DNA of 64,000 nt from Torpedo marmorata (lineage: Eukaryota), in the NCBI GenBank assembly GCA_977017645.1, contig OZ360220.1, positions 161,386,001-161,450,000 on the forward strand, in the 5' to 3' direction. Position numbers and translations under genes: made by a program. How positions within the stretch are numbered: the first letter of the stretch is position 1; the number at the start of each line of letters is the position of its first letter. Shown here piece after piece: positions 1 to 64,000 of this stretch. The notes under the pieces were generated by a model that was not told where the DNA came from, searched no databases, and saw nothing but the letters and a program-made list of their open reading frames with translations.

Positions 1-953
1 AGGTGCAGGGCTCTGTTCTCACAAGGAGGAACATGGTTGCTGCAGCTTCCTGATCAAGTTCCCCTATGATCAAGTTCCCATATAACCATGAAAACCCCCA
101 TCGGAGCTCTCCCCTCCCCAGCCCACTTGGGCTTCCTCTTTCCACACAAAAATAAATCAGGTGTGCAACCTATCTTGCTGAGTGTAACCTGCCTCTATTG
201 TCATCAGCCTATCTTGTGTTTCCTCTCCATCCTTTTTACAGGTCAGAGGTTGACCCTGAGGACTTTGGCAATAACAAGCCTTCCAGATTTTCACCTCTCT
301 ATGTTCATTTTGTCTCTGTTCTGGGAATGTACACGTGATTGGACTTTGCCATCAGTGAGGAAGTTTACTGTTCACAGAGCTTCCGAGGTCCTTAGCAGAG
401 ATGTCTCGAAGCTTTAATCCAGGATCAGGTCCAAAGTGGCTTCCTTGACAGACGACCAACATATCCATGAGCAGATAAAGCAGAGAGGCATAGTTCTATT
501 AGTTTAAAAATAGTTATGGGAAAAGGCAGCAAACAGTGAGCTGCTGGAGGGACTTAGCAGGTCAGGCAGCATCCGTGGGTAGAAATGGTGGATCAACATT
601 TCAGGTTAGGACCCTTTATCAAGTCTGGATCAGAAAAAAGATAGGACTGGTCCACAAGTTCTACATTGCACAAGGCTGATCTTGACGGCATTTGACATGA
701 ATTTGCAAAGGTTGATTGGGAGAGGCTGTTGTAAATAAAAGAATGTCAGACAAGTGGGAGGCTTGTAAGAGTGAGACAGAGAGAGTTAAAAGTGCAGGGT
801 TTTCCACATGTGTAGTTTCTACATGGTCAAACCAAAATGTACACAAATAACCTTTAATAAAATCTGGAATGTGCACTTTAATCACGTGAACTGTTTGATT
901 TTTACAAAGTAGGGGAATTAAGGGATATGGGGAAAAGACAGGTAGGTGGAGAT

Positions 954-2018
954 ACCATTATTCCCTCAGTGCTGGTCAAGAAGCTACAAACTCTAGGCCT
1001 CCGTACCCCCCTCTACAACTGGACCCTTGACTTTCTCATCGGAAGACCACAGTCAGTACGAATTGGAAACAACGTCTCATCCTCACTGATTATCAACACA
1101 GGCGCACCCCAAGGATGCGTGCTTAGTCCACTGCTCTACTCATTATACACACATGACTGTGTGGCCAGGCACAATTCCAATGTCATATACAAGTTTGTCG
1201 ATGACACCACAGTTGTCGGCAGAATAACAAACGGCAATGAGGAAGCGTACAGGAGGGAGATAGATCAGCTCGTTGATTGGTGTAATGGCAACAACCTTGA
1301 GCTCAACGTCAGCAAAAGCAAGGAGATGATTGTGGACTTCAGGAGGAAGTCAGGGGAACACGACCCAGTCCTCATCGAAGGCTCAGTCGTGGAGAGGGTC
1401 AAGAACTTCAAATTCCTGGGTGTCAACATCTCCGAGGATCTGTCCTGGAGCATCCACGTGGATGCAATCACAAAGAAGGCTCGTCAGTGGCTATACTTTG
1501 TAAGGTGTTTGCGGAGATTCGGTATGTCACCAAAGACTCTTGTAAACTTCTACAGGTGTACCGTGGAGAGCATTCTGGCTGGTTGCATCACTGCCTGGTA
1601 CGGAGGTGCCAACTCCCAGGACAAGAGTAAACTCTAGAAGGTTGTTAACTCAGCCTGTGACATCACAGGCACCAAACTTCACTCCATCGAGGACATATAC
1701 ATGAGGCAGTGTCTTAAAAAAGCAGCCTCTATCCTCAAGGACCCCCACCACCCAGGCCATGCCCTCTTCACTCGGGAAAAAGGTACAGGAGCCTAAAGAA
1801 GAGCACTCAACGGCACAAGGACAGCTTCTTCCCCGCTGCCATCAGATTCCTGAATAATCAATGAACCAAAGACACTGCCTTACTTTTCGTGCACTATTGT
1901 TTATAATTTTTTTATAGTAATGTCGTTAGATGGTTAATATGAATGTTAATTGCACTATGATGCTGCCGCAAAACACCGAATTTCATGACTTGTTCATGAC
2001 AATAAATTCTGATTCTGA
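954..2018 (+). mobile_element. Rex1/Babar-type non-LTR retrotransposon, 5'-truncated (RT C-terminal half plus 3' UTR)
   Basis: ORF 927-1637 has [20 protein letters not shown] and [10 protein letters not shown]. Ends in AATAAA-ttctgattctgat tail and interrupts a CR1 3' tail. Confidence 0.88.
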
Positions 2019-3048
2019 TGAGCCTATCATCAGATCAGCCATTATCTCATTGAATGGCGGAGCAGGCTCGACGGGCCGGATGGCCTATTCCTTATGTTCT
2101 TATGAGAATAAATATTTGCAGTCGCCAGCTGGCTTGATTCTGGAAGTCCAGGAGCTGATTTCCAGGAAATTGCAGGATTCCCCTGGAGACAGGGGTTTGG
2201 GGATGCGGAGCAGGGACTCCCAGCCCTGACACAACTGTGTAGCACATGTTGTCAGACGTTCCCTCGCATCAATGTGAACCTTGGTCACCCAGACCCAGTG
2301 GCTGACCAGACCAATGACCTTGGTTATTTCAACCCTATGATTGACTGGACTGATGAACTTGGCCACGCAGATCTGAATTTTTCACCCATTTAAAACGTCT
2401 GCTGGCAGAGAGCAGTAACTCCTCTCCTGGAGATGGATCCACATCATCCTGATGTTTCTCAGTGGGAATAACCAAGAACTCCGATCAGACTCATTAGAAA
2501 GAAGATTCCCTCACTTTACACCACAATGATGTTGAAGTTCTTGTGTATGCCTTCCAAGTCACTTCTGTCAGACAATTCTCTATTTTCAAGCATTGATTCC
2601 TGCCAATGTACCTCCAGTGGTGAGGGGGGCCCCTCTCAGCTAGGCCCAGTCATCGGGCCCACCTTGTGGCACACTGGTGGATCCCACCTCCTCACTTGCC
2701 TGTGGGAGCTGTGGCGCAAAGTCACGGTCTACGCCGCCAGGAAGATGAAGAAAGACAAATGATTTAAATGGCAGAAATAGGATTTGAATTGACTTGGGCA
2801 GACTTCTTGTTCAGAAGTCTGCTGCTTGTGAGTAAAGCTCTGCTGTCTCCAACTGTGCAGTTCGAGCAATTTGCCAGAGTGGATTTACTCCACTAAGGGC
2901 TACTATCTTTTGTCTAATTTGCTCGTTAAAAGTTTAACATCGGTGACTCCAATGCTGGTTCAACACTGATTAGCTCGGCAGTCCGTTGTTGATAACTTTT
3001 CGACAGCTTCTCGAAGGCCTGGGAGCCTCGGCCTTATCTTTGAGGAGT

Positions 3049-3525
3049 TCATAAGAACACAAGAAATAGGAGCAGGAGTAGGCCATCTGGCCCGTCAAGC
3101 CTACTCCACCATTCAATGAGATCATGGCTGATCTGATGAGAGGCTCATTTCCACCTATCTGTCTTTTCTCCATATCCCTCAATTCCTCTACTATGTAAAA
3201 ATCTTGCCTTAAATATATTTACTGAGGTAGCCTCCACTGCTTCAACAGGCAGCAAATACCACAGATTCACCACCCTCTGGGAAAAGCAGTTCCTTCTCAT
3301 CTCCGTCCTAAATCTACTACCGTGAATCTTGAGACTATGTTCCCTAGTTCTGGTCTCCCTCATCAATGGAAACAACTTGCCTACCTCTAACGTATCTATA
3401 CCTTTCATAATTTAATGTTTCCCTAAGATCCCCTCTCATTCTTCTAAATTCCAGAGTACAGTCCCAGACAACTCAATCTCTCCTCATAGGCTAGCCCCCT
3501 CATCTCAGGAATCAACCTAGTGAAC
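3049..3525 (-). mobile_element. CR1 (HER1-like) LINE 3' fragment
   Basis: ORF reads TREHSLK...FRTEMRRNCFSQRVVNLW, the CR1 ORF2 C-terminus, followed by the conserved tail ending ttcttgtgttcttatg. Confidence 0.88.
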
Positions 3526-4544
3526 AAGTTCAGGAGGCTTTGGCACATTACCAGGGAGCCAGTTCGTGAAGCATCCGGGGATTTCTGTTCATTGCTCTGC
3601 TATCTCATCATCCAGATAAAGGACGCACATCTTGGACTCTCGTTTTGACGTGGGGAATATGGGATGGTGTGCTCTGAGAACTGAGTTAGTATGACTTCAA
3701 TCAACATGAATCCCCCTCCTGTTTTGGACTATTGTTTTATACAGTGGTCTAGTTTTTTTTCCCCCGTAAATATGCCAGACCCTTCTTTTGAAAGAACGGG
3801 GCCCTCCAGGGGTTGCACTGGGCTAGTGACTTAAATGAGCCCAGTGGTCAGGAATGCTTTTTCATCACTGGAAGACGAGAATGCAGTCATGATACTTGTC
3901 ACCATCACAGTTGGAAAATGTATAAAGGCAATGGTGGGGAGCAATGCCACACCAACCATTACAGCAAGTGTGAAAATGGAGGGGAAATCCATGATTTACC
4001 TACAAAACGCAAAGGCGGTGGGCCTAGTCATGAGATGAGTTGATTCATGGACTTACCAACCGACTGTCAAGTCAGAGGCTAGGTTGAGACCACGTTTCAC
4101 ATAGATATGGAGTGTACGAGGGTGCAGCCCCTACTCACGTGCTTGAAGGGGTTGTTCCTCAAGGTTTGGCTACATTTCAGCCCCGTGCTCCTGACTTTTG
4201 GGCACCTGGTACGGAGGAGGGTCAGTTGAGGGTTGTCCTCAGTGGTCTGGTACTGGCCAAGATGGTCCAGGCAGCGGGCAGTCGAGGGTTCAGTTTGGGC
4301 TGACTCTTCTGAGGAAACCTGTGTGCCCGCGTATTCCTGAAGAAGGAGCACTCAGTGCTCAGGGGCAGTTTGGAGGGTCTCCGGGAACAGTTGCCACCCC
4401 TACCCCACCCCTCTCCAAAGGGTTTGACATATTGACGGAGATAATCATGTTTCAATTTGTAACCTAGGTTTTGTGTGAATAGCCTGAATTGTAACTTGTG
4501 GACAAAGAATAATATTGATTTACTGCCAAAAAAACAAAAATAGT

Positions 4545-4790
4545 GCCACCCCGCGGGAGGGGCAGGGTGAGGGGGTGCCACCCCACAGGAGGGGCAGGGT
4601 GGAGGGGGAGTACCGCCCCGCAGGAGGGGCAGGGTGAGGGTGTGCCGCCCCGCAGGAGGGGCAGGGTGAGGGGGGGAGTGCCGCCATGCAGAAGGGGCAG
4701 TGCCAAAGGAGTGCAGTCCTAAGGGAGGGGCAGTGCCAAAGGAGTGCTGCCCTGCGGGAGGGGCAGTACTGGGAGAGTGCCGCCCTGCCC
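4545..4790. repeat. G-rich minisatellite (~30-bp units, ggaggggcagggtgagggggtgccgccccgc)
   Basis: About 7 degenerate copies visible directly. Confidence 0.8.
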
Positions 4791-6644
4791 GAAAATCAGG
4801 CAGGGGGAAAATAATCCGATAATTACTTTCAAGGCTTTTATAAGACGGCAGCAGTTACACTGGACAACAAAGATTTTGCTTCCTGAACACTTTTGGGTGT
4901 ATTTTATGGATTTTGGGCTGCTGATCATGAAAATCTCCTAATTATCAAAGCGAACTTATTGTCTCAGCTCTTGCCACATATTTGCCTGATTTCAGTCCTT
5001 CTGCGCAAATGGTACTCATTGCTTTGTGACTGCTTGTAGACCATCGGCTTGAGTTACTCATGCAGTATTAGCCACTCCACTCAGACACCAGCCTGTATTC
5101 ACTGCCTCCCCCAACCTTTGTTCTGGCCTGCAGCTATTGTTCACCTTCGGCACATGATCTCTTTCACAGATGGCATTGTATCTTTGTTCTTTGCCTCCAT
5201 GATATCGCTGCATAACCAATCGTAAGGTCAGAAGAGTTGTTTTCGTCCTCTTGCTCAAGCAGTTTATCAATTGTCCATCATTAATTCATGCGAGCACCAA
5301 AATGTCATCACGCTATCAGCTGCAGAGGTCAAGGACAACAAGAGCGATGGTATCCTGGATTTTGGAGCTGAAATTACAATGTCTTGCTAGCCCTGGGAGA
5401 GAGCAGATCCAACTGTTGCCTCCTCCCTTCATCCCCCTCTCTGTACCCCAGCATGGACACCCTTCACACCTTCGCCATCGTGCCACTGAGCCGGATTGCA
5501 CACCTGTGAGCATCTGGATCATTGTTTTTACATTGGATTCGTTCCCAATGACAATTATAAACTGGTGCGTCAAATTCAGAATCCTATTTTATGATTACTG
5601 AATCTTGTCTTTAAAATGAAACAAAATTTATTCACAGCCTCACTATTTTAATGAGTACTCCTGATAGGGAAAAAACTCATCTTCAAGCTTTAAAAATCCA
5701 ATTAAAATTCCATAAATATTTGACATTTAATCTAGTCATTGAAAAGAGAATACACAGATTCAACACTTAGAATATCTCGTGAATATTTTATGTAGTCTTT
5801 TCAGTTCCCTAATCATACAGTTCCAATTAAAATACCATAAATATTTGACATTCTATCTGAAATTACTAAAATGAGCACAATTGTACAGATGAAGTTTTTA
5901 GGGAAGATGTTCAATTTGCCTAATCATGGAATATTAATTTTAGAATTGCATTTCTTTCCAAAGCAATCTAACAGGTTCGCCAGTTGAAGACCAGCAAAGC
6001 TTTGTGGAGTTTGAGGATTGTACAATGGAATTTCTCTTCCTCTCTCTTATTTTATATCTATTATTTGCTTTAGATTCAGTGTAAAAGTTGACAAAGAAAC
6101 AGATAGCCACAACTGACCTGAATCAATTCAAGGTGTACATTGGAACCTCATCAGAATCCCCAGCAATGGGTGATTTGCATTCGCGCTATGCCTAAAAGTA
6201 GAACTTTTATTGATTCATGAGCTAAAATTAAAGCACCTTTAATGGAGCAAATGCTAATTAAAAAAGCCTTCAGCTTATCAGAATTGATTCAAATATTGTA
6301 TTCCTGAAATACAGAGAATGTTGGAAACACTCAGCAGTTCAGGAAACATCTGTGGAGAGTTGAGTGAATATTTCTGGTCCAAAGATAGCGAAAGATAGAG
6401 ATCAAAGTTTTGGAGGTTGAGAGAAGGTATTGACTGTGATCAATGAAGAGAGACCGAAATGAGAAGAGTCATGGTGATGTCTGCTTAGAGTGGGCCCGAT
6501 AATCACCACTGTATGGGATGTTAGTTACAGAAATGAAAATGGGGATCAGAATCAAATGTCTGGATTGGTAACTTGTGTACAAACATGTGCACTTGCCAGA
6601 AGAGTTTATTCTTGAGTAAAAAAAAGTGTTAAATCTTTAAATGC

Positions 6645-7760
6645 ATTGCTGCTGCACATGAGGCTGCTTAACAAGATGAGAGCCCATGGAACTACAGGAA
6701 AGATACTAGCATGGGTAGTATCAGCATTGGCTGATCGGCAGGAAACAGAGTGTGGGAATAAAGGGACCCTACTCTGGTTGGCTACTGGTTACCAGTGCAC
6801 CGCAGGGTCAGTGTTGGGGCCACTTCATTTTATGTTGTATGTTAATGATTTGGATTGCACATTAAATGGCTTTGTGGCTAAGTTTGCAGATGATACAACG
6901 ATAGGTGGAGGGGCAGGTAGTGAGGAGGAAACGAAGAGGCTGCTGAGACTTGGACAGATTAGGAGAATGGGCAAAGACGTGGCAAATGAAATACAATGTT
7001 GGAAAATGTATGGTCATGCACTTTGGTAGGAATAAAAGGGCAGACTATTATTTGGATGGGAGAAAATTCAAAATTCGGTGCAAAGGGACTTGGGAGTCCT
7101 CGTGTAGGATACCCGAGAAGTTGGTGGTGAAGGCGGCAAATATAATGTTGTAATTCAGAAGTAGAGAAATAGGATACAAGAGCAGGGATGTGATGTTGAG
7201 GCTTTATAAGGCACTGGTAAGGCCTCACTTGGAGTATGGGGTAGTTATTTCCTTATTTAGGAAAGAATGTGCTGGCATTGGAGAGGGTTCAGAGAAGATT
7301 CACAAGAATGATTCCTGGAATGGAGGGATTAGCATGAGGAATGTTTGATGGCTCTTGGACTGTACCCCTTGGAGTTCAGAATGAAGGGGTACCTCATCAA
7401 AGCATTTTGAATGTTGAAAGGCCTGGACAGAGTAGATGTGACAAAGTTGTTTCCCATGGCAGGGGAGTCTAGGACAAGAGGGCACAACTTCAGGATTGAA
7501 GGGTGCCCTTTTAAAACAGTGATGCAGAGGAATTTCTTTAGCCAGAGTGGTGAACGTCTGGAATTTGCTGCCACAGGCAGCTGTGGAGGCCAGATTAGGT
7601 GTATTTAAGGCAGAGATTGATAGGTATCTGAATAGTCAGGGTATCAAACTTTATGGGGAGAAGGCAAGGGAGTGGGAGAATGCATCAGTCATGTTGGAAT
7701 GCCAGAGCAGACTCGCTGGGCAGAATGGCCAACATCCACTCCTATATCTTGTGGTTTCTT
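6645..7760 (+). mobile_element. CR1 LINE, 5'-truncated and frameshifted
   Basis: GSVLGP, KFADDT, WQMKYNVGKC, RTRGHNF, VVNVWN motifs spread over several frames; CR1 tail. Confidence 0.9.
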
Positions 7761-8537
7761 GAGCTTAATGAAAAGCCCTATCTTTTATAGCAACCTGTAC
7801 AGCCTGAACGTCCAATTGCAAGTACTTTGAAATATACGGTGTACTGTGCAATGAAAGCATTAATTTGGATCTGCTACATTGAGTTGCTGGATTCCAAATC
7901 ATATTTTGCAGAACTGAACTTAGCACAACTTTACAATTGTGACAAATTACTGAAATCATATTTTAAAATGTAGTTAAAAACTGCCCGCCTGTGAATGAAC
8001 TCGAAGGGCTCTGTGAACAGGGTATCTCTATTCATGCAGCCGTATAACGAGTACAATTTACAAAGTGGATTACAAAGAAAGGGAAGATCAATTAGCACCA
8101 AGCAAGGGCAGCATGAGAGCAGTTATGGGGTTCATTCAGGACCCTGATGGTTGCGGGGAAGAAATTTTCTTGCAGCCTGTTGGTACAAGCATTCACCCTT
8201 TTCAGCGCTCAGGAGGGAGAAAGGTGTGCCAGGTCTTTTTTAATAGTTTAGCTGCCTTTCCTGGTCAGCGGGAGATGGAGTCCATGCCATATCCATGTGA
8301 AGGTTTGGGCATCAGCCTTGTCCTACACTCTGTAGTTTTCAACAGAAAGGAGAGAAACCCAGAGTCAGGACCAGACTGAGTAGGAGGCTGCTTGTTTGTT
8401 CTTTGCTGTGTGGCCGTTTGCTTGCCTGTGACTTCTTCCGAGAAAGGTCCGGAAGGTTCCTGCAGTAATCAGAAGTGCCATCAACCCGATGAGGGATTAG
8501 CTGAGGCTAGTCTCAGAGCTGCTGACCTGCACTGTGT

Positions 8538-8685
8538 GGGCTTCAATCACCAAGGGATCAGTTAAGACACATCCTTGTCTGCACAGCGAGGTTGGGGCCA
8601 TGTTGGGTGATGGGCTTCAATCACCAGGGAATCACAGTTAGGACACGTTCCCATGCGCAGTGAGGTTGGGGCCATGTTAGGCAAT
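8538..8685. repeat. Two-copy ~73-bp tandem duplication
   Basis: gggcttcaatcacca...gaggttggggccatgtt occurs at 8538 and 8612. Confidence 0.75.
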
Positions 8686-9799
8686 GGGTTTTCCCATCAA
8701 ATAACACTCCAGCCATGCCTACATGCCAAGGCCAGCATTTGACTACATTTGTGCTGTGTGCACAAGCAGGAGGTGGGGTTGGCAATAGAGCCGTCTCCTG
8801 ATGAGGGGTCATCACCATTAGCAGGGGATGGTGTTGGGGAAAACATGGTTGCATGGATAGAGAAAGACTCCACCTTACACTGATGGCAAACTATCATGCA
8901 CAACAGAGTAAAAAATAAAAATGATTTATTGTCTGAGAGGTTTTGTTTCAGGAAGCTTTTTTCTCCACCCAGGGCTTTTCACGTCAAGTTGCTGCCTAGT
9001 GTTCTGCAGCGTCATCCCAACCCATTGCTTGGAGGGATATTAGAGGAATCAAGGGAGATGGTATTGGTGTGGAAGGTCAAAGATCTGGCACAACCTCAGT
9101 GAATGATGGAAAAGTTTATTGAACACATCTGATACAGTGAGAAGGATTCTTCTGTGAGCAGCCAACAGGTGCAGGAGGGGTTAGTGCAGGATTCATTCAT
9201 TCCCTCAAACCTCACTTAATTTTTGATGCCTGGTGGCTTCTGCTCAAGCATGGAAATGCCGAATCGCTCTTACATTCTTCTTAAACAGAGGAGCTTACTT
9301 ATAGGAAATGCCAGAATCACTGGAGAACTTGGAAAGCACATCTCTGGGATGTTTTTAGATTTAATTGGTTTCAAGACTGTGTACAGTAGGAAGCATTTCA
9401 TATTGCAGAAACTTTTAAACAAAACAATTCATTTCAGAACAGTAAGTCACCATTTTTGTTTAATTCATATATATAGGTGAACAAACCTGACTGCTGCAAA
9501 GATTAGGATGCACAAGATTATTAACAATTCATTGCAAATGGTGCTCTTTTGTATAATGCTTCCCATTCATACACGTCTAATTGAATTAAAAACTACAGGG
9601 TGCTTTACATTGCACAGAATTTTACATACCTTTCAGCCCCAAACATTTGTAATTGTTTCCATCAAAATGAGTGGCAGTTAGGAAGTCATCTGATAATTTA
9701 CAAAAGGGATGATGCAGTAATAACCTTTAGCTGAGTGATAGACTAAAAACCTACAGCTATTTATTCATGGGTTAGATAAATCCAAATACAAAAGAGGCA

Positions 9800-10820
9800 C
9801 ACAGCAAGAAATAGGCCATTTGGCCTCAATACCCATACTGACCCCATTTTCCAACAAAGTGCTTGCCTTGATACTTAAATGTTGGGAGTCTCTGCCTCCA
9901 CCATCCTGGCAGAAAGTGTGCTCTGGATTCCAACTACCCATTGGGAAAAATTTCTTCCTCAGAACCCCTCCAAACCTCACTCTTTTATCCTAAGCTTATA
10001 GCCTCCATTTTTTTAACATGCCTCTATTATGGAGAAACATTTCCTACACTGACAGCCCCAATGATTTTGTACATCTGTCAGAACCCCCTCCCCTAATACC
10101 CCTCTCCACTCTAGGGACAATGAAACTAGCCTCTGTTACTGATGAAAACTCTCCACCCAGGTGATTATCCTGATTCTGCATTGCACCTTTTCCACTGCAA
10201 TAAGCATTCCTTTCGTGTGGCGACCAGAACTGTACACAGTACTTCTGCTATGGTCGAACCAATGTTCTATAAAGTTTTGTCATCACCTCTCTGCTCTTGT
10301 ATTACATCTTGGTTCATGAAGGTACCTATCCCCTGTCCCTTCTTCACCACCTTGTTTACCTGTGTTGCCACCTTGAGTGATCCTTGAATATGGACAGAGG
10401 ACCCTGTTCTTCAATACTCCCTAGAGACCTCCCATTCATTGTGTATGGCCCATCTTTAGTAGTCCTCCCAAAGAAGATCACTTTGCACTTACCAGGATCA
10501 AAATTCCATCTGCCATTACTCTGTCCATCTTGGATTGACATATCCTGAAGCCTTCAAATATCCTCACTATTTACACAGCAGCAAGTGTCCCAGCACTGAT
10601 CCCTGTTGCACACCACCAATCACAAAATCATCCCTCTACTATCTCCCTGCCCATTACCAAATCAATTTTGGATCCATAAGCTCTAACCCTTTGGTTCAGT
10701 CTCCCATGTTAAAGTCCTCACTGAACTCTATGTAAACCATATCTGTCGCATGGCTCTCAGTAGATTTTGTTAGCTCTTCAAAACATCCAATTGGTCAGAC
10801 AGGATCATGTCGACATCACC
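9800..10820 (-). mobile_element. Old degenerate CR1 LINE
   Basis: Minus-strand FDPGKCKVIFFGR, YTMNGRSL and KKFFP..WN remnants. Confidence 0.7.
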
Positions 10821-11776
10821 TACTGCAGCTAGAGTGGACATGGAACTTGGGTAGTGGCCAAATCATTACTCCACTGCTGCACACTCCTGTATTTAGGAAG
10901 AGTCATTAGAAAATACAAAGTATGGACAGCAAAATGAAGACTTCTGAAGGTACAGGAACCACCTGCCTGGGTAATGTTTGAATATACTGAAGGATTCATC
11001 ATCAGAATACTAGTTGGAGGGTGGTAACTCTGCAATGGACAGAGGACCAAGTTTCAGTGGAAGAACAGACCAATACAGTATGCCACTCTATTGTAAAAGA
11101 GTACGCTTGGCAGGAGTAACTACTTCGTATTGCACAACTCCTTTGCAATTTATTTTAGCCAACTTTAGCACAGACAAACAAGGAAGCTGCCAAAAATAAA
11201 ATTAAGAGACTATCTCCATGGATTGTTTTCTTTGGAACAAAGGAGATGAAGAGATTTAATAGTGGTGCACAAAATGATGAGAGCCCATTTCTCTTCGCAG
11301 AGAGGACAATAACACAGGAGCATGCATTTAAATGCAATTGATTACAGAGGAACTGAGAATTATTTTTCCATTAAACAGACTGGAGGTCTGAGAGGCTTGA
11401 GAGTGGGTGAGTACACTTAAAGTGAGGACTTGAGAAGTGTGCCTGTAGGGCCATAGACCAAGCACTGGAAAATGTCTGTGTGGACACAATAGACTCCTTT
11501 TATGCTGTAAAATTTCCTGCTTCATTGATAATGGAAAGGGAGGAGAGTTGCGCCTGTACTGAGCTTCTTTTGATTACCAGTAGTTATGTTCTGTATCCAA
11601 GATTTGGAATCACCTTTGCTGCAGTACTGTCACATTATTTTTGGATTGTTGTATTTTAATATTTGGCTTTGTGTATGGCTTTTAGTTTAAAATAAAACCA
11701 GTTAAAAACAAACAAGTTCAACATTTGCTAACATCTTTGCAGTCTCCGAAGGAGCAGTTATTGCACAATCTTTGTT

Positions 11777-12211
11777 NNNNNNNNNNNNNNNNNNNNNNNN
11801 NNNNNNNNNNNNNNNNNNNNNNNNNNNNNNNNNNNNNNNNNNNNNNNNNNNNNNNNNNNNNNNNNNNNNNNNNNNNNNNNNNNNNNNNNNNNNNNNNNNN
11901 NNNNNNNNNNNNNNNNNNNNNNNNNNNNNNNNNNNNNNNNNNNNNNNNNNNNNNNNNNNNNNNNNNNNNNNNNNNNNNNNNNNNNNNNNNNNNNNNNNNN
12001 NNNNNNNNNNNNNNNNNNNNNNNNNNNNNNNNNNNNNNNNNNNNNNNNNNNNNNNNNNNNNNNNNNNNNNNNNNNNNNNNNNNNNNNNNNNNNNNNNNNN
12101 NNNNNNNNNNNNNNNNNNNNNNNNNNNNNNNNNNNNNNNNNNNNNNNNNNNNNNNNNNNNNNNNNNNNNNNNNNNNNNNNNNNNNNNNNNNNNNNNNNNN
12201 NNNNNNNNNNN
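11777..12211. other. Assembly gap
   Basis: Run of N. Confidence 1.
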
Positions 12212-13172
12212 AAAGTCAGACATTCCTCTTGTTGAACTGATAAATATTTAATATTAAATTCTCATCAAGTTCCACATCAATTTGGACATCAAATTTCATA
12301 GTCTGGGAACTTTCTATTCAGAGAACATGACATTTTAATAATATAAATGACTGTCAGATAACCACTTTGAAATAGCAGACATCTCATATAGAAGATAATA
12401 GTTCCATTGATTTTGACAAGTAATATATAACAGCACCATCTTCAACATTGCAATTTTAGACAACTGCCCATATTAAAGGTGGTTATCAGTACAAAGCCAG
12501 GAGAACACAGGCAGAGTGTAAAACCATGAAGGACCAACTTTGGCTGGGAATTGGTCTCATCTCCCATTAACTGCCGTCTTTCCAACAATTTAGACTGGAA
12601 CCATTGTACTCTGCGCATTTGGTACACACAGACAGGGCATTGGCAGAGACAACAGTAACAAGATTAGAGGGGGGGGGGGTAGGTTTGACCCTGGTGGCTG
12701 CTGGAAGCACAAAATAAACAAGCTACAGATTTTCCACAGCTTAGTGCATACTCCAATCCTGACATGGTGACTTCCATTAAAATGTAACTTTAGCCAATTT
12801 GTAGCAAACTGCACAACCATCACCCACGTCCTTGGTCCAGGAAATACGTTCAATGAACAACACTAACTATTTATTTAGGTTAATAATAGCATAGCCCAAA
12901 AACAGTTCATTGATACCCATCCTGTTATTTCTTCAGTACAGATCAGGGATCAAATTTGGGGAATCCCTGGACTGCTTAGTCCAGGCACACTGGATACAGA
13001 CCCAGTGAGCCATCAGGGGCAGCTCACCCGGAACATCTCAACAAATACAACGTAGATCACAGAAATAAGACACAAAAATGATCACAGTAAGAAAAAGTCA
13101 TGTAATAAAACGGACTTCACCACCTGGGTTAAGTTCTGCTTTAAAGCACCAATGTGTCGGACAAAGAGGCAG

Positions 13173-14686
13173 CTACTGCAAGTTTGATTTCAGAAACATT
13201 AGCTTGTTGATCACCTCAGGTGACAGCTGCCTCTTCTGCTTTCCTGAAAATGTCTCAAAGTTATTCAGACAGCCACTTCGCACACCAACTGCTGGCACCG
13301 CCAAAAGCCAAAAGGCAAGTTTGGCTAACTTGGGGTGCTTATGAGTGGCATTAGACCAGTAACCAAAGAGATCTGTCGTTTTATTGGGCACAGGTTCCTT
13401 TAGATATTGAAATACTTCCTCTTTTCGCTCATCCTGATTCATCTCTTTGTTTGAGGGAGTTTTCAGGTTTTCACTAATCCCACGCACTCGCTTTCTTGCT
13501 GGTTGAAATTCAACAACATCTTCACAAGATTGCCCGATATCCGAAATCATTTCACACACTCGACTAATGACTTCGTCCTGCTGGTAATGTGGCACTGACC
13601 TCAAATGCTTAGAGTGTGGGTCAAGGACCATGGCTACTTTGTGAGCATTCTCCATTTTGAAGTTCTCCTTCAAAGATTCCAGAAAGAGGTGGCAGAGTTT
13701 GCTTACACTGCCTGCATCATTAGCTTTGGAAGTGAAAAGTTTCTCTAGTCTGATGTAGGTTGGGAGTACAAGCTGCAATGTTGGTTTACTTTCACAACTC
13801 AGTTCTATTACAGCCTGTTTTACTGGAGCCAAAATGGCTGCAAGATTACTCAACAAACTTTTATTGCAATTTTGGAAGTGTTTGAGCTCCTTTCTGCCAC
13901 CGATTAGTTCTCGCAACTGTTCATATTTCTCGTGTACAAGGAGGAGAGAGTCTGCAACAGAATTCCAACAACAGGGAGCCTGCTGCCCTTCAAGAATATT
14001 GGATAACTCTGGAGTGACAGTACCTTGTTCCAGTGAACTCATGATTTGTATGCAGTTACTCACAAGTTCAGTAACTTCTGGCATATTTTGTGCCTGCAAT
14101 GTTCTTTCATTAAGTACACTCCTTATTGTTGAGTTCAATGCACAGGCTGAGCACCGCAGACACATCCCAGCTTTCAACAATGCAGCAGAGCTGACTTTGC
14201 TATCCGTGACATAAATCGTTCGCATCTCTGACATTACAAATTCAGAAAGGACATTCAACACCCACTGATGAACCTGCTCACCAGTTTCTTTCCCATCAAC
14301 CTCTTTAATACCCAGCACATATCTTTTCATTTGCAACCCCTCTACCTGATGAGCTGTTAGAATGTAGAATGACTCTGACCCTACATTCTGACAATGACAG
14401 GTGACACCTATTCCCCAGCAAGCATTGCTTCCAAGTGCACATGTCACTTTCACCTTCACCTGGTTGTACATTCTGGGCAGATGCTTCAGGGCAAGTGTGT
14501 TCATATCGCCAAGGACATCAGCTACAGGAAAGGATCCATAACGTGCGCCAATGTCCACCAGTGTCTGAGCAAGTTTAACGAAGTCTTTCCCATTAATCAC
14601 AGTCAGTGCCTTCAGATCAGCGCACATCACTCTGAGCAACTTTTCAGCAACATGTTGTCGTTCTTTTTCAAGGACTGAGCTATTTA
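13173..14686 (-). CDS. ZNF618: ZNF618 terminal coding exon (hAT/Ac transposase-derived RNase H-like fold and C-terminal dimerisation domain)
   Basis: The 509-aa ORF matches recalled vertebrate ZNF618 C-terminus (LLRVMCADL, LALKHLPRMYNQVKVKVTCALGSNAC, PTLQLVLPTY, LAKLAFWLLAVPAVG, NKLMFLKSN). Acceptor gttttcatttgcag before 14686 in phase 1; TAG stop at 13173-13175. Confidence 0.96.
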
Positions 14687-15012
14687 CTGCAAATGAAAAC
14701 AATTTTTAAGCATAATAAAAATGTCTTCCCAACAAGCTAATCATTTTACAGTAGTAATATGACAATGAATAAATGAATTGGTTAAACTTAGTGAATTCTC
14801 ATTATCAAAAGACAATGGCAGCAAAATTCCCACGAGTATTTTTTATATGCCTACACCTGCAGGTTGAGTCTTGTGAAACAATGGAAAGTACAATACAAAA
14901 TTACCCAGACTTGCACAGTAGTGAAATAACATTGGTACAGGGCAACTTTAGCAAGGAAGATTTATACCAGTTAATCCCATAGATTTATTTTAAATTAATA
15001 ATGAAGTACATT

Positions 15013-15458
15013 GGAAATCAGACTTAGATTTGAATTTAGATAGATTACATGCAGAGTTACGCTCTTGTATACCACTGGAAAAAATTACGTATAACTTAAG
15101 AGACAAATATCATTTCTTTTTGAAAACTTGGAGCCCATACATGAGAATTATGGGTATGAATTAATTCTCTAGAAGTTAGTACCGCTGACAGAAGTAACCT
15201 CCAATATATAAATAGAGTTAGTTTGAAATAGTTTTCTCCTCATACTAACTCTCTTAACTTTATTTCTCATTCTATTTCTTTTCTTTTAACTAACATTTTT
15301 ATATATTCTTTTTTTTTATTAGAATAGTGTGGGAGGGTTGGGGAAGGGAGGGAGGGAGGGAGGGGTGAAAAATGTATCACATGTATTTTGAATAATATAC
15401 TATTTTTTGATTATGTATTTTGTGATTTTAAAAATTAAATAAAATTATTTAAAAAAAA
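15013..15458 (+). mobile_element. 5'-truncated L1-clade insertion with poly(A) and 16-bp target-site duplication
   Basis: TSD aataatgaagtacatt at 14997-15012 and 15459-15474. Encodes ...CIPLEKITYNLRDKYHFFLKTWSPY (L1 ORF2 C-terminus), then G-rich 3' UTR, AATAAA and A-tract. Confidence 0.88.
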
Positions 15459-17019
15459 AATAATGAAGTACATTATAAAAAGATTGATATTCTCAGATTT
15501 TAGACTTTTGGGAGTATTGTACATGGTTTTTAGGTACAAAACCTTGCTTCAGAGCAGGTCAATCTTGTTCAAAGCCCACCTCGATACTTTTAACAAAACA
15601 ATCTTGCTGGGAACACAACCCAGTGTATTTATAGAATTCATCAGAATTTTTCCCCTTGATTTATCAGGTTAATAGAATTTTCTCAAATGGTTAATTTCTG
15701 AGAGATCTGTCTGGGCACTCAGATTTAGATGGGGCTGCAGACGCATTGGAAAATGCAGCTGATCAGCTCGGTGGAGAGTGGAACACAACTAAAACGAAAC
15801 ACATCACCAGTACTGCACAAATATATTTGTTAACAATCAAAGGATTTGAGACACTGTCAATATAATCATGCTTAGTTACAAGCAAAATGAATTCTGCTTG
15901 TCCAAAATCTCCACCTTCTTTTAAAAACGAATGGTAATTTCACCAAAGGTTATGAATACATCCACATTGGGATCAAGAAACTCAAAGTTTCACTGAAAAC
16001 AGAAAAGTTAATAGGTTTTACATAGAATTGCAGCAACTGCAACATCACCCCAAATAGGGTGCATATCACTTTAACATCCAAAGATAGTGGCTACTGTGGA
16101 CAACTTCAGGCTTTGGAGATCAACTAAAACCCATTTCAGATTATCTCTACTCCAAAGCCACTTGAAACACAATGATTTGAAAAGTTTCTTCAAAGGCAAA
16201 TAAAGTTCTTATCTGTTGCTGAAAGATTATTAGTGTTATTTTCACAGCACAAATTAGTCATATATATTATAATGGGGAATGGGGCAACCAATTTAAATTA
16301 TAGGACCTGTAAATTAGATTGAACAGCACAGAATTAGGGCCTTCGGCACAGATAACCCCAACCCCAGTATTCCAATCGCACACGCTCACCTGTCCACAGG
16401 AAACCTACACCATCGGCACTTTCCTGCCATACACACTCATCTGTCCCATCCCTTACCCCGGTCCTCCCTTACCTCTGTCCACCCCCAACACCACTACACA
16501 CGATTATGTTTTGCTCTTCCCTCTCAGTTCTGATATAGGGTCTCGACCCAAAACACCAACATGCATCTTTTCCTCCAGATGCTGCTTGATCTGCTGAGTT
16601 CAATAAGTTCTTCTCCCCAAACAATGCAATGTGCATGAGAATAGAACAGTGAGAACACGGTTGCTTGACTTGCTTGAAAATGTATCCTGAACAAAATGAT
16701 AATTTTGTTAATTTTTAGTTACATATTATATGAACTTTCAGGAAGGTGAGTTGTAGAATTCATTTTTTGTTTTACAATAACAACCATAAAACATCTGAAA
16801 ACCAACACTGTACTATAATGTTTGATTAATATTGTTATTTATTGCTTTATCTCATTTTATTGATGGGTTTTGATTCCTTTAAAAACCAAAATCAAATCAA
16901 ACAAAAAATTAGAAAAGCAGAAACACAAGTTCATTGAGTTACAGTTTAGCTCAGTACTCTTATAATTTGGTACTATTTTGGAAAAGGTTCATCTACTCAT
17001 TTTTGCCATTTTTAAAAGA

Positions 17020-17900
17020 GCCTTGGTCATGACATTGGAGTTCTGCATGCAATGGTGATTGCCACACAAAGGTTCAGAGATTATAGTGGTTTCAAGCATT
17101 AGGAATTTTAGTTTAGATTGGAGGAGCTGAGATTGTTTCTTTCTTTATGATGGGTTTATATGGTGCAAATCAAAACTGCTCCCATTAAGATCTCGCCAAG
17201 AACTGGGGCTCACAGTAAAACGCACAGAGATGTCTAAGACCATAGGCACAGGTAGAAGGTGAGGAGCTAGTTTAGAGGGGAGCGGAGGAAAATTTATGGT
17301 TGATTCCTGAGTGGGTGGTGGGAACTGGCAATCTCACATTTAAACAGCAACTGGACAAGCACTTGAATCTCCAAGGCATAGTAGGAAAGGAGTTTGCACG
17401 GACAGGTGGTTGGCCAAAGAAAGGATAATTACGAAAGAAAACTAGCACAAAATATAAAAAGAGATAGTAAGTTTTAAAAGTTATTTTTAGCAGAAAAGTG
17501 CATGTAAAGTGAACATGGATCCCTTGAAGATGAGAAGCGGAAAGAGGTTCACCAGGTTGATTCCAAAGATAGAGAGATCGAGTTGCCTGGAACTATACTC
17601 GCAACTAGAATTCAGAATAAAGGGAGGGATAAGATAGAGGCAGGAGGTGAGGGTAAAACTAGGGGACATAGCCTAAGATTTAGAATGGAAATGAGGAGAA
17701 ACTGCTTCTCCCAGAGAGTAGTGAATCTGTGGAATTCTCTCCCCAAGGAAGCAGTAGAGGCTGTCTCCTTGTATATGTAAGACACAGTTAGTTTGATATT
17801 TAAGGGAATGAAGTGTTATGGGGGAAAGGCAGATAGGTGGAGCTGAGACCATGGCGGGGCAGGTGGACGATTCCTATTTTTAACGTTCATGTGCTTGTTT
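17020..17900 (+). mobile_element. Degenerate CR1 3' fragments
   Basis: KTRGHSLRFRMEMRRNCFSQRVVNLWNSLP in ORF 17583-17780. Confidence 0.75.
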
Positions 17901-18697
17901 CTGTGCTGCACGATTACGACTCTACAAGATGAAGGGATATGAGGAAAATATTTTAAAATGGAAATAGTAGTAATGATCAAGAACTATTTTTAAAATTTAG
18001 TTCAGAGATACAGCACTGCAACAGGTCCTTCTGACCCACGAGCCGGTGCTGTCATAATGTGGTGGAAATAAAATCAGCCAGATTTTAAAAAGGGGAGGTG
18101 ATCTGATGGACTAAGCATCTTCTTTAAGCTTAGTAAAAATTAGCCTTGGACAATTCAGCTGCAACTGGCTATGACCAGACAATTATGGATATTATGTAGT
18201 TTTGCCCTTGATTATGTTTAGTACTTTCATCTGTATCTTCACTCAAAGCTATTGATTTTATCTACAAACTGTTGTTCAATCATACACATTGAAAGAAAAC
18301 AACTGAAAAATGGGCTTTTCCCACAAAACTGGTCTTTAGCATTCAAACCCTAATCAGGGTACACGAGTATGCTGGGGAAGAGTCGCTTAGACTTCCAGTG
18401 GCACAATGGTAGAATTGCTCCTCCTGGTGGTAACTGTCAAAGTTCTAGTTCACCGTTGTGTATCGACTATAACATGTATAGCCTCTGTAAGGCATAGAAC
18501 ATAGCACTCTGCTTTTGAATATATTAGATAGTTAATGTTGATGAGAGCTACAGTTAGAAAAAGTATCTCACATCCCAGCTTAGTCCCCGCTAGCCTAGTC
18601 ATGTAAGAAATTCAGCACAGGACATCCCATAATTACAGGTGGGGGCTACATCCCATCATTATGGGGGTCCGGTGGGGGTCTTCAGCACAGTACATAC

Positions 18698-18850
18698 CAT
18701 CATTTGCACAGTTACTCTGGCGATGTGCATTCTTCTTCTCTGGAGAAGTAGCAGTTGTAGCAACAGGGATAGTCGATGTTGTAGCGGCAGTATTGGTCGT
18801 CGTACGTGGTGACTGCACTTGCTTAATCGCTATGCTGTTTTCATTATCTG
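18698..18850 (-). CDS. ZNF618: ZNF618 internal exon (ADNENSIAIKQVQSPRTTT...SNCAND)
   Basis: 153 nt, attgtag acceptor, G|gtatgt donor, phase 1-1. ADNEN start matches the mammalian ADNENNI segment after finger 4. Confidence 0.9.
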
Positions 18851-19498
18851 CTACAATAATAGAAAAATCATGGCTAACAAAGACCAGGCAGAATAAAAAG
18901 ATCAACTTAGTGGTCTCAGTTGCTTGGGATACATTCTTCATGCAACTGATGATAACAACCAGAGCTAAAGAATAAAATCTACAGCTCTTCTTAAAATGTC
19001 TGATCATGTCATCTCTTGGCACCATACCACATTTGATTACTTCTGTTCCGACATATAGATAGGGAGGTTCTCCTGCTTATCATCTACCCTGAAGTCCAAG
19101 ACCATGATCATGTGGTGGAAAATGTTTCAACGAACGAGGAACACACCTTAAAAGGTTTTAATAAATCTGGAGCAAATAAACTGCAGGAACTCAACAGGTC
19201 GAGCAGCATCTGTGGAGGGAAAGGAATTGAAGAGGTTTTGGGTCAAGACCCAGCATTAGGACTAAATCTCTTGTTCTCCACATTGTATCCTATGCACAAA
19301 AGTAAACAACTCGCAAAGAAGTTCAAGAGAATAGCGGTTAAATTATTGGATAGGCATTCAAGTGCTTTAACCATAATCAGGACATCCAACTTTGAAACCA
19401 TAATAGCACTTGGGGTTATATCTCCAGTTTAATAAAAAATCTGGAATTCAATGATCCCCAAAAGTGATCACAAAATCCCAGAACAGACCAACATGCTT

Positions 19499-19844
19499 CC
19501 CCCTTTCACACTGCCAACCCTCCAAGGAAGCGGGTAAACTTACCAGGCATGCTGCACTCAGGAGCCTTTCCCACTGCACCATGATTTACCTGGTTAATCG
19601 GCCATCCGGGATTTTAAGCTCCAGCGGTGACAATGCGAGAGCAGGTTGTGCTTTCACACCTCCAGAATGCGATTAGTGAGTTAACTTGGCCGGGCTCTGA
19701 TACTTGCCCCCATCAAGTGTCAGAGCCCGGTTGAATTTAACTCGCCCTGCCCGGTTGGGACGTTTCACACCGCGCGATTACCGGGTACGGACCCGGTAAA
19801 TTACCCGGTTCAACCCACATGTAATCGGCAGTGTGAAAGGGGCT
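19499..19844. mobile_element. PIF/Harbinger-like MITE
   Basis: TIRs cccctttcacactgcc / ggcagtgtgaaagggg and internal repeats of tttcacac and ccggg(t)aa; same family as 54255-55366. Confidence 0.7.
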
Positions 19845-20358
19845 AGTAACTGATACTCTTCAGGGATGGAAAACTGCTTTTCTTGCCTGGTTTTCCTTTC
19901 AAATGCCCCACCCGCTTATTTCAACAGGCGAGTAGCTGGCCCACTAGTGAATAAAATAATGATCATAAATTAATTCCAAATGATGGAAATTTAAAAAATA
20001 TCAAAATTGTTAGTAAAGGCAACATTTACTCCAATTCTAAATTAACTCTCAGCAGGGGGTTTTAGAGATAGCGACACTGTTGTGTGCTGGAGTCTTACAC
20101 CAAATACAATAGATTTCCTTTGCTGAAGGATATTTGTTGGATTTTAACAATGCAACAGTTCCATATTACTATTACTGAGACTAGTCAGTCTTTAAAACTT
20201 CTAGCTTGTTCAATTACCGTATTTGATGGCATATAAGACCCATGGGCATATAGACCACCCCCCATTTCAGCAGGGAATATTAAGAATTATTTTTTTTTAA
20301 TTTTTTTTTTAGTGTATTTAAGGGTAAGCAGAATGTTTTTAATTCAGTTCTCACTCAC

Positions 20359-20630
20359 TTTGTTATGCGGCTTCTCCTCAGCAGGCCGCCCAGCCCCAGG
20401 GTCCCCACTGGAAACCTGCGGGTGTTGGCGAACAGGTTCCTTCTGCACCTCTTGCGCTGCTAGTGGGGGCTGCAGTGGTCACCGAGGAAAGTGAGCGGCG
20501 GCTCCAGAAAGCACGGGCTACCCGAGGGAAGGTGGCCTGCGAAGCTGCGGGCCCACTTCCTGGACAGCCGCCGCACCTCTGCGGGCTTCTTGAAGCTGGG
20601 CGAGTAGCCGGCGACCTGCTCAGCGGCCAT
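20359..20630 (-). pseudogene. DONSON: Captured DONSON exon 1 (pseudogenised fragment)
   Basis: gccgcgATGG Kozak, then MAAEQVAGYSPSFKKPAEVRRLSRKWARS...*QRKRCRRNLFAN, versus recalled human DONSON [28 protein letters not shown]...ARRNPFAR. Ends at AAA|gtgagt donor; in-frame TAG at 20460-20462. Confidence 0.85.
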
Positions 20631-20632
20631 CG

Positions 20633-20790
20633 CGGCAATAACGGACGGACAGCGGGGGATCCCTCCCTCCCTGATACCGGGGCCAGGCGGCAATACCGGG
20701 CAGACAGCGCGGGATCCCTCCCTCCCTGATACCGGGGGCAGGCAGCAATACCGGGAGGATAGTGGGGGAATCCCTTCCTCCCTGATACTG
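20633..20790. repeat. ~50-bp GC-rich tandem repeat (about 3 copies) just upstream of the captured ATG
   Basis: gcggcaata..cgg..acagcgggggatccctccctccctgataccgggg repeated. Confidence 0.8.
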
Positions 20791-21914
20791 AGCCACGCAG
20801 CGACGATGATCATTGTCGGCGTTACTCACCATTATCACCCTAATTTAAACTTTGCATATAAGACCCAGGGGATATTTTTGAGCCAAGTTTTGGGGAAAAA
20901 AGTGGGCCTTATATGCCGTCAAATACGGTACTTGCTAATGACTGCATGCGAGATTTGAACTCATGTGCATGATAATAACTCAATCTAGTTACTTAATTAT
21001 TATGCTACTATACCCAACTGCACAATAGTGCAGTGTTATAGAGCACATTTGCATACTCAAATTTGTGTTACTGCTAAAAATGACGTATAATTTATCGGAC
21101 ATAGAACAAGACAGCACAATACAGGCTCTTTGGCCGACGATGTTGTGCCAAACCTGTATAAACCTACACAATTAATCCTTCCCTCCCTCACAGCCCATAA
21201 ACTTAAAATTTTCTTGCATCCATGTGCCTATCCCAGAGTCTTTCAAAAGTCCCTCCACCACACCCCCGGCACTGCATTCCAGGCACCGATCACTAAAAAA
21301 TCCCACCTCTAACATCTCCCTAAACTTTTCTTCACTTACCTTGTTTCTCTACATTTTGATTTGCTCATTAGATATGCAGTGATAGAAACCCTCAAAACAG
21401 GAAGTTTTTCTGACTCTTGGATTAATTATATTCCAAATGTTTTGGACAATCCCCATTTGTCAGTTATTCTTAGATATTTGTTAATTTGGCAACTGTTTTG
21501 AAAATATGACAAAAAAATGAAGACTCAGAAATTATCTTGTGCCAAGAAGTTCAATGCAACAAACGAAAGGATTCAAGGGATTTGAAGATTACTAAGAGGC
21601 CTGGAATTCTGAAGGATCATATTTACCAAGAACCCACGATCACCTGACTCGCTGTAATGGCTGCTCCAGATGGATATTTAGAGAGCAGGTCCCATATAAA
21701 TATCCCTTATAGTTTAAAAGATTATAATTTCTTAAGAATTAAAGCTATAATCCATATTTTGTTTGCCATGGTCCTTTGCCAAATTTCATTTCATCCAAAC
21801 AATATCCCCTGCCTCTTTCTGAAATCTGGAAATATCTCAGAAATGTATTGATTTTAAATCTAATATCAATCTGTTCAGAAACTAGGGAAGGTTGTCTAAG
21901 AATATAGTGGGGTA

Positions 21915-22705
21915 TAGATCAGCTGGAAAGATGTGTGGAGCAGTGGTAGTACAATTTATTCTGGACAAGTGTAGGGTAATGAACTTCTGGAAGGTCAAAT
22001 TCTGGCAGGACATTTAGACTAAACAGCAGATATCTCAAGGACATTGATGTAGAGGGAATGTGGGGTGAAAATCGATAGGTTGGTGAAAGTGGCACTATAG
22101 GTGGATGAGGTAGTGATGGCAGCATTTGGTGTGTCCATCTTCATAGGCCGGGCATTCAGTACGAGTTGGAACATCATATGTACAAGACATTGGTTTGACA
22201 GCACTTTGAATATTGTGTACAATTTTGGTTACCACACAACAGGAGGGAAGTGATTACAACAATGTGCAGAAGAGATTCTCCAGCATGTGGCCTGAAATGG
22301 AGGGCTTTAGTTCTAAGGAGAGATTGGATAGGATGGGTTTATTCTCCCTGGCTGAGGGGTGGCTTCAGGGAGATTAATGAAATTGAAGGGGCATAGATAG
22401 GATAAATAGTAATTTTTCCCAGGCAGGCAGTCCAGTATTACAGAGCACAGGTTTAAGGAGAATGGGGAGAAATGTAAAGATCTGAGGACCATATTTTTTC
22501 ACAGAGTGGTGGTTATCTGGAACAAACTGCCAGAGCAAGTAGTAGAGCCAGATACAATGACAATGCTTCAAAGGCATTGGGACAGATACCTAGATAGGAA
22601 AGGCAAATGGAACCTCAGGCCTATTGTATGCAAATGGAATTGGCATCGCAGTCGGGATGGGCGAGGTGTCCAAAAAATTCAGTTTCTGTGCTGTACGACT
22701 CTATG
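21915..22705 (+). mobile_element. Old CR1 LINE fragment
   Basis: VVIWNKLPEQVVE..WDRYLDRKG and CR1 tail ttctgtgctgtacgactctatg. Confidence 0.75.
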
Positions 22706-22851
22706 GACCTGGACCCGATCTCTGTTCCTCAACGTTCATTCTTTACATCTGGGCCATACATTAATACTCTTTGATAACTATAGTAACCCATTTATAGTAT
22801 GTTCATATGGAGTGTACCAACATAATAGTCAAGGAAAGAAATTAAACTTAC

Positions 22852-22929
22852 CCGCGTGGGAATTCATGTGCTCTATTAGATTGTTGTAAAACTGGAACTG
22901 AATCCCACATGCCCCACAAGTGTACTGCT
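22852..22929 (-). CDS. ZNF618: ZNF618 C2H2 finger exon (EQYTCGACGIQFQFYNNLIEHMNSHA)
   Basis: 78 nt, cttaag acceptor, G|gtaagt donor; nearly identical to mammalian YTCGACGIQFQFYNNLLEHMQSHA. Confidence 0.95.
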
Positions 22930-24481
22930 CTTAAGTGGAACAAAAAAGATAAAAATCAAAATGATAAAGTCAATGCCATTTTGGGAACATTGTGCTCCCT
23001 AGGATTGCCAATAATGACATATATCGTAATTATAATACCATGTTTCCCTAACTAAAGGGATACACGATAATTTTAACATGGGATGCCAATTTTCCTTTAC
23101 TTCCACTCCAAGCACCAGGAAAGGAACACTAGTGAAGCACAGCGAGGTAGAAGCCTTAAAACATACATGGCAAAAATGTCATGAAGGTGAAGGTGGGGAT
23201 GGGGTGAGGTTGTGGCTGCAAACAGCAAGACCCCTGATTCTTATTATTGAAACCCTATCAACCTGGGATGCTCCTTGACCGTGAAGGTAGCCACAAGTCT
23301 CCCTTGGGTGCTAATGCCAACTTGGTTTAGTCTAGAAGCTGTGGCCAGAGCAGCCTAGGCAGCAGGTGGTGTGTATGTTGCAGTGAGAGCACAAATTGCC
23401 CAAGGCTGAGGAGGCCCCAACTTTGACTCTATGTCACTAATTGTCCTTGTATCTCAAGGCAAGGATGTGGCTTCTGCCTGCCACTCGGCAGACCAGGGGC
23501 AGAGTGACACTGTTGGCACTGCCGGGACTACCTGCCAAAGTACAATAAGATACTGCAGTGAGATCCCCAACAATGGTACAGTGCAAGTCAGGAAATCGGT
23601 GGGCTGGAAAACTTGACACGGGTACAATTAAATAAAACCTCTTCCTTGGCATCCCTTCTAAGGATACAATATTGGCAACCCAAGGGCTCTCAGATGCAAA
23701 CTGCAAACATACACCCTAATCATGACCAGCACACCAGCTTTTCTGTGGAGCAGTGTTAAACAGCACAAGGGGAAGTTTCTACACATTGCTTATAATCCCA
23801 CACAATCAGCCTTGAGATGTTGACCTATATTATGCTAAATAATGACAAAGCTGCTGGAACTAACAAGGATGAAGAGGAAATAAGATAACATTTAAAAAAA
23901 GGGTGGGAAAGATCCTTTGCAAAATTGTCTCTGCTAACAAATTAAATCCAACACTGAAAAGCATAGCATTTAAAATACAGAAATAACCTTTGCATAACTT
24001 GATCAAATAACATTAATGGCCCAAAAATAAAAGTTATAATCTTAAGCAACAATTGGAATTTTCACTTGTCACAATACAATTATTTGTTGGAATCAAATTA
24101 AAAACCAAACAAAATGCTTCCATTGCAAGTACAAACCACCGCTGGATGGTATCATTAGCCAGAGATGCTCGAGTTCACCATTTTACATGTCATGACTCGT
24201 ATTAAGATGCAAAAACAAAGACAAACATTTTTTTCTAGCAAAACCTCAAGGAACAAAGCATTTCCTCCTGAAACGTTAACCCTCCATTTTTATGCCTTAA
24301 AGCAGCAAATAAAAGGACACCTTAGCAAAAAAAAATCCTTAAGTACATAAACATTCAGAAATATAAAGATGCTACATTTCAAATCATTGCTACATAAGAT
24401 TGAGATGCGAAAAATATACTACAAGTTTAGCTACAATAAAATACACATGAATGATTCAAAATTGTACACCTTATAAATTAC

Positions 24482-24565
24482 CTCTAGCTCGGCTATTGTG
24501 TGCCTGCTGCCTTAAGCAGGTACAGTGTTTGTGTTCACTTCCACAGCTCTGACATGTAGAACCAT
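24482..24565 (-). CDS. ZNF618: Probable ZNF618 exon encoding a degenerate zinc finger (NGSTCQSCGSEHKHCTCLRQQAHNSRAR)
   Basis: 84 nt, gttttcag acceptor, G|gtaatt donor, open in phase 1-1. CxxCG start parallels the other fingers. Confidence 0.7.
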
Positions 24566-24738
24566 CTGAAAACATCAAACACATCTACAATGCAAGTTCC
24601 ATAAAATTTCATATGCACAATTAATTTTCAGAAGTTTCTTTTCAAGAACTGTATTTTAATACAGATTACGGTTGTCAACTATTAGACTTCCATTAAAAAT
24701 GAGCGCAGGAACCAACTACAAAGATAATTCAGACTTAC

Positions 24739-24780
24739 TTTTTACAGAAGGAGGATCCGATTTCTGCACACTGGCACCTC
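24739..24780 (-). CDS. ZNF618: Probable short ZNF618 linker exon (GGASVQKSDPPSVK)
   Basis: 42 nt, tttacag acceptor, A|gtaagt donor, open, phase 1-1. Confidence 0.65.
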
Positions 24781-25467
24781 CTGTAAATATTTAGCGAAAT
24801 TAGTGCATTTTACAGGCATTAACATTTCAATGAACAGAGCTATTTTTCTGAAATGTAGCTTTGCTGTAAATGATAAACATGAACTATCGATATTATGCAG
24901 TAAACACCACAAGGTTTTCCAATTTTACAAAATATACCTGCAGAAGCCACTAATAAATTTGCCCATCTTGTTGGGTAGCTAATGGCAACAAATCCATCAA
25001 AATTCAAGAATGCTATTCAAAAACGGTATGAAGACCATTCAGAAACATTTAGAGGTATGTGATTACAAAACAAATGTTGACAATAATTTGGCAATTGCGC
25101 TGTTTCTACAGTGGAAGCCATGTCACTATGCTGCAGTGACATTAATTCCACTTAGTGAAAGGAACAAAATCTGAAAGGAACAATGCTGGGCAAGTTATAT
25201 TGACCCTGCTTCTCCATAACTCACTGAGGTAGTGGAATGGAGGCCAGTTGTTTGGCTAATTTTGCTGCCAGACTGAAATTTAAAGCACAAGCCTAGAATT
25301 TCTCATCTGCCAGCAAAAGAAGAAAATAAACTGCTCAAATATCCAATTTCTGAATTTGAAGGTTTATTATTTTTAACAATTCGCACAACAGCCCTCTTTG
25401 CGAAGATGTTCCTTCACTGCTCCAGTGAGGTGATGTTTTATGTACAAATGTAATGTTTTATACTTAC

Positions 25468-25551
25468 CACTAGAATTGTGAGAGCTGTTATTTTCTTCAC
25501 ATGCATTTGGCAGTTTAGCTTCACTTCTTTTGACAAGAGGGCTCTCTGCAT
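25468..25551 (-). CDS. ZNF618: ZNF618 internal exon (DAESPLVKRSEAKLPNACEENNSSHNSS)
   Basis: 84 nt, tttgcag acceptor, G|gtaagt donor; resembles mammalian AESAFSRRVEGKAQNHFEETNSSSQNSS. Confidence 0.9.
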
Positions 25552-27704
25552 CTGCAAATTTTGAGAAATATTAAAGTCCTTTAGCAAAATACATTATATA
25601 CTGAAAAAAAGTACTTGGATCATTTGCTGAAAATTGGAGCAATTTTGTCATATTTAGTTTCTTACGACAGAGAAGATGATATCTTCCTGAAGTACAAGTC
25701 CCCAGTCACAGAGAATGCATACAAATCTTCCATTTGCTAGTGTTTCACAGAAACTGCACAATTAAATCAATTAATCTCACCAGGCATAAATAGGAAACAG
25801 GTCTTTATTTTTCAGCATTACTAGAACTGAACACCAAGACTTACACAAAACTAATTACTGACCTGGAGGTCCAAGATGTTTTAGTTTGCTTATTTTTGCT
25901 GGTTCCGGTGCTTTCCCATCAGTCTGCATGTGGACTGCAGAGAAAACTGCATCCCCTTGCAATGAGCTTGCTGGCACTTCTGTAGACCGAGAGAGCAGGG
26001 AGTAGGGCAACTGCCTTTCACCACTTTTCTGTGGCCTACTACCTTGGCCACCCTACAGGTTTGGTTTGCCTGCAAAACGGGGCTGGCATTCAATGTCCTT
26101 GGAGGTCTGTCCTCAAGATGGCAGTGCCCATGTCCAGCAGCCTAGACTCGAAGGGTTGCAGACCCCTAGAAAGTGAATCAGCACAGGGGACCCCCACCCA
26201 CAGAAGAGAAGCCTTGGGAGAGGACTCAGGAGGTAGGAAACCACAGTAGCAGACCAAGCTCCTGTTCGAGGTTTAGCAGCTGAAGGCCTCACACCAGGCC
26301 ATGAGCTGCTGGTGACCGGTTTCTGGGAAACAGGTATTGATTGGATCGAGGATGAGCAAGAGTACCATTGGCAAGCAGGGCTCCCGAAGGGCTTCGGTCC
26401 AACCTTTCAGGGTCAAGGAGGCGCAATTTGGATGCCTTGAACCTAGGTTCACCGCTGGACAGGACAAGAGGCTGTGTGGCTACAGGGGAACAGGAAGCAG
26501 CGAGATCCACACGAATTCTCTGAAGACTCTTGCTTCTCTCATCTTGATACTTGCTCTATATTAACTGTATCTCTGTGTACCTTTACAGGGCAAAGGAAAG
26601 ATTTATGTGCATTGTATGTACCTCCAATAAATGGAATCTTGAATGGTCAGTGGTGCCAATTTCTTATACATTTTTTTACCATGTCAATCTATTATTTCAG
26701 AAAACGTGATTGATATAATGATTGCAGTTCAAAAAAAAGCATTGTTTTTTCATTTATTTTGTTAATAATGTAATCTAGATTGAACAAAAGCACTTCCACA
26801 GGAAAATGCCACCAATGATGACAATAGCAAATTGCTACAAATGTTGAAGGAAAAGCACCAAGCAAATATATTGTTACTTAGGCCTGGATTTCCCAATCAG
26901 TGCTAAAGAGATGGTGTTTTCAGTGGAAGATGTGTCAGGAAAATGGGAAACAGCTTTTGGGCAATCCTGCCATTGGGCACTCACATTGAAGAACTCATGC
27001 AGACAGCAAACTGGGAAGTCAACAAGCCCACTAATTTTTACTTAACTGTTAACATTTTACAGGAAGGAAAATTAAGACTGGGACAATACACATGATACTA
27101 ATGTGGAAATTCTAACAGAACAAAAGTAAAAAAAAATTGTAAAGCCAGAAATGATGCTTATAAATTTTTTTAGGTTCAGAGAATTTTTCAGAATCAGAGG
27201 CTGTTCAGTAGTAATCATCTTACTATGTTGTTAAAAGCTCAGCAATATGATTCAATTATTCACACAGCAAGAATATTTTGTAAAATGTTCTAGTTCAATT
27301 CATTGATTCACACATTATTTTTGCAAAGTCTGTAACATTACATTGTATGAAGGATAAGAGGTGTCAAGGACAGCAACTTTGAGGTTTCCATGTTTTACTG
27401 TGGAAGGGTAGACATCGAACATGGTTGTCAGTTCCACAGTGGAATGACAGTGAATTCCACGAGATCTCCAGCTTTACAAGCAAATTCCAGGCTATGCTAC
27501 CCGACGAGAAGAGATCCGCTCAACAGGGGCAAGGCTGAACATTCTCCCCATAATACGTCTCTCATTAACACACTTAATTCTTAACATTCCCCCAAGGTCT
27601 AAGGTTTGTTTGTTTTACCTGAAGACCTTGGATAGTTTTATGCATCACAATCTAACAAGATGTTACTTAAATCATGAACATTAGATTTGGAATATCATAC
27701 ATAC

Positions 27705-27794
27705 CAGAGGATGCATGTAAAGCCACATGTTCCTGGTAAGGAGTGTAATACTTGTACCGCTTGCCACAGTATTCACAGATGTAACTACCTGTCT
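27705..27794 (-). CDS. ZNF618: ZNF618 C2H2 finger exon (KTGSYICEYCGKRYKYYTPYQEHVALHASS)
   Basis: 90 nt, cttcag acceptor, G|gtatgt donor; matches mammalian TGNYTCEFCGKQYKYYTPYQEHVALHA. Confidence 0.95.
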
Positions 27795-29366
27795 CTGAAG
27801 CAGCAAAACAACAATTAAACAATTAACATCAAGTTCTCAGCTCCTGTGCTTAGCAGGAAAATTCTGAAAATGAAGAATAATAATCTCGTTAGCTACACAA
27901 TCATTCTGGAAACTAAGCTACAGGCTAAGTTGTTTTGCACCTCAGACAGAACAGAGAAGTATATTCTCTTTGCTGGTTTGTCCTTGGGAATGGAATAGTT
28001 AAGAATCCTTCCCCTGCAGCACTCAGAAGCTTTATTGCTGTATGATGGGAAAATAGGTGAAGAAAGTGCACTCCAAAAGAAAAATACAGGTAAATTATTG
28101 AAGAGAATTAAACATTTACTGCTACTTTTTCTTAGAATTTATCAGACCTCCAAAATGTAAAAAAAGAATATGCATAGCAATTTATATACCGTAATAATAT
28201 CAGTTCCTCAAGATTGTGAATAATTTGCTTCCACTCTGGTTTCGGAGAGTTTGAGACGCTCGTGCATGAATTCTTTTAATGTGGGGTGGCTGCTACACAG
28301 TTACACTAAAGACTCCACAGGGGGTCCAATGGTAAGGTAGTCCAAGACTAGACCAGGCTCTACTGCATAGATTTAGCATAACCTATGCAGATACACATAT
28401 TAAGCATTGGAGAGGTGACTGAAGATTAGAGGTTTCTGGGAGAAGTGGTCATGGTTACAGGCTTCAGAAAATGCAGCTACTGGTACAACAATGGGAGGGA
28501 GGAGAGAAAAATGATCGACAATTGTAGAAATACCATGGAAATGGTAAGCAGCAGTGGTCAGGGTCGGCCTCTGGAGAAGATAGAGCAGCCTGCAGCTGGA
28601 GAGTGGGGAAGCCTGATAGAGGATTGCAGGGGAAATTGAAAGGAGTAGAGATGAAAGGGGGCAAGTGAGGAGAGAGTGATGGGAAGCAGAGGTAGGGAAA
28701 TAGAGGGGGAGTGATTGTAAAGGACCAAGGTGCTGAAAAAGTGATATATTACAGCACATGAATACAGAATAGTACAGCACAGGAACGTCTTTCAGCCCAC
28801 ATGTCCAAGCCGAACAATGCCAAATTAAACAAAAACTCTGCTTGCACACGAGCCACATCCCTTCACATTTGTATCCAAAAGCCTCTAACGTTACATCCTA
28901 TCTGCTTCCACCGTACATCTGTCAGACCTTTCCAGCGACCAACCACTGTATAATAAAAACTTACCCCACAATCTCCTTTAAACTTTCTCCCCTCACCTTA
29001 AAAGCACGTCCTCTAATGGTTTAGACAACAATGAAATTGTCTAGGCTGGCAATGTCATTAAAACACTGAGAATCTGAACATGCTCACAAATAATAAATGG
29101 CCAACCACAACATTTAATTCCAGGCCCAAATTCCAATAAATTACATTTCTGTGGCACTGGGAAAATACCTTAGTTTCCCATGGTTTTTAATTTCAATCAT
29201 TTTATGTTGTAGTTTTCAGATGAATTCAGTAGAATAAGGCAGACTTCAGCTGCACAGTTGCCATTCCTTGTGTATTTCAGATTTTAAGATTTTCTTTTAA
29301 ATTAAAAATACCTACTTCTGCTCAAGACTGGCTTAATATTATGTGACACAAGCTAATTTGACACTA

Positions 29367-30129
29367 CCGTATTTGACGGCATATAAGACCCCCCTTTTCC
29401 CCCAAAAATTGCCTCAAAAACGACCCCGGGTCTTATATGCGAAGGTGACATTTTGGTGCCGCCATTTTGGGCACCGAGTGGAGTCCAGGAAGCTGGCCCG
29501 CAGCTTCGCGGACCACCTTACCTTGGGTGGCCCCTGCTTTCCGGAGTCGCCGCCACTCACTTTCCCCGGTAAGGCTCGCTCTCTCCCTCCCATTCGCTCT
29601 CCCCGCCCGCTTTCTCCCCGCCCTCGCTCGCTCTCACCAACAGTACTTTGAGGGGAGCGCTGGGCCTCGATGATCAGGCTTTGTTCGACGAGCACAGACC
29701 CTCGAGCAAATTGAATGAGGCGCGGGGGCGGGTGGCAGTGAGCGAGTGGCCTGTCAAGCTCAGCTCAACAGGCTGCTCGCTCACTGCCACCTGCCCCCGC
29801 GCCTCATTTAATCTGTTCGGGGGGGCCATGCGCGTCGTACAAAGGCCCAGCGCTCCCCTCAAAGCAAAGCAAGCGATCGATTGTCTGCTCCCCAAGACGG
29901 TGGGCCTGGGCCCTGCCCGTTGTCCTGGCTTCTCTCCCTCCCACCCTCGTGCGCCCGCAGGTTCTGGCACACCTGTCAATCAATTAGCGTTTGGACAGTT
30001 GGGGGGAGGGGGGGGCGTGCGGCGGGCAGGAGGACGTGTTGCTGCTGTGAAGGTAAATACACAAACAAATTTTTCCTGAAATCTCACGCTAAAAATGGGG
30101 TGGGGGGTCCTATATGCCGTCAAATACGG
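29367..30129 (+). mobile_element. Second non-autonomous Tc2/pogo-type element with partial DONSON cargo and internal palindrome
   Basis: TA TSD; TIR CCGTATTTGACGGCATATA. Left ~80 bp is the reverse complement of the right end of 20217-20928. 29483-29572 encodes SRKLARSFADHLTLGGPCFPESPPLTFPG, homologous to the 20.5-kb cargo. Confidence 0.88.
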
Positions 30130-31192
30130 TAATTTAGCAAATAGTTCAAAAATGATTTTCCCTGCAGATTTCAGGAGCTGGAGAGCGCAAGGTTACAGTA
30201 AAACATAATGGAGCCAAATAAAATCAAGGAATTGCAGAAACTTGCAGCTAAAAATTTATGACTTTCTTAAAGATGTTAGGAATTATATTAAAGCACTATC
30301 CTGTTCCCCACATGAAATCATAAAAAATCTGCAAAATGAGATTATTAGGGCAGACTTGCACCTGAAGCAATATCTCAAATACACCCATTCACAACACATT
30401 AATAAATCTCCATTTTATTGTACAATAATCTTACACAAGTGATAATGAAGATACCTGAAAACACTCCAATGACGTGCATCAAGCCTGTCATTAAAATTTC
30501 TTACTTGGGCTACACTTACACCCTACTGTTTTCAGAATTTATAAATTATCAGGCAGCCCAATGTAACAGGACCAGACAAATTGAAAAATGACAGCAGGTT
30601 ATGGAAGGAGACCTTTGTTCACCACCCACAATGAAATTTATGAGACAGCTACAAATCCAAGTACCAACTCCACCGCTAAACACTTTACAAAATACACCCG
30701 TTTCATTAGGATGACTCCAAGTGTTGGGCGGGGGTGGGGGTGTGCATTGGGATGGGTTCGAGTGACGGCTTTGTTCAGTCACAGTACTACACTGGTAATT
30801 TTCTCCATTTGAATGCCGCCAGCCACCCTGGAATTAAGCGAGAGTAATACTTCGGAAAGACCAAGCTCCATGTTTCCAGAGCTAACCACCTCCCTAGGAA
30901 CCCCGGATGGCTTGCACAGCTTTCACAAATAGCTGTCCCTCTCTAATACACTAATAAGAAACACCGGAGATTCATACTAGCCAATACGTTGATGTAGGCT
31001 AAGCCTGTGGCTCTGGAGGTACTTGCATCTTGAAGAGTAGATACATGTTCACAATGCAACCTGGCCAAAACTACTAAGTTAGCCTGATCTACGTCCTACC
31101 AGCTGTATAAACAATCTTTGTAGAGCATATGCAATGAATCAGAACTGAGAATTGTCAAAACGTGCAGATCCATGAATTAAAAGAGATCATAC

Positions 31193-31273
31193 TTGATCCA
31201 GGGCTACGAACAGTTTCTTCCACCTGTTCAGTTTTCACCTCTGCTGGTGTCTCAACTGCATGATCATATGGAT
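31193..31273 (-). CDS. ZNF618: ZNF618 internal exon (DPYDHAVETPAEVKTEQVEETVRSPGS)
   Basis: 81 nt, ttttag acceptor, A|gtatga donor; similar to mammalian DPFDQGVVATDEVKEE. Confidence 0.88.
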
Positions 31274-31670
31274 CTAAAATTAAGAGATATTAGTTTTAAT
31301 TGACTTTAAAACATGAAATATACAAGCAATAATTTATGGAATAGCTTTCCTACCCATTGTGACTTAGCTTAAAGTACGCTTTGAATTCTACAGTTGAGGA
31401 TGTGCCCTTCCTGTATCAACAACATGGACACATTCAGAATTTGAACTAAACGCACTGTGGAAATTGGAAAAGGGAAAACACAATTATGCCTCAATCTTAG
31501 GAGTGAAAGAGCTTTATGATAACTATTACAAATCTACTCTCACAAGAACTTCACGAGTAATGGTTTAGGAAAAGTATAGATGTTATTTATAGGATCACTC
31601 CTGAACTTTTCTTTCTGATGTCATTTGAAATGTACAGAAAATTTGAGCAATTAATTTGCAAAATACATAC

Positions 31671-31760
31671 CATCCACTGCATGCAAATCTCGGTGTTCTT
31701 GGAAGCAGCTGTAATATTTGTACTTCTTGCCACAGATATCACACATATACCTAAAATTCT
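31671..31760 (-). CDS. ZNF618: ZNF618 C2H2 finger exon (KNFRYMCDICGKKYKYYSCFQEHRDLHAVD)
   Basis: 90 nt, tttgcag acceptor, G|gtatgt donor; near-identical to mammalian finger 2. Confidence 0.96.
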
Positions 31761-32458
31761 CTGCAAACAATTGGGGAAAAACAAGGTTAGTAAATGTGCT
31801 TGTATTCCACTTTCTAAACCACAAAACCATTCTGACAATCTTAAGCTCTTATTTCAGGCAGTTTTAATTTTCAAACTACTCTATAATCTTAGTGCTCCCC
31901 ACCAACCACCCCCCACCACCACGGACCTTTCCTTGTCTATATTTGCTCATTGCAATTTGTGTAGGTTGTCACAACTATGACAGGCTGCAATCGTGGAGGC
32001 TAATCACATGACAATCAATTTCAGGATACATCCAGTTTGAGACCATTATCACTGCTGCTAAATAATAATTGGATCATCAATAATCAAATATCTTTACATT
32101 TGTTTTTGCTGTTTTAGGACAAAAAAGGATCATGGGGCAAGCCTACAAATATAAACTATGCTTTTTATGGGATGATGAAAGAATACTTGGGAAATTCACA
32201 TTCCATTCCCTGTGATTCCTGGACAATCCAGAAGAATGTAATCCTACTGAAGGATTAAGCCATCTGACACCCTCACAATCTAGCTTTATTCACAGAGAAT
32301 ACTTTGGTTAAAACAATAGGGAAAGGAGGGAACAGGCAACATCTCTGGAAGGGGATCAATGATAATAAGAATTTTATTCTTTCAGATAGAGATGACAGTA
32401 ATCAAGGATGCAGACATAGCAGGAAATGAGAAATTTTGGACAAAGGCTTCATCTAGAT

Positions 32459-32830
32459 CGGTGGTTTTCAAACTGCCCCCCTAAACTCACATTCCACCTT
32501 AAGCAATCCCTATCCCTGTGATTAGTAAGGGATTGCTTAAGGTGATATGTGAGTGGAAAGAAAAAGTTTGAAAACAACTGTTTTAATCGCACCTAATTAA
32601 CTCGTTATGTGCACGGTTTCATAACTCCAAAGGAAATGGGCCAATGACAATTTTTCTCAAGCCAAATATTTCAGTAACAATTGGGTCTAGAGCAGTGGTT
32701 CTCAACCTTCCCTTCCCACTCACACACCACCTTAAGCAATCCCTTACTAATCACAGAGCACTTATGGCATAGGGATTGCTTAAGGTGGAATGTGAGTCTA
32801 AGGGGGGGGGGGGAAGTTTGAAAACCACTG
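32459..32830. mobile_element. hAT-Charlie-like dimeric MITE
   Basis: TIR c(a/g)gtggttttcaaact; flanks atctagat / ttctaggt fit the NTCTAGAN target; an internal second monomer starts at gtctagag|cagtggttctcaacc. Confidence 0.8.
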
Positions 32831-33214
32831 TTCTAGGTCAAAACTTACTTAATTTTCTTTCAACTTGTTTTGTACCAAACATGTTACAAAAGAGAGAGCT
32901 GGCCAGAAAACAAAATGTTATAATAATGAAATCACAAATTGAACAGGAAACCCCAACTCCCACCCTAAATTTTCCCTGCAGATGAAGAAATTAATCCACA
33001 TACTGTACACTCTTTCCAACTCAACATCCACAGTGCATGGGTGAAACACAAAGTACCCTTCTCCAAGTCTTTCACAAAATGAGTCAACCAGGCGATGATC
33101 ATATGCTTATGCACATTTTTGACCAAAGTGAATGTTATGAATGCAAAATGAACTTTAAGATCTCATCGGACACTCAGCAAAACCAATCTTCCTAACATCA
33201 ACTTCACTCTTAAG

Positions 33215-33506
33215 ACAAGAGGCGGTGTCTTAAGAAAGCAGCCTCTATCCTCAAGGACCCCACCCACCCACCCAGGCCATGCACTCTACCATTGGGAAAA
33301 AGGTACAGGAGCCTGAACTCAGCAGCACAAGGACCATCAGATTTCCAAATGAACAATGAACCACAGACACCACCTTATTTTGCCTCTTTTTTTTTTCTTG
33401 CACTATTTTATTTATTTTGAAATGTGGTTTATAGAAATATTTGCACTGTAATGCTGCAGCAAAAACAACAAATTTTGTTATATGTTCATGACAATAAATT
33501 CTGATC
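33215..33506 (+). mobile_element. Rex1/Babar 3' end fragment
   Basis: Similar to 1700-2018, including the aataaattctgat tail. Confidence 0.8.
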
Positions 33507-33617
33507 AACACTTTGATCCAAACACTGACCAAAGAACTCAGTACCAGGTGAGGCAAGTGATGATCCTTGACATTAAAGGAGCATTTAACTCTAATTGGCA
33601 TCAAAGAACTGAAGTCA

Positions 33618-33751
33618 GAAATATTTGGCTTGAGAAAAATTGTCATTGGCCCATTTCCTTTGGAGTTATGAAACCGTGCACATAACGAGTTAATTAGGTG
33701 CGATTAAAACAGTTGTTTTCAAACTTTTTCTTTCCACTCACATATCACCTT
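33618..33751. mobile_element. Internal fragment of the hAT MITE family
   Basis: Reverse complement of 32538-32670. Confidence 0.75.
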
Positions 33752-34575
33752 ATAGTCAACATGGAAAACTACTTTTCAAAACTATCCCTTTTTAAAATAA
33801 CTATTGAGTTACAAGAAACAATAAGAACACAGCAACATGTTGCTGTTAAAAACAAGTTTAACATTGCAAAGAACTAGAATTTCATGCAGTTAAATCAAAA
33901 TACTTTTCTTGATTCGGATTAAAACATATCCAAGAATGAAATGAACATTAAAAGATAAGCCCCTTATAGGTCTAAGGCCACAACATTCTCCACATTAAGT
34001 AAATAGAACAGGTAGAGCACAGCAAAACTACAATTCTGATGTATTAAAAATCATTATGTCAGGCCAAGGTTTTGTGCGATAAATTGATTTGTTTACACTG
34101 GTTAACAAAACTGTCTATGTAAGTTTTTCCACATCGCAACTACATCCTTCACCCTGTTAACACGCACACATACAATGCGTCAAGATTAAGAGGCAGTTCT
34201 GTTATAAGGACTCTTGAACCTCCCCACACTACCCTAACCTCAGACTACTCCAGGACCACCAAAAGATATGGCCGCTCTAGTGAAACCCCACTTCCAGTTT
34301 CAGCATTCAGTTTTGCATCATCCCACGAAACCTTGAACAATCTGCCCTCACCTTGTCAAATTTCACTCAGTCTTCTGTTATTAATCATCTCACCTTTAGA
34401 ACAAAATTTGAGGTGGCGCTGCCCCACCAAATGCAGTATTTCTGACAGTCCTTGGACTCCATGTGCAGGCACTGCTCGTTTACTTACATTTCTTCAAGTG
34501 CTCCCACTGCTTGCAAATCTCCCGTGCTCAAATGGGGGGAGGTTAAAAAAAAAACATTTGGCACCGAATACTCAC

Positions 34576-34620
34576 TTGCCTGTGGAGAATTTTCAGCTGA
34601 TGCAGAAGAGGTTTCATTTT
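34576..34620 (-). CDS. ZNF618: ZNF618 linker exon (ENETSSASAENSPQA)
   Basis: 45 nt, tctttttgcag acceptor, A|gtgagt donor, phase 1-1, in the position of mammalian DTEATSGEGASQS. Confidence 0.85.
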
Positions 34621-35048
34621 CTGCAAAAAGAAACAAAATGCATATTGTTTACTCAAAAACCTGCAACACCTTATGCCTAATTATTTATCACACCAAACTG
34701 TATTTTAGAAATTTGGACAATGATCCAAAAGTATAATACGGCACATGCTGAAAATATGAAATAAAACCTGAATGCTGGAAATATTCAACAGATTAAAGAG
34801 TGAAACAGGGTTAATGCCTCAAATTGTTGACCTTCCATCAAATTTGGGAAAAGTTAAAAATGAAACAAGTTTTAATTTGCAGGTCTGTTAAAGGAGAGAC
34901 CAGGACAGGTTAATTGACATGGAGAGGTATTGTAGACAAAGGCCAGTGAATAACCAAGTCTGGGAGAGGTGCAAATCGGCAGTGCCAGATTTAGGAATAA
35001 GCTAAACAAGCTACACCTTAGGGCAGAATTTTTTGGGGGGCTTTTAAA

Positions 35049-35197
35049 NNNNNNNNNNNNNNNNNNNNNNNNNNNNNNNNNNNNNNNNNNNNNNNNNNNN
35101 NNNNNNNNNNNNNNNNNNNNNNNNNNNNNNNNNNNNNNNNNNNNNNNNNNNNNNNNNNNNNNNNNNNNNNNNNNNNNNNNNNNNNNNNNNNNNNNNN
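35049..35197. other. Assembly gap (probably hides the left TIR of the adjacent transposon)
   Basis: Run of N directly before the subterminal sequence shared with 57280-57324. Confidence 0.95.
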
Positions 35198-35368
35198 TCG
35201 ACCCCCCTTTTTCAGCCTCATTTTAATGGTTTTATGGTATATCCGGCGTATAAGTCGACCCCCAAAAATCGCGATGATTGAGCTGCTGGGCGTTGACCGG
35301 CGTATAGGTCGACCCACAACGATCGCGCTGATTGAGCTGCTGGGCGTTGGCTGGAGGTGATTGTTATC

Positions 35369-36694
35369 ATGGAGGCTCAATTGAAACTACGAAAGTATGA
35401 GGCGAGTTTTAAATTAAAAGTGATAGAAATGGCCAAGAAAACCAACAACTGTGCTGCTGCAAGAAAATTTGATATATACGAGAAGTTGGTAAGAGATTGG
35501 AGGAAGAAAGAAGATACTTTAAGAAAAATACCAAAAAGGCAATGTTCGATGAGAAGAGGAATCACTCGTTGGCCAGAGTTGGAAAATCATGTTGCAGCAT
35601 GGGTATGTGAACAGAGGCAAGATTGCTACATAGTCACCCGAAATAAAATAAGAACATTTGTACTGAAGTGGGCAAAGTCACACCCAGAACTCAGTAACGA
35701 TTTTGAAGCTACAGTAGGCTGGTGCAACCGTTTAATGAACAGGAAAAATCTGGTATTACGTCAAAAAACTAAAATTGCTCAGAAACTATCAAAAGATCTT
35801 GATCATAAAGTTGTAAGTTTTCACCAGTTTATTATACGTAACCGGCAGAAACACAAGTTTGCATTGGCAAATATTGGAAACATGGACGAAACCCCCATGA
35901 ATTTTGACATGATAGGCAATAGAACAGTGGAATGGAAAGGTGTGAAAACTGTGCAAACAAGGAGTACAGGACATGAAAGGACCAGGTTTACTGTGGTGTT
36001 ATCGTGCATGGCCGACGGGACAAAGTTAAGACCCATGGTAATCTTCAAACGCAAACTTAAACCTAAAATAAATTTCCCAGCAGGTATTTTTGTACATTTT
36101 CATGAAAAAGGATGGATGGATGAAAATGGTGTAAAACTATGGATAGACAATGTGTGGAACAGGCGGCCAGGCGGTTTATGCAAGGAACGGAGTTTGCTGG
36201 TCTGGGATATGTTTCGTAGCCACTTAACTGAGAAGATTAAAAGTAGATTAGCACAACATAATACTTACATGGCGGTTATCCTGGGTGGTTTGACGTCTAT
36301 ATTGCAACCTCTCGATGTCTGCTTGAATAAGCCATTCAAAGACCACGTGCGTGAAGAGTGGAATACATGGATGTCGAGTGCAGAAAAATCATTTACAAAA
36401 GGCGGGGCAATGCGTGCTGCATCGCTTGATGTGCTGTGTGACTTCGTGCTCAAGGCATGGGACAAAGTGAAAGTAGAGACTATAATAAAAACATTTAAAA
36501 AGTGCGGTATCTCTTGTGCAATTGATGGTACGGAAGATGATTTATTGTGGGACACTGATGACGAAGCTGAAGACGCCTCATCAGATACAGACTGGGACCC
36601 GTATGATGACTGTTTAAACAGTGAGATCCCGGATGTGCTTGCTGAGATCTTTGCCTCAGACGATGATAGCGAAAGTGATTTTGAAGGGTTCTAA
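35369..36694 (+). CDS. pogo-family DD35D transposase (Brinker-like DBD, CENP-B HTH, DDE_1), 441 aa from ATG
   Basis: YEASFKLKVI..AARKF; WPELE..GWCNR; catalytic NMDET, VWD and QPLD with 35 residues between D2 and D3; acidic C-terminal tail; no stops. Confidence 0.92.
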   Translation: MEAQLKLRKYEASFKLKVIEMAKKTNNCAAARKFDIYEKLVRDWRKKEDTLRKIPKRQCSMRRGITRWPELENHVAAWVCEQRQDCYIVTRNKIRTFVLKWAKSHPELSNDFEATVGWCNRLMNRKNLVLRQKTKIAQKLSKDLDHKVVSFHQFIIRNRQKHKFALANIGNMDETPMNFDMIGNRTVEWKGVKTVQTRSTGHERTRFTVVLSCMADGTKLRPMVIFKRKLKPKINFPAGIFVHFHEKGWMDENGVKLWIDNVWNRRPGGLCKERSLLVWDMFRSHLTEKIKSRLAQHNTYMAVILGGLTSILQPLDVCLNKPFKDHVREEWNTWMSSAEKSFTKGGAMRAASLDVLCDFVLKAWDKVKVETIIKTFKKCGISCAIDGTEDDLLWDTDDEAEDASSDTDWDPYDDCLNSEIPDVLAEIFASDDDSESDFEGF

Positions 36695-36758
36695 ATGTCT
36701 TGTTGTTTTCAATAAAAATGTCAATGAAAATTTGTTGCAGTCGGGTTTTTTTTTGGTT

Positions 36759-36903
36759 TTTCAAGGGTCGACTTATACGCCGAATCGTGTTTTCAAGGGT
36801 CGACTTATACGCCGAATCGTGTTTTCAAGGGTCGACTTATACGCCGAATCGTTTTCAAGGGTCGACTTATACGCCGAATCGTGTTTTCAAGGGTCGACTT
36901 ATA
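36759..36903 (+). repeat. ~32-bp subterminal tandem repeat (ttttcaagggtcgacttatacgccgaatcgtg, about 4.5 copies)
   Basis: Directly visible; each unit contains the inner TIR motif. Confidence 0.9.
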
Positions 36904-36919
36904 TATATATATATATATA

Positions 36920-38140
36920 ATTTTGTAGAGTTTTTCGAGGAGGTTACTAAGGAGGTAGATGAAGGAAAGGCTTTAGTAAAGCCTTTGACAAGGTCCCACA
37001 TGGGAGGTTAGCTCAGAAGGTTATGACACTAGGTATCCATGGAGAAGTTGTAAACTGGATTTGTAATTGGCTGTGTGGGAGAAAACAGAGAGTGGTAGTG
37101 GATGGTTGCTTCTCAGACTGGAGGCCTGTGACTAGGGGTGTGCCTCAGGGATCTGTGTTGGGACCATTGTTGTTTGTTGTATATATCAATGATGTGGATG
37201 ATAATGTGGTAAATTGGATCAGCAAATATGCTGATGACACAAACATAGGAGGCATTGTGGACAGCAAGGAAGATTTTCAAAGTTTGCAGAGGGAACTGGA
37301 ACAACTGGGAGAATGGGCCGAAAAATGGCAGATGGAGTTTAATGCAGACAAGTGTGAGGTGATGCATTTTGGAAGGGCAAACCAAGAAAGTACATACACA
37401 GTAAATGGTAGGGCACTGAGGAGTGCAGAGGAGCAGAGAGATCTGGGAATACAGATACATTGTTCCCTGAAGGTGGTGTCGCAGGTGGACAGGGTTGTAA
37501 AGAAAGCTTTCGGCATCTTAGCCTTTATAAATCAAAGTATTGAGTATAGTAGTTGGGATGTTATGTTGAAGTTGTTTAAGACATTGGTGAGGCCAAATTT
37601 GGAATAATGTGTGCAGTTCTGGTCGCCAAACTACAGGAAGGATATCAATAAGATTGAAAGAGTGCAGAGAAGATTTACTAGGATGTTGCCGGGTCTTCAG
37701 GAGTTGAGTTACAGGGAAAGATTAAACAGGTTAGGACTTTATTCCATGGAGCGAAGAAGATTGAGGGGAGATTTGATAGAGGTTTACAAAATTATGAGAG
37801 ATATAGACAGAGTGGATGCGAGTAGGCTTTTTCCACTTAGATTGGGGGAGATAAATACGAGAGGTCATAGTTTTATGATGAAAGGGGAAAGGTTTAGGGG
37901 GAACATTAGGGGAAAGTTCTTCACTCAGAGTGGTGGGAGTGTGGAATGAGCTGCCATCTGATGTGGTGAATGTGGGCTCGATCTTGTGTTTTAAGAATAA
38001 ATTGGATAGATACATGGATGGGAGAGGTCTGGAGGGTTATGGAATGGGAGCAGGTCAGTTGGACTAGCGAAATGATGGTCAGCACAGACTAGAAGGGCCG
38101 AATGGCCTGTTTTCTGTGCTGTAGCGTTCTATGGTTCTAT
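36920..38140 (+). mobile_element. Relatively young CR1 LINE, 5'-truncated
   Basis: GVPQGSVLGPLLF, KYADDT, WQMEFNADKC, QFWSP, RRLRGDLIEVYKI; tail gttctatggttctat; TA-rich flanks. Confidence 0.93.
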
Positions 38141-38210
38141 ATACACATATTATATATATATATATAAAAATGTATATATGTACATACACATTATATATAC
38201 ACATATGATA

Positions 38211-38644
38211 NNNNNNNNNNNNNNNNNNNNNNNNNNNNNNNNNNNNNNNNNNNNNNNNNNNNNNNNNNNNNNNNNNNNNNNNNNNNNNNNNNNNNNNNNN
38301 NNNNNNNNNNNNNNNNNNNNNNNNNNNNNNNNNNNNNNNNNNNNNNNNNNNNNNNNNNNNNNNNNNNNNNNNNNNNNNNNNNNNNNNNNNNNNNNNNNNN
38401 NNNNNNNNNNNNNNNNNNNNNNNNNNNNNNNNNNNNNNNNNNNNNNNNNNNNNNNNNNNNNNNNNNNNNNNNNNNNNNNNNNNNNNNNNNNNNNNNNNNN
38501 NNNNNNNNNNNNNNNNNNNNNNNNNNNNNNNNNNNNNNNNNNNNNNNNNNNNNNNNNNNNNNNNNNNNNNNNNNNNNNNNNNNNNNNNNNNNNNNNNNNN
38601 NNNNNNNNNNNNNNNNNNNNNNNNNNNNNNNNNNNNNNNNNNNN
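38211..38644. other. Assembly gap
   Basis: Run of N after a TA/CA microsatellite. Confidence 1.
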
Positions 38645-40671
38645 AATGAGAAGCTCTAAATAGAAAATTTTCTATTTAGAGTTTCGCGTTTATTTTATAT
38701 TGTTCCGCTTTGTATTTTCCGAATTTTGTATTTAATTTCAGGCCATCTGTAATTTGGAGACTTTTCAACTCACATACATCACTGCGGTCTATTTAATTTA
38801 GGCAGTTGTGTTTAGCTTTCGATCTAAGCATTGGGATTACGGGCTCCGCCCAATAGTGTTATTGTTCGTTTGTTTACGGGTTCACACCCAAGATCCGATA
38901 CGGGCCAGGGAAAGAAAGCACCAAAACGTGAGTATTACATGAAATTCAGTATAAATATTTTGGCCTTGAAGCAAACTTGAGCAGAAGAGCGACAGTCGAC
39001 AATTATGCTGCAAACAAATTTTCATTTTTAGTTGATTTAGAAGCTTCAGAGGCACAGCTACATGGAGCAGTATAAACTTTGATGAGAGTATCCAAACGAT
39101 GTTGATATTAACCTTACGGGTGAACTGAGGCACTTTCATATATATTAATGTATGTTAAAATTATTTTAAAAATTACATTTAAGTATTGTTTCCAGGCTAT
39201 ACTATATTATAATCTATGATAGAGATCAAGCCAACCAAATGATAAATATGTAATCAGTAAATGCATTCATTTGAAAATAATTTGTATTTTTCACTTTAAA
39301 TGCCTTGCTATTAAATAATTAAAGGGCACATATGTTTTCAAGTTTTGTGAGATCTTCTGGCGTAATTTTTTAACAAGGGGCCTCCAAGCTTTATATGGCT
39401 TAGGACCTTACCAAGTCTGAATCCGGCTCTGCAAATAGGAGACAATAAATGAAATCTGAATTTATTGAAAATCTGCAGGTCACCATTGATGTACCTTTTG
39501 TCATTCACTAACCTTTTCCACCTCCTTGCAGCTAGTACCACTGTGACTTTCTCCTGATCTCCACCCTAACATGGACCTTCCTTCACCTCTCTACCACTTG
39601 TTTTATTTCCACTTAACATGTTTTATTTACAACTATTCCCAGTTACACACAAACAGAAGAAACATGATTAGAAGTCCACTTGACCCTTTGTAACCGTTCC
39701 ACTATTTATCAAGATTATGGCTGAGCTTCTATCTCAATGTCACTCTCCTGCACTATCCCCATAATCCCTCAATTCCTTTCATATCCAAAACTCTATTGCT
39801 GTTTTGAATAAGCTCAATAATTGGCACAGCCCTTTTGGGTCAAGAATTCCAAACACTCCCCATCCTTTGCATGGAGAAAATTCTCATCTCAGCCCTAAGT
39901 AACTCCTCAATCAGGTAAAACATTTTGCCCAATATTTAACTCGTTAGCCCTTCAGGAGGTATGCATGTTTCTCTCTTGTTCTTCAAAGAGAATGGAGGTC
40001 TCTACACCACCAAACCAGCAGCCAGCTCACTGAATCTTCACTGCATTTGCTCTATGGAAATAACGCAGTTAAAATTTGACATGATACTCCAGGGTGTGGT
40101 CTCTTCTGGGTCCTATACAAATGCAAATAAAGATATCTTTACATCTGTACTCAAATACTCTTCCAATAAAGGCCAACATAGCAGTTTGCCTTCCTAATCA
40201 CTCTGATGAAAGATAATCGACCTGAAACATTAACTATCATTCTCTCAGTAAATGCTGTGTGACCTGCTGCACTTCTGCTTTTATTTAGAAAATGATGCAC
40301 ATGCTACACAACATTACTTATTCAAATATTGGAGCTTCACAACAGAGCAATAAAAGTTTTGCAGTATGCTTTTTTGATGATTTCAAAATTACACCATTAC
40401 TGCAGTTAACCCTTTGAGTACTACAGGAGCAGTTTAGCTCCAAAATGAATAACAAGTTTTCAACTTCTGATTTTATTCACAAAACACTGTAAATGAAGAA
40501 ATGCTGCCAAGTTCCATAGTTTCTTCTAATTCTAGCTTGTAATGCTTAGGATTTGAATGCCACAATTTTGGAGATGTTAGATGTACACATTTGGAAAGTT
40601 GTAAAAAGGGAAAAATCACTACTCAAAGGGTTAAGCCAATAAATGCATTACAAAAAAAAATAAGCGTGTAC

Positions 40672-40749
40672 CTAGGTGTGCTCTCACATGTGCCCGGAAG
40701 CAGCTGTAGTACTTGTACTTCTTCCCACAGGCACCACATATATAGGCCC
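40672..40749 (-). CDS. ZNF618: ZNF618 C2H2 finger 1 exon (GAYICGACGKKYKYYSCFRAHVRAHL)
   Basis: 78 nt, ctttgtttcag acceptor, G|gtacac donor; matches mammalian YECGICGKKYKYYNCFQTHVRAH. Confidence 0.95.
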
Positions 40750-43339
40750 CTGAAACAAAGAAGGAGTCACACTATAGACAGGGGCTTTTCACTGCTCAAA
40801 TTCAGCATTTTTTTTTTTGAAAGGCCATATCTCAAACTGTGAGAAAGGAACATCAACCACTAATTTTTCAAATACATTGTTTCTCTTAAGCCAGGTATGC
40901 TAGACTCTTATTAGAACTCTAGTCATGATTTTCTCATATCTAATATAAACAATGAAGAGAAACCAAATGTTAAACACCAGAGGAACCAAAACAGCAAGCT
41001 CTGCAGTAAAGATGTATGGCATTGAAGAAATGAGCAGGTAACTTGCAAGCAGCAGTTAGTGGGTACCCGTTTTCCCCAACCTTTCCAATATTTTAACACT
41101 TTCTCAATTCAGACAGCTAGATAATTGGATTTTAACGCCTTACTATTTATGCATGGTCCTGTCACTTGGGTTTTGATTCAATTAAAACCTAAAAGTATCA
41201 AAATCGAAACATGGTAACCTAGCTAAAAATTGGTAACTTTTTTTAATTGGCAGAACCTGGAAATTGCCAAAATGCACTGCAGATAATTCTGGAAGCATAG
41301 GATCCATTCTTAATCTGAATTGGAAAAGATGACCATTGGCATTTAAAAGGAAGCAGGTCAAAAACAAAAATAAAGTGTGCAATAAAAGGAGTTAATAGAA
41401 CAAGAAATGCAAATATGAAAAGCAGAAGCACTGCATCACAAGTCAGGAAAAGATGGGTAAATTAGAGGCTGACAGCTCAGAAGCAACACAACTTCAGTGG
41501 TAATCTATCCCCTCACCACCAGTGCTACCTTGCCCATGGACGAAGCTACTCCCTTCACAACATCAAGTACAGCTAATGCCTCAAATTAAAGCAACTAAGA
41601 ACATGAGAAAATTGCAGTGATCCAAAGAAATACATTCCTTGAGTTAGCACTGAGTTAACATCTCACGTCAATTTGAACAGAGTTTAAGCAGCAAATGACA
41701 GAGAACTTCACACTCAAGGTGACATCTTCAGAAAATAGAAATGTCCCAAGTCAGCTGTCTCATTGTACAGAATTCTATATATAAACCAGGATGGACAGAG
41801 TAATTCCTCTCATGGCCCAGAACATTCACGGTGTGGAAGGCAGAAGCCCTAAGTCTGCCACACCTTATTCTGCTTTATCCAGTAATTTAGCCATTACCTT
41901 ATTTCTCTTAAGCACAGTCCAGATACACTTTTTGTTTTGTTTTTTTGCAATCCCATCTCCCTCATCTCTCAAACTAATTCTGATATGATTCTAGTTCCTA
42001 TCCCTAGCTTTTATTACTGATGAGAGATTTCCCATAAACTGCCATTCCTTCTCCATAAATTACACTTCTGCCACACTAAATCATCGTGTTAACACGATAA
42101 ATATAAAAATTAAGTGTCAATACACAATGTGGCAATTTGAAGCTTCTACTAAATAGCAGTCATCACAAATCAATGCTAAAGAGACCTGCAAGGGTGCTGC
42201 TGTTAACATTATATTCAACTACTAAGACTTAATGGATGAATGGAACAAACCAACTTTGGTCTGGTTACCTTTCCAAAAAAAAGTTTAATCTTTTAGGAAT
42301 ATACCAGCATTTCTGCATAAAAATACAATTATTTCCTCAGTAATATTTTAAGCTTCTTTCTGATGGCAATTTGTCAGTAATGATGTAAAATTAGATACTG
42401 TTTTAGTTTTGGAGCAGGGATGTTTAGGTCACAGTACTCAGAGGGTTAACTACCCATGGTCATACCATTACCAAATTCTCTCAGACTTGTATAGCAAATA
42501 ATTATGAACTAGAAAACTATTCACACCAACATCCAGAACAAAACACAAAATTAAAACTTGTTCAACACAGCTTTGCTACATTCAAATAAAAGGTGGCTGT
42601 TGACATTGTTTTGATGTCACTTGGTGCAGAGAACATTACCTTTGTAACAACCAGGACACAGTTGAAGTAGTTTTGGAAGGAATCTAGGGCTTGACATTGC
42701 TTTCTTCTACACATGGAATAGAAGAAACTACTTATAAAACACTTACCACATCACTTCCAGTATAGAGACTTGGGTCAATAAATCAATCCATACCTGAATT
42801 CAATACCCCGTGGAGTCTTGATTTGAATAGAATGACAGAGCCGCATACTTTTCCACAATCCCTACATTAATCATGTTCTATTCTTGAACAGATCTGTGAT
42901 GCGAGGAAAGTCATTTTTGTTTTGTTTTCCATAGCTTATTGTACAATTGTAGAAGATAGCAAAATCAGCTGCCAGACTGAGAATTGAATAAATTCATCCT
43001 GTATCCTGTTTTACACTGAAATGAAGCCAACATCACCGTATAGATCAGACATTCCAATATTGTCCCGCATCCAACATCCAAACACAATGGATAACCACAA
43101 GTGACAGTACTGCTTGATTTCCAATTCCCCATCCAAGGAGGTCGAATTAAACCTATCCAAATGAAATGTTCTTATTCAATACACAGGGGTGATTGAATCA
43201 TGAATGTTCTAGGTTTGGAATGGTTCAGATATTCATTAAAATGACTCTTAAGCAGGCCCTAATAGTGCTAGATAGGCTCAAGGCTATTCAAACAGGATCT
43301 AGCATGCCTAGGCTAAGATTAATGGGGTGCCACTAAGAT

Positions 43340-44035
43340 CAGTGGAATTTATATAATAATTTGAATGAGAGGACCAAAATGTAATATAGCCAAGTTTGCT
43401 GATAATATAAAGCTAGGTAGCAGTGCAGATAGAATAAAGTGCAAAAAAAATGTGAGGTCATTTACTCTGGTGGCAAAAACTCAAGTGGTATTTTTTATTT
43501 TCAAAAGGACATAACGTTGAAAGCATGCAGGTACAGCAAGCAATGAGGAAGGCAAACCCAGACTTTGCTCCGTCACTGTAAGAGAATTTGAGTACACAAG
43601 TAAAGATACCTTTATGAAAATAACCATGGTCCTGAAAGCCTATAACTAGTCTAATCTCCCCAACCAAAAAAGGGTGCACTTGCTTTGGAGGAAGAACAAT
43701 GAAAGTTCACCCGTTGAACGCAATGTGGGGTTTTCTCTGAGGAAACATTAAGCAGACAGTCTACAGGATTTAGAAACTTGAGAGGTGATGCCATTGAAAC
43801 CAAAAATTCTTACAGGCTTAATGGTGTAAATATGAGAATGAGGCTCCCTTGGCTGGGGTTTCTAATTCCAGTGGTCACAGTCAAGTAGGGGTCAACCATT
43901 CAGGACTGAAATGAGAAATTTCTATACCAGATGGTAGTAAATCATTGGACTACTCTAGCCAAGGTGGCTGTAGAGACACATTGAGTATTCTCAAGCAAGA
44001 GGTCAATTCATTCTTGTATTTTAAGGGAATAACAG
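43340..44035 (+). mobile_element. Old degenerate CR1 LINE
   Basis: gccaagtttgctgataat (AKFAD), LRGDAIE and ggtcacagtc..aggactgaaatgagaaatttc remnants. Confidence 0.65.
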
Positions 44036-45127
44036 GTAAGAACAGTAACATGTGCTATGTATTACATGCTTAAATCCTACTTGCAGTTTACTGATCGACC
44101 TTTAATTACTCCTACTTACTTAGTGAGGCCTGCTGCTGTGGTTTCCACTCCATGTTTTCCTCTTGGTCATTCATTTGGTTTGATTTCCCAGAATGCCTGC
44201 CAATATCTGTTGGAAATAATGAAGAAATCAGTTTCCAAGATATTGTTGAAATTATGTAAAAAGGCCAGAGATAACCCTAAAGTAGTGCAAGTAACTAAAA
44301 ACATATTGGTCAGGTATCTGAGCAAATGTACATTAAGTTGATCCAAGGACACAATTTCAACCGACATTGGCTCATGAGAACCATGTATTGGAACCGGGAT
44401 TCGAGAGGGCGCTGAAGGCAAGAAGGGCTCCCGAAGCTGAAGGTTTCCTCATCGTGTTGGAGGTTTGGATCTGGCCTCGAGTTGCTGATGGTTTGAACTA
44501 AACTGGAGTCTTGTGCGGCTGCAGGAGGCGAATCCACAGACAATCGGTGACTCTGTGGGGAGTCTCTTTTGCTTCCCTTTCTCTGATTGTAAGGGGCGCC
44601 AGGCAATGTTAATGGTGGATCTTTGCCTTATGGCAGACTAAAGGCAATTTCGTGTAATATTACATTTGTTTTATTACATGACAATAAATAGTACCTAATC
44701 TACCAAGACAGATGTAGGAAATAAGTAATTTTCTGCTTTACAAGTTTATTCTGTATTTCAAAAGTCACAAAATTCTAGTAGCACTAGATATTATATTTAC
44801 AAGGCAGACTTAAGTTTCCCCCCCCACATCACTATTTTCTAGCTACTGTTCTGCTGTTGCTACTTACTATGTCATGACTATTCTCAAACTGTACGAATAT
44901 TCTGCCAGAATAGTAAGAAAATGGAATTGAGGTGAAATCCGGTTATTCTAACTTTTGCTAATAATGCAAACAAGGTGTTATTCAATTTACACTTCTCACA
45001 AGTATTATTTCCTTTCACTTAATGATGCAGTGAACACAATGATATTGATGTGTTATTTCTGTGCAGCTGCTCAAGTCTTTTTCTGAAAGAACACAGTGTG
45101 ACCTCAGAGAAGAACTTGTATTTCTGT

Positions 45128-46475
45128 GTAAAACACAAAAATCTGTAGACACCGTAGTTGAAGTAAAAAAACAAATGCTGGAGAAACTCAGCAGGTCAAA
45201 GTGTGTCTTTTATGTAGCAAAGGTAAAGATACATAACTGACGTTTCAGGCTTGAGCCCTTCATCAAAGTATGAGAAAATGCCGGCAGGCATCCGAACAAA
45301 AGAGTGAGGGGGGGAAGGGGGGGGTGGCAAAGGCAGAAGTTGATAGGTGGAGAAAGGAGGGAGGGGACAGCAGCAAAGAGGGGGAGGAGGGATGGCTGGG
45401 TGAGTGAAAAAAAACGAAGGACAGGTGAGGGGGGAGGGGAAGGAAAAAACGGGCAGGTTTAGTGGAAAGCAGAAAAGTCAATGTTAATGCCATCTGGCTG
45501 GAGAGTGATCTTCTGAAATGTCTGCCTTCTTCCACAAACGTGGCTTCCCCTCCACCACCATCAACTCAGCCCTCACCCACATCTCCTCCATTTCCCGCTC
45601 ATCTGCCCTGGCCCCCTCTGCCCCCAGACGCAACAAACAGAATCCCCCTCACCTACCACCCCATCAGCCACCGCATCCAACACATTATCCGCCGGAATTT
45701 CCGGCACTTACTGCAGGATCCCACCACCAGACACATTTTTCCTTCTCCTCCCCTCTCGGCCTTCCGCAGGGACCGCTCCCTCCGCGATTCCCTCATGCAC
45801 TCATCCCTCCCCACCCATCGCAGTCCCGGCACCTTCCCGTGCCCACAGGAGGCGCAACACCTGCGCCCACACCTCCCCCCTCACCACGGTCCGGGGCCCC
45901 AAACAGGCCTTTCAAGTGAAACTACACTTCACTTGTACATCCAGAGAACTTATTTACTGCATCCGGTGCTCCCTTTGTGGCTTTCTCTACATCGGAGAGA
46001 CCGGTCGTAGATTGGGAGATTGCTTTGCTGAGCACCTCCTCTCCGTCCGCAACAACAGCGACCTCCCAGTAGCCAACCATTTCAATTCTGAGTCACACTC
46101 CCACATTCACATGTCTGTCCATGGCCTTATGTACTATCCCACCCAGACTACCCGCAAATTGGAGGAACATCTCATTTTCCGTCTGGGCACTCTCCAGCCA
46201 GATGGCATTAACATTGACTTTTCTGCTTTCCACTAAACCTGCCCGTCTTTTCATTCCCCTCCCCTGTCCTTCCTGTTTTTTTTCCACCCACCCAGACATC
46301 CCTCCTCCCCCTCTTTGCTGCTGTCCCCTCCCTCCTTTCTCCACCTATCATCTCCTGCCTTTGCCATCCCCCTTCCCCCCCCTCACTCTTTTGTTCGGAC
46401 GCCTGCTGGCATTTTTTCATACTTTGATGAAGGGCTCAAGCCCGAAACGTCGGTTATGTATTTCTACCTTTGTAT
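45128..46475 (+). mobile_element. Penelope-like element (GIY-YIG endonuclease end) with an inverted 5' pseudo-LTR
   Basis: FTCTSRELIYCIRCSLCGFLYIGETGRRLGDCFAEHL..PVANHF..LGTLQPDGINIDF; 45215-45507 is the inverted copy of 46187-46475. Confidence 0.9.
46415..46460 (+). ncRNA. Minimal type I hammerhead ribozyme-like motif in the Penelope pLTR
   Basis: ttgatga-a-gggc tcaa gccc-gaaac-gtc; core CUGAUGA has C>U; palindromic acgt stem III. Confidence 0.6.
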
Positions 46476-46968
46476 TTCTGTGATCTTGTTCTCAGTGGTT
46501 GAAATGGGAGATTCTCTAGGTTTCAGGTTACAGTGAAACTATTTTTCAAGCAAAACCTTAAAAAAATTTAAGACATGACCAGAATCCCATTATCAATGGC
46601 TATTTGGAAATATAACCAGACTTAAAAAATAGAAAATAATGAAGACAGGAGAAGATGAGGTTGACAACTATATTAGGATCCTGCTTGCATTTGGTAGAGC
46701 ACTATTGTGTAATAAAAAAATCATCTGGGAATCAGTCAGATTCAGCTATGGCTCTTAAATTGCCCTTATGGTTAGAATGTTACTGCAAGAATTAATCAGG
46801 TAACAATGACACATCAGTACCAATAAGCTTAGGCAACCAGCTTCTCCTTATTTTGGGGTATTGATTTTCAGTGTTATCCTGAGTAAAATGAAAGAATCCC
46901 AGTCCCAGTGATGGGTCTGCTTAGCTTATGAAGCAAGCAAATAATTAAAACTTATTTGAGTACTGCTG

Positions 46969-47270
46969 ATCAGAATCAATTGTCATGAACAAGTCACGAA
47001 ATTCGGTATTTGCGGCAGCATCACAGTGCAATTAACATTCATATTATAACCATCTTACGACATTACTATAAAAAATTATAAATAATAGTGCACGAAAAGT
47101 AAGGCAGTGTCTTTGGTTCATTGGTTATTCAGGAATCTGATGGCAGCAGGGAAGAAGCTGTCCTTGTGCCGTTGAGTGCTCGTCTTTAGGCTCCTGTACC
47201 TTTTTCCTGATGGAAGCAGAGTGAAGAGGGTATGGCCTGGGTGGTGGGGGTCTTTGAGGATAGAGGCTGT
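46969..47270 (-). mobile_element. Rex1/Babar 3' end fragment
   Basis: Reverse complement of 1720-2018. Confidence 0.85.
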
Positions 47271-47771
47271 TTTTTTTTTGTTTTTTTTAAGACCACAGAA
47301 GGATAATTGGGTTTTAATCTTCTAACACAAACACCACCTTGGAGTTACTTCAAATCTCAAAAAAGATCTCAAAAGCTGGCTGCTGGGAACTTTTGCACAT
47401 CAGCACACATTTGAGCTAACAATGGGTGGGCAACTGGCAGCAGGATCTAAACGTTGTAGATTAATCAGCACAAGTCTAAAATGTGAACGCACTGACAACA
47501 CCTTCATTACCACGATATATACCATGGGAAGATGGCCCCATTAGTTCAAGTTGCAAAACTTAGCTGGTTCTTGCATTTTGCTTCTGCTTTCTGCTATTTT
47601 CATTGAAGAGTGAAATTATTTGCAATCCATTTGGACTCCTGTTTCTCTCTTCAAAAAAATAAAAAAAAATAAAAAAATTGAATAGTGTTTTGGGAGCAAA
47701 ATTTCCTTCACTCCATATTGAAAGAAAACTCCTGTTTAACTTCTTTGTGCTTTTTGACCATTAGTCTATCT

Positions 47772-48149
47772 CAGGGTTTCCCAAACTTTTTCTTTCCACT
47801 CACATACCACTTTAAGTAATCCCTATGCCATAGGTGCTCTGTGATTAGTAAGGGATTACTTAAAAGTGGTATGTGAGTGGGGAAAAAAAAGGTTGAGAAC
47901 CACTGCTGTAGACCCAATTGTTACTGAAATATTTTGGTTGAGAAAAATTATCATTGGCTCATTTCCTTTAGAGTTATGAAACCGTGCACATAACGAGTCA
48001 ATTAGGTACAATTAAAACAGTAGTTTTCAAACTTTTTCTTTCTACTCACATACCACCTTAAGCAATCCCTTACTTATCACAGAGCACTTATGGCATAGGG
48101 ATTGCTTAAGGTGGAATGTGAGTGGAAAGAAAAAGTTTGGGAAACCCTG
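47772..48149. mobile_element. hAT-Charlie-like dimeric MITE (inverted relative to 32459-32830)
   Basis: TIR cagggtttcccaaacttttt; same internal hairpins and spacer. Confidence 0.8.
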
Positions 48150-49591
48150 GATCTAATTGTAGCAATTAGAAATAATTTATTGCATTTATAAACTTTGAAA
48201 ACATGCAAACACACAAACCAGTACAATAAAACATTACTGACCCCATTTCCCATCTTATATTACCAAATATTTTTTCACTGAATTATGGAGATTCCAACAC
48301 ATTCCAGTAAAATGATAGTTATGACAATATTCCATCATTCAGGGTACTTGCAGGATTAACATTGCCTTTAGCCAATTAACCATTTTTCTCCCCAAAGAAC
48401 TAATGATCCAATATCCAACCATCCACCAGTTATTCTAGTTTGGCTTTTTCAGTGGTGACAATAAAAGGAGGCTTCAGTTTCACAAACCATCTCAGATTTA
48501 GCCTTCAATCATCTCACAACTTTGTTCAAGGTGAAGTCATGCTAACACTATGGTTAGCACGAGTGGGCCTTAAAATGTTGATTGCAATCCTTTCCTTTGC
48601 TTTTCCCAGTAGCTGCCAAGAATGTCATTTGGAAAGAATGCAAAGCAACTACCGTAGTTACTTCCAGAATGAATAGAATTTCAAAATTCTTTTAATTATC
48701 TTCAGAAGGCAGATTAATCAACTAACAGTCTAAATGGAGGTTTTGTCATTTCTGTGGGGATGGCATAATTAAAATTTAAACTTGGAACTTAATAGGATTC
48801 TATTTGCTATCAACTACAAATGGACTCAAATGATAAAGCAAAGTTACCCATTCAAAACTCAGCAGATGTAACACAATGAGAGGAAGCAAATTGATATCAT
48901 TTAAAATTCAAAATGTGAGTTGCTTTCAGGCAGAAATAAATAGGCTGAGTTTAGCAACTAAAAGCTTAAGCACATAAAAGTTAGGATTTTGCCTTGGAGT
49001 CTTTAGCCAAGAGATTAATTCCCAAGAGAGCCATGCCAGACTCAAAGGAAAATTACCACTCTTAAAAGAACCATTTCAGCAATTCTTATGGTCCGTTGCT
49101 TCTGTGCAGTGACCAAAGGCCCCAAAACAGAAAGTTACGACATGTGCAAGCATTTCAAGCCAAGGGTTAGATCTATGTCAAGAGTAAAGTTTAACCCAAA
49201 TTTGGAAAATATTGAAGGTTCAGATCAGGCTGAATATAAAGGTCTGTTGAAGCACAACTAAATGAAGGTTAGTTTATTCTCCAAGTTATAGTTTGCATCA
49301 GAACAACGTAACCTTTGTTAAATGATATCCACAATCATCAAATATATTCATTTCATTTACCAGAACTTGAGTTAATAGCCATCCATGCTTCTAATTCCAG
49401 TTGACAACTATTAAATATTCCTAACTATCCTGTAAATCAATCTGCTGCTTTCTTCCTTTAGTTAATTAAAGATCCTAACTTCCTTGTCAGTTGTTGATAG
49501 TTTTGTACCATGCATCTTTAAAAGTTTTTGAGAGAGGTCAGATTTTAATTATGTAATAATTAATTAAAATGAAGATGGTCCATCTCATGTT

Positions 49592-49796
49592 AAGTGCTGG
49601 AGAAACTCAGCAGGTCATGTGGCATCTACAAAAAGCAAAAGCCAGTCGACGTTTCGGGCCCAAGCCCTTCTTCGGAAGTGCTGAAAATCAGGCAGAATGG
49701 CGATTTTCAACACTTCTTAAGGGTTTGGGCCCGAAACGTCAACTGGCTTTTGCTTTCTTTCGATGCTGCATGACCTGCTGAGTTTCTCCAACACTT
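49592..49796. repeat. Penelope pLTR-derived ~200-bp inverted repeat
   Basis: Arms aagtgctggagaaactcagcaggtcatg...gggcccaagccctt and its reverse complement. Confidence 0.8.
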
Positions 49797-50565
49797 GTGC
49801 ACTGCACTAGACCCCAGCAACTGCAGATTTCTTGCTTACCTATCTCATCTTAGAAGGATTCTAATTGTGTAGAATTTGAAAAGGCCGAAGTTGCATTTAA
49901 CGAGCAAAAAACCATTCAAGCTTTATGTGCGGCATTCTCACAAAGTATGTTTAGACATTTAAAAGCACCTTCCACAGATATAGCCAACACTAGGCAAAAA
50001 GAATGAGCAAGTTCTTCTGCAGTATTACCCTGCCACCTTTAGAAGCCTTCTTGGTTCTGAAAAGGGAGTTTCATGTTCACCTTGAGCTCCAAAATGAGGG
50101 AATACTGCACCAACATCTTTTCGTTTATATTAAAACCTGGGCCTTTTTCCTTCTCTAGTGGTTGTAAAAACCCTGTGGAATTATTTTGAAGCATAGGATT
50201 TATCCCTGGTGTCCTGACCAATACATATCTATCATTATTAATATGTGATCAAATATTGTTTTCAGTAGCACCTTGTTACATACAAATTGTCTGCCAAATT
50301 TTCTGTTCAAAAATAATTACACTTTAAAAATAGAGTAAAATCCCCATTATCTGGCACCTGCAGGGACCGTGGATGTTGGATGTGCGAATTTTCCGGTTGA
50401 CTGAGACTCACTCTTACAATGCCTAACTGATTCACCTGTATTAAGAATACACTGTTTAAAAGACAAACAGTGCAAAATGTAATTTGAAAAAAAAAATTAG
50501 TATTGTAGTCTTTAATTATGTAAAGTTCACTTTAATCAAGTAATTCACATAACTTACAAAATTTA

Positions 50566-50630
50566 AATTCAAACCCTGGTCGCTGGCGATGTAACAGCAT
50601 TGCGCTAGCCGCTATGCTAACCGTGCTGCC
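50566..50630 (-). mobile_element. tRNA-derived SINE head fragment
   Basis: Minus strand ggcagcacggttagcatagcgg (A box) ... gggtttgaattt (B box). Confidence 0.65.
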
Positions 50631-50775
50631 ATAATTAACCCCCTCCACCAAGTTTACAGATAAAGCCTTACCAATATACTTAATACTAAATAAAGACTCT
50701 TACTGGGCAGGGATAAGGAGACACTTTGGGAGAGTCGCCCCAGCAGCGTGTGGCATTGACCTGCTCTTCACCTTG

Positions 50776-51030
50776 GTGTCCCGGTCAGGCCCTCGGCGCA
50801 ACCCAACTCACCTCCACGCCAGTGTCCCAGTCAGGCCCTTGGCGCAACCCGACTCACCTTCACGCCAGTGTCCCGGTCAGGCCCTCGGCGCAACCCGACT
50901 CACCTTCACGCCAGTGTCCCGGTCAGGCCCTCGGCGCAACCCGACTCACCTCCACGCCAGTGACCTGATCAGGCCCTCGGCGCAACCTGACTCACCTCCA
51001 CGCCAGTGTCCCGGTCAGGCCCTTGGCGCA
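50776..51030. repeat. 46-bp minisatellite, about 5.5 copies
   Basis: Unit gtgtcccggtcaggccctcggcgcaacccgactcacctccacgcca starting at 50776, 50822, 50868, 50914, 50960 and 51006. Confidence 0.92.
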
Positions 51031-52467
51031 CCTTCCCCGCACTGACAATCCGGCTCATTTCCACGCAAGTGGCGACAGCGAAAAGAATGCACGTGCATTG
51101 AGGGGCATTACTTATTCAGTGGGGCAAACCTGCGCATGTCCAACGAAGTCTCAGCGCTCCCCCGTGGGATCCATCCGCCCAGTCTTATTTATTTGAATGC
51201 ATTTATATATTTATTTCCTCAATTTTTTTTGCCAGTTGTTTGTTTCCGGTTAATTGAATGCCAGATAATGGGGATTTTACTGTATACCATTAATTACAAA
51301 GTATCCTGGGATATTCTTGTGGTGAAATACCCTGTTGAAATGCCACTGTCCCAGATGAGCTAATGACTAAATTAAAAAGAATTGTACATGGAAGCCAGAT
51401 TTGGAAAGATCACATGAGAGGAGCAGCTCAATAAGTTTACAAACACAGCATGAAACTATGCAACTGCTGGCCAGATGACACAGTTAACTGAAGTTTTAAA
51501 TTAATGACATGCACAATGAGAAAAACAAAAATTGCTGGAGGAAGCAAGAAGTACTTTGCAGAAAATAATATCAGCCACAATGTGGTGATCACACTCACGA
51601 ATCATTAACTGCCACATCCCGTTAATCTAGAAATAGGCAGTTCAATTAAAGTTGGGGGGGTGGGGGGAGAAAGGGTGGAGCTATCTGCATCTACAAAACT
51701 ACATACGCTCTCCAAGATTGGATAGGGTTAGGTTGAATTGATTTGGTGAGTGACATGAAGGTTCACTAATCCCCAAAAATTGCAAATTCTAAGAGAACAA
51801 AATAAAATGTTAAGATCAAGGAAGAAGATGGTAAATTATCAATAACCACTAAACTAACATCAGAGCCTTTGGCTGAACATAGGGACACAAATTACACAAC
51901 CTTGTTTTAATTTTGTTGTATCTTTCCTATTATACAGTATTGTTCAATGATAACGGACAACCAAATCCTGAAGATTTAAATATAACAATTGGCTAAATTA
52001 GATACTCAAAAGATTTTCTTATGGTTTGCATTGGAATTATCACTGATCACCAAGGGTTTTTCAACCAGAACACAGGAAGCAGATCAATCTCCCTCCTCAG
52101 TTTGTTACTTGATAAAGTAATGCCTTGACTATAGATAGAATCCATTCACTTGTTTTCAAATTGCCCCATAGCCTGGCTCCATCCCTTCTCTAATTCATCC
52201 AATCCATCAGCATTTCTCCATCATCTCCAAGTTTAATTGCTCCTTTAAACACATCTCTGGTTGCAAAGGTTTAATATTTCTAGTCATCTGCCCTGCATTT
52301 CCTTGCATGGTATCAACTTTTGTTTGATAACGTATTCTATGAAGCTCTGAGATAATTACATCAAACAAAATAAAAAAGCCATTAATCCCAAATGGCCTTT
52401 TGACATTGTATAGGAAGTAGGCACAAAACAAGATTTATGATAGATAGATTTGTACGTTAATATTTAC

Positions 52468-52755
52468 CACTGGATTGACTATTGGGTTGATCCTGCTCAG
52501 AACAGCGTTGAGCCCCATCCTCACCAATCACAACACAGATCTCCGCTACCTCACGTGCGTTTTCATTAACGTTATTGTTGCTCTTGTGATCTTTGGATTC
52601 ATCTTGCCACAACTCAGCATTCACTTCACTCTCATCATCTCTTTTTTCAGTCTTTATTGCTGCATCAAGGGAACTCATTGTGTTGGCCTTTATCCAGCAC
52701 TTCTTAAAATTTTGGTCAGAATCAGTTGGAGTCACTGCAACAATCCTTTCAAATT
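52468..52755 (-). CDS. ZNF618: ZNF618 N-terminal-region exon (...IKTEKRDD...LWQDE...AEICVVIG...)
   Basis: 288 nt, tttttcccctaacag acceptor, G|gtaaat donor, open. KTE, WQ and AEICVVIG motifs as in mammalian ZNF618. Confidence 0.9.
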
Positions 52756-53094
52756 CTGTTAGGGGAAAAATATATATTAATGTCTATATTTGCTTCCCTA
52801 GCTAATTTTATATTTTAGTGATAAATCAATATAAAGGTAAACAGCTTAAATTTTTAACTTTTCAAATGTCTTCAGTTTTAGGTTAGTTAGAAAGCTACAA
52901 GCTTCAATTAGTTTATTCTTCACTTGACTGAGCGAAAAAGAGCACTTTATCAATGTTACAGGTTTATGTCTGTTGTGTGGATTGTAGTAGCGGTTACAAA
53001 TAATGATATTTTAAAGAATCATCTCCAAATACTTCCTCATAATAAAATGAGCTTCCAAAAAACTATCCGAGTGATAAAGTCAGAGCCTTACATC

Positions 53095-54110
53095 AAGGTA
53101 ACAGGTCCACAGGCTCAGCGTGTCCATGTCAAACTAGATCAAAGATATAGGAGCAGAAGTAGGCCATTCAGACCATCAAGTCTGCTCCACCATTCCATCA
53201 TTCTCCCATTCAGCCCCAACTCTCCTGCCTTCGCCCCATAACCTTTGATGCCCTGATTTAGTCCCACTTGCCTGCATTAGGGCCCATACCCCTTCAATCC
53301 CTCCCATTCATGTAGTTATCCAAGTATTTCTTAAAGGATGCTATTGTACCTGCCTCCACTTCTTAGCTTGTTCCATGTGCCCACAACCCTGAGTGAAGAA
53401 CTATCCCCTCATCCCCCTTCCAACTCCCACCCCCTCACCTTAGTTATGCCCTCTCGTCTTATCCCTTCATGATTTTATAGACCTCAATAAGATCCCCTCT
53501 CAACCTCCTACGTTCTAAGGAAAATATGCCAAGTTTTTCCAGTCTCTTACGACAACTAAACTTGCCTAATCCCAGCAACAACTTTGAAAACCTCTTCTGT
53601 ACCCTTTCCAACTTCATAATATCCTTTCTATAGCTGTTCTCGTTCAATTTACCCAAATGCAGCACCTCATACTTCTGAGTGTATCTGTCATTCCTTAGCT
53701 CAGTTGAAAACCCAGGTAACCTTCACTGTTCACCATGGCACATATTTTCATGTCATGAGCGAACTTACCTTGCCACAAACATCCTTGTCCAAATAATTTA
53801 TGTGCATTACAAAAAACAAGGATGCTAGTAACAGAACCCTGCAGTAATCCATTGGTCACAGTAAATTACCTTCTACAACTTTCTGACTATCACTAATTCA
53901 ATCTTTTACCCAATTAGCTTGCTGGACTCCTATCCAATGTGCCCTAATGTTTCACACCAACCTACCATATGAGACCTTAACAAATGCTTTACTAAAATTC
54001 ATATAAATAACATCAAATGCCTTGTCCTCATCTACTCTGTCACCTTTTCAAAAAATTCTATCAAGTGTGTGAGACATGATTTCTCAGGAACAAATCCATG
54101 TTAGCTGTCC
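53095..54110 (-). mobile_element. Old CR1 LINE fragments
   Basis: YRKDIMKLERVQKRF..FSLERRRLRGDLIEVYKIMKG. Confidence 0.78.
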
Positions 54111-54254
54111 TTATTTTTCCCCTGGCCATCCCAAGGCTATCTTTTGCTACCTCTCCCAAGCATAAGAACAAAATCTCCACTGATGCTTTGGTGTAATGCT
54201 GAGGGAATTTATTTGTGTCAGAGATGCTGCATTTTACATGAGACTTGAAACAGT

Positions 54255-55366
54255 GGCCTTTTCACACCGCCGAAGTTTGACGACCCTCCTAGGACCCGGG
54301 TAAAGTTCTCGGGAAGGCTGCACCTCCGGGGCCTTTCACACCGCAGCCTTACTTACCTGGTAAATCGGCAACCGGGCATTTTAAGGGGGGTCCTGCCTCC
54401 AGCGATGACGTCGCGAGTGACGCGTTACGCACTCACAGGAAGCGTTTTGTACTATCCTTGCAAATTTTTCTTCTATTTAAAAAAAAATCCTTTTGCATGT
54501 AGGTCTGATTTGAACTTTCCAGCAATATTTTAATTTTTAAAATCCAATTACATGCATTTTTAAATGTAGATCTTTAGAGTCGCATTTTCCCTGTTGAACT
54601 TTAATTTCACACCGACCCAATGTTCGTCGACAAAAGCTCAGCACCGGACCAGCCAATGGGAATCACGGGGGGAAGGGGCCACGGTCATTCGGAGGGCCCC
54701 TGCAGTGCTTGCGGCTGGAGGTGGCCGGTACCGGGAGAACTGCAGCAGCGGGATCAATGGCCGTATTCATTACCCATAATCCCTCACACAGCTGGAACCG
54801 TTCTGCCAGTGCCAGGGAAACGCAGAGCGGTTCCAGCTGCGTGAGGGATTATGGGTAACGAAGACGGCCATTGATCCCGCATTGAGCTGCCGCCGCCCTG
54901 AGCGGGCCTGTTGTTTTTTGATTTCAGTGAATAGGTGAAAGCCAATCGACAGGAGCGTTGAAAGCTACAAGTTTTGCAATTTTAAAATACTTTAAATATT
55001 GTGGCTTAGTTCCCTTTGGCATCATTAAAGTAACATTTCTATTGTTGTATCTCTTATTTCTATTGTTATTTGACGGCTTGTCAGTCAGTCAGGGGTTTTA
55101 TGTGACGCACGCACTCGCTGATGTCACGAAGCTTACCTGGTAAGCCATTTGTGCTTTTTACATCGCCAGAAGGGGATTGGCGGGTGAACTCGGCTGGGCT
55201 CCGAGAGTAACCCCCCCCCCCCCCCCCAAGGTCTCGGAGCCCGGTCGATTTTGACCTGCCTTGCTTGGTTGGGACATTTCACACCGCACGATTACCAGGT
55301 AAGTTACTGGGTAAATTGCCCGGTTAACCCACATGTACCACATGTACTCGGCGGTGTGAAAGGGCC
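54255..55366. mobile_element. PIF/Harbinger-like non-autonomous element
   Basis: TIR ggcc(t/c)tttcacaccgccga; cag on both flanks (possible 3-bp TSD); subterminal sequence shared with 19499-19844. Confidence 0.75.
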
Positions 55367-55523
55367 TACAGTCTTTCTGCTCTCCCCTAATTGGAAAGAA
55401 TTCATGGTACCATTTTAATAATAGGAAAAATTGTCTCGCCATTTCTTACCATAAATAGATCCTCAACCAACCATTACAGGAAATTTCACTATTAGCATCA
55501 CCAGATTTGCTAAATTTAAATTA

Positions 55524-57324
55524 CCGTATATTTCGGCGTATAAGTCGAGTCTTGAAACCCTCAAAAATCTCTCAAAAAATGGGGGTCGACTTATACGCCA
55601 GATATACTTTTGAGACCTTAAAATCAGCTCAAAAACCACTCCACGCCGATTCGGCGTATAAGTCGACCCTTGAAAACACGATTCGGCGTATAAGTCGACC
55701 CTTGAAAACCCGATTTGGCGTATAAGTTGACCCTTGAAAAACCAAAAAAAACCCCGACTGCAACAAATTTTCATCGACATTTTTATTGAAAACAACAAGA
55801 CATTTAGGACCCTTCAAAATCACTTTCGCTATTATCGTCTGAGGCAAAGATCTCGGCAAGCACATCCAGGGTCTCACTATTTAAACAGTCATCGTATGGG
55901 TCCCAGTCTGTATCTGATGAGGCAGCTTCACCTTCGTCGTCAGTGTCCCACAATAAATCATCTTCCGTACCATCAATTGCACAAGAGATACCGCACTTTT
56001 AAAACTATTTTATTAGTCTCTACTTTCACTTTGTCCCATGCCTTGAGCACGAAGTCACGCAGCACATCAAGCGATGCAGCACGCATTGCCCCGCCTTTTG
56101 TAAATGATTTTTCTGCACTCGACATCCATGTATTCCATTCTTCACGCACATGGTCTTTGAATGGCTTGTTCAAGCAGACATCGAGAGGTTGCAATATAGA
56201 CGTCAAACCACCCGGGATAACCGCCATGTAAGTATTATGTTGTGCTAATCTACTTTTAGTCTTCTCAGTTAAGTGGCTACGAAACATATCCCAGACCAGC
56301 AAACTCCGTTCCTTGCGTAAACCACCTGGCCGCTTGTTCCACACATTGTCTATCCATAGTCTTACACCATTTTCATCCATCCATCCTTTTTCATGAAAAT
56401 GTACAAAAATACCTACAGGGAATTTTATTTTAGGTTTAAATTTACGTTTGAAGATTACCATGGGTCTTAACTTTGTCCCGTCGGCCATGCACTGTAAACC
56501 TGGTCCTTTCATGGCCTGTACTCCTCATTTGCACAGTTTTCACACCTTTCCATTCCACTGTTCTATTGCCTATCATGTCAAAATTCATGGGGGTTTCGTC
56601 CATGTTTCTAATATTTGCCAATGCAAACTTGTGTTTCTGCCGGTTATGTAAAATAAACTGGTGAAAACTTACAACTTTATGATCAAGATCTTTTGGTAGT
56701 TTCTGAGCAATTTTTGTTTTTTGTCGTAATACCAGATTTTTCCTGTTCATGAAACGGTTGCACCAGCCTACTGTAGCTTCAAAATCATTACTGAGTTCTG
56801 GGTGCGACTTTGCCCACTTCAGTGCAAATGTTCTTATTTTATTTCGGGTGACAATGTAACAATCTTGCCTCTGTTCACGTACCCATGCTGCGACATGATT
56901 TTCCAACTCTGGCCAACGAGTGATTCCTCTTCTCATCGAACATTGCCTTTTTGGTATTTTTCTTAAAGTATCTTCTTTCTTCCTCCAATCTCTTTCCAAC
57001 TTCTCATATATGTCAAATTTTCTTGCAGCAGCACAGTTGTTGGTTTTCTTGGCCATTTCTATCACTTTTAATTTAAAACTCGCCTCATACTTTCTTCGTT
57101 TCAATTGAGCCTCCATGATAACAATCACCTCCAGCCAACGGCCAGCAGCTAAATCAGCGCGATCGTTGTGGGTCGACCTATACGCCGGTCAACGCTCAGC
57201 ATCTCAGGCATCGTGATTTTTGGGGGTCGACTTATACGCCGGATATACAATAAAACCATTAAAATGAGGCTGAAAAAGGGGGGTCGACTTATCCGCGAGT
57301 CGACTTATACGCCAAAATATACGG
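55524..57324 (-). mobile_element. pogo/Tc2-type (Passer) transposon, full-length copy 2 with frameshifted transposase
   Basis: TA TSDs at 55522-23 and 57325-26; 25-bp TIR CCGTATATTT(C/T)GGCGTATAAGTCGA; 11-bp deletion near 56490 and a second shift near 56005 relative to copy 1. Confidence 0.95.
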
Positions 57325-58367
57325 TAGTTCTTAAAGTTGAAGATGAAATTCACTACACAAATGCAAATTCTTAAAAAAAAAAATCACAGTATACATTATT
57401 TCTGCATGCTTAACTTTGTCTTGTGTCAGCTCTTAATGTCTACATGAACCAAACATGTCTTTGTAAATAAGGAATGATGAAAGGAGAGAAGAAATCTGTA
57501 TTTTTATGTTATTGCTGTGTATAAAGCAGTAGATTTTCAGCCATTATGTTAGAGATGTTGAACAAATCCTGATCAGGACAATATTCTTCTCTCCCTCAAA
57601 GTAACATGGGATCTGTTATATCTACCCAAACAGCCTTAATAGGATGAATCAAAAAATGTTTGCTCCTCTGACTTTGCGGTATCCCGATGGCAGTCCACAA
57701 AAGCATCAGACTACACGATTCATTCAACTTTCTCCAATCTAAAATTCCAATTATTATCACAGCCTATGCAAGCAAACATGCCGATCTGAAATTTACATAC
57801 ATATGCACAATACCAAATGGGAAGTTAACTTCAGCAATCCTCAGCAGGTCAGGCAGCATTAATCGAGTTTGAAACAGTGGGAACATTTCAGAACAATCCC
57901 TTCATCAGAAGAGATTACTTTTTAATCTCTAGTTTTTTTTCCCAGATGCAACCCGATCTGCTGAGCATTATCCAAAATAAAAACAGAAAATACTGGCAAC
58001 ATGTTAAGAGTTTGAGATTCAAAAATCCAGGAACTTTTAATTCCAATGTGCATTTATATGTTAATGCACGAACAAAGTATATAAAACATTGCATGTAAAA
58101 ATAGAGGCTTAGAAGCTTACTGCAGAGAACAGCTTATTGCAATAAAGGAACCTGTCAGCTTGAGCTATCCAAATAGCACAGAATTTTTCATGCAAATGTT
58201 CAAAGTGTTACACCAATTTTAAAACACAGTATAGCATCCAAAAAATCTTGTGCATCAACGAGAAATTAAGGACCAACATAAAAAGTTGCATGCTGAGTTT
58301 AGGAAAAAAATGCATTTTTAGGGTAACCATCGTGGCTTCCAGACATCCCATAACATCATATAAACAA

Positions 58368-58750
58368 TGAAGTAAAAACAGTGCTGGAGAAACTCAGCTG
58401 GCATTAACATCGACTTCTCCGGTTTCCGCTAGCCGACTCTCCATTCTCCCTTCCTTCCCTTACCCTTTGTCTTCTTTCCTCTAGGTCTCCACCCACTTCC
58501 CTCTCCATTAAGAGCCATCCCTCCTCGCCTGCTTGCTGGTGTACCCTGCCTCCCTTATCCACCTATTACCTCCTGCCTTTATGACCGCAGTCCTCCCCCT
58601 GCCATTTTGTCCATAACTTGAAGGGCTCAACCCCAAAACGTTGGTTATGTACCTTTATCTTTGCTACATAAAATACACTGACCAGCTGAGTTTCTCCAGC
58701 ATAGTGTTTGTACTTCAACTACGGTGTCTGCAGACATTCGTGTTTTACTT
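58368..58750 (+). mobile_element. Penelope pLTR-derived repeat with short inverted head
   Basis: gctggagaaactcagctgg ... gaagggctcaaccccaaaacgttgg ... cagctgagtttctccagc. Confidence 0.7.
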
Positions 58751-59329
58751 TCATACAAACAATGAATTATTTTTGATGTGATCTCTGCAAATTGAAGTGC
58801 AAATAGACAGCCACAATGTAAATACTGTTTTGAGGAACTGACAGATATTCAACTGAATACAGAGGAAGAATCTACTTCAAAATATGCCATGAAATATTCT
58901 TTTTTAATGTCACTTGTTCAATGTTAACATTAATGAGGGACAATTCTTTGATTCAATGCTCCCTCCGTATTACACCAGAGTATCAGTTCTCATTTAGGGC
59001 ACTGATCAAACCAAGACACCAATAACTTTCAGAGCGTTTTTTTTAACTACTGGTACTTATAATCTTACATCGATCAATTAAACACACACACGAAACCAAG
59101 GCTCTTGGTGTCTGCTGTGAAGATTAGTTGCAGGCTTTTTGTAGCTTTCTCTCCAACACGGAGCTCATAACAATAAATAACAGTTCTAAAACAAGTAGTT
59201 CAAAAATACATTTATAATGAATGTGACTTGCCATGGCACCTTAGGAATAGGATCAATGTTGGCCAGAAACAGGCATTCCATTCATTGACAAGACTCAAAT
59301 GTTGCCAAGTACTGCTCCATGCTATCACT

Positions 59330-60250
59330 ACTTTCTAAATTTAGTCAGTTTTCAGGATATAGATTAAATTTGCATATTTGAATATTTCTGCGTCAGTGTA
59401 CACTTGTCTCCCTTTTAAGATTGAGAGAAATCAATTTACCTATCTTGGTATTACAGTTACAAAGAATCATAAGTATCTTTTTAAAGAAAATTTCCTTGCT
59501 TTATTAAAACATGTGAAACAGTCCCTAACGCAATGGTCACCCGTCTCTATCTCTTGTTGGTCGTATTAATTCTATTAAAATGAATATTTTACCAAAATTT
59601 TTATAACTTTTTCAATCTATACCAATTTTCATTCCCAAATCGTTTTTTGATTCACTTGATTCGGCTATATCGTCTTATATATGGAAGGGTAAACGCCCTC
59701 GTCTAAACAAAGTCTATCTTCAAAAATCCAAAAGTAATGGAGGTATGGCGCTACCTAATTTCAGATTTTATTATTGGGCGGTCAATATACATAGCCTTAT
59801 GTTTTGATTACATTTTCATAATTGAGTGGACTGTCCAGTTTGGGTAGCAATGGAGCTGAATTCTGCTAAAAACTTTTCCATCTCAGGACTTCTCGGATCC
59901 TCACTTCCATTTTCTTTAAATAAATCAATTGACAATCCGGTTGTCAGGCAGACTCTGAGTGTTGGGGCGCAGTTCAGAAAACATTTTGGATTTCATGGTT
60001 TGTCTCTCTCAAGTTCTATTCTGTCCAATCATCTTTTTCAACCTTCTTTACACGATTTTGCTTTTCATGATTGGTACAGATTGGGTATTGAACGTTTCAA
60101 AGATCTTTTTATAGACAACAGTTTTGCATCATTTGAACAGCTTTCTGAAAAGTTCAACTTACCAAATACTCATTTTTTCCGATATTTACAAATCAGACAT
60201 TTTCTTCAATCTCAGATTCCTAATTTTCCTAGGGCATCTGAAGCGAACAT
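59330..60250 (+). mobile_element. L1-clade ORF2 internal fragment (degenerate)
   Basis: FTYLGI, GGMALPNFRFYYWA, FASFEQL..FFRYLQIRHF motifs. Confidence 0.85.
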
Positions 60251-63200
60251 TATTTATTTATTTATTTAAAAAAGATTTTATTTTTCATTTTCAAAATTTT
60301 CACAAAACATGAAATAAACAATCACGAATATACATAAATTTCAACCGTATCAAGTACAGAATACATTACGCCCCTTAACTCTCCCTCCCCCACCCAAAAA
60401 GAATAAAACCAAAACAGAAGAAAAAGAAAAAGAAATCGAAACGTACCTTCAGCGCTTACAACTTTTGTCCAAGTATTTGGGGATGACACACCCTTAAAAT
60501 AATTATACCTTACAGTATACCATACCTCAGGGGTTTGATTACAACTGAGCCCCAATGTGCTCCAAGTATGGTTGCCACACTTCAACAAAGTTATCGTACT
60601 TATTTCTAAGACTATATGTAATTTTTTCCATGGGGATACAGCTGTACATTCCCGTAGACCATCGAGTGATGAGAAGGGGGGAGTAGGACTTCCAAGTAAC
60701 TGCGATGCATTTTTTTTGCTACGGACAGAGCAACTTTTACAAATTGAATTTGGAATTTTGATAATCTGTTGCTTATGTCCATGAGGTTTCCTAAAAGATA
60801 CAACTCCGGGTCTAGTGGGAAGGCTACTCCCGTAATCCTAGTTAGTATGTTAGCCAAATCATGCCAAAATGGCCTTACCTTTGCACATGACCAGGTGGAG
60901 TGTAAAAAGGATCCAATTTCCATCCCACACCTGAAACACATTTCTGATATCTCTGGTTTTGACTTGTGTAGTTTTTGTGGTGAGATACAATTGGTGTAGG
61001 AAATTATATTGAACCAGTCTATATCTGGCATTAATGACTGCTGTCATGCTATCTAAACACCAGTCTGACCAGCATCGTTCGTGAATTGTTGTTCCCAAGT
61101 CCGACTCCCACCTCTCTCTCAATCTTTGTAGGCCCGGCTTAGGGCTTTCGCTTTGGAGTACGAAATACATTCTAGATATGAATTTAGGTGCATTTCCCAA
61201 TCGAAGTAACTTTTCCATTTCATTACACCTAGGTGGGATCATTGTAGGACCCCATCTATCCCTCAAGAAGGACCTTAGTTGAAGAAAACAGTAGAAGGTT
61301 CGATTAGACAAATCATATTTACTCTTCAATTGCTCAAAAGACATAAGTTGTCCTTTCTCGTAACAGTCTTCAAATATATCGGAATCCCTCTGGTGCCAAA
61401 TGTTTAAAATTTTGTTACCCAAAGCCATGGGTATAGTTTCGCTTTGGATCAAAGGTGCCTTTGGTGATATTTCCACCTTTCCTCCAGTACATTCAATGAT
61501 TTCCTGCCAAATCTTAATCATATGTTTTAGAATGGGATTGTCCGTTCGCCAAGATATTAATTTGGTGTTCCATTTGTAGATAAAGTCCTTCGCTATTTTC
61601 TCTCCTATGGTGTGTAGTCCAATTTGGACCCATGAGGGGGGATCGTCCCCCCGAAAAAGGATGAAAGAAACCTCGACTGAGCTGCTAAATAATATTTCTT
61701 AAAATATGGTAATCGCAAACCCCCCAAATTGTAATTCCATGTCACCTTCTCCATGGAAACTCTGGAGACCTTACCACTCCAGATAAATTGCTTTACACGT
61801 CCGTTAAGTGCTTTAAAAAAGACCCACGGCAATGGGATTGGCAAGGACTGAAAGAGGTATTGCAGTCTCGGCATCACCTTCATTTTAATGCAGTTCACCC
61901 TGCCCACTAGAGTAATGGGCAGGTCTCTCCACCTAAGTAAATTGTCTTCGATCTTTCCAAGCATAGGGAGGTAGTTAAGTTTATACAAATTTTGCAAATC
62001 ATTGTCAATCATTATTCCCAAATATTTAATACCCTTTGGTTGCCACTTAAAGCGACTCTTTTGTTGATATTCCCCGTAATCAAATTTTGTCAATGGCATG
62101 ATCTCACTTTTTTCTAAATTGATTTTGTAACCCGAAATCATGCCGTAATGTTCCAGTGTGGTCTGCAAACTGGCGAAGGACTCGGCAGGGTCTGTCAAAT
62201 ACAACAACACATCATCTGCAAATTAATTTTATGTTCCACCTGGTCCACCCTGAATCCTTTTATGTCTGGGTCCCGCCTAATAGATTCTGCCAGTGGCTCA
62301 ATTGCCAAGATAAAAAGACCTGGAGACAGTGGACATCCCTGTCTGCTAGACCTACTTAAGGGGAATGTCGACGATATCTGGCCATTCATAATGATCTCGG
62401 CCTGAGCTTTGTAATAGAGCGTTCTTACCCAATTAATAAATGATTCTCCCAATCCAGATTTCTCCAGTACCTTGAATAAGAAAGGCCATTCCAGCCTATC
62501 GAAAGCTTTTTTCCGCATCCAGACACGGCTATACTTGGGTCTGCCTTTGATTGTGCCAAATGTATAATACTCAATAGTCTGCCCAAATTGTTGGCCAAGT
62601 GTCTCTTCTTAATAAAGCCGACTTGGTCCGAATTTATCAATTTTGGTAAATATTGACCCAATCTATTAGCCAATGTCTTGGCTATTATTTTGTAGTCCGC
62701 ATTTAATAATGAAATGGGCCTGTATGAAGAAGGGTTTAATGGGTCTCTATTTTTCTTTGGTATAACCGTAATAATAGCTGTTGAAAAGGATTCCGGGAGA
62801 ATCCGTGTTTCCGCCGCCTGGTTAACTACATTCATAATAAGAGGCATCAAAAGATCCTTAAACTCTCTGTAGAAATCAGGCGGGGAACCATCTTTTCCCA
62901 GCGATTTATTCGCCCGTAGAGAACCCAAGGCTTTTTCAATCTCCTCTTCGGAGAATGGGGCACCTAATTCCATCTGATCCTCCTGGTCCAACTTTGGCAA
63001 TTCAATCGTGGACAGGAACTCATCTATTGTAGTTGAGTCACTTGGCGACTCTGACTCATACAATTTTGCATAAAACTGTTTAAAAGTGTCATTGATCTCT
63101 TTTGGATTGTACGATATCCCGACTGAACTGCATTAATTGTCCTCGAAGTCTCCTCTGTCCTCAATTGCCAAGACAAAAACTTATTTGCTCTTTCCCCTAA

Positions 63201-64000
63201 TTCATAGTATTTCTGCTTAGATCTTAAAATGTCCTTCTCCATTTTGTATGTTTGTAAAGTATTATATTTAAGTTTCTTATTTACCAAAGTTTGATATTTA
63301 TCTTTTGATCCCAACTGTTGGTATTCCTTTTCCAATTTTAAAATCTCCCCTACCAAATTGTTTATTTCCGCCATATATTTTTTCTTGTAATTTTTGGTGT
63401 ATGAAATTATTTGCCCCTTTAGATAAGCCTTCAATGTATCCCATATTAGAAAACTATTATTAGTAGAGGGGCAGTTTGTTTCGCAAAACAAACTTATCTG
63501 ACCCCTTATAAAACCACAGAAATCTGGTCTTTTCAACAGCGAAGAATTAAGGCGCCATCTGTAAGCATTAGCTTGTTTATTTGGCATTACGATAGACAAA
63601 ATCAAGGGTGCGTGGTCCGATAGAAGTCTGGCTTGATATTCCGATTCAATCACTCTGCCTTCTAATTGTGCAGACATCAGGAAATAGTCAATTCTGGTGT
63701 AAGAATCATGGGGCTTTGAATAAAAGGAGTAGTCTCTAGCTTGAGGGTGCAACTGTCTCCATACATCTAATAGGTTTAAATCTTTCTTGAAAGCCAAGGT
63801 TGTTTTAACCACCCTGGCTTTCTTAACTGTCTTTGCCAATTTATCCAGAATGGGATCCAGACAGAAGTTAAAATCCCCACCAATCAAAACGTTTTGTCGT
63901 CCTCCTGTCACTCTCAAAAATATTCTGCATAAATGACTCCGTCAAAATTTGGTGCGTAAAGATTCAAGAGGGTCCAGGGTTCTGAGTAAATCTGACAATG
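60251..64000 (-). mobile_element. L1-clade LINE, ORF2 (APE endonuclease, RT, C-terminal CCHC), frameshifted; continues past the window edge
   Basis: GGDFN, RIDYF, SDH; YRPISLLNADYKI; KAFDR, RQGCPLSP; KYLGI; CFRC..H..WSC; (TAAA)n tail at 60251-60270. Confidence 0.93.

Follow-up and report, generated by a model that had tools for sequence, protein, structure and literature searches.

How does a small transposon come to carry sequence that resembles the genes of its host, and does the host gain anything from it? The question is raised by positions 29367..30129 of the window, a stretch of 64,000 nucleotides from the 6.2 Gb genome of Torpedo marmorata. These positions hold a 763-bp non-autonomous DNA transposon of the pogo type, whose terminal inverted repeats match and which has TA at each end. 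A first-pass annotation, made from the letters alone, had described it as a second, "rearranged" member of a high-copy family that carries a piece of DONSON. Our reading, which we hold to be highly probable, is that the element contains DNA from the 5' regions of two host genes, DONSON and PPM1G, that this DNA was captured by template switching, and that the family was spread by a 1.7-kb relative, with no benefit to the host required.

The element is a mosaic, and all its segments with an orientation read on the forward strand. After the left TA target-site duplication (29365..29366, read in the flank), it opens with the left end of a transposase-coding parent, that is, a terminal repeat of about 25 bp and the region upstream of the transposase start (29367..29483, 90.8% to positions 1-120 of the parent consensus). 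There follows a sense fragment of DONSON exon 1 (29483..29573, 84.5% to the host locus L064:1563-1659, E 3e-25), then a pyrimidine-rich, microsatellite-like tract (29574..29645) whose length varies in a comparison of copies; it stands where ancestral subtypes have the 3' part of DONSON, and no source was found for it. Next comes a palindrome (29646..29864), which folding and alignment to the host resolve into an arm from upstream of PPM1G and an inverted copy made within the element, and then a promoter-proximal repeat unit and 5' UTR of PPM1G, in sense (29885..30047, E 1e-22 to the host locus L282). Five nucleotides (30048..30052) are probably the start of PPM1G intron 1, a putative remnant after the loss of the coding part of exon 1, as suggested by two intermediates, L289 and L290. 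The right end of the parent, with its terminal repeat, closes the element (30053..30129, 91.5% to parent positions 1605-1675) and is followed by the right TA duplication (30130..30131, also read in the flank). Short, bounded by terminal repeats and a target duplication, present in high copy and lacking a transposase, the element has the properties of a MITE.

A sister subtype, E1, lies at 20217..20928 on the reverse strand. It has related but distinct ends, and contains a tandemly repeated DONSON 5' UTR, exon 1 almost in full, and 29 nt from intron 1. The two elements, neither of which contains any N, have in common their terminal repeats and an internal stretch of 88-96 nt, which in both has the same orientation relative to the left end. 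The terminal repeats, the TA on both sides and the cargo orientation had all been read correctly in the first-pass annotation. It had also named two outcomes that would speak against it: only two copies in existence, or a shared segment of some 90 bp that is not from DONSON. We find thousands of copies, and the shared segment is from DONSON.

A 27-letter pattern taken from the element end has 5,234 exact matches in the genome (2673+2561), and the reversed control pattern has 0; there are therefore at least about 2,600 elements. Among elements found via their internal sequence, only 5-46% of the ends match exactly, depending on the set, which suggests roughly 6,000-16,000 copies for the subtype sets of the window element. 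We classified 84 elements on contig C1, chosen by their ends. This sample is biased toward copies with intact ends; it takes one end per pair of matches and leaves out L208, whose region faces away from its element, and the final two end matches. The window subtype accounts for 55 of them, a longer form for 21, and 8 are other. Far from being a rearranged second member, the window element thus belongs to the majority subtype. Host DONSON is matched by 76 of the 84, all of the window subtype or its longer precursor. No complete E1 occurs among the 84, though 29 other E1 loci were retrieved by another route.

Copies are found on many contigs, with TA at their ends and with flanks that differ when compared by eye in the printed sequence: the family spread via transposition, not segmental duplication. 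Divergence from the consensus is about 3% outside CpG in all subtypes, and 8-13% at CpG sites; for the parent element it is 2% outside CpG, on best hits only. Since the value near 3% is similar in all subtypes, the steps of the history fell within one broad burst.

Some copies have features of their own. A third subtype (L173, L197 and L202, on contig C1) has E1-type ends around other GC-rich cargo, which is internally repeated and matches neither DONSON nor the window subtype. An E1 copy, L067, has a large tandem expansion of a 55-bp unit derived from the DONSON 5' UTR. Among L234-L247, several copies have later insertions within about 10 bases of the junction between cargo and right end, and three of them share an identical insert at an identical site; the search pattern had selected such cases.

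The identity of the first cargo is given by E1, whose translation matches ray DONSON and, in the PDB, a chain of DONSON (E 7e-5). The host gene is on contig C43, with further exons downstream and without terminal repeats at the captured site. The E1 consensus is at 94% to its 5' UTR and exon 1, the match including the intron 1 stretch, and the consensus of the window subtype is at 90% to exon 1. A candidate located 1.2 Mb from DONSON on the same contig turned out to be a truncated copy of the family.

The ggtaag motif at the end of the window fragment (29568..29573, forward strand) had been read as a donor-like site. Alignment of host and subtypes shows that it is not the splice donor of DONSON: the site is inside exon 1, about 160 nt upstream of the true donor, and the letter that makes it donor-like is specific to the element, being absent from host DONSON and from the ancestral subtypes. 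Its use in splicing is only putative. The longer form fuses the parent's start codon and nine codons in frame to DONSON codon 9, with an overlap of 5 nt; one junction in three is expected to be in frame by chance. An 84-nt deletion, which takes away the start codon of the transposase and the beginning of the DONSON piece, turns this longer form into the window subtype.

The host gene itself has changed: compared with the element and with outgroup rays, its exon 1 (L064:1501-1816) has lost one codon and gained another, and both E1 and the window subtype keep the ancestral codon state.

The second cargo had been suspected at 29860-30060, as a captured piece of a CpG island. This proves right as to its nature and wrong as to its start, which is 29646. 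Positions 29646-30047 derive from the promoter and 5' UTR of the host gene PPM1G on contig C11: its upstream region and 5' UTR are matched by the segments 29646-29778 and 29907-30047 (E 5e-28 and 1e-22), and the best alignment scores 113 bits, where none of 50 shuffles exceeds 28.3 bits. The source region has 64% GC and a CpG ratio of 0.94. Locus L282 on C11 lacks a terminal repeat, and six further exon matches lie downstream of it; it is therefore the host gene; in all, 7 exon matches cover residues 1-282 and 349-474 of P0013. Within 140 kb around the gene, the nearest terminal repeat is about 10 kb from the start codon. On the opposite strand of the captured upstream arm (L293/L303, C11 about 25158500-25158900), there is an open, coding-like frame.

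The lead to the older subtypes was a loose end in a sequencing run, X1, that was then confirmed in the genome assembly. In these subtypes DONSON is broken by an insert that ends in a phosphatase first exon and its donor, after which DONSON resumes. All 20 of 20 older-subtype loci have DONSON and then PPM1G sequence, and their consensus resumes DONSON after the insert. The phosphatase exon matches PP2C phosphatases in the PDB, and PPM1G of rays and sharks at 84-97%; for DONSON also, the closest proteins are those of rays and sharks. Other routes to the source led back to the family. Searches with the window tail and with the hairpin arm returned family members only (20/20 loci each). Two patterns requiring non-transposon flanks gave 38 and 23 matches, of which 15 and 4 were examined: all are copies of the family that were later altered by insertion, deletion or inversion, the remaining matches being judged from their matched letters only.

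The palindrome at 29646-29864 was missed by the first-pass annotation. It is a 219-nt hairpin of -106.5 kcal/mol (z -15.1), and 0 of 200 shuffles are as stable. Host PPM1G has a single palindrome arm and three tandem units, a layout that L289 retains; the hairpin therefore arose within the element. At the right end, L289, L290 and the window element form a deletion series.

One might ask whether the transfer went the other way, the host 5' regions being derived from the element. The tandem units upstream of PPM1G, of a kind typical of repeats, are what this would lead one to expect. Conservation of both first exons extends, however, to sharks, rays, bony fish and amphibians, neither host site has a terminal repeat, and the parent contains neither DONSON nor PPM1G cargo, all of which makes such a transfer extremely improbable. 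We thus keep to capture from the host.

The parent was reached through one of the 8 "other" end-picked elements, L143, which is part of a transposase gene. It is a 1.7-kb element, of which 24 copies were aligned, with matches to BrkDBD, HTH_Tnp_Tc5 and DDE_1; in L216 these score 22.6 bits (just missing the cut-off of 23.4), 61.4 bits and 51 bits. The catalytic spacing is 35 or 36 residues, to be compared with DD35D, as counted by eye across a frameshift in an A-run of the consensus. The combination BrkDBD, HTH_Tnp_Tc5 and DDE_1 is the architecture given for the Passer pogo elements in the passages of Gao et al. 2020 (PMC7386202) cited here; the parent shares it, together with the TA duplications, and the window element differs in having no transposase. 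The passage of that paper on the distribution of Passer names no cartilaginous fish (PMC7386202). The ends of E1 are related to those of the parent but distinct from them, its left end being 84% alike that of the window subtype, and no parent of E1-type ends was found.

From these pieces we propose the following history. An E1-type element would have taken up the DONSON UTR, exon 1 and some of the intron. About 800 bp of PPM1G, comprising upstream region, exon 1 and intron start, would then have gone into the DONSON piece, and fold-back of one PPM1G arm would have produced the hairpin. The left end of the parent would next have replaced the old one, the transposase start being fused in frame to DONSON codon 9. 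The PPM1G coding part would then have been lost and the right end swapped, with the 3' part of DONSON giving way to a simple repeat. Finally, the 84-nt deletion would have taken out the start codon and yielded the window subtype. L290/L291 and copies of the long subtype make the link to the window form. We read the order of events from nested junctions, not from a tree, and 200 closed elements were scored for diagnostic motifs; 3 rows had no motif, and two of the left-end motifs overlap in specificity. The first-pass annotation had spoken of serial cargo exchange. Remodelling did occur; the junctions look more like the result of additions nested in one another, of exchanged ends and of deletions than of a swap of cargoes.

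It is possible to start this history differently, and to suppose that the window subtype captured its DONSON piece from the host independently of E1. The two differ in end lineage, and the DONSON segment shows no derived letter exclusive to them: the letters they have in common are the ancestral DONSON state, and alone are no proof of descent from E1. However, a DONSON piece interrupted by PPM1G is already present in subtypes whose two ends are both of E1 type, and others link the two lineages by pairing the left end of the parent with an E1-like right end. A separate capture is thus very unlikely, and descent from an E1-type element is the reading retained here.

As for the mechanism, the presence of intron 1 and upstream DNA in the ancestral subtypes means that capture was from DNA, not mRNA, and each cargo has its match in a single host locus, on another contig. 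The overlaps at the junctions, read by eye, are short: 5 nt exact between parent and DONSON, and, where the PPM1G insert meets its surroundings, 7 nt (one of them mismatched) on one side and 2 nt on the other. Because the cargo is DNA-level and comes from two other contigs, and because there are short overlaps, a fold-back and end swaps, template switching is the best fit; it would have taken place as the gap at a broken or excised element was being repaired, along the lines of the gap-filling and fork-switch models that the passages cited here of Tan et al. 2021 describe (PMC8277862). The thousands of sites were likely reached via the transposase of the related 1.7-kb element.

The passages of the survey of Tan et al. 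2021 that bear on multicopy capture report 4 such cases of Pack-TIRs (1.4%) in reference genomes, with examples of 3-5 copies (PMC8277862); by that account, multicopy gene capture by cut-and-paste elements of animals is rare in print and low in copy. The present family resembles the Pack-TIRs described there in its terminal-repeat ends around host DNA, its short junction overlaps, the location of the parent gene on another chromosome and the GC-rich 5' cargo of the multicopy cases, and differs by its thousands of copies, its two host genes, its serial remodelling and its in-frame junction of transposase and host gene. What characterizes a Pack-TIR is present: both ends come from one terminal-repeat transposon, to which they are 91-92% alike, more than 100 bp of internal sequence come from non-transposon loci, PPM1G and DONSON, and capture was at the DNA level, with intron 1 of both genes in the ancestral subtypes. 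The filters given in the same passages ask for a unique best hit, a cargo of 80-120% of parental length and at least 90% identity, and are meant for young cases rather than as a definition of the concept (PMC8277862). The window copy, a trimmed mosaic at 74-90% to its parents, falls outside them, and they would likely miss the present family. The family works like a multicopy Pack-TIR, and is unusual in copy number and in its two-gene cargo.

Multi-gene cargo and a bias toward 5' ends are known from the Pack-MULEs of plants, and GC-rich 5' ends of genes, from more than one gene per element, are what is captured here too. The superfamily and the kingdom of these plant elements (PMC5861414, PMC4858842) are different, and here one cargo lineage dominates. 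Helitrons, too, are DNA transposons that amplify host fragments in vertebrates, but they are of the rolling-circle kind and have neither terminal inverted repeats nor TA duplications; gene-capturing ones are known from bats (PMC4224331). In the literature on DONSON and PPM1G with transposons we found no description of the present family, and among the main-text terms of the Squalomix preprint (10.1101/2025.06.08.657570), pogo, MITE and DONSON are unmentioned. Here, a two-gene cargo is found in most sampled members of a family of at least about 2,600 copies, and intermediates make the steps readable. The mechanism of capture, the 5' bias toward CpG islands and cross-talk with essential parent genes become testable in a vertebrate. 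There is also a warning for annotation: captured cargo may hide in a repeat consensus and mask first exons.

There remains the question of what the cargo does. CpG sites of the copies decay about 3 times faster than other sites, as expected of methylated copies. The DONSON frame is broken by frameshifts in 17/26 E1 copies and 5/21 copies of the long subtype; the commonest subtype is without both start codons, and the PPM1G donor is also gone in later subtypes. Together, CpG decay, frameshifts and lost start codons appear to favour selfish spread. In the DONSON frame pN/pS, taken uncorrected for the mutation spectrum, is 0.61 for E1 and 0.58 for the long subtype; the parent transposase has 0.81. 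Such ratios would leave room for weak constraint on the DONSON frame.

One could argue that the cargo was favoured, as mobile CpG-island promoters or as a source of hairpin small RNAs acting on PPM1G and DONSON. Both pieces come in sense from the 5' ends of housekeeping genes and lie downstream of the region where the transposase starts; the hairpin is highly stable and its columns are well preserved in 71 copies; cargo is borne by 76 of the 84 end-picked elements; and the host DONSON later lost its codon and gained the other inside the captured stretch. The rapid CpG decay and the loss of both start codons and of the PPM1G donor argue against this. Moreover, the motifs upstream of PPM1G that we take to be the most promoter-like lie outside the captured part, 0 of 28 Rfam matches to the element reach the gathering score, the matches reflecting a generic hairpin, and host-gene domains are absent from the 85 of 360 window ORFs that were scanned, where all clear Pfam matches are of transposon type and no local role is evident. 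On balance we consider a favoured cargo unlikely, and retain a spread that requires no benefit to the host. The element is covered by run X1 (RNA by our guess, available as contigs alone, share 0.04), where no splice-type joint is seen; we draw nothing from it about expression or splicing.

A bolder conjecture gives the copies a role in the host. They would serve as portable CpG-island promoters, would send small RNAs or methylation signals to PPM1G and DONSON, or would yield a transposase-DONSON fusion peptide from the long subtype, and the two codon changes of host DONSON would then be an escape. This seems quite unlikely; if true, these changes would be an animal case of the conflict known from plant gene capture.

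The window also contains other mobile sequences. Another pogo-type element, whose terminal repeat is different, is present in two copies with 95% identity, at 35198-36903 (forward strand) and 55524-57325 (reverse strand); the left end of the first copy runs into an N stretch, and its open frame of 452 residues (35336-36691) has BrkDBD, HTH_Tnp_Tc5 and DDE_1 above the cut-off. An open frame of 510 residues at 13176-14705 (reverse strand) matches a hAT dimerisation domain. Palindromic repeats at 32453-32836, 47772-48149, 49592-49796 and 54748-54880 are likely further small DNA transposons.
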